This document shows, one piece after another, positions 1 to 64,000 of a stretch of 64,000 nucleotides of DNA. Below the pieces are notes generated by a model. That model made no database searches. It saw nothing but the letters and a program-made list of their open reading frames with translations, and was not told where the DNA came from. Source of the stretch: Camelus dromedarius (lineage: Eukaryota); the NCBI RefSeq assembly GCF_036321535.1, contig NC_087436.1, forward strand, positions 31,932,001-31,996,000, given 5' to 3'. Within the stretch, counting starts at the first letter, position 1. Every line of letters starts with the position of its first letter. A program made the translations under genes and the position numbers.

Positions 1-304
1 GCATACTACAGGATCTGGATCTGGCCACTTCTGATTGTCCTCACATCTGATCTCTTCTTCCCCAACTCCCTTCTAGTTTGAATTCCTAAGAGTGGAGATT
101 CCCTGTGACTTTATCATTGTTTCTCTTCTCTTGTCCCTACACAATCTCTCCTTGAATAGCACATCCACTTCCGTGTCTCCGATTGCCTTTCAGACAACTC
201 CCCAGCTCTACCCATCTAACAATGATTTCCCACCAGCAGCATAATCCCAAGTGTTCACAGAGTATCTCTCCTTGGATTCTAGCCATTTTCTCAAAGTCAA
301 CCAC

Positions 305-420
305 TGGGCTGACCATGAACTAATTATATTAACTCTCTGGTGTTAGTTTCCTCATCTCTGAAATGAGGGGTCTGTGGATATAATATCTGAGGTCCTTAAC
401 CATCTCTAAATTTCTATGAA
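305..420 (+). mobile_element. MIR-type SINE fragment
   Basis: Core-like 'tgttagtttcctcatctctgaaatgagggg...ctgaggtcc...ctctaaatttctatga' matches recalled MIR/MIR3 consensus; boundaries approximate. Confidence 0.55.
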
Positions 421-469
421 TTTATGAATTATTGACTCTTCTTCACATTCATTGTTTATCCAGGATGTC

Positions 470-1050
470 ATCATTATTCCAGGTATAACTTTGACATATT
501 TCTAGTTTTGTTTGCCTATACTCAATCAGACCAAATTTTATCTTTTTATTTTTTTGGAATGTCTCAAATTTACCCCATGTTTTCCATTCTCCTGTTTACC
601 TTAGTTCTGAACCTAATCAGTTTATACCTGGATTACTTTACATACATTTGAACAGATTTTCCTGTTTCCCATTCCCTTCTTTTTTCAAGCCCTCTCACAC
701 ATCACTTCCAGATTATTCACAGAAATAGCTTATAAAAACTATGTCAGGCCACCTTATGAACCCATGATTCTATATTACCTAGTAAGCAATCCCCATACCC
801 CTAACAAGTTTAAGATCCTCCATAATTTCATATGACCATCTACCCAGCTTTCTCTCTTACACTTACACTCAGCACTTATACTGCAGTGAAGTTAGCATTA
901 TTAATGTCACACAAACATATACAATAATTTCTGCCTCTGAACCTTTATTTATGCTAATTCCTCAAGCCAAAATGTTCTCTCCTCTTCTTTTTTTTTCCAA
1001 ACAAAGATGCCTTCTTTTCAAGGACCAACTAAAATTTCAGCTATTTACAG
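470..1050 (+). mobile_element. Highly decayed L2 LINE 3' region
   Basis: Pyrimidine-rich L2-like motifs (ctgcctctgaacctttatttatgct...cctcaagccaaaatgttctc...ttcaaggaccaactaaaat); recognised by eye only. Confidence 0.45.
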
Positions 1051-1170
1051 CTTTCTCCAACATCTCAAATCTCTGGTGAACTTTCTCTTTTCACCCAAAT
1101 GCCACAGCAATTAAAACTTGATTATGAATGATTGATTATTTTCTCTTTAATTTCTCAAGTTACTGGATTT

Positions 1171-1339
1171 TTAAAACCCTTTTGTGGGGTTGGTATTTCT
1201 TTTTTTTTTAAATTTTTTTGGGGACAATTAGGTTTCTTTATTTTTATTTCTTTATTTTTTAACAGAGGTATTGGGAATTGAACCCAGGACCATGCACAAG
1301 CTAAGCACTCACTCTACCACTGAGCTATACCCTCCCCAC
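1171..1339 (-). mobile_element. tRNA-derived SINE (camelid Vic-1-like) with target-site duplication
   Basis: Minus strand reads ggggagggtatagctcagtggtagag (A box) ... ggttcaattccc (B box), then an A-rich tail; flanked by CAAGTTACTG(G/A)ATTT at 1156-1170 and 1340-1354. Confidence 0.9.
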
Positions 1340-1799
1340 CAAGTTACTGAATTTAAAAAAAAAATCCTCCTACTAAATTACAATATTCTAAAGGCAGGAA
1401 CTATATCTATAACCTTTCTTATAGTCCCCATAGTATTCATTCAGTAAATATTAATCTCTAAATTAATAATGTGTACATCCTAAAAAAAATTAGTACCTAT
1501 GAGAATATGTTCAATTTAACCTTTATTGAGCACTTATTTGTATAAGGCACTGTGATGGACACAAGGGCCTTACAAAACTGAATATATAATTCTTCTCATC
1601 AAGAAGTTCAGAATCTGTTGAACTGGAGTAATACATTCTTCTACATTCAAATTTTTAGACTTAAATCTGGCCTCTCTCTAGAGAAACAGATGAGTTATAT
1701 CTAACTACTTTTAAGATCTCTAATTGGAGGTTTCACAGGTACTCATCTCAAATTTAACTTGTATATTATTTCTTTCTACACCTGTGTCTCCCAATACAA

Positions 1800-4350
1800 T
1801 CCTATAAATTTGTGTGTTATGTAATTTAAAAGCTATGTTATTAGCCCTATTTAAATTAAAAAGTGTTATACTGTCCTGGGTGTTCTTCCTTTTATCATTT
1901 AATTCCTAACGATACTTCATTCCTTAAAAAATATTTTGTTTGATGTTAATATAGAGACTACAGCTGTTTAGGATTTGCCTATTCCATTTTTAGTCCTTTT
2001 ACTTCAAATTATGCTCTTGAGTGTTAGATAGTCCTCTTATATAGAATGTAAAGGTGATTTTTTTCCTCAATCCACTTGAGAATCCTGATCTTTTAACTGG
2101 AGCATTTAGTCCTCTTGTATGTATTATGATTTCTGATATATTTAGAGTTATTTCTTTTTCTTATTTTGGATCTTCCTGCCTTTTTGTTGTTGTTGTTGTT
2201 AAAAAATTCTTTCTGGCCTTCTTTTGGATAAATCACAGTTTTTTCCTACTTCCCATCAGTAATGTTTTGGACAGTATATGCCATACAACTATTCTCTTAG
2301 TTTTAAATTTTAAAAATATTTATACTCAAATTAAAATTAATCAACTGCTCTACCTATTTTTAAACACTATTAAGATCCCTCTAACTTTGATCATCCGTCC
2401 TTCATTTTACATGTAATTGGTGCCCAAATTTTAATTTTCTTTTTATTAACCTGAAATTAGACACAGTAATTTAGTGATTTATTCAATTATATATTTAATT
2501 GTTACATATTTAACAATTTGTTCGCTCATCATTCTTTCTTGCACTTAAATCTTCTGGGTAAAATTTTTCTCTTCCTGAAGTACATCCCTTAGAAATTTTT
2601 TTTTTTTTTAGATTTATTTTATTTTATTTTATTGAAGTATAGTCAGTTTATAATGCGTCAATTTCTGGTGTACAGCATAATGTGTCAGTCATACACATAC
2701 ATACATATATTCCTTTTCATATTCTTTTTCATTATAGGTTACTACAAGATATTGAATATAGTCCCCTGTGTTGTACAGTAGAAACTTGTTCTGGTTTTGT
2801 GAGGATTTCCTTCTATTTCTGATTGTAAGAGATATTCTGTTAAAGTTTAGTAGGTATTCTGTGTGATTTGTTCTGTATGTAGATGTAGTTTTTGCTGTAT
2901 TCATGGAAGAGGGTGAGTACTGTGTCCTTCTACTCTGCCATCTTGGTAATCTCTAGAAATACTTTGTCATTAAGAGTTGATTGTATACATGTGTGTATAT
3001 ACATATGTATGTGTGTTGGTTATTTATATGTCCAGAAATGTTCCTTCTATTCCTCGTGTTCTTTAATGATTATCAGGGTAAGACTTTATAGTTGGCAGTT
3101 ATTTTCTCTTAGCATTTTGAAAATATTATTTTATTGTCTTTTGGCTTCTATCGTTGCTAGCAGTATAATTAATATTTAAAGATAAAGCCTTTTTTCTCTG
3201 GTTACTTTTAATATCTTTTCTCTCTTTTAGTTTTCTTTTCTTGTAATTTCCGCACAATGTGTCTAGCTGTATATTTCTTTCCATTTGGATCCCTTGTGCC
3301 TTCAGAATCTGACAATTCGTAACTTTAACCTATTCTGGAAAATTCTCAGCCATTATTTCTTTCATTATTATGTCTCCCTGATTCTCTCTACTCTCTCTTT
3401 TTGGTATTCCAAATAATTCTTCTCATTCCTCCATATCTTTTACTCTTTTACATATCTTTTTGCTATCTTCAAATCTACTAATTTTCCTTTTATTGTAACT
3501 AATTTTCTACGTAACTAAATTTTTAAATTAAATGACTGTATTTTTTATATTGCTAGAAGTTCTATCTTATTCATTTTTCAAAATGTCCTATTTTTCCTCC
3601 AAGTATCTTATTCTTTTCTTATGGTTTATATTAATTCTTTTATGTCTGTAACCATTTTAAAATGCTTATTTATAGTCTTAAGTCAGTAGTTCTATTATCT
3701 GAAGTTTCTGGGAATTTTAATCTGCTCTTTTATTGTCTCTGTAGATTCTTACTCACAGTGGAGTCCCTCCTCCTCCACATGCGTTTTATAGTTTTTGACT
3801 GAGCTCATCTTCAGTAAGGCATTATCTGTAGGAATCTTGCATGGATTCCATTGAAGATATGTCTCTCCAAAGCAGTTTTTCATTTGCTTCTATTGGGCAA
3901 ATATGTGTTACCACTGGCTTCTTTTTAATGTAGATTTCTAGGCTGAAAGATTCCAAAACCGCTCAGGCAGTGTAAATTCCAAACCAAATCTACATGAGAC
4001 TTTTTTTTTCCTCTACCCAAAACCTAGGCCAAGACAGGCAAGCTTCCTTATCACCTCACAGTGTCCATAGTTGTTTTTATTTTTGTTTTCTTTTACGTAG
4101 GGTGTCACCCTCAATGATCCTGGCTTTCTGCATGGGTCTCTTTTCCATTCCCTGCTTCACTGGCCCTCAAGACTCAACTTTTTGCACCCATGTGGGTTTT
4201 CCTAAGTCATACCAAGACCAGAAATCTCCCTTCAAGTTTGCTAGAATTCAGTGTATGCCTAGCATTTTGGTTTTTCTTCCATGTTCATTTTTAGTTCTTG
4301 GAGATTTACTTTCCATTATTGCAAGCTCATCTATGCATTTAATGTTATTT
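1800..4350 (-). mobile_element. Ancient L1 (L1M-type) fragment, antisense, interrupted by a younger insertion
   Basis: T-rich antisense-L1 motifs such as 'ttctggaaaattctcagccattatttct', 'agttattttctcttagcattttgaaaatattattttattgtcttttggcttcta'; boundaries approximate. Confidence 0.7.
2597..2953 (-). mobile_element. Short bipartite L1: about 160 bp of L1 5' UTR joined directly to about 190 bp of L1 3' end plus poly(A)
   Basis: Minus strand begins gagattaccaagatggcagagtagaaggac (L1 5' head with YY1-type CAAGATGGC); switches at 2790/2791 to a 3' tail homologous to 36105-36260; TAGAAAT repeated at 2590-2596 and 2954-2960. Confidence 0.75.
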
Positions 4351-4768
4351 TTTAGAAGGATTCTCACATTATGTGATCTGCTATGCTACAATCTGAAATT
4401 CAAGCCCACTGTTTTAGATCTGGGGCTTGCCTCTCCACCAACTCTCATGGACTTGGCATTCAGACTGTCCTTTTCTTTTTCTGAAGCAGCCTTACTCAGG
4501 AGTCAAACATTTTTGAATCCCGTTCCCTCTGTTCCTATGCCTGCCCTAACTTTCAGGGATCCTGGCCAGGGCCTGAGCCTCTACCCCTACCTGCTTAGAA
4601 GGGAGTTTCGGCCAACAATAGCCTCTTATCTCCTTGTCATATCAACAGTCTCTTGCCTTTTGGTCCATCCTTAACATTACCTCTAGAATGCCATTTTCTG
4701 AAATTCAGATCTGAATATGTCACACACACCCCCATGTAAAATCCTCTGTACCAAAATAAAGACTGTTC

Positions 4769-4772
<4 letters not shown>

Positions 4773-4799
<27 letters not shown>
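4773..4799 (+). repeat. Pure poly(A) run, 27 nt
   Basis: Directly visible; AATAAA at 4755-4760 just upstream. Confidence 0.95.
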
Positions 4800-4802
<3 letters not shown>

Positions 4803-5360
4803 GGAGGCTATATTATTCAAAAATGTCAGTGTCAAAAGTCAAATAAAGGATGTAGAAATATTCTAGATTAAAGGAGTGAAAGGACATGACAACTAAATGC
4901 AATACTTTATCTTAGACTGGATCCTGTAATGGAAGGAGAAAAACGCTATTAAAAGATGTTACTGCTTCAGTAGACAAAACTGGCATATGAATTCCAGGTT
5001 AGGTAAAAACTATATCAATGTTTAACTTACTAAAGCTGATAACTGTTCTGAAGAGAACCGAAGAGAACATCCCTATTTTTAGGAAGAACACACAGAGGTA
5101 CTTAGAGAGAAAGAGGACCATAATTCAACTTACTCTCAAGTGGTAAAGGAAAACATATTATGTGTGTGTGTCTGTGTATGTGTACACACACATACATGTA
5201 TGTATGTCTAATGAGAAGGAGACAGCTCAAATGAAAAGGCAAATGGGACAAATATTAACAATAAATGAATATACATATATGTGTGTTCCTTATACTATTT
5301 ATACTCACAACTTTTCTGTAAATTTGAAATTATTTACAAATAATTAAAAATAAAACAAAA
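4800..5360 (+). mobile_element. Ancient L1 (L1MC/ME-type) 3' end
   Basis: 'ttctagattaaaggagtgaaaggacatgacaactaaatgcaat...gactggatcctg' and the terminal 'caacttttctgtaaatttgaaattattt' motif. Confidence 0.75.
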
Positions 5361-7057
5361 AGCCCGCCACTGTTTCCCCACTACCTAAGGATGTCCATGA
5401 GACCCTTAGCAGCCTGGTGCCTCTCTTACTGCATCTGCTACCATCACCCCTCTCACACCCCAATAAGCAGCCCAGCATTTCCCAATCCCAGACTCAGATC
5501 ACAGCTCTCTGCCTTCACACATGTAAGTCCCTATGCCTGGGCTTATTATTCAGCTCCTCCCTGCTCAGAAAAATGTTTGTTTCCTCAAGCCCCAGCTCAA
5601 ATTTATCTTTTCTTCCAGGAAGTTCTCTGAAAGATCTTATAGAAAGATTTTAAGCAAAATTAAGATGTTCAGAAAGCTAGAAAGAAAGAAATAATATACT
5701 TTGTTTATAAGAAGAAACATGGAAAATAAAAGATTCTGAGAGAGTCAGCTAATTTCATTTTACAATTCTTTTAACTTCTAAATTTTCTGCATGGTTTAGT
5801 GTACGTAGCTTCAAAGTCATCATGACTCAACATGGAGCTTGTATTTGAAATTTTCTACTATGTTCCAATATGTTATGTTATTACAACATTTTATACATCC
5901 TATAAGATGGCATGCTATACCATAATTACTTCTTTGGGTATTGGTTTCACCAATCACAATGTGGGATAGGAACTTATCTTATTTATCTTTTATATCCCCT
6001 CTAACATTTGGAAAGATGCCTACGATATAGAGGCCTCTAAATAAATTGAACAGTCATTGTGTAAAGCAGCCTAATTACCAAATTTAATCTTAACACGCAT
6101 ATACACACGCCCCGCAAGTTTAACATTGCTATCATCCTAGCAAATAAATAGCAAACACTTAGCAAAAATGTTTTCACTGTATCTACTCCTTCCCATGGGC
6201 AATCTAATAAACAGAATCCACTTTTGTCAGTTCTCACCAGGCAAAACGATGTGTAATGTGTAGGCAATTAAATGGCTATAGGCCTATACACAGTAAAACC
6301 TTTTAACAGCAAAATTTACATAGAGTCAAATCTAGTTATGGTCAGAATTTCAAAATCCCACCAGACTCAAAGCAATTTGTAAGTAACAAAATTCCATTTC
6401 AAGTCTACTTGTCTCTGGTTTCTGAGACTGTTTTAAAAATACTTCTGTCTGTAGGTAAATCAGTTTTTGAACAAACATCAATATCTGTGGTTAGACCTGC
6501 CAGATGCATGGGTGTATTCATCTGCCTCTCTGTTTAGAAATAAGTAATTTTATATCTTGAATTCATAAGGACAGTTATGTTAGCAGATATTTAAATAAGT
6601 ATCATCCATGTACTAGGTTTTCTGGAGAACAGAGAAAAGAGTGCCTTCTAGGATTTAAATTAAAATTTAAAATCACAGTAAATTTATATTTTTATGGTTG
6701 ACAAACCATTTGAAAATGATACAACTTTCCCAAATCTAATTTAAATCTTAGCTAAGGATATCCTAGCATATCAGTTGTTTTCTGGAATTTTAACAAATAT
6801 TGGAAGAGATGGGAAGAGACATTTTCTTTCTTTAAAGGATGAAGTTAAATAACATTAAGAATTTTATTTTTTATAATAATGCTATAGTATTTTGAGTATT
6901 ACTGTGTTTTATTGCAACATGAAGTCTACAGATTCTGATACTCACTTAGGTGTTGCAGACCACAGTCTTTATAAGTAAAAAGTCTCACTCTTATTTCATT
7001 GGATCGCCTCTTCATGTTGCACTTCATAGTGTTTGATTTCTTTTCAGTATAGCTAGT

Positions 7058-7262
7058 CTTTTCACAAGCTAAAAATTAAAGATATGCTGCAACCAGAGTT
7101 CTTGAATTAGAAAGTTCATTGGTTGTATTTGATATAAGATCCTCTGATCTACAATTAGGGACTAATGAAGACATGCTGCTGACTCAAAAAGGTTGAGAAG
7201 CTTGTATTTGATGACCCAGAATAAATCCTAACTCCTTGAGTTCTAATAATAAGCCACAACAC
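7058..7262 (+). repeat. Local direct repeat A, copy 1
   Basis: Aligns by hand to 8149-8350: about 31 substitutions in 202 nt plus one 3-nt gap (about 85% identity). Confidence 0.95.
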
Positions 7263-7409
7263 ATTATTTTCTCTCCCTTTCTTTCACTTCACCTTTGCCC
7301 CACACATGACATGTAACTCAGAACTAGAGACGTCTTTTCTGGAAAAGAAGAGAATTAGAACAAACATAATTGCTGTCGGCAAACACTTGCAGATCTTGGC
7401 TCCAGAGGG

Positions 7410-7620
7410 CAGAACCCATGGGTGGAATTCATAGGGATAACAATACCAACTCAGTGTAAGAACTTTCCAATATTAACAGCTACCACATGATAGAATGCGC
7501 TGCTAAGGGAGAAGCCAACTTCCCATCAGGGTAATTGTTCAAGGAGCAGCAGGTGACCATCTGCGAAGCTGTTGTCAAGGGGATTTCAACACCGGACCAG
7601 ACACTGGTATAGTAGTCCAA
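7410..7620 (+). mobile_element. L3/CR1-type LINE 3' fragment
   Basis: 'ctcagtgtaagaactttccaat...cttcccatcagggtaattgttcaag...tgaccatctg...ggggatt' follows the recalled CR1/L3 3' consensus. Confidence 0.6.
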
Positions 7621-8148
7621 AGTCTAAAACTCTATACTTCTGCAATATTGGAAATTTAATGCTTGACGTATTATTATCATTCGGTCTATTTCCTGCTACT
7701 ATCAAAGTGTTGCCTGACATTTTATCAGCCCAGGTTAAAGTCACTGAAAATGGTCAGTGCACCTGACCTAAGTGTCACTTTCCTGATCCAGAGAGTGAGA
7801 GGATTGATGAAATGATCTCCAGAATTCTGTCTACTTCTAGCCACATTCTGAACCCATAAGGAGAGGGCCATTGTGTATTTACCTCACTAACCCTTTCTGG
7901 GTAACATATAAGAAATTTAATAAATTCATGCTGTTTTTCAAAAACACGTATAACCTTTGGGAATCTAGTCATTTTCACTGATTCAATTTTAGTCATTTTG
8001 ATCGCTTTTGCCAGTGGGAAAGATAATGTCACATAATTAAAATAATAAATAACCTCTCCAATTTGTGTTTGTTACTTTGTGACAAAATCTCCAGCTATAT
8101 TTTGTTAGAAATAAATTAAAAATAGCACATAACTTGCAGCTCCTACAA

Positions 8149-8350
8149 CTTTTCACAATTTAAAAATTGAGGATGTGCTGCAACCAGAGTTCTTGAACTA
8201 CAGAGCTCAATGATTATACTCAATATAAGATCCTCTGATCTGCAATCAGAGACTTATGAGGACATGCTGTTGACTTTAAAAGGTTGAGAAGCTTGTATGT
8301 AATGATGCAGGGTAAATCCTAACTCCCTGAGTTCTAATAAGCCACAGCAC
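8149..8350 (+). repeat. Local direct repeat A, copy 2
   Basis: See copy 1; offset 1091 bp. Confidence 0.95.
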
Positions 8351-8437
8351 TATATCTATATCTATATCTATATCTATATCTATATCTATATCTGTATCTA
8401 TATCTATATCTATATCTATATCTATCTATATCTCTAT
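8351..8437. repeat. (TATATC)n microsatellite
   Basis: About 14 near-perfect hexamer units; source of the RYRYRY artefact in ORF 8334..8555. Confidence 0.95.
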
Positions 8438-8849
8438 CCCCAGAGAATGGATCGTTGGCATTCCTAGGAGATGCACGTCTATACCTGAACAGCAAGTGAT
8501 AGAGTCCAACACCTCCCGTAGAATCCTTAACTCCAATCTGTGGGATTCTTAACACCTAACCTCTGAAATAACTAACACTCCAGAAGGTATTGAAGTTGAA
8601 GCCTTTGGGAACAATGCTACACTAAGCTGTACAGGGGCTGAAACTGCAGCTACTGACGCAAGAACATCCCAGGTAGGAGCATGTGCAGAAACTCCTACAG
8701 AAACACCTCTGTCTCAGGCCAAATGAGTCAAGCCCCTCGATCACTGGGCCAGTAATCACATGCATGCCTGTTGACTTACTTTTTATCAGTTAATACTACA
8801 ATATACGTCCATTATAGTCACCAGTCCTCTAGCACAATCCTCCTGCTCT

Positions 8850-10592
8850 TTGGATGAGCCCTCCACTCCACCTCACTTGTCCAAACCTCCCACGATGCCC
8901 TCCATATGCTGCATATTCAGCAAACTCTCCTATATCATCAACCACCTCTCTAAACAGTCTCTTCACTTTCTTGCTTCAACTAAAACCTGGCTTTTGTCTG
9001 CAGACGCCACTTCTCCCGTGGACCTCTCAAGTGGTGGTTATTTATGTTCTCACACACCAGGTGGAGGAGGAGTTGGTGTTTCATTGTCCCCCATTTGCCA
9101 TTTCCAGACCCTTACTCCTTACACTCTTGTAACCCTCTCCTCTAAGTCAGTGTCACATCCCCTAATGGCACCTCCTTTCTCCCTCCTAGTAAGTTTCATC
9201 TCCAGGCCTCTCATTTACTCTTTGGTGTACTAACAAGGCTCCTGGCAACACCAAATCCAGCCAATGTCTGCAGAAATTTCAAAAGCTAGGGTTGACCCAT
9301 ATGATAATCTAGACTCCAGGCCTTAGTCTCCTCATTTCTAATGACCTTAACTTCCCTTCCTCTCAGCTCCCCACTCTTAGGGTCACACCCTGGATTTTGT
9401 CATCATCTGCAATTGCACCACCCACCAGGCGCTGATTCAAGCAACCTGCTCTCTGACTCCACCAGCCTCTCCTTCAGCTTGTCCTTCCCACTATGATCAC
9501 TCTGTGTCTGAATTTGGATTTTCAGTCAATTGACCCCCTTCACTTTCAACCAGTCCATCAGCCCTCTTCTTTTATGCCCTAGTTTCTTGCCCAGCTAAAA
9601 CCCATGGCCTGCCTGCCATTTCAATGACAATCTTGTCAGTACCCTGAACTCCCTAGCCCACACCCTTCTGGAAGAATCCTAGCTCTGCATCTACCCTTCT
9701 GTCTTTCTCTATTTCTGCACCCAAGCTGCTTTTTTGGAGAAAGTTACACAATGAGGATTGGTGTCACTATGAATTCATGATCACCAAACTCAAAAGAGTT
9801 CCTTAACATTGCCTAGCAAACCTCCTACAGTTCCCTGATCTCACTCTCCATAACTGTCTGAAACTCTGCTCTCTTCAGCCTGTGACACTCACCTCCCACC
9901 ACCCATCCACCTCTCATTACTCTCAGGGAATAGACCAGAATCCCTAATAAGGCCTACAAGTCCTTGCAAGCTCTCGACCCTACTTACGTTTCTAGCTTCA
10001 TCTTATACTTTTGTCAGGTTTTTCTCTCCAGCCATAATAGCCTTCTTTCTGTTTGTAAACTGCATCCCCAACTAACAGAATCTCTGTACGTAGATTATCT
10101 CAGCCTGTAATGTTTTTGCTTAACAGTCTGCTGTTTAATTTCTATTCCTCAAGCGCCATCCAACAGAACTTGCAATGATGCGAATCTTCTAACCTGCACT
10201 GTCCAATATGGTAGGCACTAGCCATGTGTGGCTATTCAGCACTTGATTGTGGTTTGTGTGAATGATAAACTGAATTTTAAAATTTATTTAATTTTAATTA
10301 CTTTGTATTTAAATAATCACACATAGTTAGCACTTATTTTTGTTGGCATAGCTTTAGAGCTTACTCAAGCCAAACTTCCTTAGGGCAGCCTTCTTTAAGT
10401 CCCTATCTGGGTTCAGAGTCCTCTCCCTCATGACCCTTATCCTTCCCTACAGCACCTATCTTGCTTTGTAATTGTGTATTCATTGCATGATTATTTGATT
10501 GTGCCGATATTTGCTCAGCATTGTATCCTGGCATCTAGCACAGCTCCTGGAGCACCATAAATATTTTTCAATGTATGAATGAATAAATGAAC
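8850..10592 (+). mobile_element. L2 LINE retaining the ORF2 endonuclease region and the 3' tail, internally deleted and interrupted by MER3
   Basis: ORF 8850..9233 has APE-like motifs (LHFLASTKTWL resembling LDLLALTETWL; GYLCSHTP..GGGGVGV); downstream 'ggtcacaccctggattttgtcatc' encodes GHTLDFVI; L2 tail 'aaatatttttcaatgtatgaatgaataaatgaa' at 10560-10592. Confidence 0.85.
10152..10357. mobile_element. MER3-like non-autonomous hAT (Charlie) element
   Basis: 'ctgcactgtccaatatggtaggcactagccatgtgtggctattcagcacttga...aactgaatttt' is the recalled MER3/MER33 signature. Confidence 0.8.
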
Positions 10593-13500
10593 ATTGCAAG
10601 GTGAAGAAGAGAGGATGCAGATTAAAATTGCTGCCAATAATCTTCAATGGATAATCCTCATGGTCCAAAGAAAGATGACTTATGCTAGGGGAGTTAAGGG
10701 TGCCACTAAAGAGTCAACTGGACAACCCATGTCCCATGTCAGTTGGCCAGCACTGGTGCCAGTGGATGCAAGGACAGATAATACCGACATGCTGAAGGCA
10801 AGCTCCCTGCTCACCAACTATAGGTATCATCTCATTAACCATCATCTGTCAGGTTACCAACTGCCAAATTCCAACTGTCAAAGCAATATCCTCCTCCAGC
10901 AGAGCTACGAGCCTGATAATTTATTCTGATATAGTGTGGCTGCTACTGACTTTTTGTAGTTTTTAAAATACTGGGGTAATATATTCAAAAGTAAAGCATA
11001 TTATTTCAACACCTGATTTACTCAGTTTAACATATGGCTTATATCTAAATGTGTTTGAAAAAGGTTATACATTCTCAAATGGATAGAATTATAATTTCCC
11101 CTATTTAAGGGTTACATAATTAAATGTAGGCATGTAATTTTTGTGGAAACAGACATAATATCATCTATAACATCCTAAAATATTCCTGCTGCATCTTTTA
11201 CTAATATTGTCCTTGGGAAAAAATAGAAAAAAATTAACCTCAAGGAAGTCCTTCCACATCTAACACCACAGTTCTTTCAGTGACAAGTTTGAGAATTCCT
11301 TTCTAAAGTCAAAAATTCTTGAGGAATCTCCATTTTATCATAATTATATTTTTAGTGTTCAGTTGACTGAGAAAACATATAATGTTAAAAGCTTCTGTAA
11401 ACCTAGTAGTGTTCTAAAATGAATAATCTCCTCAGTACTTATATATACTTAAGAAATAAAATACAAATATATGCATCACACTGTTTATTACAACATAAAC
11501 AATGTAGTGAAAATACACACTCGGTCCCCTACTTCAATATCCCCACCATAGTCTACAGCCCTTAGGTAGGGAATCTAGGAAAGATTTTTAACCATATTTT
11601 GTTTCTGTTACATATTTGGTGGTTCAATATCTCCAAAAATGGAATAAAAAGGAAAAAGAATCACTGAGCAGAAATAGTCTTAGATAAAATAGAAAAAAAA
11701 ATAATTTTTTTTTTTTGCCTATTATGTGTACTTTTCACAAGGGAATTATAGACATTGGAGATATTCCAAGAGTTTATCTGAGCTGTTCTCTACAATGCAA
11801 TAGAATTGTATCTAAATCATTCATAATAGAAATAGCTGGGTGATTTAGGGGCATTCAGCAATGAAACAATGCTACTATTTTACATTGGTTTTAACATTCA
11901 GGGGAAAAAAAGTACCTCTCCAGTTACGGCTATTGCCATTGAAAATTTTCAACTTCCACTATTTACAGGTTTGTTAAGGAGTACAAAAATCTAGTAAATC
12001 AGTGTCTATTTCACAACAGAACAGCCTATCAGTTAGATCATTTCCTAGACAGTAGCACCTGCCTTTTACTGATTCAGATTATACTTTAGCTACCGGGCAT
12101 TCACTTATGACATTACTTCCACTTTTTTTTTTTTATGATAATGGCCATGTAAATGCCTTCATTCTTAGAACTCCATCCCCACCTTACCTAGTTATGATAT
12201 CAGGGAATGATTCATGAGAACAACATTCTGAAAACTTCCCCATTTTAGGAGATTTTTGGTTTTTGCAAAATGTGACAGATTCATATTTCAATACAAATAA
12301 ACCTACATGACAATGAAAAATCAAACTTCCTCTGTATGGTACTCATAGGGCCCTACTATTAAATGTTGCTCCATTTATAGTTTATTTTCCTATATCTTCA
12401 GGCTCTAGAGCTTCTGGTTTTGTAAGGCATCTTAAATGAGCCATAGAGAAACAGCTGCTCCTCTAAGTCCAGGATTATTAGGTTGTGCTGATTCTGAATT
12501 TCTGAATCATAAGCTTACCTCCCTCTTGATCATGTAAACTCTTGATGCTCAAAGTAGGCCCCTACCTTGTGGTCCTTCCTGATTCAAGCCCTCTACAGAC
12601 AAATCCATTTTGCCTATATTCCAAGATGAAAGTATCTTAGTTTTGAAGACTTGCACTTTACTGATGGAATTCTTTGCCTATTCATCATGCAAAACACAGT
12701 GGCAATTTGACCAGCAGCAACTGCCTAGATAGCAAAACGCATGTCCCTTTCATTTCTACACAGCCACTGCCAAGTTACATGGGATGCCTCAGGGAGAGTT
12801 CTGAGCTACTCCTGATCCCTTTATATTGATTGGTACTTCAAGTTCCTCTCTTAATTCACAACACAACAATTAATACTAATCTGTGGCATATCACAACTCA
12901 TAAAAGACCACTTCCCAGACTATCATAGCTCAATAAATATTGAGCTCAATAAATATTTGTTGACTAAATGAAGGAATTAATTTATGGTCTTGGATGGGAG
13001 AAACAAAGGATCAGATCTCTTCTCCGTAACCACAGCATTTGCAGGTGTGGGGCATGCTGCCTTCCACATCATTGTGTTACCTCCTCTCCCAGCGCCCCGG
13101 TGTGAAGTCAACGTGACCTGGGATTGGTGTGAAGTGCTTTGCACATACGATGTTGTGAAATACAAGTTGTCAATCTATTTGTCTGAAACAGTGTAAAATT
13201 TTCTTTCATATCTAAACTAAAATCAAAAACAACCTCTGAGTGTCACGCCACGAAGCAATCTGCCATTGCAGTGCTGGGTAATGGCTTCCACTCCAGCCAT
13301 CACTGTGTCATCCTCCCCTTCTCTACTCTTCTTCTGCCGCCTCTGACCAAAATCTGAGGTGACTCTGGACTTTTCTAGTGCTTCTTATTTTTTAAAAATC
13401 TTAGCTTTAATAAAAACACATGGAATATGTCAATTCCCTCCCACTCTATAAACAGCAAAATCCAAAGAATGATTTCTAAAGAATTATTAAATCACACTTA

Positions 13501-16500
13501 AGAATTTACATTATATTCCAGTAGGTATATAATGTAATATACCTACTCCAGTAGGTGAGAAAATATTGAAATATTGAAAATATTATCAGTGCTCTATAGT
13601 GTGGGAAAAACCCTGACTTTTTAACATTGACTCTAAACAAAATCTGGGGCAGTGAAAAAGAAATAACCCAGATTCTACAGCTTGAATTGCTGCCCTTTTT
13701 ATATAGCTGGTCAACATTTTTTCCATCTCATTTTAATTTACAAATCTATGATTTTCTTAAGCTAAGTTCTGTATTCAATTGGCATAAAATATCAGCATAG
13801 CTAGGAAGCATTTCTGCATTTTACATGATAATACTTTTACCCTCACATAAAATTTGTGTCTTTGAAAATAATTTGAATAATTTGGTGCCTTATGATTAAT
13901 ATACCAGACACATACACATATCTTATTATAATCCACCTGAGGTTATACTGAGAAAAATCTCTATATAACAAACATATGTACAAGGCCCAATGATCCATTT
14001 CTAGAGAAAGTTAAATAAACCAAATTTTGGTTTGGCCAGAGGACTTAGTCCCTTGGAGTTTTCTGCTACCTCAGGTGTAACTGAATGTACAATTTTCTAT
14101 CTGGAATTTCAGAGGTAATTAAGACTCAATTCTTTTTTCCCCTTGTACCTTTATTGGTTGGCAGTTAATGACTTGGCTTTTGACCAATATAGGAAAAAAT
14201 ACTTCTTTCTCTTGTAAGGACAGATATCATTTTCCAGCTCTCAGATGCCAGTTGGAGTTTACTCTGATATTCATAAGCAATAAAGTATTGTACAGGTAAA
14301 ATCCTATTTAGTGGAGGAGAATTTTCTGTTAGGAAATTCCTTCTAATACGAAATAACTAGAAACAACTTATTGTTGTTTTTAGCAGGAAAACAGCCCTGT
14401 GACTGCCCTCATTTCACCTCATTTCAGGCCCTTTCATGATGACATGTCTATTGTACCACCAACTCACCAAAGTGGTGACAGGAGCCATGGGATTGAGCTG
14501 TGGTGGTGACTAAACAGGCCCAAATGTCTCCAAGTTTCCAAAGCCACTCCACAGTTGTATGGCAGCTTTAGTCAGCCTCATGGGGAGGTCTGTCTGACCT
14601 CATCACCGCAGAGCAAGGCAGGATTTTGTAGAACATTCTTTTTCAGTCTCTTTAAAGAGCACAAGCAAGGACACATGAAAACTAGAAAATGGTTTCTAGG
14701 AAATTTAACCTTTCAAAATATGGGCATTATCTAATGATACAGTCATCACCAGCTGCTGCTGTATAAATACAATAATACATACAAAAGATGAAGGACAACT
14801 ATGAATAATTAGCACAGTACTCAGAGCTAATCATAAGATTATTAAAGTTACACATCGGCCTACACAAAGCAACAATTTTCTTCCAAAAAAGAGTAGACAG
14901 GTGTCACTGTCCAGTGGGGCATTTATTTTCAAACTAAACCCAGTTAAGAAGCTGGGCTGCTGGCCGTAACTCCTACAGAAACCAACATATACTTCTGTGC
15001 CTCTGACAGCCCAGCCCGGAGATGAGTGCACCAGAGCAGTTGAATTGTATGTCATACTGTTTGCACTAACATGGCACCAAGCTTCAGAACTAACCACTCT
15101 GCAGAGTGGAGGTCAGCCCCTCTCCCTGTGTGGCTCGGTCTGCCCGTGTGGTCAGGACCTGCTGGGGATTCTATCAGCATCCCCTCTGACTCATACTTAG
15201 CGTTCAATAGCAAGATGGAGTCGCCAACAATGAGGACCTGGCAGAGGGCCAGCCTATTGGCACTAAAGCAATGCCTGCCACAGTGCAGCTCGCCGGGCCA
15301 GACATTTATGGGAAATGGCTGACAGCTGGATAAATAAGCAGCTCCTTTTTTTGGTGAGCTGCAGCGGAAGCAGAGTGCATGGAATAAGTCTTCAGGTATT
15401 ATGCTTCAGATGACTCTTACTCTGAGCTGCTATGAAACAGTATCAGAGACACAAACATGGCACCTTTGGAGGTTCTCCTCTAGCGAAGGCACCGCAGGAA
15501 GAAAGGGGCCAAATCGCGAACTGTCAACCCACAGAGCCAGCCAAGGAAAGGCTCTGTGTGGACACATCAAGCATGAGAGGTGGCTGGTTAGACGCCGCTC
15601 AGTTACCCGTAGTCCCGCTCAGAGACTGCAGGAGGTGCTGTGTGTGGCCACTCCCTCACCACCCAAGCCACTTGGTGCTGAATTCTAAACCCCACTGACC
15701 AAGAAGAGAACCTGTGTCAGTCAGGAACCCAGAAATTCAAGATAGAGAGAAGCTGAAGGTGTAAGCCATGTGGAAGAGCGAAATGGACAAGAGCTGTATA
15801 ATGAGGTGATCAGGGTTTGTGTGTTTCTCCCCCAACAGCATCCCTCTTCCCCCCGACCCCCTCCCCCCGCATGGCTGAGAGTGAGTCATATGTTGAGCTT
15901 GGTTTAGGTTTTAAGGCAGTTTGGGTGTTTGAGACATATCTAGCATGGATAAGTTTAACGTTGTATTAGAAAGAATTCCCAACTTTTTCCTTTGTGTGGC
16001 TTTTCAGAACAGAATGAGCCAGATATCAGCAAACAGCAGTCAACTGAGATAAGCGGCTGTTTTAGGCACAGATGCCCTTGTGCCGGGAAAACAAGAACAA
16101 GTATGAACGAGAAGCAGGAAAACGAAATCCACAAACACAACTCTTGATTTACAGCTGTGAGACAATGCTTCCTTTTCTTGGACCTCAGGATCTGCAAACT
16201 GTGACTCACAGGAGGGTGAGTGTGCAGAGGTCCCGGAGAAGGCAGGAGGTGTCAGTGACAGGAATAGAATTACACCACACTTTGCTGTCCCCTTTGTGCC
16301 CCTGGGTCACTGCCAGGCCTGTCCTGATCCCGCAACATGTAGAAAGCCAAGGTGTTCAAATTGAATAATAGAGGATTAAACCAAAAGAAATTACTAGTAA
16401 AACATTTTCTGGAAAAAGAAAATTATTTTGTAAGCATGAGTGAAAAAGGAAAAGTTTCTTAGCTGCTAACTGGAAAGCTTTCCAAGTATCGGCTTATCGA

Positions 16501-17113
16501 GGAAAATCAGGACAGTCTGGTACTCAGCTTTGACTTCGTGATAGTGATTGTCCCTTTCCCTGAAGGCCGATGGCTCCACGTCAGAGGCCCCAGAGTTGGC
16601 TGTTACTCAGAAGCGCTTATGTTTTGGGGTCTTGTCTGAGTCAGACCCACGTGGGATCTGGAGGGGTGAAAAACGCTGGCTCAAGTTCTATTGTCAGATT
16701 TTGGTTCAAAATCATTTTCTTAGAGCTAGTGAGGGTGCAGAAAACTTTGAGTAAAGGCAAAATGAAAGGCTTGGGTCTAAAAACAGGCTTTCAAAAGTAG
16801 AAACAGGATACAGGCAGTGGTGAGCTGACAAAACGTACGAGCCAGAATGGGAAGAGTAGAGAGAGAAGTAGAAAGACTCTGGGTCAGACTCTCTAAGAAA
16901 AGCTGTGAGAGAATAGGACCGTGGCTTCTTGGCTTCATTTCAGTTAGTGCCTCACACAGTTCATTTAGCTTCGGGTGAGACAAGGCTCCCATGTGTCCTG
17001 GTCTGCTCCTGCAAGCATGGGGAGGGGAGTGAACTATACCCAAACTTCTTGCAGCTCTTACCTTAATATAAGAAATACATAAGATTGGGGGCAGAGGTGG
17101 CCATATCTTTCTC

Positions 17114-17376
17114 TCTAGTTCTGATCCTTCACTGTTTTTCTAGCCCAGAATTTCCAACTGCATACTAATGAGGTCCACATCCATGGTCATCTGTATCTTT
17201 GAGTTCCTAGCATAGTGCATTGCAAAGGTATGGTCACAATAGATACTATTAGCTACATGATGGATGAATGAATGAATGAATGAATGAAATTACCCAGTCC
17301 ACCACAGAAAGCCCTACCTTGTCCTTCCTTCCTGACTCTGGTTGCTGGCCCATTGCTGTCTTCCAAGAAGCAGACA
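17114..17376 (+). repeat. Local direct repeat B, copy 1 (L2 piece, GAAT tail and unique flank)
   Basis: Aligns by hand to 18267-18541 at roughly 85-90% identity. Confidence 0.95.
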
Positions 17377-18266
17377 GTTTATAAAGGGGCTGTGTAATTA
17401 CTGGGAACTCTAGTTGATGGAACAGACTGGCTATGAGGGATTATGTAGTTGAACTCAATAGTCCTTATTGACTGTGCCAGACCTTGAACTAGGTAGTCAC
17501 TGGGGAATTTCAGATGAGTAAGACATGGTTCCTGAAGTTGAAGAATTCACCATCAAAGGAGGAGACATGAAAAAACTGAAAATTACAATTTGACATGTAT
17601 TGGGATACAGGTAAGAATCAGGGCTATGAGTCAAAGAAAAGAGGCACCTCACCTAAATGGGAAGGTGCTGGCCTCAGTCCCTCAGAACAGAACAGCTCAC
17701 AAGGTTTCTGCACGTCTTGGGACTTGGGCTGATCCTGATGGTATCACCACCTCCAGCTGTCTCATATCTTGTCTCTCTCTCTTCTCACTGCCTCCTACTT
17801 TAGGTCTCTACAATACTACACAGTCTTTTCCAACTGTGCTATGCCCTCAAACTACTGGCTGAGCTTTATTCTTTTACTGCCAAACCATAGCCTACATTTT
17901 CGCACATTTTCTTCCCACCCTATCATCCCCTACCTACCCTTGATGTCAAATTCTCATCTCACAGTAATCCCCCTCTTGGAGAAGAATCACCAGTGGCCTC
18001 CTTATCACCAGATCCAGTGACCCTCATTGACTTTACCCAGAGCTGACTCTGCCAGCTACCATCCTACCAGTTGAAACGTTCCTCTCCTTCAACGTCCCCG
18101 GCTTCTCTGCCCTTTTCCTTCCCATATTTCTCCTCTGTTTGCTTCATTGGTGCCAATTCCCTTTCTTATCCCCTCACTGGGAGTGTTCCCTAAAGAACAG
18201 CCTCGGGACCTGCCCTGTGTCCAGAGTTCCAGCTCTTCCTCATGCTGATTACATCTGGATCTTTAT

Positions 18267-18541
18267 TCTAGCTCTGGTCCTTCACTTTATTTCTAGCCTA
18301 GAATTTCCAACTGTATAACAATTAGGTCCACCTCCATGGTCATCCCTGTCACTGAGTTCCTAGCACAGTGCAGTGCATAGGTATGGGCACAATAAATAAT
18401 ATTAGCTGAATGATGAATAAATGAATGAACGAATGAATGAATGAAATAGCCCAGTCCACCACAGAAAGCCCTACCTTGCCTTTCCTTCCTGACTTCCTGA
18501 CTCTGGTTCCTGGCCCACTGTTGTCTTCCAAGAAGCAGACA
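18267..18541 (+). repeat. Local direct repeat B, copy 2
   Basis: Offset about 1153 bp; carries an extra 8-nt tandem duplication (ttcctgac); continuous with upstream L2-like sequence at about 17940-18266. Confidence 0.95.
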
Positions 18542-18829
18542 ATCTAGAGTCACAGAGGAGTCTCACTTACAAAGCCTGATACTGAATCTTTCTATCATCC
18601 GTTTAGAGAGTGGTCTTGTTTTCTTATGCCCCTCCATTCTCTTTCAGGAACTCATTTTCTTTCTTGGTAAAACAGAACAAAAGTTATCGGCCTTTGTGGC
18701 AAGTACTATTACTCATGGTAACGTTCTGTCTTGTGGCTGACTGGCACTAGGACTGACATTCCAAGTGATTTATACCTCAGCCTCCACGTGCCCTTTCCTG
18801 TGATCTTTCACCCCAAAACAACAGCAACA

Positions 18830-19050
18830 ACAATAACAATAGCACTTGCTGTGTGCCAGGCCCTGTGCTGTGCTAAGTATTATGTATGCATTATCTTTCT
18901 GAACCTTCTCAAAAACCTCATAAGCAGAAAACCATTTTATAGGGGAGGAAATGGAGGCTTAGAGAGGTCGAAGCAACTGGCTCAAGGTAACCAGCTCAAG
19001 GACATTGAAGTGAAAATATCCACTCTTAGCCACTTCACAGCACAGTCTCT
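18830..19050 (-). mobile_element. MIR SINE
   Basis: 'ccattttataggggaggaaatggaggcttagagaggtcgaagcaactggctcaaggtaaccagct' is the antisense MIR core. Confidence 0.8.
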
Positions 19051-20099
19051 CACATCTGCTGGATTCAGTTTGTGAGGCCTTGAGTCGGTTCACACCTACA
19101 ACTCATTGAGTGCCTGTACCCGCTGAGCATTATGGGATTCAAAGTTTAAAAGGATCAAGGCCATGATCTCAAGGAGCTTACAGTCTAGAGGAAAAGCACC
19201 AAGATGAGACTGATGCCTGGGTAGTGACATGAGACTCTCAGATAAAAGGGCTGTATTTACACAAAGCACACACAGTTCAGTACTACAAGGTCCCTGCCCT
19301 TGAGGAAGGTCCCAGCTGCTGGAGCTTTGCCTTTGCGATGTTTCATATTTAGCTTCCCCTCCTCTTTGATCAGGCTCCTCTGTGTTTCTAAAGCTCATAC
19401 TATACATATAATTTCCATTCAAATTCAAAATCTTCCCGATGATTGTAGTGAATGCAATGTTATTCAAGGACTTTTTTTTCTGAAAGAGCACCTATCTGAC
19501 ATGCATTTTTAATTTTATGTGCAATATGCAAATGTCATCACTGTAGTTGTTAACTGCAGTGCAGGATTGCAATTAACTATGGAGCTGTGCATTTTAGTTA
19601 TATGCTAATGCTAATGAGATTTTCATAAAGCAAGTCCAATTACCAGCCCTATTTTTTAACTGCAAGAGCTGGTGCAAAGCAAAGGTGTTGACTTCCTTTG
19701 GAATAAATTACCCTTTGTCCTTGGCTCCTTCATCATATTCAATCATCCTAAAAAGTAACTCCTGCTACTTTGAATATTTTATCCTGCCTTGCTCTACAGT
19801 ACAGTATTAATGGAGACTGTGGGCAAGATTGTTTAGAAACCAATTTATACTGCACAGGCAGTGGGAAAACTTCCTCCCAATGTAAACTGCTCCAGCAGAG
19901 GAGCAGAGCTTTGAATAGTTAAAGTAAACAGGACCTGGAGGAGACTGAAGATTCAGACAGTGAGTTAGCAAAAATAAATCCCAAGAGAGCACATACATGA
20001 TGTTACCTTGGAGTGAGGAAGCTGCATGCTGTGAATGGGTATTTAAACTCAGATTTATGAGTAGATGTGTCAGTAGTCAAGGACAACCTTGACAGGATA

Positions 20100-20760
20100 T
20101 TTATTCATTCATTCATTTAAAACAGTTGTGGGGCTTCTGTGTGTCAGACACTGAACTAGGCACTGAGGGTTCAAATACGAATAAGAAGGGGAGGGGAGGG
20201 AGACTGAAGGTTAGAAGTGAAGGGAGACTCTAATGTGATATTTCTATATTGATTCTTTTACAAAAAGAAAAGTGTGAATTACATGAGCAATGAAAGAATA
20301 AATAAGGCTTTGGTGAGCTGACAGTCAAAGAGAAGGATACATGCATGTCAAATGATTTTGTAAAAAAGTGTGACACGTGTTAATGATACTTTTTGAGAGG
20401 CAGACAAAATGAAGGAAAAGGTCAGTTGGGAGAAGGGAGGTAAAGAGGGACAAGAAACCTCATGAATGACAAGAAGGTTCTTGAAGTGAGCCTTGAAGCT
20501 GAATGGGTCTTTGCTAGAAGGATTAGGTGGGAGGTCAGTCCAGAAAAGAGCAACAGAAAGTGCAGAGATGTAAAAGAGCAAGTGATTCAGGGTAACTGGA
20601 GGCACAGGGTGTGAGGCAGACCAGAGGTGAAAGATGACGTTAGAATGGAGCCACTGAGGGGTTTTAAGCAGGAGAGTGAACAACCAGGTTTGCCTTTCAG
20701 ACTTGCCACTTGGGCAGCAGAGTGGAAGATGGGATGGGGTAGGGAGCGTAAACCACTGAC
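20100..20760 (-). mobile_element. L2 LINE 3' fragments
   Basis: 'attcattcattcattt...tgtgtcagacactgaactaggcactgagg' and 'ggagccactgaggggttttaagcaggagagtga'. Confidence 0.7.
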
Positions 20761-20794
20761 CCTCCATTTCTTTTTTGGCTACCTTTAAAAAAAA

Positions 20795-20918
20795 TTTTTT
20801 ATTGAAGTATAGTCAGTTATAATGTGCCAGTTTCTAGTGTACAGCATGTTTCAGACATGCACGTATTCATTTTCATATTCTTTTTTACTATAGATTACTA
20901 CAAAATATTGAATATAGC
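20795..20918 (-). mobile_element. Short 3' end of a lineage-specific L1
   Basis: 'ttttattgaagtatagtcagttataatgtg...' same tail as 2625-2760 and the reverse complement of 36140-36260. Confidence 0.85.
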
Positions 20919-21869
20919 TGCCTTTTGCAAGAACTTTTTCTCTGTTCAAGTCAGACTCTGAGACAAATGATCAGGTTATATTTTCCCTCAAGAGGATGTT
21001 TTTTTTGTGTCCCTGTAGAAGGTAATCACTCAAAAAGCCCTCTTTTTATTTTTAATATTTTCATCTAAATCATAAGGCAAAAAAAAATACAGGCTATAGA
21101 AATGAAAACTTGCTGATGTTGATATATAGTTTGAGTATCTTCCCTGCTCTGGATCAACTTCTAACCAGGGTAAAAGGAGCATAGAAAGTAAAGCACAAGG
21201 AAGGAAAGAGGGAGAAAAATAAGGAAAGAGAGGATGATACAAATTTTACCAAAAACTGACTAGAATTACATATGGGTGATGGGGCTACGCTTTCTTCTTT
21301 TCATCCCTAACCCTGTCGCTCAACAACTATCACCTCTGTGAGGGAGAGGAAAGCCAGGAACTGGGAAAGGACAACGGGACATGGCAGTTAATGGAAGCCG
21401 ATTTTTTACTATATGTCAAGGTTAGAAAGGAGATAGAAGTTCTTTTAGCATAAAGTTATTTTAGCAGAGCAAAATTTTAAACACATCTGAAGAGTGTAGG
21501 ATTTAGACTCTAAGAGAAGAGTTGTACCTGTGTGGATTAAAAATTGGAATGATTTAAAGAAGGTAAAAATAGTTCTATCTAACTCCTCTGCCATTCCATT
21601 GGCATCACTCTTTTAAAATGGCTGCAAGAGCTCCAGTGGTCACATTCATATTCCAGGTATCTGGATGGAGGAGGGGATTAGAAGAATAAGGTAAAGGATA
21701 TATGATCAGTATCTTTGAAAGAAGCGCTGCAAATACTTCTGTACTACACTTCCACTTACATCTCGTTGACCAAAGCTTAGTCGTGTTTCCATAGAACAAG
21801 AAGGATTGTCCTCTAGCAGAAGGAGCTCCATTCCACTGTAACAAGGCCAGATGATTAAACATCTCAGTA

Positions 21870-22520
21870 ACACAGACAAGTAAATGTAGTGTTGGGAAGT
21901 TAACGAGTTTCCATCAGACGTCTTCTATTTTAATTAACTATGAAGTACAGTTATCTGCTGAGAGTGAAGGGGTGAGAATCAAAGACAATGAAGAAGTTTG
22001 AGCAAGCAGATATGGGTTCATCCAAGATTGGGGTTTTGCTGGATAACTTCAATGGAAGGACCAAGGGTCAAGGGTGTTTCAAATATGGGCAATAAATATA
22101 TTCTGGATAGGAGGAAACTCATGATAAGACTGACTGATGGATAAGCAGAAAGGAGAGAGGAGGGGTAAAATGAGTAAGCTGGAAGGGTGGGAGGACATGG
22201 CCAGAGGGTCTGTAGTTGCTATTTCAGAGAAGGAGAAGTTTCAAGTGATGTTCAGGTCCAGGGTGAAGCTGTGGGGATGGAAGGCAGGGATGGAGCAGGG
22301 ATGGTCACTAGAAGATGAAGAGGTCAAAGAGCTGAATGGTTAGTGGTAGATAGGCCACAAAGAAAGACTATGAGACAAATGCCAAAGTCTTCAGTGACTG
22401 AGAAGGAGTGAGCAGAAAGCCAAAAAAGAACAGCATTCTGGACGGGCAGTTCCAATAACATGAGCCTTAAAGGAGCAGGAATCCTGAGGCAGATGCTGAT
22501 GGTCTAACCAATAGTCTTCC
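21870..22520 (-). mobile_element. Decayed L2 internal fragment
   Basis: Purine-rich antisense L2 motifs (caagtgatgttcaggtccagggtgaagctgtggggatgg...gaggtcaaagagctga). Confidence 0.5.
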
Positions 22521-22620
22521 CTCAGACTCTCATATTTTTCTGCTGATAGAGGCCACATGCGTGAATTCATGACCCAACCACAGCCAAGAGGACTAGTGGG
22601 CAATATGCCAGGGGTAGGAG

Positions 22621-22979
22621 TCTTATGGACTGAGTGTTTGTGTCCCTTCAAAATTCATATGTTGAAATCCTAACCCCACAATGTACCATTATAGGAAGTA
22701 AAGCCTCTGGAGATAATTAGGTCATGAAGGAGGAGACTTATGAATGGAATTAGTGCCCTTATAAGAAAAAATGTAATTGAGAGAAATGTGGTCTCAGCCA
22801 TGGAAGTATACAACTAGATTCGACCATATCTGCAAATCAGGAAGTGATCTCAGCAGACACTGGGTCTGCCAGTGCTTTGATCTTGGACATCCCAGCCTCC
22901 AGAACTGTGAGAAATAAAACATTTGTTGTTTAAGCCAGCCTGTAGTATTCAGTTATAACAGCCCAAACTGGCTAAGACA
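22621..22979 (+). mobile_element. MaLR solo LTR (MLT1A/MST-like)
   Basis: 'tatggactgagtgtttgtgtcccttcaaaattcatatgttgaaatcctaacccc ... ccagcctccagaactgtgagaaataaa ... ctaagaca'. Confidence 0.85.
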
Positions 22980-23056
22980 GGGGGCTCCTGGGAAAGACTT
23001 CCTCCTTGTTAAGTAATCACAGATGAGGAGAAATTGCCCTTTCTACCTTTGGACAT

Positions 23057-23542
23057 TGTAGTAAGCTGAATAATGATATTCAAAGATATCAGGTGATAAA
23101 CCTAGAATTTATAAACATCAATTTGTATGGGAAAAAAAGTCTGCAGATATGATTAAGGTTAGGATCATGAGATGGGGAGATCATCCTGGATTGTCCAGGT
23201 GGACCCTAAATGCAATCACAAGTGACCTAAAGTCACTCACAAGAGAGAGGCAGAATGAAATTTGACACAGACAGAAGAAAAGGCAATGTGAAGATGGAGG
23301 CAGAGATTGGAGTGATGCAGCCAAAAGCCAAGGAATACTGGCAGCCACCAGAATCTGGAAGAGGCAAGGAACAAATTCTCACTTAAAGCCTGCTTGGAGT
23401 ATGGCCCTGACCACACCTTGGTTTCAGTTCAGTGATACTAATTTCAGACATCTGGCCTCCAACCAGTGAAAGAATAAATTATCATCATTTAAGTCACCAA
23501 ATTTGGGATAATTTGTTACAGCAGCCTTAGGAAATTAATACT
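23057..23542 (+). mobile_element. MaLR solo LTR (MLT1C/D-like) with 5-bp TSD
   Basis: 'gagatggggagatcatcctggatt...ggaccctaaatgcaatcacaag', 'ggcagagattggagtgatgcagcc'; GACAT at 23052-23056 and 23543-23547. Confidence 0.85.
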
Positions 23543-24249
23543 GACATAGCTGTGAGGGATGTGATATCTGGAGTTGTGGCAGCCATCTTGTGACCACAAA
23601 GAAACAAGTCTGAGGATAAACATGCTGGAGAAGAAAAAGTGGAAATATGGAAAGTGCTGCTGAATTAACCAGTTATCATTCAAGAATATGATTTCTTATA
23701 ATGTGAGATTATGAATTTCCTTATTGTTTATGGCTCTTCTAGTTGGGTATTCTGTGACTTGCAGCCAAAGGCATACTAATTAATACAGGCCTATCCAAAG
23801 GGTGGGGCAGTCACAGTTGGAAAGTAGCCATGAGTACTGAGGAGGGGGCTTGCCCCACTTTCCAACCCTGAAAATACATAGTACATATAATATGGAAAAT
23901 GAACAGCTCCCATTTGAATGGGGAGCAGAACAGATAACTCAGAGGAGAGCCAGAAGATTACGAAAATGTCCAGGGAAGAGGTTGTAGGCATAGGGACATT
24001 TGTTAATTACACAGCAGGCTTTTTAGAGGACAGTTAAAGTGTTTAGGAAAAAGGGGAGTGGGAAATGTTCTGAGAAAAAGATTATGTGAATCAGTACAGA
24101 GCATTATTGTAACAAGATTATTCAGAGTATAGATAGAGTGGGGAACAGGGAGAGACTCATATTTTGGACAATGACCAAAGAAAATAGGTATAAAGCTTGG
24201 TGGATTTATCCAGCCCCAGGGTTGCCAAGAAAATGTTTCTACCAGTGCC

Positions 24250-24436
24250 AGGGCCAAAGTGCTCTTTAAACTTGAGAGTTTATCTGTGGAGTTTGTTAAA
24301 CATGTTAAACATTTTCAGGCCCCAGCACCAAGATCCTGACACAGCAGAGCTCAGTAAGGTCCAGAAATCGTCATTTCTAATCAGCATCCAAAGTGATTCA
24401 ACTGCAATTGATCTAGGACTGCATTTGAAACACTGA
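24250..24436. mobile_element. MER5-like hAT fragment
   Basis: 'tttgttaaa...caggccccagcacc...gtccagaaatc..catttctaatcagcatccaaagtgattc...ctaggactgcatttgaaacactg'. Confidence 0.55.
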
Positions 24437-26879
24437 GAGCAGGGGCTTTCAAATGTTTTTCACTAAAATCTACATTCAGAAATAAAGGTTATTACATAAA
24501 CCACATGTATACATACAAACACACATACACGTGCACAAGGTAGGTGAAACAATCTGGCTTAACATAATAGAAGTTTATTTCTCATTCACATAAAGCTAAA
24601 AGCTGAGGTCCCTGGTCAGGTGACTCTGGTGGCTGGCACTCCTGCCAGTGAGACTCAGGGACCCAGGCTGCTTCCACACTGTGATTCTGACATCTTGTGG
24701 CTTCAGGGTTGCCCTGGTGTCATCCAGCAGGCATGTGGAAGGAAGAGAGTGGAGGAGCCTATGTAGGAGAGTTCTATGTGCCATATCTGAAAGTGGCATA
24801 GATCCCTCTAGGCGTACAACTACAGCCAGAGCCCTGTCACCTGGCTGGCTGTAAGGGAGACAGGAGATGGAGAGGGTCCCCCAGAAAGCACTATCACACT
24901 CTCCACTCTAGAAAACCAAAGGTTCACAAAATAATACTTACTCCTACCATATGCAGTATTCTCTGATATTTTTCTGCTTTGTTCTGGTCCATGCCATTCC
25001 ATTTTCTTTATTTTTTAAAATGCCAGCCTCCACAACTAACTCAATTTCATGTACTGCCCAACAATCCATAGCTTGGAAAGTCCTGTCCTGGAGGGGCAGA
25101 TAGCCCCACGATTTGAGGCGCTCTTTTTCCTTTGAATGTACATCCAACACCCCCAGTCAGGCATACAGCAGGCATTTAGTAAGTGGTCACCACCGCTGCT
25201 CTTAGGATTGTGGTGGTGAAGAGGAGGGAACAGAGAAAAAAGGGCTCCTCTTCCCTGAAGATGTGAAATTTTTACAATTAACAAAGTGAAAAATGGCCCC
25301 CTTTTGGTATTTTGGGTTAAGACTCTAGAATTGAAACTTACCACTAGGGGGACAGTGGAGGAAGAAAGTGAGGGAGAGTGTTTATAAATTAAGGGAGGAC
25401 AGGACAAGCGTAGATGCTCTGCTTGCTTCCTACATGGTTGGTTTTCTCCCTGAGCCTGCACCAGCCACGGTTCACCAGACATGCTAACTTTACCAGGCTG
25501 GAAGTGCCGGGAACTCAAAGCTGTAGAGGTTTCCATACAGGTGTCTTACCCTTTCTGATCTAGGCTGATTGGATGATTACTTCTTGGATGAATGACCCTC
25601 AACTGTATTTCTGAAGCTCCAGGTAGGAGACAGGGCAGTAGGTGAGAAGGAGCTGTGCAATTCCAGCTCCTCCCCTAGCTCCCGAACTCTTCCTGCCCTT
25701 CCTGCTGTCTCAGACATGGTCTGACAAAGGGAGAGACAGGACAAGGACAGGAGAAGAGAATTGCGGAAAGGTGTGGAGATGGGAAATGGAAGCAGGGAGA
25801 AAGGAAATGAGGGAAGAACTCCAGAGCAATTTTTACTGGCTGAAGAGAAAGCAGAGCAAAGTGCTCTTTACTTCTCTTCCCATCTTAAGCATGGATTTAT
25901 GAGAAAACAACCAGAGGAAGCAGGAAATTTCTCAGATTGCAGAATCCTAAAGGACTCAGAATTCATTGTTTCTTGACAAATGAAAAGTACCTGAGGAAAA
26001 ATGCTGAGTGTCCTTTAAGCATCATGGAATAAGGGCTGCTCATCTTAGACATGTGAACATGAGGTTCTTGGACTGAAAATCATGAAGAAGCAGCTAGCTG
26101 CTGGGAAAGTCCGGGAGGGGCGCTAAGCCAGAGACCTGGAGCGGCTCTCAGCCCATCCTTCCCCGGGTAACTTCAGCCCTCAAAGAGTCTGCAGAGGTGA
26201 GACTGGAGTCCAGCTTTCTATTTTTAATTCATAATGTGGAGATAAGAGTTAAATATAAAGCAGATTAAGACTTCCCTTAAATCTCCTCTACAAAAGGAAA
26301 ACTGGAATTAATCTACAGGGGCACTCCATGGATGGCTCAATACCATCATTTTCTAAGAATAAAATTAGAAGCAAAAAACTGTGTCCTTATCCTTTTGATA
26401 TCCAAGAATTATTGCCATCAAAGTACTGCAGCCCATGAAATTACTTCCCAGGTTACACTCATTAGATTGAGCATTTTCATTCTATACACCTGTGGTTTTA
26501 ATAGAAAAGAAAAAGAAAGGAAAAAAAGTCCCCTCACTTCATAAGACAACTGTTTCCATATACTGGCCCATTAATGGGATGCCAATGCATGTGGAAGTCA
26601 TTATAAAATCACAAATGCAGAACGGCAAAGCGGATTTCAAACATCGATAAGCCTGGGCTTGTTGTGGAAGTCTGGACCGTGAGAATGTCGGATTTAGGTG
26701 GTGCACTGTAGCCTGTATTCCCTACACCTTGCAGCTAAAGAGGCACTCAATTACAGGCTGTGATTTTTTTTTTAATGTCTAATCACATTATATATTACCT
26801 TTATGGATTAGACATTAAACAAGAAGCGAACCTGGCTCCTAGAGTCTTTGTCACTGGATGTGTTAACCAGATAATATGG

Positions 26880-27110
26880 CAGCAGCATAGCAAAGGATTA
26901 AGCATGCAGGCTCTGGAGCAGTTGGCTTAGGTTTGAACCCTAGCCCCATCAATTACTCACTGTGTGACCTTGGGCAAGTTGCTTAATCTCTCTGTGCCTG
27001 AGTTCCCACTTGTGTAAAAGGAAGATAATATTAGTCCATGCCTCAAGTAAGGATTAATTGAGAAAATTTATGCAAAGAACTAAATCAGTTCCCGGCATTA
27101 TGGCAAGGAC
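26880..27110 (+). mobile_element. MIR SINE
   Basis: 'ttactcactgtgtgaccttgggcaagttgcttaatctctctgtgcctgagttccc' MIR core. Confidence 0.85.
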
Positions 27111-27901
27111 TCACCAGCAGTTGGAGGTGTCGGAGATGTGCGAGAAATGAATGTGGAATGGCTGTGCACTCTGGTGGTTTTGTTCAAACCCACTGAGGTC
27201 TACAGTCCTCAGGACGCCTCAGGCGTTGTCCTGCAGAGGAAGAGAAACCAGTCAACTTTCTCTGCTGGTCTTCTGTGTATCTGAAGCCACTGCAATGCAC
27301 TGGGCCTTGGATGGCATGTAATGTCTCAGTGTGTGCACTGAGATCAGTCCAGCAAGTCATAATGCTTTTCAGAACAGTTCTCTGTGTATGGTGCTTTTAG
27401 GGTCACAGAAGGATTACAAGACAAAGCTCTGTCTGGAGCATGTATGAAGATTCATTGGAGAGAGTCTGTATACCCAGGAAATACAGCAAACTCTTTATAG
27501 GGCCTAACAGGAGAAGGAAGTGCATGTATGAGAAGCAGCTTTGATGCAAAGGTGGGTAAGAACCAATCTCTGCTTTCAAGTTTGCAATTAGCAGAGGGAC
27601 AGAGCTAAGATGATACATAGGCTGAGTGAGTTACGTCTATCAAAGGAGCATGAACTGATCGTTATGGAGTCTCCAGAGAGGAAACGCCAAACAAGACCAC
27701 TCTGATGGAATTCTCAGATGTGTTCTGCTGACAACTGGAGCAGCACAGCACTAATTCATTTCACAAAGATTTATCATCTTCCATTTGCCAGGTACGATTC
27801 CGAGTGCTGCCTCATCTTACAAGTCCCTGCCTCTGGGTCACTGACATTCTAATGGGTAAAAAGACAATTAACAAACAAAAAAAGTCTCAAAGTGTGTCTT
27901 T

Positions 27902-27903
<2 letters not shown>

Positions 27904-27931
<28 letters not shown>
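27904..27931. repeat. (AC)n microsatellite inside an antisense L2 fragment
   Basis: About 14 AC units directly visible. Confidence 0.9.
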
Positions 27932-27936
<5 letters not shown>

Positions 27937-30900
27937 ATATACCAAGGTGTAAGTATTACACAGTAAATAAAGCAAGGTAAGGAGTTGAGGGGTGACAGGA
28001 ATGAGGTGCTATGTTTCTGTGGGTTGAGTTGGCTGAAATTCCAACGAGCATTCTAAAGGGAACCACAAAATATTCTGCATGAAGTAAATGTAATTCCTTA
28101 ATGTAAAATCAAAAGGCCAGGTGCCATGGGAGTTTGCCTTGCTTGCAAACTTGAAGTAGGCAGTCTAATCCAGGGTATGTATCAAATATATTATTTCCCC
28201 CTTTTTTTGTAATCAGGGCAGTCTAAAAGTCAGCATCTCTGACATGCAGACTGTCGAAGGACCAGCTCCCTAGGAAGCTCACTAATTTTGCTCAAACTGA
28301 TCTATTTTGTTTCAATTACCAGCACATTCTATGTTCCACTGATAAAAAACTGCTGTTTAGAGGTTTGTTAATTCATTTATTCAACAAATATAGTGAGCTC
28401 CCAATATGTGCTAAGTACAGTGCCACATGCTAGGGATTCAGAGGAGGACAAAACAAGCAGGCCTCTGCCCTCCTGCATGGAAGGTATAGACCACACTGCT
28501 TTGGGCTTCTTAGATGGGCTTCTCTGAACTCCAGCAGAGAAATTCTGCCTGTGGCAACGCTGTAAGAACTCTCTAGTCATTAGTTCTCTTTTAGACACTG
28601 AATCCTGTTTCAGCAATCAAGTCATTAATCACAGAGCAGGGAAAATTCTGTGAAGTCACATGTTCAAAATGTTATAAAACATTTATAGAATTAGAATATG
28701 AGGGGGAAATTGTGAATAAGCAAAAGTAGCTTTGAAATTCCCTTTAGGAGGGTACCATGCTGGAAAACAGCACATGCCATGTCTGAGTAAATCTAACTCA
28801 GCCAACATTTCCTCTGGCTTTGGTTAAGTGCTAGAAGTGAATGGCTGACTTTCATTTAGGGGCAATACTTAATAAAAATGTATCTTTAAAATACTAGAAT
28901 TGCATTAGCATCTGATACACAGGGATGGATTGAGAGAACAGCAGATCAGTGTGTAGAGTATTCTGAAATGGTAACCGATTTTATATTTGCTTCTAATAAT
29001 TCTAATGGCAATGCAGCTCGCAACCACTGAGTCACAGGCATCCATTGCACCAAACTGTCTATGGGGAACAGTGTAAAAGCAGCCTACCTCCTGCTCCTCA
29101 GCCCTTGTACTCCCCTACATAAGGGCAAAAAGCAGCTGAGGGTTCCTGAGTCCCCCCCTAAGAAAGGGGCCACTGGATCAGAAAAGGCCTGGGTTGGGTC
29201 AAGGGCAATGTGTAGAGTGTGAACATGGAGCTTGGATTGATAACCATCAGCAGTGGGATGCTGTCACAATGCCCAATAACTAGGGAGGAGAAGTCACATC
29301 TCAACTGAGGTCAGCAAAGACAAGAGAACATTTGGATAAGACCTATAACTTGAGCTTCTCCTGAGCAGAAGAGCAGAAGGGTGGTGAGGGGAAGAATCCT
29401 GCCACGGCCCAAATGTGTGCCCAAAGAGATCAAGTGTTCAATGAGAAGTGACTGAGTTATTTTGAAATAATAATATGTTTACATTGCCTATCAGAAAGGA
29501 GGAATTGGGAGCCAAGTTGTGTTCGGTTATAGAAAAAAACAAAGTCACATTTCTATTTACATAAATGGTCTGTACATTGTAAGTCAGATACACATGTCTC
29601 CGAAGGCACAGTCCCTCAAACATACCCTCAGTAAGTGAAATGTCAGAAGTAATCACCAGCACAATTAAAACGTCTGTCTCTACATATTGAGCAAAATACA
29701 CATTGAGTTTTCATAACTTAAATGCATGAGGACCTTGTCTCCCCATACTCTTTGTTCCCCATGTCTATGGCTTTCACAACAGTAGGCTCAAAACACACAA
29801 CAGTTTGCTTGGATATTCAACATCACAGTATATACCCACAAATACACCCAAACCAAAAGCACAGGAGAAATAAGAAGTTTCATTTCTTTATGCTTAACAC
29901 GCTTCTGGGTTTAAATAAGATGGATTTTTTTTAATCACTTAAGTTGTAGGCATTTCTAACTTTAATAGCCACTCCAGAATTATACTACATTCTATCTTGT
30001 CATCCACTATGAAATTGGGCACAGATGTACTATAAATACTTGTTGATTATGGATTAATAAAAGACTACATACTTCTATAGTATACATCTAGATTGGTCAG
30101 CAGGAACTGGGGCAGGTTATATATTCATATTCATATGAATGAAGAATATTCATATATTCTTAATACAAATGAATAGAGTATATAGAAATTTAGTCAGATA
30201 ATGTGACACTGAGACCTACTTAACCCTGAAATCCCATGATTTCTAGGCTAAACCACCCAACATAACTGTATAACTTCATCTTTAGGAATAAAAGAACACT
30301 GATTCTCATATGGAAAAAGAGAATAATCTTTTGTCATCCTCAGTCCTCAGTCCAGTTCTCCAAGATGCTACATTCAAGAAGCCCCAGCTATAAAGAGGGG
30401 TTGGGCTTGGTGTTGGAAAGGTGGAAATAGATCTTTCTTCTACCTTGTTGAGAAGAACTACTCAGTTAAGTAGGGCAAGGATACTAAAACCGCTTGTGCT
30501 GCCCAGGGCAGTGTCGAGTGAGACTTTTAAAAGGTAGAGAGAGACTGAAAACAAATCTATTACAGAAATGCAATTAGCTTTGGAGAGCAGTGTCACCAAG
30601 CCATCCCTACAGAGTGGAGGCAGCTTCTTCTAGTGACCAGGACATGAGTTGCACAGCTGCTCAGGCCCTGGAGGCCTAAGGAGAAAAAGTGAGCAGAGGC
30701 GAGAATGTTTGTGGAGATCCCAGTGCCCAGCAAGCATATCCCCGGCGGGCTGCCTGGAAGGAGCCAGACCAGCTGTTGGATCTGGTGGCAGTCTGTTTAA
30801 GTGGACCATACTGGGAACAAAATCCCAGCTCTCCAGTCAGTGAGGCATTTTCCAGGCAAAAGCTCTTGTAAGCTTCCGGTTCAGTGAGCACTGCAAATCA

Positions 30901-33360
30901 GGAAGGGCTGAAGGAATGGCAGGCAGATGCATCTACCCTCTCAAGGAGGTTAGTTTGGTTATTTTATGGCCTGTGACACTATAATAGTCACACCTGGAGT
31001 CATAGCTACCAACTAAGAAACTCTAAATCATACATATTATAAAATTCTAGAGCCGAAAGAGACTTTGGAGATTGTTTAGTTTCAGGAAAGAATTAGGAAC
31101 CCAGAGTTTAAGAGACTTATCAAAATCACACAACTGTGAATGAAAACCCAAATGGCTTGACTGCTAATTTAGGGATCTTTTCATTATACCTAACAGCTTT
31201 TCAGAATATGTAAGACATTGCTCCTTTGTCACTGTCCGATCATCATAGCTCCCTTCCCCTAAGTATCCGGAAAGGGTCTTCTTAAGGGTAAATATCTGAA
31301 AAGCTTTTGCAAGTTTTGTTTAGAAAGTTTTTGCTTGCTACCAACATCCTTTTAACATTTTGTGACATTTTCCTAAATATATTTATTTTTCTAACCGCAG
31401 AGATAAAAAATGATAATGATTCAACAGTTATTGAAATTTAAAAAAGTTTTGGTAATTCCCAACCTTTGGAGTTAGCCACAAAAGTTAATGTAATCCTTCC
31501 AGATCTTTATATATAATATGTATGTGATTTACTATAATAGATAACATATGTTTTTATATATTATATAAATATATATCACCAATATATGTTTAAAATATAT
31601 AAAATGTGATATGATATCATATGTGAGTTGTCAAAAATTAAATGCAGCAGCATAGGAAAGATGAACCACATTATTAAGCTTTTGCCATTTGAGAAAAAGC
31701 ATACTATTCATTCTCAGTGGACGGGAGATGAGCTACTGACTATCTAAAGAGTGAATTTCTAACCCAGAGAATAGATACGCAGGCCTTTGACCACAAAGTC
31801 TAGATTCTTCACCACAACTCCCTTGTACCTTCACCCCTCACTACCCCACTGGTAACATATCTTTTGTTTTTCAAGCCCAAAGATGAGAATTTAAGCTCAG
31901 ATCAAGGCTGTGTACTTGGAGAATAAGAAGGCAGAGGGACCCAACCTTTGGGAGAGGGAAAAGGGAGCACTGGCTTCCAGAAGACAGTGGGATGGGGATG
32001 AACATTCCTAAGCTGATAGGTTTCGGGAGCTGATAGGAACTCCAGTAGCAATGGATGTGTGTGTCTAGGCAGGCCAGGAACTCAGCATCCCGAGTGGGGG
32101 TCTCAGTAAAGATATCAGGGTCAAAGCATGGGCATGGAGAACTAGACATTGGCAGAGATGTTACCCATCCACAAATGTATTACATGGGCAGGAAGGCCAA
32201 GTTCTCAGAGAGAAACCCAACTGACTGATACTCAAGGACTTGGTCCCCATTTATCTTTGACCACTAGGGCCTAGAATTCTTTCATGATCCCAAATGGGTA
32301 AAGGGGGCTCCCTGGAAAATGACTGAGAATACACTTCTCCAAAACCATGATGGAGTGGGCTGAGTCTCATTGAAATGGAATTGGAAAAATAAAGGCATGT
32401 GATGACTCTTTTAGCTTTGAGCTGTGGAGCAAATCAAACGTGTTAATATATATGTGATGTGATATGGTATGATTTTATTTACATATCAGGATACCCAGTG
32501 ATAGAAAAATTATTTCTTTCTGTTTGCACACCTACCTCACACTAAATATAAAAAATTTATTCAAGAGAGATTAAATACTTAAAAATAAGCAAGCAAAATC
32601 TCAGCAGAAATTTTAGGAGACTATATTTATAAGCTAGGGAGCAGAGAGGCTTTTATATAGTTTATATCGAAGCAAGAAATTCAGAAGTCATACAAGAAAA
32701 GATGGATATAATGAAATATAAAAATACTAAAATTTTTGTTAAAAAATACATACTTAAATAAAGTTAAAATATGAATACTTGATTAGGGAAAACCTGGAAT
32801 GGATATGTCAGGTAAAGGGTTAATATCAGTCAAATGCAAATAACTCCTACAAATTAATAAGAAAAAGATAAACAATGCAACAGACATAAGAGCAAATAAT
32901 ATGAATAGGAAATTCACAGGTGAGCAAATCCAAATGGTGCTTAAACCCATAAAAATGTTTTTGTTTCACTTGTTGGGGAAATACAAAGTTTAAAAACAAT
33001 GATATATTTCTTCTCACTCACTAGATAGAGTATCCCTTCACAAAAAAACTGCCTAACACATAGGTGTTGAAAATTTAAGTAAAATTTAAATACACACATA
33101 TATTCTTTAACCAAAAAATCCTGCTTCTGGTAAATTAACACCACAGAAATATGAGCAAACTCTTCATGGCATTGGAGTAGGGAAAGATTCCTTAAATAAT
33201 AAACATGAAACGTAAAGGAAAATGTTGATAAATTGGCTATAATAATGTATACTTCTACATGCCAAAGGATTTCCTAAACACATTTAAAAGAAAAGTCATA
33301 AATTGGCAGAAGATAGCTGATACTCATATAATGAGCAAAAGATTAATATCAAGAAATATT

Positions 33361-36271
33361 ATGAATAACTATATGGCAACAAATTGGACAACCTAGAAGA
33401 AATGAACAAATTTCTAGAAACATACAGTCCAGCCAAAAGAATCAAGAAGAACTAGACAATTTGAATAGACCAATCACTAGAAGTGAAATAGAATCAGTAA
33501 TGAAAAAAATTTCCTGCCAACAAAAGTCTAAGACCAAATGGCTTCACTGGGGAGTTCTACCAAACATACAAAGAGGAACTTATACCAATCCTTCTCAAAC
33601 TTTCCAAGAGACTGAAGAGGAGAGAACATTCCCAAACTCATTCTATGAAGTCATCATCACCCTGAGACCAACACCAGACAAAGACACTACCAAAAAGAAA
33701 ACTAAAGGCCAATATCATTGATGAATATACATGCAAAAATTCTCAACAAAATATTAGCAAACCAAATCCAACAATACATTAAAAAGATTATACACTAAGA
33801 TCAAGTTGGATTCACCCCAGAGACACAAGGATGTTTCAACATATGCAAATCAATCAATGAGATACCCTACATCAACAAAAAAAGAGGAAAAAAAACACTT
33901 GATCATCTCAATAGATAAGAAAAAGCATTTGATAAAATTTAACATCCATTCATGATAAAAACTTACCAAAATGAGTATAGAGGGAACATATCTTGACATA
34001 ATAAAAGCTATTTATGACAAACCCACAGCCAACATAATACTCAATGATGAAAAGTTGAAAGCCTTCCTGCTAAAATGAGGAACAAGACAATGATGCTCAC
34101 TCTCACCACTTCTATTCAACACAGTATTGGAAGTCCTATCCAATCAGGCAAGAAAAAGCAATCAGACAAGAAAAAGAAATAAAAAGGATCCAAATTGGAA
34201 GAAAAGAGGTAAAATTGTCTCTATATGCAGATGATGTGCTGCTATATATAGAAAACTCTAAAGGCTCCACACAAAAACCACCAGAGCTGATAAACAAATT
34301 CAGCAAGGTAGCAAGATACAAGATTAACATACAGAAATCTGTTGCATTTCTTTACACTAACAATGAAATATCAGAAAAGGAAAGTAAAAAAATTTGAAGA
34401 TCACTTTTAAAATCACATCAAAAAAAAATCACATCAAAAAAATTAAATTCTTAGGAATAAACGACCAAGGAGGTGAAAGACTTATATGATGAGAAACTAT
34501 AAAACACTGATTAAGGAAATTAAAGATGACTTAAAGAAATGGAAAGCTATCCCATGCTCTTGGATTGGAAGAATTAATATTGTTAAAATGGCCATACTAC
34601 CCAAAGCAATCTACAGATTTAATGCAATCTCTATCAAATTACCCAGAACATTTTTTTACAGAACTAGAACAAATAATCCTAAAATTTACATGGAATCACA
34701 GAAGACCCAGAATCATCAAAGCAATACTGAAGAAAAAGAACAAAGCTGGAAGAATAACCCTCTCAGACTTCAGACAATACTACAGAGCTACAGTAATCAA
34801 AACAGTATGGCATTGGCACAAAAACAAATATACGAATCAAAGGAACAGAATAAAGAGATGAGAAATAAACCCATACACCTACAGTCAATTAATCTTTGAC
34901 AAAGAAGGCAAGAAAAGACAGTCTCTTCAGCAAGTTGTCTTGGGAAAGTTGGACAGCCACATGTAAATCAATTAAGTTAAAACACTCCCTCACACGTACA
35001 CAAAAATAAACTCAAAATGGCTTAAAGACTTAAACATAAAACAAGACACTATAAACCTCCTAGAAGAAACCATAGGCAAAACATTCTCCAACATAAATCT
35101 TAGCAATGTTCTCCTAAGGCAGTCTACCCAAGCAATAGAAATGAAAGCAAAAATAAACAAATGAAACCTAATTAAACTTATAAGCTTCTGCACAGCAAAG
35201 GAAACTATAAACCAAACAAAAAGACAACCTACAGAATTGGAGAAAATATTTGCAAATGATGAGACTGACAAAAGTTTAATTTCCAGAATATACAAATAGC
35301 TCATACAACTGAAAAACAAAAAAATAAACAACTCAAGCAAAAAATGTGCAGAAGACCTAAACAAACATTTCTCCAGTGAAGACATATGAACGGCCGATAA
35401 GCACAAGAAAAAATGCTCAATATCATTAACTACTGGAGAAATGCAAATCAAAACTACAATGAGGTATCACCTTATATCTGTCAGAATGGCCATTATTAAG
35501 GAGTTCACAAATGATAAATGCTGGAGAGGATATGGAGAAAAGGAACCCTCCTACACTGTTGGTGGGAATGTAGTTTGGGTCAACCACTATGGAAAACAGT
35601 ATGAAGATTCCTTAAAAAACTACAAACAGACTTACCATATGATCCAGCAATCCCATTCCTGGGCATATATCCAGAGAAAACTCTAATTCAAAAAGATGCA
35701 TGCAACCCAATGTTCATAGCAACATTATATACAACAGCCAAGACATGAAAGCAATCTAAATGACAGCATCAACAGATGATTGGATAAAGAAGATGTAGCA
35801 TATATGTTCAATGGAATACTACTCAGTCATAAAAAAGAATAAAATAATGCCATTTGCAGCAATATGGATGGACCTGGAGATTGTCATACTAAGTCAACCA
35901 AGCCAGAAAGAGAAAGAAAAATACCATATGACATCACTTACATGTGGAATCTAAAAAATGATGCAAATTAACTTGTTTACAAAACAGAAACAGACTCACA
36001 GACATAGAAAATAAACTTATGGTCACCAGGAGGGAAATGGGGGTGGAGGGATAAATTGGGAGTTTGGGATTTGCAAATACTAACTACTATATATAAAACA
36101 GATAAACAGTAAGGTCCTACTGTATAACACAGGGAACCATATTCAATACCTTACAATAGCCTATAATGAAAAGGAATATATATATATGTATAACTGAATC
36201 ACTATGCTGTACACCAGAAATTAACACAACATTGTAAACTGACTATACTTCAATAAACATTGAAATATATA
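33361..36271 (+). mobile_element. 5'-truncated lineage-specific L1 (about 2.9 kb): decayed ORF2 RT and C-terminal region, 3' UTR
   Basis: ORF fragments match L1 ORF2p: [32 protein letters not shown] (RT YADD), [38 protein letters not shown]; many stops and frameshifts; possible TSD AAGAAATATT at 33351-33360 and 36272-36281. Confidence 0.95.
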
Positions 36272-36567
36272 AAGAAATATTTGTCTTATATACATGAAAT
36301 TGCCAATATTCAATAACTTTTGACCTACAAAAATGGCAATTTCATATGACTCAACCAAATATAAGGAATTCTTCCAAATCAATTTTTTTTAAAAAAGACA
36401 ACCAACCTAAGAGGAAAAAAAAAAAGGGACAAAGGATTTGAAGAAAACCAAATGGCCAATAAAAATCTGAAAATATGCTTAACTCCCCCAAAATCTGGGA
36501 AATAAAAACTATGATGAGATACTGCTTCATGTCACAAGGTTGACAAGGATTAAAAAGCACTGGTGGC

Positions 36568-36628
36568 AGGGAGTGAGGGGGTACAGCTCAGTGGTAGAGC
36601 ACATGTTTAGTATGTACGAGGTCCAGGA
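36568..36628 (+). mobile_element. Partial tRNA-derived SINE (5' head only)
   Basis: 'gggggtacagctcagtggtagagcacatgtttagtatgtacgaggtccagg' then similarity stops before the B box. Confidence 0.8.
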
Positions 36629-39358
36629 GTGCAAGCTGTTACAAATTTGGCCATACCACATGAAGTTGATGGAAAGTACAGTCGGTATCTGACCCACCAA
36701 CTTCATAGCTGGGTACAAACATCAACTATAACCTTAAGAATGTATTTACAAGAAAGATTAATGAACCATAGTTTACAATAGTGAATAACTAAAAACAATA
36801 TGAATCACATTGCATTTTATGACTGATTATCAGATAAGTAAACTGTGGTAGATTCAATCTGTCAAAATTAAGGAATTTGCCCCACACGTGTCAATGTGGA
36901 TATGTCTTAAAAGATACAATGTTGAATAAGAAATTGCAGAAGGATACCTAGAGTATGAGCCTACTGATATAAATATTTAAATTCCACTGAACTATATATA
37001 CATAGTAAAATGTGGAAGCGAACAGTATATAGCTGACTTGAGATAGTGGTCAGGGAGGGAAAGAAATGGAATGGAAGAGAAATAAAAAGGTCTTTATAAT
37101 TCTAACATTTTTAAAACCTGAAGTAAATATGGCAAAATGTTAACATTTAAAAAAAATAATATTGGGTACTTCAGTGTTTTTGAATTATCATCCATTTTTT
37201 TCTGTATGTTTGAACTATTTATAGCTTTAAAAGAGTAAAATGTCCCATATCTAAGCTTCCATGAACAAGGATGTTTGTCGTAGCATTGTTTCTAGAACTG
37301 AGACCAATGCCAGTGCCCACTGACTGATAGGGTAAATGATGAAACTATGGTATATCCCCATCTTATACTTCCCTCATCTGTGGCTTGCAACAGGTAGAAC
37401 TGGGCTTTTGTTTAATTTAACTATTAAAAATAACATGACATTAATGTAGTATCTTATATTGAAGTAATGAAAAATGGGATCCTGTGATACATAGTGTTCT
37501 GAAACTGGCTGTGTAATATTTCATCATATAGAAGCAGGTGACATCATAGGTGAAGATTTGCCCACTTGCCTCATCCTGTTTATTAATGGTACATTTTCTT
37601 CCCTCTGCTCCTCCAATGTCTTTGAAGTTCTGATTCTGAGAGTCATTTACCAACCTCCAATTCCTCTGTGGTTAATGCTGGAACCTCTGGGTCACAACAT
37701 TTTGCAGGAGAATAAATTATGACACCAGGGTCTTTGGTTTGATTTCTAATTAAACAGAAAGGCCCTTAATAACTAACACATCCATTTCTGTGGGTGGCAA
37801 ATGTCAGAAAGCACTTTAGGATTTCAGATTTCTTCTTCCCCATCATCAAAAGGAAGTGTTACTCCACCGATTTGTACCTCTATGTCTCTGCCCACGGCAC
37901 CTTTCTCCAAGAACTCAGTTAACCTCCTGTCACTGTACTTCTGTACTCCTAGGTGATGCCAGGCAGGAGATTAAGTTACAGGCATTCTTAAAGTATTTCT
38001 GCTGAGTATCCAGGGGGTTGAAAAAACAGAAAATGTGTGCAGAACAATACTAAAAATAGATAACAGCTAATAGGGGGTTCTGCATCTCCAGATCCCCCCG
38101 TGCTATCTCCATGAGCTCAGGTCTGTATAAATACAGCCTATGAAGATTGTTGCTTTGTTACAGAAGCTACTACATTTTTTTTTAAAGATTCAATAACATT
38201 CACATAGTTCCTTAAAGACATTCAGCTCTCTCTAAGGTCTTCCTTTGGCTGATATTTTAAGAGCTACCTCTATACTACTTTGGATATGTAGTCTACTGAT
38301 GTTCGACAGCTGTGAAAGGATCACTCCTATACCAGACCATGGCCTTCCAAAGGTCTTGTCATCTAGAAATAAAATTCCATTTCTTAGGAGGAAAATGAAA
38401 GTTGGGTTTTGGGTTTTTTGTTTTTTTTTTTTTAATGTTGAGAGTTTCTTCTCACCACAGAAGATTGGATCAAAATCTCGCAAAGGGGCACAGAGACAAA
38501 GGGAAATGATCTGAGGCTTCCTGGTGAAAGCAGGTCACGTTATTCTGCCTTCCTCCTCTTTCCCGTCAACACCTCGGCAGGAGGTGTGCCTTCAGAACGG
38601 CAACTGCACACATGGGCTTCTCCAACCTGGGAAACAGGACTCAAATTGATAACTACCATCAGTATACTAGCCATTTGCAAACTGCTCCCAACTGAGTGTT
38701 AAAAAGCATTTGGGGGGCCAATTTAGGACAAAGGAAATGCCCTTTTCTGTGTTAGAAGAAAACAAGTTAACGATTCCAGTTGCTTCCCCTGCATTGGCTA
38801 GCTGATTTCTAAGATCTTCTTTACCCGTAATGGTTTGGATGCCAGGGCATTCTTCCTGTGATGCTAACATAGCCAGACAGTAGAATGCTAGTGTCACGCT
38901 AGGGGAAGCTGGGGGCATTGACTTTGCAGAAAGGTCTGTTCCAGTTCCCAGAGACAGAAAAACATAGGATGTCAAATATGGCATATTAAAGAAGAAAGTG
39001 TTTTTGTTTTAGATTATGTCTGAAACAGAGTACTAATGCCCATCCAAAATTAAAATTACCCCCCATATAGAATGCATTTGCTGTTCTTTAAGATGTACTT
39101 TTAAACCTCCAACCTGTAATAACTCTGCCCTTTTATAGAACCTATAAACCCAAGGCCATTCATTCTCCTCATCAGGATTCATTTGAGAGGGCCTGTACCC
39201 TTTCTGGTGAGGAAGCATGACTTCTTATTTTTCTCAGGCTTTTAGATAACTCTCCTAAAAGGTGATGGGTCTTGTCTGCGGCTGGGGAGTGTTGCCTCCA
39301 AAGAATGGGGAAAGGAGACGTTCAGGCACTTCCACTTTCCAATTTAAAATGCTCCTGT

Positions 39359-39432
39359 GGTGGGTGGGAGTATAGCTCAGGGGTAGAGCATGTGTGCACA
39401 AGGTTCTGGGTTCAATCCCCAGTACCTCCACT

Positions 39433-39471
<39 letters not shown>

Positions 39472-39504
39472 TTAAAATAATAATAATAATAATAATAATA
39501 GTAA

Positions 39505-39537
<33 letters not shown>
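39359..39537 (+). mobile_element. tRNA-derived SINE with compound microsatellite tail (AC)17-(AAT)n-(CTG)11
   Basis: 'gtatagctcaggggtagagc...gggttcaatccccagtacctcc'; TGCTCCTGT at 39350-39358 and 39538-39546. Confidence 0.9.
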
Positions 39538-39543
<6 letters not shown>

Positions 39544-42094
39544 TGTAACAGGAGCTGAGACTTCTCTGTGATTTTGTTTTTTGCTTCAGGATCATCTCAT
39601 AGCCTAGGAACCAAGGGCCCTATTTATTAGAGTTTATTAGTCTGTTTCTCCTTGAAATTCTCTTAGCTTAAAACACATCAGTGTTTTCTGTAAACTTGGC
39701 CTCACATCCTACCTGATTGTATCTGAAGAATTATGAAAAGCCAAGAGTTAGTGGCTGAAGAGGAGGAGAAAGGGTCAAGATTCGCTGGCAGTCATTCTCA
39801 TGCCTGCTGTAGGGACTCCATCTGCACATCACTCCTCTTTGGGCTACCTTTGTTTCCCACATTCCTTGTGCTTTCCCACTATTTGTAACAATGGCACTAT
39901 TTAGGCAGCCAGCCATTTTTGATAGCCTTGATGTAACTAACTCATAACTCAACTGCCCAGACTGATAAAAATTTGTGATTTTCTTTATTCAGCACTTTTC
40001 TTGTGGGATGGAGGGAAAAGGATTTTCTCTAGAAAGTGAACAGACTACTACCATCAATGTCCCTGGCAGACCCCGGCATTCCTTGCTTAGAGAGAAATAC
40101 AAACTGAACTTCTAATAATAAAAAGTATTTAAGCAGTTTATTCTGACCTTGAATAATAAAAGTTAATTGCATGCTCTTGAACTTCTTCTCGATTCCTGTA
40201 ATTTATCTAAACTTTGTAGAGAAATTCGATATAATGATGCATTCTGCTAGAAAGCTTTAGTGCTCCAGACCTTCAGAAATACTTTTAAGAATTAAACTAA
40301 GTTAGCACACTCCATTCTGTTATTCTTAGACTCCTCAGCTAGGAGTGGGTGGTGGTGGGGAGCCTAGACTGGGGTCCTTTAGGCTAAAATGCACAAGAAA
40401 CCAATGGGGACTGCCCTGTTGGTGAAAACGGGCCAATATTCTTGAGACCTTTTTTAAACACTGCATTGAAATCATGGGGTCAGCTTCACATGACTTCAGA
40501 TAATTTTAAATATTTAGCTTTTTTCAAAAAACCAAACTGAGCAATAAAAATCTGCTACTTGGTTTTCTGCTAATTATACTCCCATGTCTCTATCTTCTTT
40601 GTTTTGTTTCCAATCTACTTAATCATGATGTCATTTTACACTTTAGTAAGACGGTCTACACCAAACTCTTGATTTGTCTTTGGTACTCAAGTCTCTCTTA
40701 TTTGTGGTGATAGATACATGCATACAACTTTTCTTAAAGTATTCTTTTGATATTATATCTTGAAAGTAATTACATGGGAAGCAACTGCAGCTGTAATAAC
40801 TTGGAGTCAACACCTCGGTAGGAGGTTATAGTTGAAATTTCAGCTCTGGCACTTATTTAGCTTAGGCGAATCACCTGATCTCTTAGATCCCATTTGTGAA
40901 AATATAATGATAATAATATATAAAATACATGGCTGTTACATAAGTTAAATGAGAATATTTTGATGAAAGTATTTCTCCAAGAGCTATACAACTGGAAGGC
41001 ATTATAATCAAAGGAGTGGGTAAGTATGGGATTGCCCAGGTAACTATTATTGGCAGGTATTTGGAGTTAAGCACCGTAGAACATAGTAAGAATTAAACAT
41101 TAAACTTTAGATACTCTTTGAGATTAGCAATATTACCATTGTTTAATATTTAATTCTTACTGTTATCTAGTGGACCAGACTCTGTGGAGCATGTAGATTT
41201 GGACATTCACTGACTGCTTGAATCCCAAACTAAAGTGCATACATAATAAAAACATCTCACAGGAACTGTTGTGCGTATCACTGGTGATGGTGATTACACA
41301 AATCTATACATGTTTTAAATTCATAGAACTATATACAGACATTTTAAAAAGTAAATTTCACTGTGATACTTTTTAATAAAATTATTTTTTAACCCAAAGG
41401 TTAAAAAAAAACTCATAGACATAATAGGACACTTGCTTCATGAAGCATACTCAGAATGCACTTTCATCAACAACATAGATACCAGTTTTAAATTAGTCAA
41501 GTGAGGAGTCTCTTAGCCAGGCTCACTCCTCTGGGAATGACGCTAACTTATTACACTGAAGGTTTTGTGTGTGGATTATGCTTTTTGACCTGGGTTTTTC
41601 TGCTATAAAGGGTCCATTGTTGATAAAACAAACACAACCAAAAAGTTAGACTCTCTGGAAATTCATCAAAATTGTCTGGCTTCTGCTGCCCAACAATTCT
41701 TTAGCTCTTTTTGATCAATGGCTTATAATCTTTTGTGTTTACCTCTTAGAATCCTTGTTTTTCAATCCAATATTGAGTTTCAGACTGTCCCTATTTAATG
41801 AATATTTCGGAATTTTAACAGAGCCTCAAGGAGTCAAACTCAAGAGATTTGTTTTTGTTTCTGTTCCTTTGTTAGGGTGGAAGGATTGTCATATCTTATT
41901 TTGCACTTATTCTGCCCTCAGCAAGTTTCTCTTTGCTGACACCTCACACAGAGCATACCTACTTTAGTGGCTTGACTTGGTTGTATGGTAAACACTGCAG
42001 AGAACCTAAGAGTGTCGGAGAAAGCAGAAAAAAGCATTTTATGGAGGCACTGTAAGTGTTTCACATCCTGTGGTCTCCCTGAGTTTCTGGGGGA

Positions 42095-42126
<32 letters not shown>

Positions 42127-42556
42127 CAAGTGGTGGGAAAACTAGCTTAGTACACAGCTATAAGGAATGGAATATCTCCTTCAAGAAAAAAAGTTTTAAC
42201 CGTTTTAAGAGGAAGCTATAAAACACAAGTTCTTGAAATCATGCCAGCAAAAAGTATACCGTTTTTTTTGTGTGTGTGTATTTTTTTTTAATAGGGGGCA
42301 TTAATCAGAACTGGGCCTAGGGAGCCTGGCCCCAGACTATAGTCACTTGGTTTAGGCTACTGCTGACTCCTCTGTGAGATCACATCCATTTTTAGCAGGA
42401 ATCAGGAGCAAGGAGAACTACTGGGGCACCAGGCTACCGCAGTGATTCCCAAAATCCCTGAAAAGAATGAGCTCTGCTGTTTCCCAGGCCAGCAAGTGAT
42501 ACTTAAAGGTAGGACCAGTGAGGCAACATGGATCCACAAACACCTGGTTTACTTAT

Positions 42557-42709
42557 TTTTTTTTTAATTTTTTTTTGAGAAGGGTAGGTAATTCTTTTTT
42601 TTTTTTTTAACTTACTTATTTATTTATTTTAATGGGAGGTACTGGGGATTGAACCCAGGACCTCATGCATGCTGAGCATGTGCTCTACCACTGAGCTATC
42701 CACCCACCC
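42557..42709 (-). mobile_element. tRNA-derived SINE with 16-bp TSD
   Basis: Antisense A/B boxes; CACCT(G/A)GTTTACTTAT at 42541-42556 and 42710-42725. Confidence 0.92.
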
Positions 42710-43088
42710 CACCTAGTTTACTTATGCTAGTCATAGTGGTGCCAATGGGAGAAATCACAACAGATCTGCCCAAGGAATTCCTGAGTTCACAGGCTCATTG
42801 TGTTCTCTTTGATCCCCAGCTCAACCAATTCTATATGATCTCTGTTCTTGTATCAACTGAAACCCATTTCTTCCCTCTCTCGTGTTAATAAGAATAAAAA
42901 ACTTGACCGTCTCTTTCTCTTCATCATAACTACTTTTCCAAGTGTTTTGCTGATCAAGTCATATTTGCCTGATTCTACTGATTTAATAGAGTCTATGTCT
43001 ATCAACAAAATCTAACTATGCATGAGCACGTAATTATACCCTTTTATATATGGAACTTCTTAATTTCCTATTCTCATTAATCTATTAA

Positions 43089-45412
43089 CATGTTGATCAC
43101 CACATTGCCCAAATCTGGTGACAGTTGTGTCTCCTCAGAGGCCCCGTCACCCAGATATGGGTGACGCTTTCCTTCATCCAATTATGCAGGTTTTTACAAG
43201 TAACTTCCAACAGTTTTCATTTGTAATACAAGTATTTAATAGTAACAACATATAAGTATATATGCAGATAGATAAAAATATTTTCTTTTGAACAAAATTA
43301 TATAATATTACATTACTTATGATACTCATTTAAACAGTTTATACAAAGCTGCAGTGTTTTTGGACAACTAGGACAATATGTTCCTGTCTTTTTTACATTT
43401 TTTCTAGTTTCTTGTCATTCCAAAGTTTGCCTGCTTTCCTGATAACAGAGGACACACATTCTTCTGATTGTTTTGCCTTAGGGATTTTTTCTAATTTGTA
43501 AATTGTGAATCTCTCCTCCTTTATCCCCTTGCATATTATTGGACCTAATATTTGGAGAATATAACCATTCCTTAACTAAGAGTTCCCTAAATTTCGATAT
43601 TTGACTTTTTAAATTTGCCTTTGCCTGGTATACAAGATGTGAATTTATGACAGAAATCCCAATAAGTAGATGTAGTGTTAATTTCTGGTAGCATTTGATA
43701 CTTTTTCATAATGTTGTTGCATATGAAAACCATCTGGTCACTTCTATCAATGCCACTTTCCTTTATTATAATCAAGTATGGCTCATTTTTATAAGATTGT
43801 GGTGAAGAGCAGATGAATTTGAACCAGTACCATAATGGGTGCGTGTTTTGTCAAAAGTATTCTTACATCCCGAACATCTTTCCATTTCAGGATGACAATG
43901 GAATTGTCATCTTCTCGCAACACCATTTCACCTCTTTTTAGTGAATGGGACAGAACATCTTTTGGAATAAACTTTTATTATGCTGTGCAGTCCCAATAAC
44001 ATGAGTTTTCAAACTAAAAAATTTAAGGACCAATTAGTAGCTGGTGTAGAAGTTATCTACATACAAGGTATGCCCTTCATTCAGTAATTTTTCTGCAAGC
44101 GCACTGCAAACATTTTGAGCTAATCCGATTTGCTCGGCTCTACTAGTCTCTCATCCAGAACATATTTTTATCGACCTCGTATAACCTTTGGTCGAACAGA
44201 ACTTAAATAATTTTATTCCATATTCGTGTGTTTTATTTGGTATATACTGTCTAAATATAAGTCTTCCCCTCCAAGGAACCATTGTCTCATCGATTATGAC
44301 ATCTGGGCCCAGTGAAAAATTGTTTTGATAATTTTCAATCAAAGTTTAACCAGTGGTAATATTTTTCCAAGCCTATCACCTCTTTCAATTGTCTCATTAT
44401 TTGCAAAGTGCAAATTTGATAATAACAAATGAAAATGATTATGAGACATTACAGTACACGACAATGTGAAATTGTAAAGGGGGTCTTTTGAGCAATATTT
44501 AGTCATAGATATTGGTTTCACTAGACCTGTCCAAATCAGAAGAGCAAGGAATTTTTTAATTTCTTCAGAAGTAGGTTTCCACCTCTTTATTCGACTACAC
44601 ACCATGTTTAGATGTTGAAGTAATTTTTGTTCCACATATCTGTTTGTCTCCTTTACCAGATGGTTTATTATTACGTCATCTAAAAATAGCAAAAGAATTT
44701 TGCCTGGGCTGATATCACGAGGTAATTCTGTCTGAAGTCCACCTTTTCCTGTGAATATAAATGACTTTTGTCTGCCAGTAAACTCTTTTCACTGAGTATT
44801 ATCTAGTGCACCATCATTATCCTCCTCTGTTTCTTCCTCTTCCTCTACAACTAATTGTTCTAAAATCTCCTCAGTGTTTTCAACTTCAGCATAACCTTTC
44901 TCCTCATTCTCTGAGCTTGAACTTAACAAAATTTTATTTATCTTCTTCTGACATGGATTACTTCATTGTCACTGCTAGTGTCACTCTCAACTGTATTTTT
45001 ACGTTGTAAGGATATGAAAAATACTTGAAAGATGCACAGACTCTAAGATGCAGAATAAAACTGCCGAGCTGAATTGAACAGAGCAGGCAAACGAGCAGAG
45101 TACCATTCTAAACAACCACTTATCTACCAGTTCTACCAATTGGATCATATATCACTCTCGAGCTAACAAATATCAAAGTAATGCCACAGCACCCCAGACT
45201 ATTCCATTACCCAAATTTATTCTATACAGAATAATTCCAAGAAGAATTATAATAGTAAAGAGGTTGAAAATTGAAAATAAGAAATTTTTTTTAACACAAT
45301 TCCAGTTATACTGGAAAAACAGATTAATTATAAGCAAATATATTGTTAGTGCATCACACTGTGGTGAAGTGTGAACTTGGAAACACATGCGATCCAGTGG
45401 GCGATCAACGTG
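43089..45412 (-). mobile_element. Full-length piggyBac-superfamily DNA transposon (2324 bp)
   Basis: TTAA at 43085-43088 and 45413-45416; TIRs CATGTTGATCACC (43089-43101) and reverse complement CACGTTGATCGCC (45400-45412), 11/13 identical; encloses a transposase pseudogene. Confidence 0.95.
43313..44966 (-). pseudogene. piggyBac (DDE_Tnp_1_7, PGBD4-like) transposase, about 550 codons, inactivated
   Basis: Acidic N-terminus; LVKETNRY; IIDETMVPWRGR..FRQYIPNK..YGIK (Asp codon 44289-44291); LYVDNFYTS (44055-44057); GIDRSDQ (43746-43748); C-terminal RRMCVLC..YCPSCPKTLQLCINCLNEYHK-stop (43313-43315); in-frame stops at 44789, 44151, 44034, 43478, 43415 plus several frameshifts; start codon uncertain (ATG at 44954 or 44966). 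Confidence 0.95.
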
Positions 45413-46229
45413 TTAAGTCAAATTTCTCTCTACTTTAATAAAGTAGTTTTCCTAATCTCAAACACTATCATATATATGACATATATCTGTCAGCCATGTA
45501 AACATGACAGTTTTAATATAAATGGGAAATAATAACTCCCATTGGTGCTATTTATTTACCTTCCCAATGCTACTGAATTTCTATATCAGCTCATTGTTAT
45601 TAACAAATAAATATATGACTGGATTTCCTAAATACATTTGAATTTTATAGTTTATCATTTCATACAGGAGAAATATGTAGCCAATGTTTTTGCCTACTCT
45701 CCCTCTGAAAATTTCACTTATCTTAGACATGATTCATGTAGAGTGACTACAAATAGTATGTTTAAATAGTTTATACATTTTCTTTATGGTCATTCTTTTT
45801 CTGTGGGCTTTAACCTGTTAGACTTTAAAATGCTGTAAAAGCACTGTAAGAATACACTCAGGCTGGAATTTTTTAATCAAAATTTTCCTCCCTATCAGAA
45901 GGAATAATTATTCAGAAGCCTTGTAGATTGGTCATTTCTTAAGAAGCTAAATCATATGGTACTGTGTCTTAGCCAACTGTCCAGGGTCAGCAAAATGCTA
46001 TGGCCTGTTCTGTTTGATGGCCTCAGGCAGAAAGCCACAGCATTCTCACTATTAATATCTCTTGAACTTTCAACTTACAAATAAAAGCATCCCTGTGGCC
46101 ATTTTTCCCCCTGTATATCCATGAAAAACCAAGGATCTAGAGCTTGAGATAAGAAATATTTTAGTTTAATTATTTTTAGCCATAATCCTGGGCTTTTATG
46201 TAATGAATGGAATTTTGTGAAATTTTGTG

Positions 46230-46870
46230 AAATTTTCTTAAGCACCAATTACACGCAAGTTGCCATGCTAAGTGTCAAGAAACAAAAGTACATCAGTCAG
46301 TTGTGCCCTCAAGGAGCCTATGGTCTAATTGGAGAGAATGAATAAAACAAAATACTACAAAGTAGGTTAAAAAGTAGTAAGCACCACAAGAGAAATACAG
46401 ACAAGATGATTTGGGGGATTCAGAGGAAATTACTGAATTTTGTGGGCTGACAGCAGAGGGGAGTGAATTTATGATTAATCTGAGAAGAAGATGGCATTTG
46501 AACTTGTCCTTGATGGATAAAATTTAAACATGTGGAGAGCCATAAGTGTGAATATTATAGATTGAGGGATCAGCATGATGAAGAACATAGAGGTCAGAAA
46601 ATACGAAGTAATAAAAACATTTCAAGTAGTTCAGTTTGGCCAAAGAACAGCACGTGTGAATGAAAAACCATGGAAAATAAAATTGGAAAATTAGTTTGAG
46701 AGCAAATCTATAGGGCTGTTAAGGCCAGATGATGGAAGGTCAGCTCAATTTTACAAACAATGGGGCCCACTGAAGGAGAACACCACATTCAACATGTGCT
46801 TAAGAGGTGTGTCGGACTGAACTGGAAGTGAGGATACTGACCTACTAGATATGTTCTATAACAATCCAGT
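46230..46870 (-). mobile_element. L2 LINE 3' region
   Basis: 'tgccctcaaggagcctatggtctaattggagag', 'ggcatttgaacttgtccttgatgga', 'caatggggcccactgaagg'. Confidence 0.7.
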
Positions 46871-48329
46871 AAGAAAGAGCCTAGATTCTCTGGAAAACAG
46901 CCTCAAGCAAGGATCAAAGTGCTAATACATTATTTAAGAAGTGCAAACCCAGGCCAGTGAGGCTAAAGAAAAAGGAAAGAGGGGAAAGATATGAAGCAAT
47001 GCAAAGTGATGCCAGGCAGAAGTGGCCTCTGCTTTGTGATGAGCCATGAAGAGGCAGAGTGAATTATTCAGCATGTCCGACCTTTGGCATGTGAGACCCC
47101 TTGGAATGGGGCAGCTGAGCTGAAGGTCCTAGAAGTGGGCAGTGACCATGATATCTAAGAAAGTACATAGGCTTTATGTTGGAAACAATGAGTCAAGAGA
47201 AAAGAAGCATTTATACTGCATTTAGGGAATAACTCTTTTAGTAGGCAATCATGCTTTCCTTTCAACAGTATTTAGAAAATCACCTCCCTCTCAAGTATGA
47301 AGACTTGAAAACCAAGAACCATTGGCTTAAAAGATACTTCTGTATATTATCTGAGTTAGTAGGATTTGAGTATTACATTTCTTTCATTCCAATTCTATGA
47401 CTTGTCGTCATAAAGTTTTGGCATGTACAGCCCCAGTCTTTGGAAGAGGGGATCAGAACTGTGTAATACTTGATAAAGTAACATTTATCATCTAAGGATG
47501 GGACTATAAACACCAATCTGGACATAATGGAGCACACTTAGCCCTTTTGTTTGGAATTGTAAGAAAAATAAGGTCATAAAGAATCCTCTGCCCTTAAGAA
47601 AAAGTTCTCAACTGCAAATCACTTTTGAGTACCAAAGCTAAAATGTAATAGTTTACCTTCAAAACTGAAAAGGGAAAGGAGACTTTTTTCCTACTTTTTA
47701 TTTTTTGCTAACTTTACCAAAAGCTGATGCCAGGCAAATTTAGCTTTATTTTTTTTTTCTTGGATTTTTCCCCCTAATCTAAAACAGGCTTGGTGCACTG
47801 GAAAAGGAATTAGAATTGCGGTCAAACTTTCAGGCCTCGAGTTGCTTCTGCCTCTGTGAAAAAAATAGCCAGTAAGAATTCACTTCGAAATTCAGTCTCC
47901 TCAATTGTAAAATGAAGATAACGGTACTCACCCTGCCAACCTTAGGGACTGTTCTAAGAAATAAATGAGACAGCGCTCTGCTAGAGTGCTTTTCAAAGTG
48001 AAGTTACTGTGTTTTCTATAGCGTCAAAGGCAGTTCTCTCTAAGTGGGCAAGTCAAAGCATGGACAGAACCTGACAACCAAGACAGGCTCAAGGACCAGA
48101 AAAAGAAGAAAATGCCTCAAATCTCTGCTTCTGCTTCACCCACAGTGTGGAAAATGCCCAAACCACACTGCACCAGATAGGTTAAACTGATCCTAAAGGT
48201 TTGAGGAATTTTAATGCCTTTGTTAGAGACTTAGCCAATCCTTCATCTACCAAAAGTCATGCTGCTACTCTCTGTGGGTTCCCCCGGTGCTTTGAAGATT
48301 TCTCTAGTGGCACTTGACTTGCTTTGTGT

Positions 48330-48545
48330 TTGGTTTCAAATTCCTGCCTAACCACTCATTATATGTATGACCTAAAACCTTTTAACTCATCCGTGCCTCA
48401 GTTTCCTCATCTATAAATTGTAAATAAGAAAACCTAATTTATAGGATTGTCAGAAAGTTCAGAATAATACTGCTAATATGTCTAGCATAGTGCCTGATAC
48501 ATGGTTGGTATTCGATAAATATCAGCTATAATTAGTATTGCTGTT
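48330..48545 (+). mobile_element. MIR SINE
   Basis: 'gtgcctcagtttcctcatctataaattg...tagcatagtgcctgatacat'. Confidence 0.8.
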
Positions 48546-48721
48546 ATTTTTAGCATGATAAGAGTAGAAAGAACAAATGCTTTGAAACCAGACAGTTCTG
48601 CATTTAAATCATCTCTGTCACTTACAATCAGCATAATCTTAAGCAATTTAAAAATTTTTGAAGTTGAGTTTTGAGATGACACATGCTTTCAGAGTGTAAT
48701 TGTTATAATTTCAGAGATTTC

Positions 48722-49166
48722 TATAGTACATTGAGTGGCGGCCCCCCTAAAAGATATATTCATGTCCTAATCCCCAGAATCTGTAAATGTGGGTTATTTA
48801 GTGAAAGGGTCTTTGTAGATATATTTAAGTTAAAAATCTGAGATCTTGCTGGATTATGTAAGGTAAGGACCCACCCAGATAATCCAATGATGTATCCTTA
48901 TACAGATGAGAAGACACAGAGACAGGGAGAAAGCAATGTGACCACAGAGGCAGAGATCAGAGTGATGCAGCCACAAGCCAAGGATTAGAGAGGAAAGGAA
49001 GGACTCACCCCTAGAGATTTTTAAGTTCCCTTTTGAGGGAGCATGGCCCTGCCGACACCTTGATTTCAGATTTCCAGCCTCCAGAACTGTGAGAGAATAA
49101 ATTTCCATTGTTTTAAGCCACCAATTTTATGGTAATTTGTTCTTGTAGCTCTAGGACATTGATAGA
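48722..49166 (+). mobile_element. MaLR solo LTR (MLT1C-like)
   Basis: 'ggcccccctaaaagatatattcatgtcctaatccccagaatctgt', 'gcatggccctgccgacaccttgatttcagatttccagcctccagaactgtgagagaataaa'. Confidence 0.88.
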
Positions 49167-49994
49167 GTGTCCAATGCAGAGTGCCTGGTATGATGCTGGC
49201 ATGTGACAAGTTCTCAGCAAATGGCAGTTACATAGGGGGTTCCTCATCTGTCCTTACCAGCCCCTCAGTAAGTCACAACCTGTCTAAATCCATTGGTGGT
49301 CACTTGAGAGTCTGTCATCGGGGAGCAGGGGGCATAGTTAGCTTCAGCCCACTCAAGATAGAAGCCTGACCTGAGTTTTGTTAACCGCAGACGCTACCAC
49401 AGGCAATTGACACCAGGGTTCTCCGGCTTTCAATAGCACAGATCCAGTCTCATTATGCATTGAAGTGTTTGTTCCCCTAAAACTCTCACTGCTCCAAAGG
49501 TTTAGAATTTAAAAATAACAACAAATCTCTGTTTAAAGGAATGAACAATACACTTAAAGGTTCTTCTTGTAACAATAGCCTTTTGCATCCTGAAGTGCTA
49601 TAAAAATTCAGAGAGCAACTTCACCCAGTTGTGGAAGATAAAAGAATAGCAACTAAAACAGGCAGTCAGACCAAGGCAGGGGAGCGGCCTGTTGTCTCTG
49701 GGCTGAAAACAGCCTTGAATGCTAAAAGGCTGAAATGTCTTTAAAGAGGGGGGTGTGGACACATATAACAGACTCCTGCAGTCTGTGTCTCTGAGCTTTG
49801 CATCCAGAATGAAGTGGACTGTTGGCATACTCCTCCCAGGGGTGGTGTGACTGTTGGAGCCAAATATCTGTCTCTGGTGGGATCCAAAATTTACACATCA
49901 CAGATGAGATGGAACAAACGTGGAACCTCCTTTTTTTTTTAAGTTTCTCTAACGGACTTTAACTTCCTCATGAATCACCATCCTGTAGGGCAAT

Positions 49995-50220
49995 GATAAT
50001 AGCAACCCTTACCAGTGGTTGCTCTGTGTGCCAGGCACTCTTCCAAGGACTCGAGATATATTAACCATTTAATCCTACACATCCTAGGAGGTTGCGCTGT
50101 TAGGATCCCCATTTAGCAGATGAGCAACCAGTGTCAGAGGTTTATTTGCCCAAGGCCACATAGCTCACAAATGGAGCAGGTCATCCGGCTCCAGAGTTCA
50201 TACTCTTGGTCACTAGGCTA
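49995..50220 (-). mobile_element. MIR SINE
   Basis: 'atccccatttagcagatgagcaacc...ttgcccaaggccacatagct'. Confidence 0.75.
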
Positions 50221-51530
50221 AACTGTGAGAAATAAAATTAAACTTGCCATTAAAATTATCTTCTCTATTCACCTCAGTTTTAAACAGTCTCTTTCAGATA
50301 AAGTCTATCTCTTTAGGGTCAATGCTCAGTCATGTCCTCATGTCTATGGGAAAGGGGCCCCCGTGGCCCGCGGGTGCCTGGGCATCTGGTGGACATCACT
50401 GCCGAGAGTGGGGATGGGAAGTCCTGCAGTCTGCTCTCTGTTGGTCTCTTTACCTGGTCTCTGGTTCTGGCATTGTACGGAAGGCGGCTCTCACACGCTA
50501 TCAGGGAGTGGTCAGGAGTGGCCAGCAGGGCACCTCTTCTGCAGCCTTCTGCCATTGGGGATAGTATGGAGGTATGTCTGCTCCCCACCTCAACCATCCA
50601 CTTCCTCAGCTTTGGCAATGAGTCCCTTCAACCAGCTGAGCAGGCTCTTAGTCTTCTCTTGGCTGACTGGAAACCTAGGAAGCCTTGTAATGTCAACATC
50701 AGCTGCAGTGAAAAGGAAAGGACTGCCTTTGTCCTTTCCTGACTCTCACCAAGCCATTTCCAAACCACCACCAGATGCTGCTCCAGAGGAGCTTATAGTT
50801 TTCCTAGTTTGCATTCAGGGAGGTTGAAATGTATACATTACAACCCGAAGGTGCAAAAAATGTAGCTCTTATTTACCGTTATAAATCTCAACTTTCTATG
50901 GGGCCCCATTCCCACTCAGAAGAGAGAGACAGAAAAAGAGAGAGAATTTTTTTAAACTTAAACCTCAGTCTGTTCTACTTTTAGAAAAATCTCTATGGTA
51001 CTTATCCTCTTTGGGGTAAATATTCAATCAATTCAAAGTTAAATCCCATATCAGTGCTGATTCTTACAAATCCCTCAAAGGGGCTCTTCTCTTCCTCTTA
51101 CTTCCCAAGATGGCCTCTAGGGAATGATGGAAATTGAGAGCGGGAACTCTGGCCTTCCAGCAAGCTGGGTTTTGTTGATCTGGTCTAGTCTCTGAGTGCC
51201 CCCTGCTGGTGTCCACCGGGGTGTGGCTGATCCTGGTTGGTCTTAAGTGGATTATGCTGGAATCCACTGCTGGACTCAGGTTCCTGCCTCATAGCCTCCA
51301 GGTAGGAGGTCTCCACCTTTTGTTACCTCCTTGTCTTGCTCCTAGGCCTCTTCAGATTCACTGTTCTATCAAAACCTCTATGTATCCCTTTCAGGTCCAC
51401 ATGGAACCCTACGTTCACAAGGAACCACTGATTTGGAGGTGGAAGTAATTTGAGTCAGTGGCTGAACCCTCAGTGAGACAGACAGACTCTTCCAATAAAC
51501 ATGGTAGAAGAAGCCTTTGGCTTTTCCTGG

Positions 51531-52375
51531 TGTGATATAGTGATTTATAGAAAATGCATATTTTTTTCTCATATATAGTTCGTCTTCATCTACAGTTCCT
51601 GGCTCACAGATCCACAAACCCTTGGAATTTCCTGAACAATAAGAACAATGGGATATTTGGTCTCCCCTCCTCAGTTCCTGAAAAAGCTTCAGAAAAAGTG
51701 ACTTTCTGATTCCACCCCAGGGTGTAGGGGGCGGAGCTGGTTGCCAGGAGAATCAACTATGTGATTAGAGGGTTGGAACCTTCAGTCCTACCCACTGATT
51801 TCCAGGGAGGGGCTGGAGGTTGAATGGCCAATGGCCATTGGCCAATGATTTATTCCATCATGACCATGTAATGTAGCCTTCATAAAAAACCCAAAGGATA
51901 GCTTTCTGGCCCTTCCTGGGGGAAGCAGACTGATTCTGCCATGCCGTGCCACCATGTCAGGCCCCACACTCCATGAGGACAGAAGCTCCTTTGTTTGGGA
52001 CCTCCTTTATGTATCTCTTCAGCTGGCTGTTGATCATATCCTTTAATATCTTTTTATAATAAATAGGTAATTTGCTGAGTAAACAAGTTTTCCAGAGTTC
52101 TGTGAGCTGTTCTAGCAGATTGATCAAATCTGAGGAGGGTTTTATAGTCAGGGTATAAATCTCTGATTTACAGCCATGAGGTCAGGTAACAATCTAGACA
52201 CGCAACTGGCATCTGAAGTGGAGGATGGTCTTGTGGGACTGAGTCCTATACCTATGGAATCTGATTCTATCTCTAGGTAGATAATGTCAGAATTGAGTTG
52301 AATTCTCAGACACCTGCTGGCGTCTGATAATTGCTTGTTGGTATGGGGAAACCTCCACACATATGTTAGAATTGA
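51531..52375 (+). mobile_element. ERV solo LTR, MER21-like
   Basis: 'tgtgatat...ttcctggctcacagatccacaaacccttggaatttcctga', 'gtgattagagggttggaaccttcagtcc', 'gagttctgtgagctgttctagca', 'gtcagaattgagttgaatt'. Confidence 0.8.
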
Positions 52376-54887
52376 GATCATGAACCCTCTTAACCTGGGG
52401 TAGCTGTGAAAGCAGTTCTGTCACCCAGACTCTAACATCACAGGTGCCTCTAAGGATAATCCCATGGTGTAACTGGGCAGTTCTTCCAGATGTGTTGTTA
52501 TACTTGATGGATTTGTTCTTAGTCATGTAGCCTCCAAGACTGGTTCTATTCAGAAATTTCTATGAACTATCTAATACTCTTTATTTTTTTCTGCCTAGAC
52601 TGACTCCGTGGAGTCTGTTGTCTGCAACTCAGAACCCTGAAAATGCAGTAAAAACAGTGTAATCATGTTTATAGAATTTACATGAATTACTGTAAGACAT
52701 ACTATAAAACTAGAGGACTCTCTGTCTTTGTCAAGGCTGTCTTGGTTTTAAATAAGAGATATTAACTTAAGCCATCTTTTGTCTAAAAGGAAAATTCATT
52801 AGAATGATACTAAGAGCTGTGTAGTGTTCTGGGAAGGGGAAAACCCTCAAGAGACAAGGAAAAATGTCTCTTTTTTTCCTGTCTCTTTTATGCTTCTCCA
52901 TGCACAGTTCCTGAGTTTATATTACTTAAGTTTCAGCCACAAGTACAGACTATTTCTCAGTGCCAATTCCAAATTCTTGAAAGAAAGATCAAGCCTAGAA
53001 GGGGTCAAGATGTCCACCCCAATCCAATCAGTTAAGGCCAGGAGACTACATAGCATAAAAATATGGCTGTGGAGTGGACAGGAGCATAAAAAGCACTCCA
53101 AACTGTTAAATTCTTAGAGGTCCGTGTTTAGAAAACTTACCAGAGCTCAAAATTCTAGGGCTCGCTAATGTCTGAGTGTTAATCAGAGGTCTATAAGATA
53201 AAGCCCAATGTATTTTGAAGCTGCCAAAGCCTTCCTAAGGCTTCCATGATACCTTTCGGAAACCTTTTGATGGGGAATTTTGATAAACCCTTAGAGACCA
53301 GCAGCTTTGGTCTTAATGGCTGTGGTAACCATTATCTTGACTTTCCACGAGCTTTTCCCATTCACACTCCCTTCTCCAATGTTGTTACTATAAAGTCCCT
53401 GTGATGTGCAGCTTGTTTGAGTAAAGTTCAAGCTCAGGGTAAAAACATAGAATGGACTGCTGATTTTCCTTTTTTAGAAATTATATTGAAGATCCCAAAT
53501 ATGCCATGGTGGCTAAACTCTGAATCTTTATACTTTGCAAGAGAATACCAGAATCCTCAAGTCAAACCAGTTTTGCCAACAAAGGTATTCACCAGACAAC
53601 ACAATTAATGATGGAGTTTAGGTCCTCAGGAGGGCTGGAATGAACTGGTTTAAGTGGTATTTAGAGTTCCAAATGAGGCTAAGAATTATGGTCTAGAAAC
53701 ACTAGGGCTCAACCATGTGCTAAGTACCAGAGAACAAGATGGAACATTTCCTCTGTCTCAGAATTCTGGCAAAAGCCCCAAAGCTAGAGACAGTAAGTAC
53801 TAAGTACTTACACAAAATCTGGGCGGGGGGGGGGGGAAGACTTACCAAAACACAGAAAAATCAATCTAACAATTACCACCCTGTTTAAAAACTAGAAATT
53901 TAAAAACAGATTCTTAGAATGGACATGTAGGAATAGACACATTCATAGGAACAGGCAAGGCTGCAATGAGGGGAGATGGCCATGCTTCTCCCTGTCTGAA
54001 AATTTGCAAAGCTTCCCAAACTCAGAGGTCCAACTTCTCCTTCCCCAGTACAGTAGACTTGATACACTGGGAGACCCTACCACAACTAGATCTGGCATGA
54101 AACAAAATTTTAATTACACAGCTAGACTCAAATAAGGGAAAGCACCCAGGGTGGAAAAACAAAGCCAAACTAAAAATAAAACTCTTGATTTGAAAACCAA
54201 AGTAGCAAGCGGGTGTACATATGTGAAAGACAGAATTTCTCTGAAGGCATGTGTTACCAATGATCCAGGAACTGATTGTGGGTTGGAGAGTAGGTTGGAG
54301 TCCAGGATTAAGCAGGGTAAAAGGAGACCCTAGCTGTGAATACACTGCTAAGGGTCACAGTAAGTCAGCCACAGAGGAAAGGGCTCTGGAAGAACACCAA
54401 GGGTACGGGGACAAGACCAAAACAACACTGACAGGTAAGAGACATTTCTTCTGCCCCTAATCCTTCTTCCCTGGCTCTGCATAGAGAAGGAAGAGAGGAC
54501 CAGAGGCAACAACAGAGGAGAGGTGGAAAAAGAAAACAAGTGAAAGAACAGGCCACTGTGGATTAGGCCTGATGGGAGAGCAGGCAGAAGATTTAACCTG
54601 AGTGGACCTTAATACTGTGCCTGAAAATGGCTGGAAAGCTGTGCATGAGGAAGGGAGATCCAAGAGCATGTTTTCAGGCAATGACAGGAGAAGAGTAAAC
54701 TTCATTGAATTCCAGCCATTCAATAAACAAGTTCCTCTCACCCAGACAGCAGGCGGCCTACCCCTGCTTCATAGTTGTCTCAAATGACTGGGCATAAACT
54801 TGGGTTAGATTCCATGAAGAAGCTCTGAAAATTAGCCTGGGACAAGGAACTAAGGAAATCTGGCTGCCAAACAAATTAAAAGCAGAT

Positions 54888-55715
54888 GGCCAACAAGCAC
54901 ATGAAAAGATGCTCAGCATCACTAATTATTAGAGAAATGCAAATCAAAACTACAATGAGACATCACCTCACACCAGTCAGAATGACCATCATTAAAAAAG
55001 TCCACAAATGATAAATGCTGGAGAAAAAGGAACCCTCCTACACTGTTGGTGGGAATGTAAATGGATGCAGCCACTGTGGAGGACAGTATGGAGATTCCTC
55101 AAAAAACTAAAAATAGACGTACCATATGATCCAGCAATTCCACTCCTGGGCATATATCCAGAGGAGAATATAACTCAGAAAGACATATGCACCCCAGTGT
55201 TCACAGCAGCACTATTTACAACAGCCAAGACATGGGAACAACCCATCTGTCCATCAACAGATGACTGGATAAAGAAGATGCGGTGTATATATATATGCAA
55301 TGGAATAATACTCAGCCATTAAAAAGAATAAAATGCCTTTTGCAGCAACATGGATGGACCTGGAGATAGTCATTCTAAGTGAAGCAAGTCAGAAAGAAAA
55401 AGAAAAATAGCATATGACGTCACTTATATGTGGAATCTTAAAAAAAAGGACACAAATGAACTTATCTACAAAACAGAAACAGACTCACAGACATGGAAAA
55501 CAAACTTATAGTTACCAGGGGTAAAAGGAGTGGGAAGAGGTTAATAGGGAATTCAAAATTTGCACCTCTTGGGGAGTGATAGAATTGTTAACTGTCTTGA
55601 TTGTGGTGGTGGTTTCAATAGTGTATACATCCATCAAAATTCATCAAATTGTACATCAGAAATATGTGTAGTTTACTGCACAGGAATCATAAAACTTTGT
55701 TTAAAAAAAAAAAAA
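54888..55715 (+). mobile_element. 5'-truncated L1 (ORF2 end and 3' UTR) with a non-matching terminal 150 bp
   Basis: [47 protein letters not shown] is the L1 ORF2p C-terminus; poly(A) near 55704-55716; possible TSD AAAAGCA(G/A)AT on both sides. Confidence 0.92.
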
Positions 55716-58700
55716 AGCAAATCTCATGGTTCATGTTAACACAGACTTATAGATACCACAGCCCAAATCATACCCCCAGGAAACATTCTTTAAGAGCCAT
55801 CTGATGTAACCTAGTTAGTGCAAAAGATGCTTCCCCAAGATCTTTACCATGAAGAAGGGGGTTCTGCTACATTGCCTCTGTTTCTGGGGGATTTCTGATG
55901 TTATTGAGAAAATGATGCATATTTGAACCTCAATCATTTGGATGCACTGGGAGAAAGGTCAAAAGGTAGTGAGGGTCTCAACAGAACAATGAAATGTGAA
56001 GGCTAGTTATAGAATTAGAGCAGAAGATCATTTATTTTGTTACTTTTGTATAATCACAATATCAAACAATTCCAGCTCAACTTTAAAGGAAGGATAAAAA
56101 TTTAGATTAATGTGAATGAAAACAAGTCAACAGGCCTCAGAATGTTGCACAGTAAAATGAAAAAACACTGTATTTTCTTTGTTGAATTAGATGCTGAACC
56201 TGGAAGATAAAGCCATTTTAATAAAATCCTTTATTTTCTGAACTATGGATTTTGGACAAATTCACAAGTATTTATCACTTTGAAAAATGCTTATTTTGAA
56301 GTTATTATTCTGTAAGAACTATTTGTTCACATCTAGATTATCACAACTTCTAAATTCTGAAGCTTTAAACAAATAATAATGAACTGCATTTTCTCAGCCA
56401 TCAGAAGCAAGAGACCAGTGAGCTCTGGCTAAAGGAAAGGGGTGATTTTACCCTGAAACTTTCATTAGAAGCAGACTAACTTTTGGTGGGATTCTGCACT
56501 TTTGACAAAAGATTGAATGCAACAGCAATTTCATCAGCCCTCCATGGAGACCTGACATTTATAGAAAGCCTGGCAGTGTTCAAAGGGCTTCACCAGAGGT
56601 GCAGCAGTTACAGCCTTAAATCAACGGAGGGGGCCTGGCTCCTAGACCATCACAGACAGGTTTGTGGCCTCCAGAAGCCAGCCAATCTCTCCAAGTTTCA
56701 ATCTCCTCATTTAAAAATTAGGGCATTTTATGATCCATCTCAATGTCCCTTCCAAGCCTAGTAAGACTCAGGAGTCTTGACCTCTTAGCAACCAACTATT
56801 ACAGTGCAGCCACTCTGGTGAATGAGCAGAGAGAGGCTGGTGAAGCTCGCCAAGCTAAAGGAAATGGTTATGGACTGAGAGCACAGTGAAAACTGACATG
56901 CAAGTAGTTCAGACAAAACAAAAAGGAAACCACCTTTTTGAATACTCTTTGTGATATGTATGCAATTTACTTCCTAAAAAGACAGAGCATTTTCATGGCT
57001 GGTGTGAGTCCAAACCTGACAGAGATGCATGAACTGCATCTGGCTATTTTAAAGTGCTAAGAAGTTAGTGACAAGTGCTCTTCCGTTTCTTTTTTAAATT
57101 ATTAGACTTTGGGGGTGAGGAGAAAATGTACGGGGAACCTGAGTAATCCTTTCAAGGGCTTCTCCTTACTTTGGCACTCGGAGAGCTCTCAAGAGGAAAG
57201 AAGAGATTTTTTTCAACTATGTAGTCTTCCAGGAACAGGAAATTCATAGCAAAACATTTCCCTTTGTTTTGAGGTAGTCACAGCACCACAAAACCCAAGG
57301 GCCCATACTGAGAAAGTCATCTATAGATCTTTGTATGTGAGCCAGCATTCCTTGCCATATTGTTTATTTAAAACATACACATACACCTAAATTCACATAC
57401 ATGTAGGAAATTTAAATGCAAATTTCTTTTCCAATACCTATCACATGCATGCTAAAAACAAGTTTATATAATAAAACTAGTCAAAAATATGCAGTCTAAA
57501 AATTCTGATCTTATTCAAATTAACCCTAATAATGTAGTACATTTATTGTCAGCTAGGGTCCTGTGACACTTAGGTATGTCAGAGAAAGCTTCATAAGTGT
57601 ACTAATAAATTTTAAACAATGTGGAAAATATTTGAAGTATGAAGCCTATGATGTCCATTGGATGGACCATACAGCCTAATGGACAGAAGCAACATGATGT
57701 AGAACAAATGGACAACCTCCTAGGCGGGGGACATAAGGCAGTGGTAACATTAAACCAAAACAAACAAACAAAAAAAATTTACTGGAATAAGGGAGAACTT
57801 TGCCCTTAGAAGCCTAAAGAGAATAAGTCAGATCCACACATGGTTCTATTCAGTAGAAGCAAAGTGATAAAACGCAGTAAGAGCTGTAATATCATAGAAG
57901 TTATTGTTTTATAATGACTGTTGACTTGCTAATTTTCCATTTCTTCAAGTGTACTGAAAAAGATCTTAATACTCAAAAGGGTGAGAATCACTGTTACCAG
58001 AAAGCATTTGGGGGTTGGTCCTGACTTTCCTATATTGCTCAAACATCAATACCCCTTATTCTCCTGGATGTCTCATAGGGCTGTTGAGTCAATCCAGGTT
58101 CATTCTGATCTTGTGAAGGCCATAGAATAAAGCCCTCACAAGCTGGACATTCCCAATATCTATCATCCAAGGGAAAAAAGGTCCCTGGCTAGAAAAAGAG
58201 ATCCTGAGATAGGTGGGAAGGGAACAGTCGTTCTTTCTCTGGGACTTGGCATGAGGCCACCGCCAGGTGGTAGAGATTGAAGATTTCCTCCAAAGGAGGC
58301 AGAAACAAGGCGGAGAGATGAATCTTGCAAACCAGATCATCTGTTTTTATGTGACTCTTAGTATTTATTCCCCTTTTGTAAACCCAAAGTTTTTGGTACC
58401 TAAAAATTGTTGTTTAAAAGTTGTAGTTTGGTCACAGCCACACTATGGGCTTTGGAGAATTAAGGAGACATTTGGGTCCACCCTTGACCTGAGCATTATT
58501 GGAGGAGAAATGACCTAATTAATTAATGTGGGGGGGACTAATGTGGTGACAACAGCATAATAAGTAAAAAAATCCCCAAGGAGAAGGGGAGTCCTGGGAA
58601 CAAATGTTTGCCATAACTCCTGGCTGTCCCTCCCGAGGTGCAGATTCTTCCTTCACTGCTAAGCCTTGATGAATCAGGCTTTGATTTACCAAGGGGTCTT

Positions 58701-61700
58701 GCAGGTTCCTTAACACACATATAATAAAAGAGCAGGGAAGGCTGGCTGGTAAGTTTGGCACTATAGGAAAGTCAGGTTCAGACTTAAAATGTTATCACAA
58801 CAATGACTGACAAACCCCCAGTATGAAATTCTGACACAGTTCAACTGCTGAAGGAACATCAACCAATTCACACTGTACTTTGGAAATTATTTTTAATCTT
58901 GAATTTAGTGTGTGCATCGGGAAGTGAAATTTATCAATCTTTTTTAGCTTTTAAATTAAGGAAGATTTTGAATAGGGACAAATCTCAGGATTTCCTAATT
59001 CAAGAGTATTACATGTCTCAGCTTAAATTCTTCCATTAAGTGTCTGTAGTGTTGATTGTGTAAAAAGCTGGCTATGATTCCTAAAATCAAGCTGGAGTTC
59101 AAGCCTGGTAGGATTTTTGTTTATGGGGACAGAAAGGAAGCCAAAGTGAAATAGAGAAATGAGATGAGAATCCAGATTAAAACCTCACTTTCCTAAAAAC
59201 AACAAGGGTGTCCCCAAAACCACCACAACATTTTGACTATCAGCACCATGGCACTGAAGCCCTTAGAAATATAGGCCAGGCTGGAACTGCAACTTTTCAG
59301 AAAACCACAGACTCACACATGGATCTATAAACTCTTCTGTCTTTAACAAACATAAAACAACAATCCTCCCAACAGCAGACGACAGTATCACGATCTCTTA
59401 GTCCTAGCCATTCTCCTTGATGACCATGATGTTTTCTGACTAAGGATAATCTCCATGTAGGGAATAAATTGATAATAAAAATAGACAAAATGAATTTCTG
59501 CATATTAGCTTTGACATTATGACTGATATTTACTCTAAAATAAGAGGTGTAACTTTCCCTCCTCTCCCCCACCCCAGAATACCCCCGAAATATTAAAAAA
59601 AAAATACTATTTAAAAGACCAAAAACTTTTTCAAAATCATAAAGAAATAACGTAATGTATAACTTACAACTACCAATACTCAAAATGAGCCACAAAATCA
59701 AAAACAATGCTAGGTCCATTAACACCATATCCCTCTATGCCAAGTGTATGACACTGTCACTTGCATGTTGAGATTATTTTTCCTGTTAATAATAATGAAT
59801 TTGCATTGGCCCATCAACATACTTTTTAGGGCCCTTGATGAGCCACAATGACATTTTAAAGGTGGTTGCTAGGGCAGGACAGGAGATGGATGACCTTAGC
59901 CAGATAGAATGGGGATTAAATCTGTGGCCATGGCTCCATCAGCATGAAGCTCCAGCAGCCGAGCTCAGCCAGAGCCCTCACCTGTGCTAACAGATGTGGT
60001 GAGCAGGGGTGGAGCCAGCCAGCCAGCCATATCCTGTGCCTGTCAACTCTCTCTTTCAGGCTGCATCAGAGCACTTGGCATCATTCTTACCTTCACTGGT
60101 GTTCAAACATTATTTGTTAGCAGATGATGTTATTTTTCTTTCTTTCTTGATGCATAAATGGCATATCCATTGATGGGGTGGGTGAATGGGCTAGTAAACA
60201 GAAATGTAAGGACTAAAAATCATTTGTTGTTACAGCTGGAAGGAATTGAGTCCAACATCAATACTCTGCAGATGAGAAAACTACAGTGTGGAGAGGTTAA
60301 GTCCCTTGCCCAAGGTCGTGGAGTTATTAAGTGTTGGAGCCGGGACTAGAATTACATCTTCCGTCCCTGAACTGGTCTCCACAGTGAAGGCTTCTGGACT
60401 TCACCCCAGTATGAGGGAAAAGAGTTGTGAGGGTAGGAAGAAAGAAGCTTTGATCTCCCAAATGGCTCAAAATTTCTTTTAAAAACTGAATTTTGTTGGC
60501 ATGGCTGGGAGCACTGCCTTGACAAGTCTCTTTTGTCTGACCTCCCCCACACAAGCCTAACTGTGGCCAAGGGGGCTCAGCACTCTGGCTGCCTCAAGGG
60601 TCTAGGCAGGCACAGGCAAGTTCCTTTGAGGCTTGGGCTCCTGGCAACTGCATGGACATCCAGGGCCGCGAGGCTCCGGAGCCCCATCACTGTCTCAGAG
60701 GCTTCCCCTTCATGCTGGGCAGTGGATCTCAGGCAGTGATTTACCAACTGCTAGAGATACCAGTATGTAACAGCCAAACAACTGTACCAGCACATACAGC
60801 AGTCCTGAAATCAGCCCTACATGTGCCCACCTCAGATGAAATACTCTTAACGAGATGCTCAGCTTGTAAGTTTCCCAAGAAGTAAACTCAATCCAATATG
60901 TTGCTGCATGGAATGTTACTCAAAGTATGGGAAGTGCCCAAAGGACTTGAGGCGCAGGAAAAATCATGGTGAGTAGGCCCCCAATCCACCCCAACCTCTC
61001 ACTTAGAGTACTTCTGCCACCACGCCACAGTCCCTTACACACACACACAAAGCAAACATCGTAAGCAGTTTTCAAAAGGAAGCCGCCAAAGGGCATGAGC
61101 CTAGGGCTGTATATGTTTATGAGCAGCTTGCATAGGAGTCTCCTTGTCCTCCTCCCCTCAGTTCCTCCCTCACCCTCCAAATAGGTTTGGGCTCTGGGAA
61201 TGGCTGTGTGCATCAGATCATCTTTTCATCTAGTCAATACCAAGCAATGAAGTCAAAGGACACTGTCTGGTAAAATATGCTTTGGCCTAAATTTGCTAGA
61301 AGAGCTCTTTGGACTTGCCCAGAACTCACTCAATTACTGAACATTCTCTCATTTAGTTTTTGTGTTTGCTGGACAGAACCCAAGAGGAAGATATTATCAT
61401 AGTGGGGTACAACAAGGCCACTGTGGTCTGAGTGACGGGCAGTAACATCTAGCTTGAGAAAAGTACCTGTTTTTCAGGGTGGCTTGAGCAGCATTAGGCA
61501 AGAATCTTGCAAGCCATCTTTTACAAGGAGGCCAGCAAGATCACAGAAGGCAATACCCAGCTTGCTCAGAGACAAGCTGTTTCCTAATCAAGTTTCCTTA
61601 TACTCAGAACTACGGAAACGTTTTCAAAGGTATTATTCTCGGCAGGTTTCCAGTAATTCAACATTTCCAGACTTATCCAAATGGCTTCTGAAATATTTGC

Positions 61701-61899
61701 TGTTTGTTGAGAGCAGCTTTCAGGATGAGGTAATTAAAAGAAATCTATCAATTTGAGATTTTTTTTTCCACGAGTAAATAATGTTGACATACTCTTCAAA
61801 TAAACCCACAATTTACTGCAATCTGTTTTTAGACAAACCCTCCACTTTAACCTCCAAATGGGAAAAACGAAGAGACTTTCCTCTTCTCATTTAATCAAG

Positions 61900-62600
61900 A
61901 ACATATGTTCAAAGATAATACCGGAGGCTTATTCTGGGAAGCGTTCTGCTCTTCCTCTGACAGCGACGCAGTGAGCTCACGAGGCAGCCTCGACACATAA
62001 TGAAAGCTCACGCCACCATAAATCTCCCGCCCCACGGAGGTCACTTCAGAAAAATCGCCTGCTGCTCAAATGAGCACCGGCTATGCTGAGGCGCACGGGA
62101 GGGGGACAAACGCCAACTGGGATCAACACCAGCAGGGCTGCACCAAACTGTGGCACCCAGGCAGATGCAAGAAAAAGGAGCCAGGGACCAGGCAGGTGTG
62201 TGTGTGTATGCATGTTTACACACGACCTCACCAGCTCAGTTTGTTCTTTCTGAGCAAGAACGAGCAAGTTCACTAGAGACTCGCTGCTTTCCCCCTCAGG
62301 AGGAGAGCTTGGGAGGCACCAATTTTCATTAAACCTAAAAGTACACACAGTGGCAGGAGGCCAAAACAGTCCTCAAAAGTGAGGCTTTTAAAAACATCTG
62401 TTAGGGGTTTTGAGATCCTAAGGAGGGAGAAAGAGAGAGAGGGAAAGAGAGGGAGGGGAGGAGGTGGGGGGAGGGAGAGAAGAGGGATAAGGGGTGGGGG
62501 GCGGCTAAGAGTCCAGTGCTTTTCATTTCCAGACTGTGAGTCATAAAAAAGAGTGCGTAAATCTGGATGGCCAAAATACGCTGACCCGAGTCTGGGTTTA
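61900..62600. promoter_or_regulatory. Candidate enhancer or promoter-like element
   Basis: Repeat-free stretch with locally retained CpGs, GC-box-like ccgccc, AP-1 TGAGTCA at 62537-62543 overlapping a HOX/CDX-type GTCATAAA, and a purine/G-run tract at 62420-62505; function not shown. Confidence 0.35.
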
Positions 62601-63739
62601 CTAACACCTGAAGTACATTTCATGGGAATTAGGTTTAAATATCAACCTGATCATGAAGCTTGAAAGGGTTTTCTCCCATCTCAGGATGCCAGGAGTCCTC
62701 TGGAACCTGGAATGGAGTTTTCTGACAGCAAAGGTTTACTGTAGCATAAAAGAAATTATGGAGATTTCCCCGCTAGGCATAAGGATGTGATCACTATAGG
62801 CACCTGTGGGCCCAAGAAGGTTAACCACCAAGATCCCTTTAAACACCAAATTATGGACTATTAGGCCACTGCTTCAAGGCTTCCACAAATGTGAAACCTT
62901 GACAAATTCCCAAATAAAAGCCGTAAAACCAATCATTTTTTAAACCCGCATGAGTGACACCAGAAAAATTAGAGCAGTGTGACAGGTCACTGTGAAATAA
63001 AGCTGCCATAAAGAAGCTTATGATGCTGTCATGGAAAAGGCAATTAGAAGGTTACTTTCTCTCAGGTCTCAGATTGGTTCTTGTTCTTCCTCCAGCCCCC
63101 TGCCTGCCACCTCCCTGCTGCAAAATGGATCAGTCTATAATAAGTAGTAGTTATATATCCTAAGGAAGCAATTCCTTTTAGTTGTTCCACTATAAAAAAG
63201 CATCCAGATTTAGAACTTGACAGAAACCAGTATCACCTGCCCCCGAGAGCCGGCAGAAAGTGTGTGTGTGTCATTCAGCCAGCATGAAGTCTGGGTGTTT
63301 TAAAAGCTTTAATTTGAAGGGGGTAAAAAACCTGGGCATTAAGCAATTTGGCTGTGGATATTTAATGCATCGGCCACGCTACAGAACTGGAACTCCCTAT
63401 TTAAAACGAGAAATTGAAAACTTACATGCTCTGCAGGCAAGGTGTAAGTAAATGTAGGATGGTAAGCAGAAATCAGCTGAGAACCTGCAGAAACTCCATT
63501 AGAAGGACTAATGACATGCTCAAAAGTGGCCTTCAATAAATGCTACGGTATCATTTGCAGGTGTGTAAAACAGGTCTGGCTTTTAATTAGCCAGAGCCAT
63601 GCCTCCCAGCGTTTAGGTAAAGGCACCTGGGAAGCAATGGCCCAGAGAAGCTGAGATTTGCCCCAAGACACGTAACTCCTCAGTGGCCACACCAAGATTG
63701 GAACTCAGTCCCCTCTAATTTCCACTCTAACACACTTAT

Positions 63740-64000
63740 ACCCCAAAGATGTCTAATTCCTAATCCACAGACCCTGTAAATATGGAATCTTACATGCAAA
63801 AGAGGCTTTGCAGATGTGACTAAGGTACAGATTTTGAGATGGGGAGATAATCCTGTATTATCCAGGTGGCCCAATGTAATCACAAAGGTTCTTATAAGTG
63901 AAAGAGGGAGCAGGAGCGTGAGGGCCAGAGTCAGTCAGAGAGATTAGAATTTACGCTGCTGGCTTTGCGGATAGAGGAAGAGACCACAAGCTAAGGAACA
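63740..64000 (+). mobile_element. MaLR LTR (MLT1D-like), runs off the window end
   Basis: 'ctttgcagatgtgactaagg...ttgagatggggagataatcctgtattatccaggtggcccaatgtaatcacaa'. Confidence 0.85.

Follow-up and report, generated by a model that had tools for sequence, protein, structure and literature searches.

A decayed piggyBac family in the dromedary genome and its relation to hymenopteran transposases

What kind of element lies at positions 43085-45416 of the window (the whole stretch of 64,000 nucleotides of Camelus dromedarius analyzed here), and by which route did it reach the genome of a large herbivore? In mammals, active DNA transposons and their horizontal transfer have been reported mainly from bats, besides a few small lineages of insect-eating or arboreal habit, and recent gain of DNA transposons was linked to carnivory in the available part of one analysis (bioRxiv 10.1101/2022.12.28.522108). 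The window as a whole had a CpG observed/expected ratio of 0.16. The camelid origin first put down as probable was confirmed, since a PRNP reading frame of 255 amino acids in this assembly matched the prion protein of Camelus dromedarius/bactrianus at every position. A PF00115 search of the genome gave nuclear copies with many stops and no mitochondrial contig. The stretch 43085-45416 is almost certainly a piggyBac fossil, and the copy in the window is a dead, full-length piggyBac of the autonomous type.

Structure of the element and its transposase remnant

TTAA target-site duplications flanked the element on both sides, at 43085-43088 on the left of the window, which is the 3' side of the transposase gene, and at 45413-45416 on the right, in agreement with the initial annotation. 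The left 13-base terminal inverted repeat (TIR), CATGTTGATCACC (43089-43101, plus strand), differed from the family majority CACGTTGATCGCC by two CpG decays. The right 13-base TIR (45400-45412, minus strand; GGCGATCAACGTG on the plus strand) was undecayed, its reverse complement being identical with that majority. The TIRs of the window copy were complementary at 11 of 13 bases, and there were exactly two mismatches, both CpG-to-TpG/CpA transitions, as had been noted before. The ancestral TIR that had been deduced from this single copy was recovered as the column majority at left and right ends alike among the 38 family members in which two ends were found. TTAA was kept on both sides in 22 of these members, on one side in 12, and was mutated on both sides in 4. 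Because the same ends recurred across the genome, each time with different flanks, they could not be attributed to chance.

Two palindromes were located subterminally. The first (43104-43122) was decayed in the window copy, being mutated and one base short of the family form GTCACCCA-N4-TGGGTGAC. With up to three substitutions allowed, 6 of 7 full-length copies had this motif at element position 20/21, the window copy being the exception, and it was retained in the 91-base mini-elements. The second, GTCACCCAGATATGGGTGAC (43146-43165), was intact, and its place was occupied by the motif in 5 of 7 full-length copies; it may represent a candidate transposase-binding site. The layout of the 91-base mini-elements suggests, at the level of sequence, that the minimal cis needs of the transposase would be two ends and one subterminal palindrome.

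The transposase pseudogene (43313-44962, minus strand, about 550 codons) was delimited by its reading path, Pfam and tblastn. The path consisted of five segments in frames 1, 2, 0, 2 and 1, which gave four frameshifts, and it crossed five premature stops. The earlier description of a transposase readable from end to end was therefore appropriate for a fossil, not for a gene. The motifs listed in the initial annotation were all present on the minus strand, from the acidic N-terminus (44789-44962) through VIIDETMVPWRGR with IDE, LYVDNFYTSY and GIDRSDQ to a Cys-rich tail of the form C-x2-C...C-x2-C-x6-C-x2-C-x4-H. The Pfam family PF13843 (DDE_Tnp_1_7, the piggyBac-type catalytic domain) matched two transposase fragments within 43971-44707 on the same strand (E 1.7e-20 and 8.6e-27), both over the curated cut-off of 22.4 bits. 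Based on alignment to the T. ni piggyBac structure 6x67, the first D codon (IDE) was placed at 44289-44291 and the second (VDNFY) at 44055-44057, both on the minus strand. A third catalytic-type Asp lay within GIDRSDQ (43746-43748, minus strand), a motif also found in the hymenopteran relatives. The catalytic roles of these three Asp residues (DDD), including that of GIDRSDQ, are presumed by us from general knowledge of piggyBac transposases.

Residues 24-557 of the Anthophora protein P0002 were aligned to the window copy with 48-62.5% identity in tblastn pieces, which omit the short GIDRSDQ segment, the full five-segment path being derived from the translated frames. In the search against PDB, the core fragment matched T. 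ni piggyBac (1e-9) and piggyBat (9.6e-9), and the two C-terminal fragments gave no PDB match. The remnant of the C-terminal Cys-rich domain (CVLC...CPSC-x6-CINC-x4-H; 43319-43456, minus strand) contained one stop and was assigned to no family in the Pfam scan, and its spacing of cysteines and histidine was shared with the bee protein, in an alignment shown for the copy L005. The 5' non-coding part of the element occupied 44963-45399 (minus strand), and about 45211-45416 (query positions 2127-2332) was retained in the 335-base derivatives.

Family members, SINE nesting and age

At least seven full-length copies, the window copy included, were collected; they were 2324-2381 bases long and 80-83% identical to the window copy. 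TTAA was present on both sides in six full-length copies; the right TTAA of L003 was mutated, and the right end of L005 was truncated. The 38 two-ended elements fell into size classes of 91 bases (n=17), 331-354 bases (n=13), about 500 bases (n=3) and full length (n=5). A 34-base subterminal motif, searched with at most three mismatches, had 168 matches in the genome (80+88) and 0 for the reversed control. These collected copies confirmed a real family, whose non-autonomous derivatives come in lengths of about 500, 335 and 91 bases. It had been proposed that the window copy was an autonomous master-type copy: the autonomous type was upheld, with both ends in place, but a role as master would be conjecture, the copy being one of at least seven equally dead full-length copies. 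In the metagenome scan the 34-base motif had 0 matches. When viral contigs were scanned with the hymenopteran alignment, 42 pattern matches were obtained and none was confirmed, so that no viral carrier was found among them.

Two family members, L035 and L036, were inserted in a tRNA-Ala(AGC)-like SINE, at a TTAA of its body/tail junction (2 of 38 rebuilt empty sites), and the host SINE bore flanking duplications of its own. In the other direction, the piggyBac derivative L010 was interrupted by one such SINE with a duplication of about 14 bases. The SINE was typed as tRNA-Ala-like with ARAGORN, and its tie to vic-1 is by type, not by sequence; in the SINEBase text, vic-1 is a simple SINE "in camels" that arose independently, and camel specificity was taken from the same source (PMC3531059). 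Because the nesting went in both directions, activity of the family within the camelid lineage is probable. A restriction to camelids would be tentative and was drawn from the two nested cases among 38 sites together with the literature statement on the SINE.

The mean pairwise K2P divergence of the full-length copies was 0.175 (21 pairs), which corresponds to a distance of about 8.8% from the ancestor. After masking of CpG columns, the pairwise value was 0.144 and the distance from the ancestor 7.2%. The pairwise divergence was 0.200 in the 335-base class and 0.157 in the 91-base mini-elements, and the latter value was not used for dating because these loci had been picked by their match to the 34-base motif. 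The age of the family was roughly 33-73 million years, as set by the assumed substitution rate. At the slow rate the age (up to about 73 million years) falls together with, or before, the divergence of camelids and other artiodactyls. The idea of recent activity was not sustained, since at about 7-9% divergence from the ancestor among the collected copies the family is old.

Relatives of the transposase and rival explanations

The 136-amino-acid core fragment had 72 protein matches, of which the best named ones were all from Hymenoptera (57-67% identity, with 63-67% for the nearest) and none was mammalian. For the 149-amino-acid N-terminal frame, the near-length protein search gave 3 matches from 33 candidates, the best being from Polistes fuscatus (60% identity); none of the three was mammalian, which is uninformative on other mammals since fossils are rarely annotated. 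In the full-length comparison with 152 proteins, the best showed 50-58% identity over about 470-600 amino acids. Among the best 120 of 481 matches in the profile search, all the named ones listed were from arthropods. In a tree of 65 rows, which left out 14 short unnamed matches, the seven camel copies formed one clade (SH-aLRT 99). Within arthropods, this clade was sister to a clade of 11 rows (99), of which ten were named Hymenoptera and one was unnamed, and was not nested inside the hymenopteran group; the camel rows were stitched on the coordinates of the Anthophora protein, which may draw them toward that clade. No close vertebrate protein was found within the comparison set, which was gathered by word-based searches seeded with camel and bee sequences and was without PGBD4, piggyBat and Uribo. 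Because the set was without vertebrate piggyBacs, a vertebrate fossil that is closer to the family but unannotated would escape this comparison.

The same genome contained two intact PF13843 reading frames with 21-27% identity to the family, which are putative orthologues of PGBD1 and PGBD2. Three of its five weaker PF13843 places were tested and showed no DNA similarity to the family, and two of these three matched the bee protein at 25-35% identity over short stretches. Since the transposase was sister to the hymenopteran group and unrelated to the domesticated piggyBac genes of the camel, horizontal arrival appears somewhat favoured, and arrival from an arthropod-type source would be the most likely reading of these sequence relationships. 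The possible horizontal acquisition raised in the initial annotation fits the nearest proteins, which were arthropod, chiefly hymenopteran, and not mammalian. The donor cannot be named, because identity was moderate (50-58% at full length) and the camel clade was sister to the hymenopteran group. Hymenopteran piggyBacs have been reported to be active in mammalian cells in the available text of PMC13416829.

A history of vertical descent would make the element a member of an old, curated, mammal-wide family of the MER75, MER85 or Looper kind, passed down since early eutherian or laurasiatherian times; the initial annotation had left Looper open as such a family. The slow-rate clock, which reaches about 73 million years, is compatible with such descent, as are the decayed piggyBacs that reviews place in most mammals (excerpts of PMC5381638). 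However, divergence from the ancestor was just 7-9%, two members sat in a tRNA-Ala SINE of a type reported as camel-specific, and three other piggyBac fossils tested in the genome shared no DNA similarity with the family. In addition, the nearest proteins were those of arthropods, and PGBD3 and PGBD4 with their MER85 and MER75 partners were primate-restricted according to parts of PMC5381638 and PMC12324416, so this descent was considered improbable. A less extreme version, in which the family is wider than camelids (all Cetartiodactyla or several laurasiatherian orders), with an invasion before the split and a SINE older than assumed, was judged unlikely, though less so. The clock range of 33-73 million years spans the artiodactyl radiation, the SINE was typed as tRNA-Ala-like by ARAGORN alone, and nested cases made up just 2 of 38 sites, all of which would suit this version. 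On the other side stand the independent origin of the camel simple SINE given in the SINEBase text (PMC3531059) and, as a weak point from a word-based literature search, the lack of any report from pigs, ruminants or whales.

The chance that the element is an artefact, either insect DNA contamination or mis-assembly, is negligible. The nearest proteins were indeed from insects, but many decayed and CpG-depleted copies were distributed over many chromosomes within unique mammalian flanks, and camel SINEs were nested with the copies. The stretch 43085-45416 with its flanks was also present in 20 sequencing runs from 10 studies; for the second organism code among these runs, its presence was indicated by a word share of 0.92 only. 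Contamination and mis-assembly were ruled out by the copy distribution. Equally slight is the chance of a domesticated, still functional host gene derived from piggyBac. The motifs were well kept, as expected of such a gene, whereas the frame of the window copy was broken by the frameshifts and premature stops, and stops occurred in all eight family places matched by PF13843 in the search of the own genome. The rate among copies looked neutral, with an excess of CpG transitions. For the window copy a domesticated gene was thus rejected on its broken frame and on the low identity (21-27%) to the intact PF13843 frames of the genome.

Proposed history and comparison with known systems

The best explanation of the whole, to which a probability of about 0.7 was given, was a low-copy, TTAA-specific cut-and-paste piggyBac family with activity in camelids and horizontal arrival. 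In this history, an element whose transposase is sister to the hymenopteran group would have entered the camelid lineage horizontally from an arthropod-type source. A DDD transposase of about 550 amino acids with a C-terminal Cys-rich domain would have bound the 13-base ends and also the subterminal palindromes. By analogy with the piggyBac paradigm, the element would have been excised and then re-inserted at TTAA, and all three size classes of deletion derivatives may have been moved in trans by the same transposase. This movement presumably took place in camelid ancestors about 33-73 million years ago, during the spread of the tRNA-Ala-type SINE, and all the transposase-bearing places found are now decayed. 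A more specific version, in which a hymenopteran-like piggyBac invaded the camelid stem in the Eocene-Oligocene, produced three derivative classes and then died, occurring in Tylopoda alone and missing from curated libraries, is tentative and has odds below even.

If true, a camelid piggyBac with hymenopteran kin would add a herbivore case and a data point on transfer routes. Such a case would be the first horizontal transfer of a piggyBac documented for artiodactyls, and it would show a large herbivore with a late burst of DNA transposition. Presence or absence at the TTAA sites would provide clean phylogenetic markers for Tylopoda. A dead, low-copy element whose kind is well understood has little practical value.

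The nearest transposases were those of hymenopteran piggyBacs (named "PGBD4-like" by NCBI, from Anthophora, Osmia, Polistes, Dinoponera, Athalia and Habropoda), the sister clade in the tree, which had the same GIDRSDQ motif and C-terminal cysteine pattern. The camel family differs from them in its mammalian host and in being extinct and CpG-decayed. The ends of piggyBat start with CAC according to the initial annotation. The CAC start of the window copy, initially regarded as a special trait, became less special, since a large share of bee piggyBacs also begin with CAC, and these share the TTAA target and ends of about 13-14 bases with the camel family; their end logo is CACTA...TACCG, in contrast to the camel majority (all from the available part of PMC10140906). 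piggyBat of Myotis lucifugus (9c0f) and T. ni piggyBac (6x67) belong to the same superfamily, with TTAA target, DDD core and cut-and-paste movement, but they are distant, the core fragment scoring 38.9 and 42 bits, respectively, against 150-190 bits for hymenopteran proteins.

The human relics MER75, MER85 and Looper and the genes PGBD1-5 resemble the camel family in decay, TTAA duplications, short ends and dominance of MITE-like forms (as described in parts of PMC5381638 and PMC12324416), and human PGBD3 and PGBD4, unlike the camel family, are described as primate-only in PMC5381638. The camel family is probably not the same as MER75, MER85 or Looper, from which it was set apart by descriptions and protein relatives, not by DNA comparison. 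In a word-based literature search for a camelid piggyBac, Repbase-style names and end sequences, nothing relevant was found, and the accessible passages of PMC10162687 (camel, vicugna) and PMC2997546 (alpaca, vicugna) did not mention a camelid piggyBac invasion. Those same passages describe the piggyBac1/2_Mm and npiggy elements of the mouse lemur and the bat families (Pagan 2010, PMC2997546; Paulat 2023, PMC10162687), in which, as in the camel, an autonomous element was accompanied by short TTAA-flanked derivatives with its ends. The activity of these invasions was limited to lineages and horizontal transfer was proposed for them, similar to the reading preferred here. Compared with them, the camel family was older (7-9% from its ancestor), had far fewer copies and was hosted by a large herbivore.

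Structure of the element and its transposase

The piggyBac element at 43085..45416 was bordered on both sides by the TTAA target duplication (43085-43088 and 45413-45416), inside which the 13-base inverted ends were found, CATGTTGATCACC on the left and, in reverse complement, CACGTTGATCGCC on the right. The two ends differed at two positions, both CpG transitions, as the initial annotation had described, and the CpG observed/expected ratio of the window was 0.16. The ancestral end proposed there, CACGTTGATCGCC, was recovered as the column majority of both ends over 38 family elements. The palindrome GTCACCCA-N4-TGGGTGAC was located twice just inside the window-left end, on the 3' side of the transposase gene. 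The first of the pair was decayed and the second was intact (43146-43165), and one or both were present again in the other full-length copies.

The transposase remnant was traced on the minus strand from about 44962 to 43313 by its reading path and Pfam. Two fragments matched PF13843 (E 1.7e-20 and 8.6e-27), and the core fragment was aligned with the structures of T. ni piggyBac (6x67, E 1e-9) and piggyBat (9c0f, E 9.6e-9), with the IDE and DNF/W motifs inside the aligned part. The window copy also has GIDRSDQ and, at its C-terminal end, the spacing C-x2-C...C-x2-C-x6-C-x2-C-x4-H, and the initial observation of a piggyBac transposase was confirmed. The gene of this copy is not intact; its reading path was made up of 5 segments in frames 1,2,0,2,1, with 4 frameshifts and 5 premature stops.

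Family members in the camel genome

The camelid host was confirmed as genus Camelus by a single-exon PRNP frame, which was letter-for-letter that of the Camelus dromedarius / C. bactrianus prion protein. The window lies at C1:31.93-32.00 Mb of the host's own 2.3-Gb assembly, in which 38 contigs are of chromosome size. A DNA search of this assembly, in which 40 of 109 candidates were scored, returned at least 72 matches, and all copy counts are lower bounds. At least 7 full-length copies including the window copy (2324-2381 bases, 80-83% identity to the window copy) and at least 2 partial coding copies were detected. TTAA was present on both sides in 6 of the 7 full-length copies, with one right TTAA mutated and one right end truncated. 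The suggestion that this element is a fossil of autonomous type, belonging to a real family, was supported.

Three internally deleted derivatives were distinguished. With query positions counted along 43085-45416, the ~500-base form joined 1-332 to 2180-2332, the commoner ~335-base form joined 1-105 to 2127-2332, and a 91-base mini-element, both TTAAs counted, retained ~61 bases at the window-left end with ~26 at the right, and held only the two ends and one palindrome (L047-L076, e.g. G000:C2:33120007-33120097). The 70 loci examined, some of them duplicates of one place, yielded 38 distinct elements with both ends recognisable, including 17 of 91 bases, 13 of 331-354 bases, 3 of ~500 bases and 5 of full length. 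The mini-element (17/38) was thus the commonest form among the best end-motif matches. TTAA was kept on both sides in 22 of these elements, on one side in 12 and on neither in 4, and the ends were common to the autonomous and the deleted forms. A 34-base subterminal motif occurred 168 times genome-wide with up to 3 mismatches (80 forward, 88 reverse; reversed control 0). Since about two thirds of the copies would be expected to pass this threshold at ~9% divergence, we infer a family of a few hundred copies.

By the piggyBac paradigm, a DDD transposase would have recognised the element by binding its 13-base ends and subterminal palindromes, cut it out and inserted it at a new TTAA; the deletion derivatives would have been moved in trans by the same transposase. 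To judge by the 91-base form, one palindrome in addition to the two ends may have been enough.

A whole-genome Pfam search gave 20 PF13843 matches, 12 of which fell in 8 places of the studied family, all 8 with stops. Three matches were stop-free, comprising one exon and two long frames of 607 and 533 aa (G000:C3:114426173-114427252, minus strand, and C19:18436827-18437897, plus strand), which we take to be probably the domesticated PGBD2- and PGBD1-type genes of the host. These two frames shared only 21-27% identity with the studied family. The remaining 5 were weaker fossils (C1:17982676-17983089, C11:10512129-10512731, C4:13303473-13303754, C34:4084399-4084608 and C5:10434696-10435049). No DNA similarity to the studied family was detected in the three compared (C1, C11 and C4), which therefore derive from older piggyBac lineages of the same genome; two of them matched the Anthophora piggyBac-type protein used as alignment reference, but only in short segments with 25-35% identity. 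Given the stops in all 8 places, the distant intact frames and the dissimilar fossils, no piggyBac lineage found in the camel genome is better preserved than the studied family, which has no living or domesticated member among the places found.

Some apparently duplicated regions were also observed. The same derivative with the same flanks was found on contigs of 20.6 Mb and 114 Mb (L040, C38:15957127-15957421; L041, C37:109865194-109865488), which looks like a region common to two sex-chromosome-sized contigs. On the 114-Mb contig, copies at G000:C37:59806948-59807289 (minus) and 59913121-59913462 (plus), ~106 kb apart, had equal match statistics in opposite orientation, suggesting a large inverted duplication. 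Nuclear mitochondrial COX1 copies with many stops were noted at G000:C18:39242922-39244160 and in 10 further matches, and no mitochondrial contig was found in the assembly.

Arthropod relatives and the origin of the family

When a 136-aa core fragment was compared with longer proteins, 72 matches were obtained among 274 candidates, none of them a mammal protein. The top named matches were all Hymenoptera (Anthophora, Dinoponera, Habropoda, Polistes and Osmia, 57-67% identity), followed by other insects and an isopod. An independent 149-aa N-terminal frame had 3 matches among 33 candidates, the best being Polistes fuscatus (60% identity, 99% query coverage), and residues 24-557 of the Anthophora protein were aligned to the window copy in segments of 48-62.5% identity. 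The 7 camel copies, stitched on the bee protein's coordinates, and 58 of the 72 matches were then placed in a 65-row maximum-likelihood tree, 14 unnamed matches shorter than 430 aa being left out. The camel copies formed one clade (SH-aLRT 99). Its sister group comprised 11 rows, one unnamed and 10 from named Hymenoptera; the two groups were joined with support 99 and lay inside an arthropod assemblage, in a comparison set without vertebrate piggyBacs. A profile from 8 sister-clade proteins (7 named Hymenoptera and 1 unnamed) retrieved 481 proteins at E <= 1e-30 with 8000 candidates scored, and every named one among the 120 listed was arthropod (Hymenoptera, Diptera, Coleoptera, Hemiptera, isopod and scorpions).

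The CAC start of the camel ends is shared with many bee piggyBacs. In a bee survey, a large part of the elements start with CAC, not CCC (PMC10140906), so the camel end fits a hymenopteran affinity and piggyBat is not alone in having CAC. Transposition of hymenopteran piggyBacs in cells of mammals has been demonstrated (PMC13416829). Horizontal acquisition, proposed in the initial annotation, is judged from these comparisons to be probable but not proven, because the host showed no evident active source of piggyBac and its nearest relatives were those of arthropods. No relative closer than 50-58% over ~470-600 aa was found among 152 proteins compared with the copies by tblastn, and at the protein level this identity is too low for naming a donor. 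No vector was found, and a search of viral contigs gave 0 confirmed relatives.

In the papers covered by word searches, neither a piggyBac family of camelids nor a Repbase-style name for one was described, which says nothing on the content of Dfam/Repbase, and the family's end sequences appeared only in an unrelated paper. A Camelus repeat paper mentions piggyBac once (PMC8605555), a survey of mammalian horizontal transfer centred on bats is without the words 'camel' and 'vicugna' (PMC10162687), and a mouse-lemur paper is without 'alpaca' and 'vicugna' (PMC2997546). The family is probably an old camelid piggyBac invasion of a well-understood type with hymenopteran affinities, and is probably unreported.

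Age and nesting with a tRNA-Ala-like SINE

The K2P distance over the 21 pairs of the 7 full-length copies averaged 0.175, equivalent to ~8.8% from the common ancestor under a star tree, and 0.144 (7.2% from the ancestor) with CpG-bearing columns masked. The divergence of the 335-base class was 0.200, and that of the mini-element was left out of dating as biased by how the loci were picked. The family is old, not recent, with an age of 33-40 My at the generic mammalian rate of 2.2e-9 substitutions per site per year and 60-73 My at a slow rate of 1.2e-9.

In the window, the element is adjoined by a tRNA-Ala(AGC)-like SINE (42600-42745, minus strand), whose A-rich tail ends with ...CCTAATTACCTCCCC. 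Further copies of this SINE lay at 1244-1345, 39362-39436 and 36577-36627; tRNA-Ala was called by ARAGORN in two of the window's copies. Empty sites rebuilt for 38 loci by joining the flanks were compared with this SINE. Two 335-base copies, L035 (C37) and L036 (C17), were inserted in the TTAA where the tRNA-like body meets the A-rich tail, and the host SINEs kept their own flanking duplications (AAATGACATCTTT in L035 and TAGTGTCTTTAT in L036). Conversely, the derivative L010 was interrupted by a SINE of the tRNA-Ala-like type with a ~14-base duplication. The nesting was in both directions, and the movement of the piggyBac family therefore overlapped in time with the activity of this SINE.

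The SINE is probably the camel vic-1 family, reportedly first described by Lin et al. in 2001. SINEBase places vic-1 among the simple SINEs, present 'in camels', and gives it an origin separate from those of rodent ID and armadillo DAS-I, which resemble it (PMC3531059). If this identity is assumed, the nesting places piggyBac activity within the camelid lineage. The lineage restriction proposed earlier is retained as probable, not proven, its main support being the SINE nesting at 2 of the 38 sites.

Elsewhere in the window, a compound microsatellite of (CAG)n, then (TAT/TTA)n, then (CA)n abutted a SINE copy at 39440-39540, and long open stretches with reverse-transcriptase-like text at 33365-35686 (plus strand) resembled, by eye only, an L1 ORF2 remnant.
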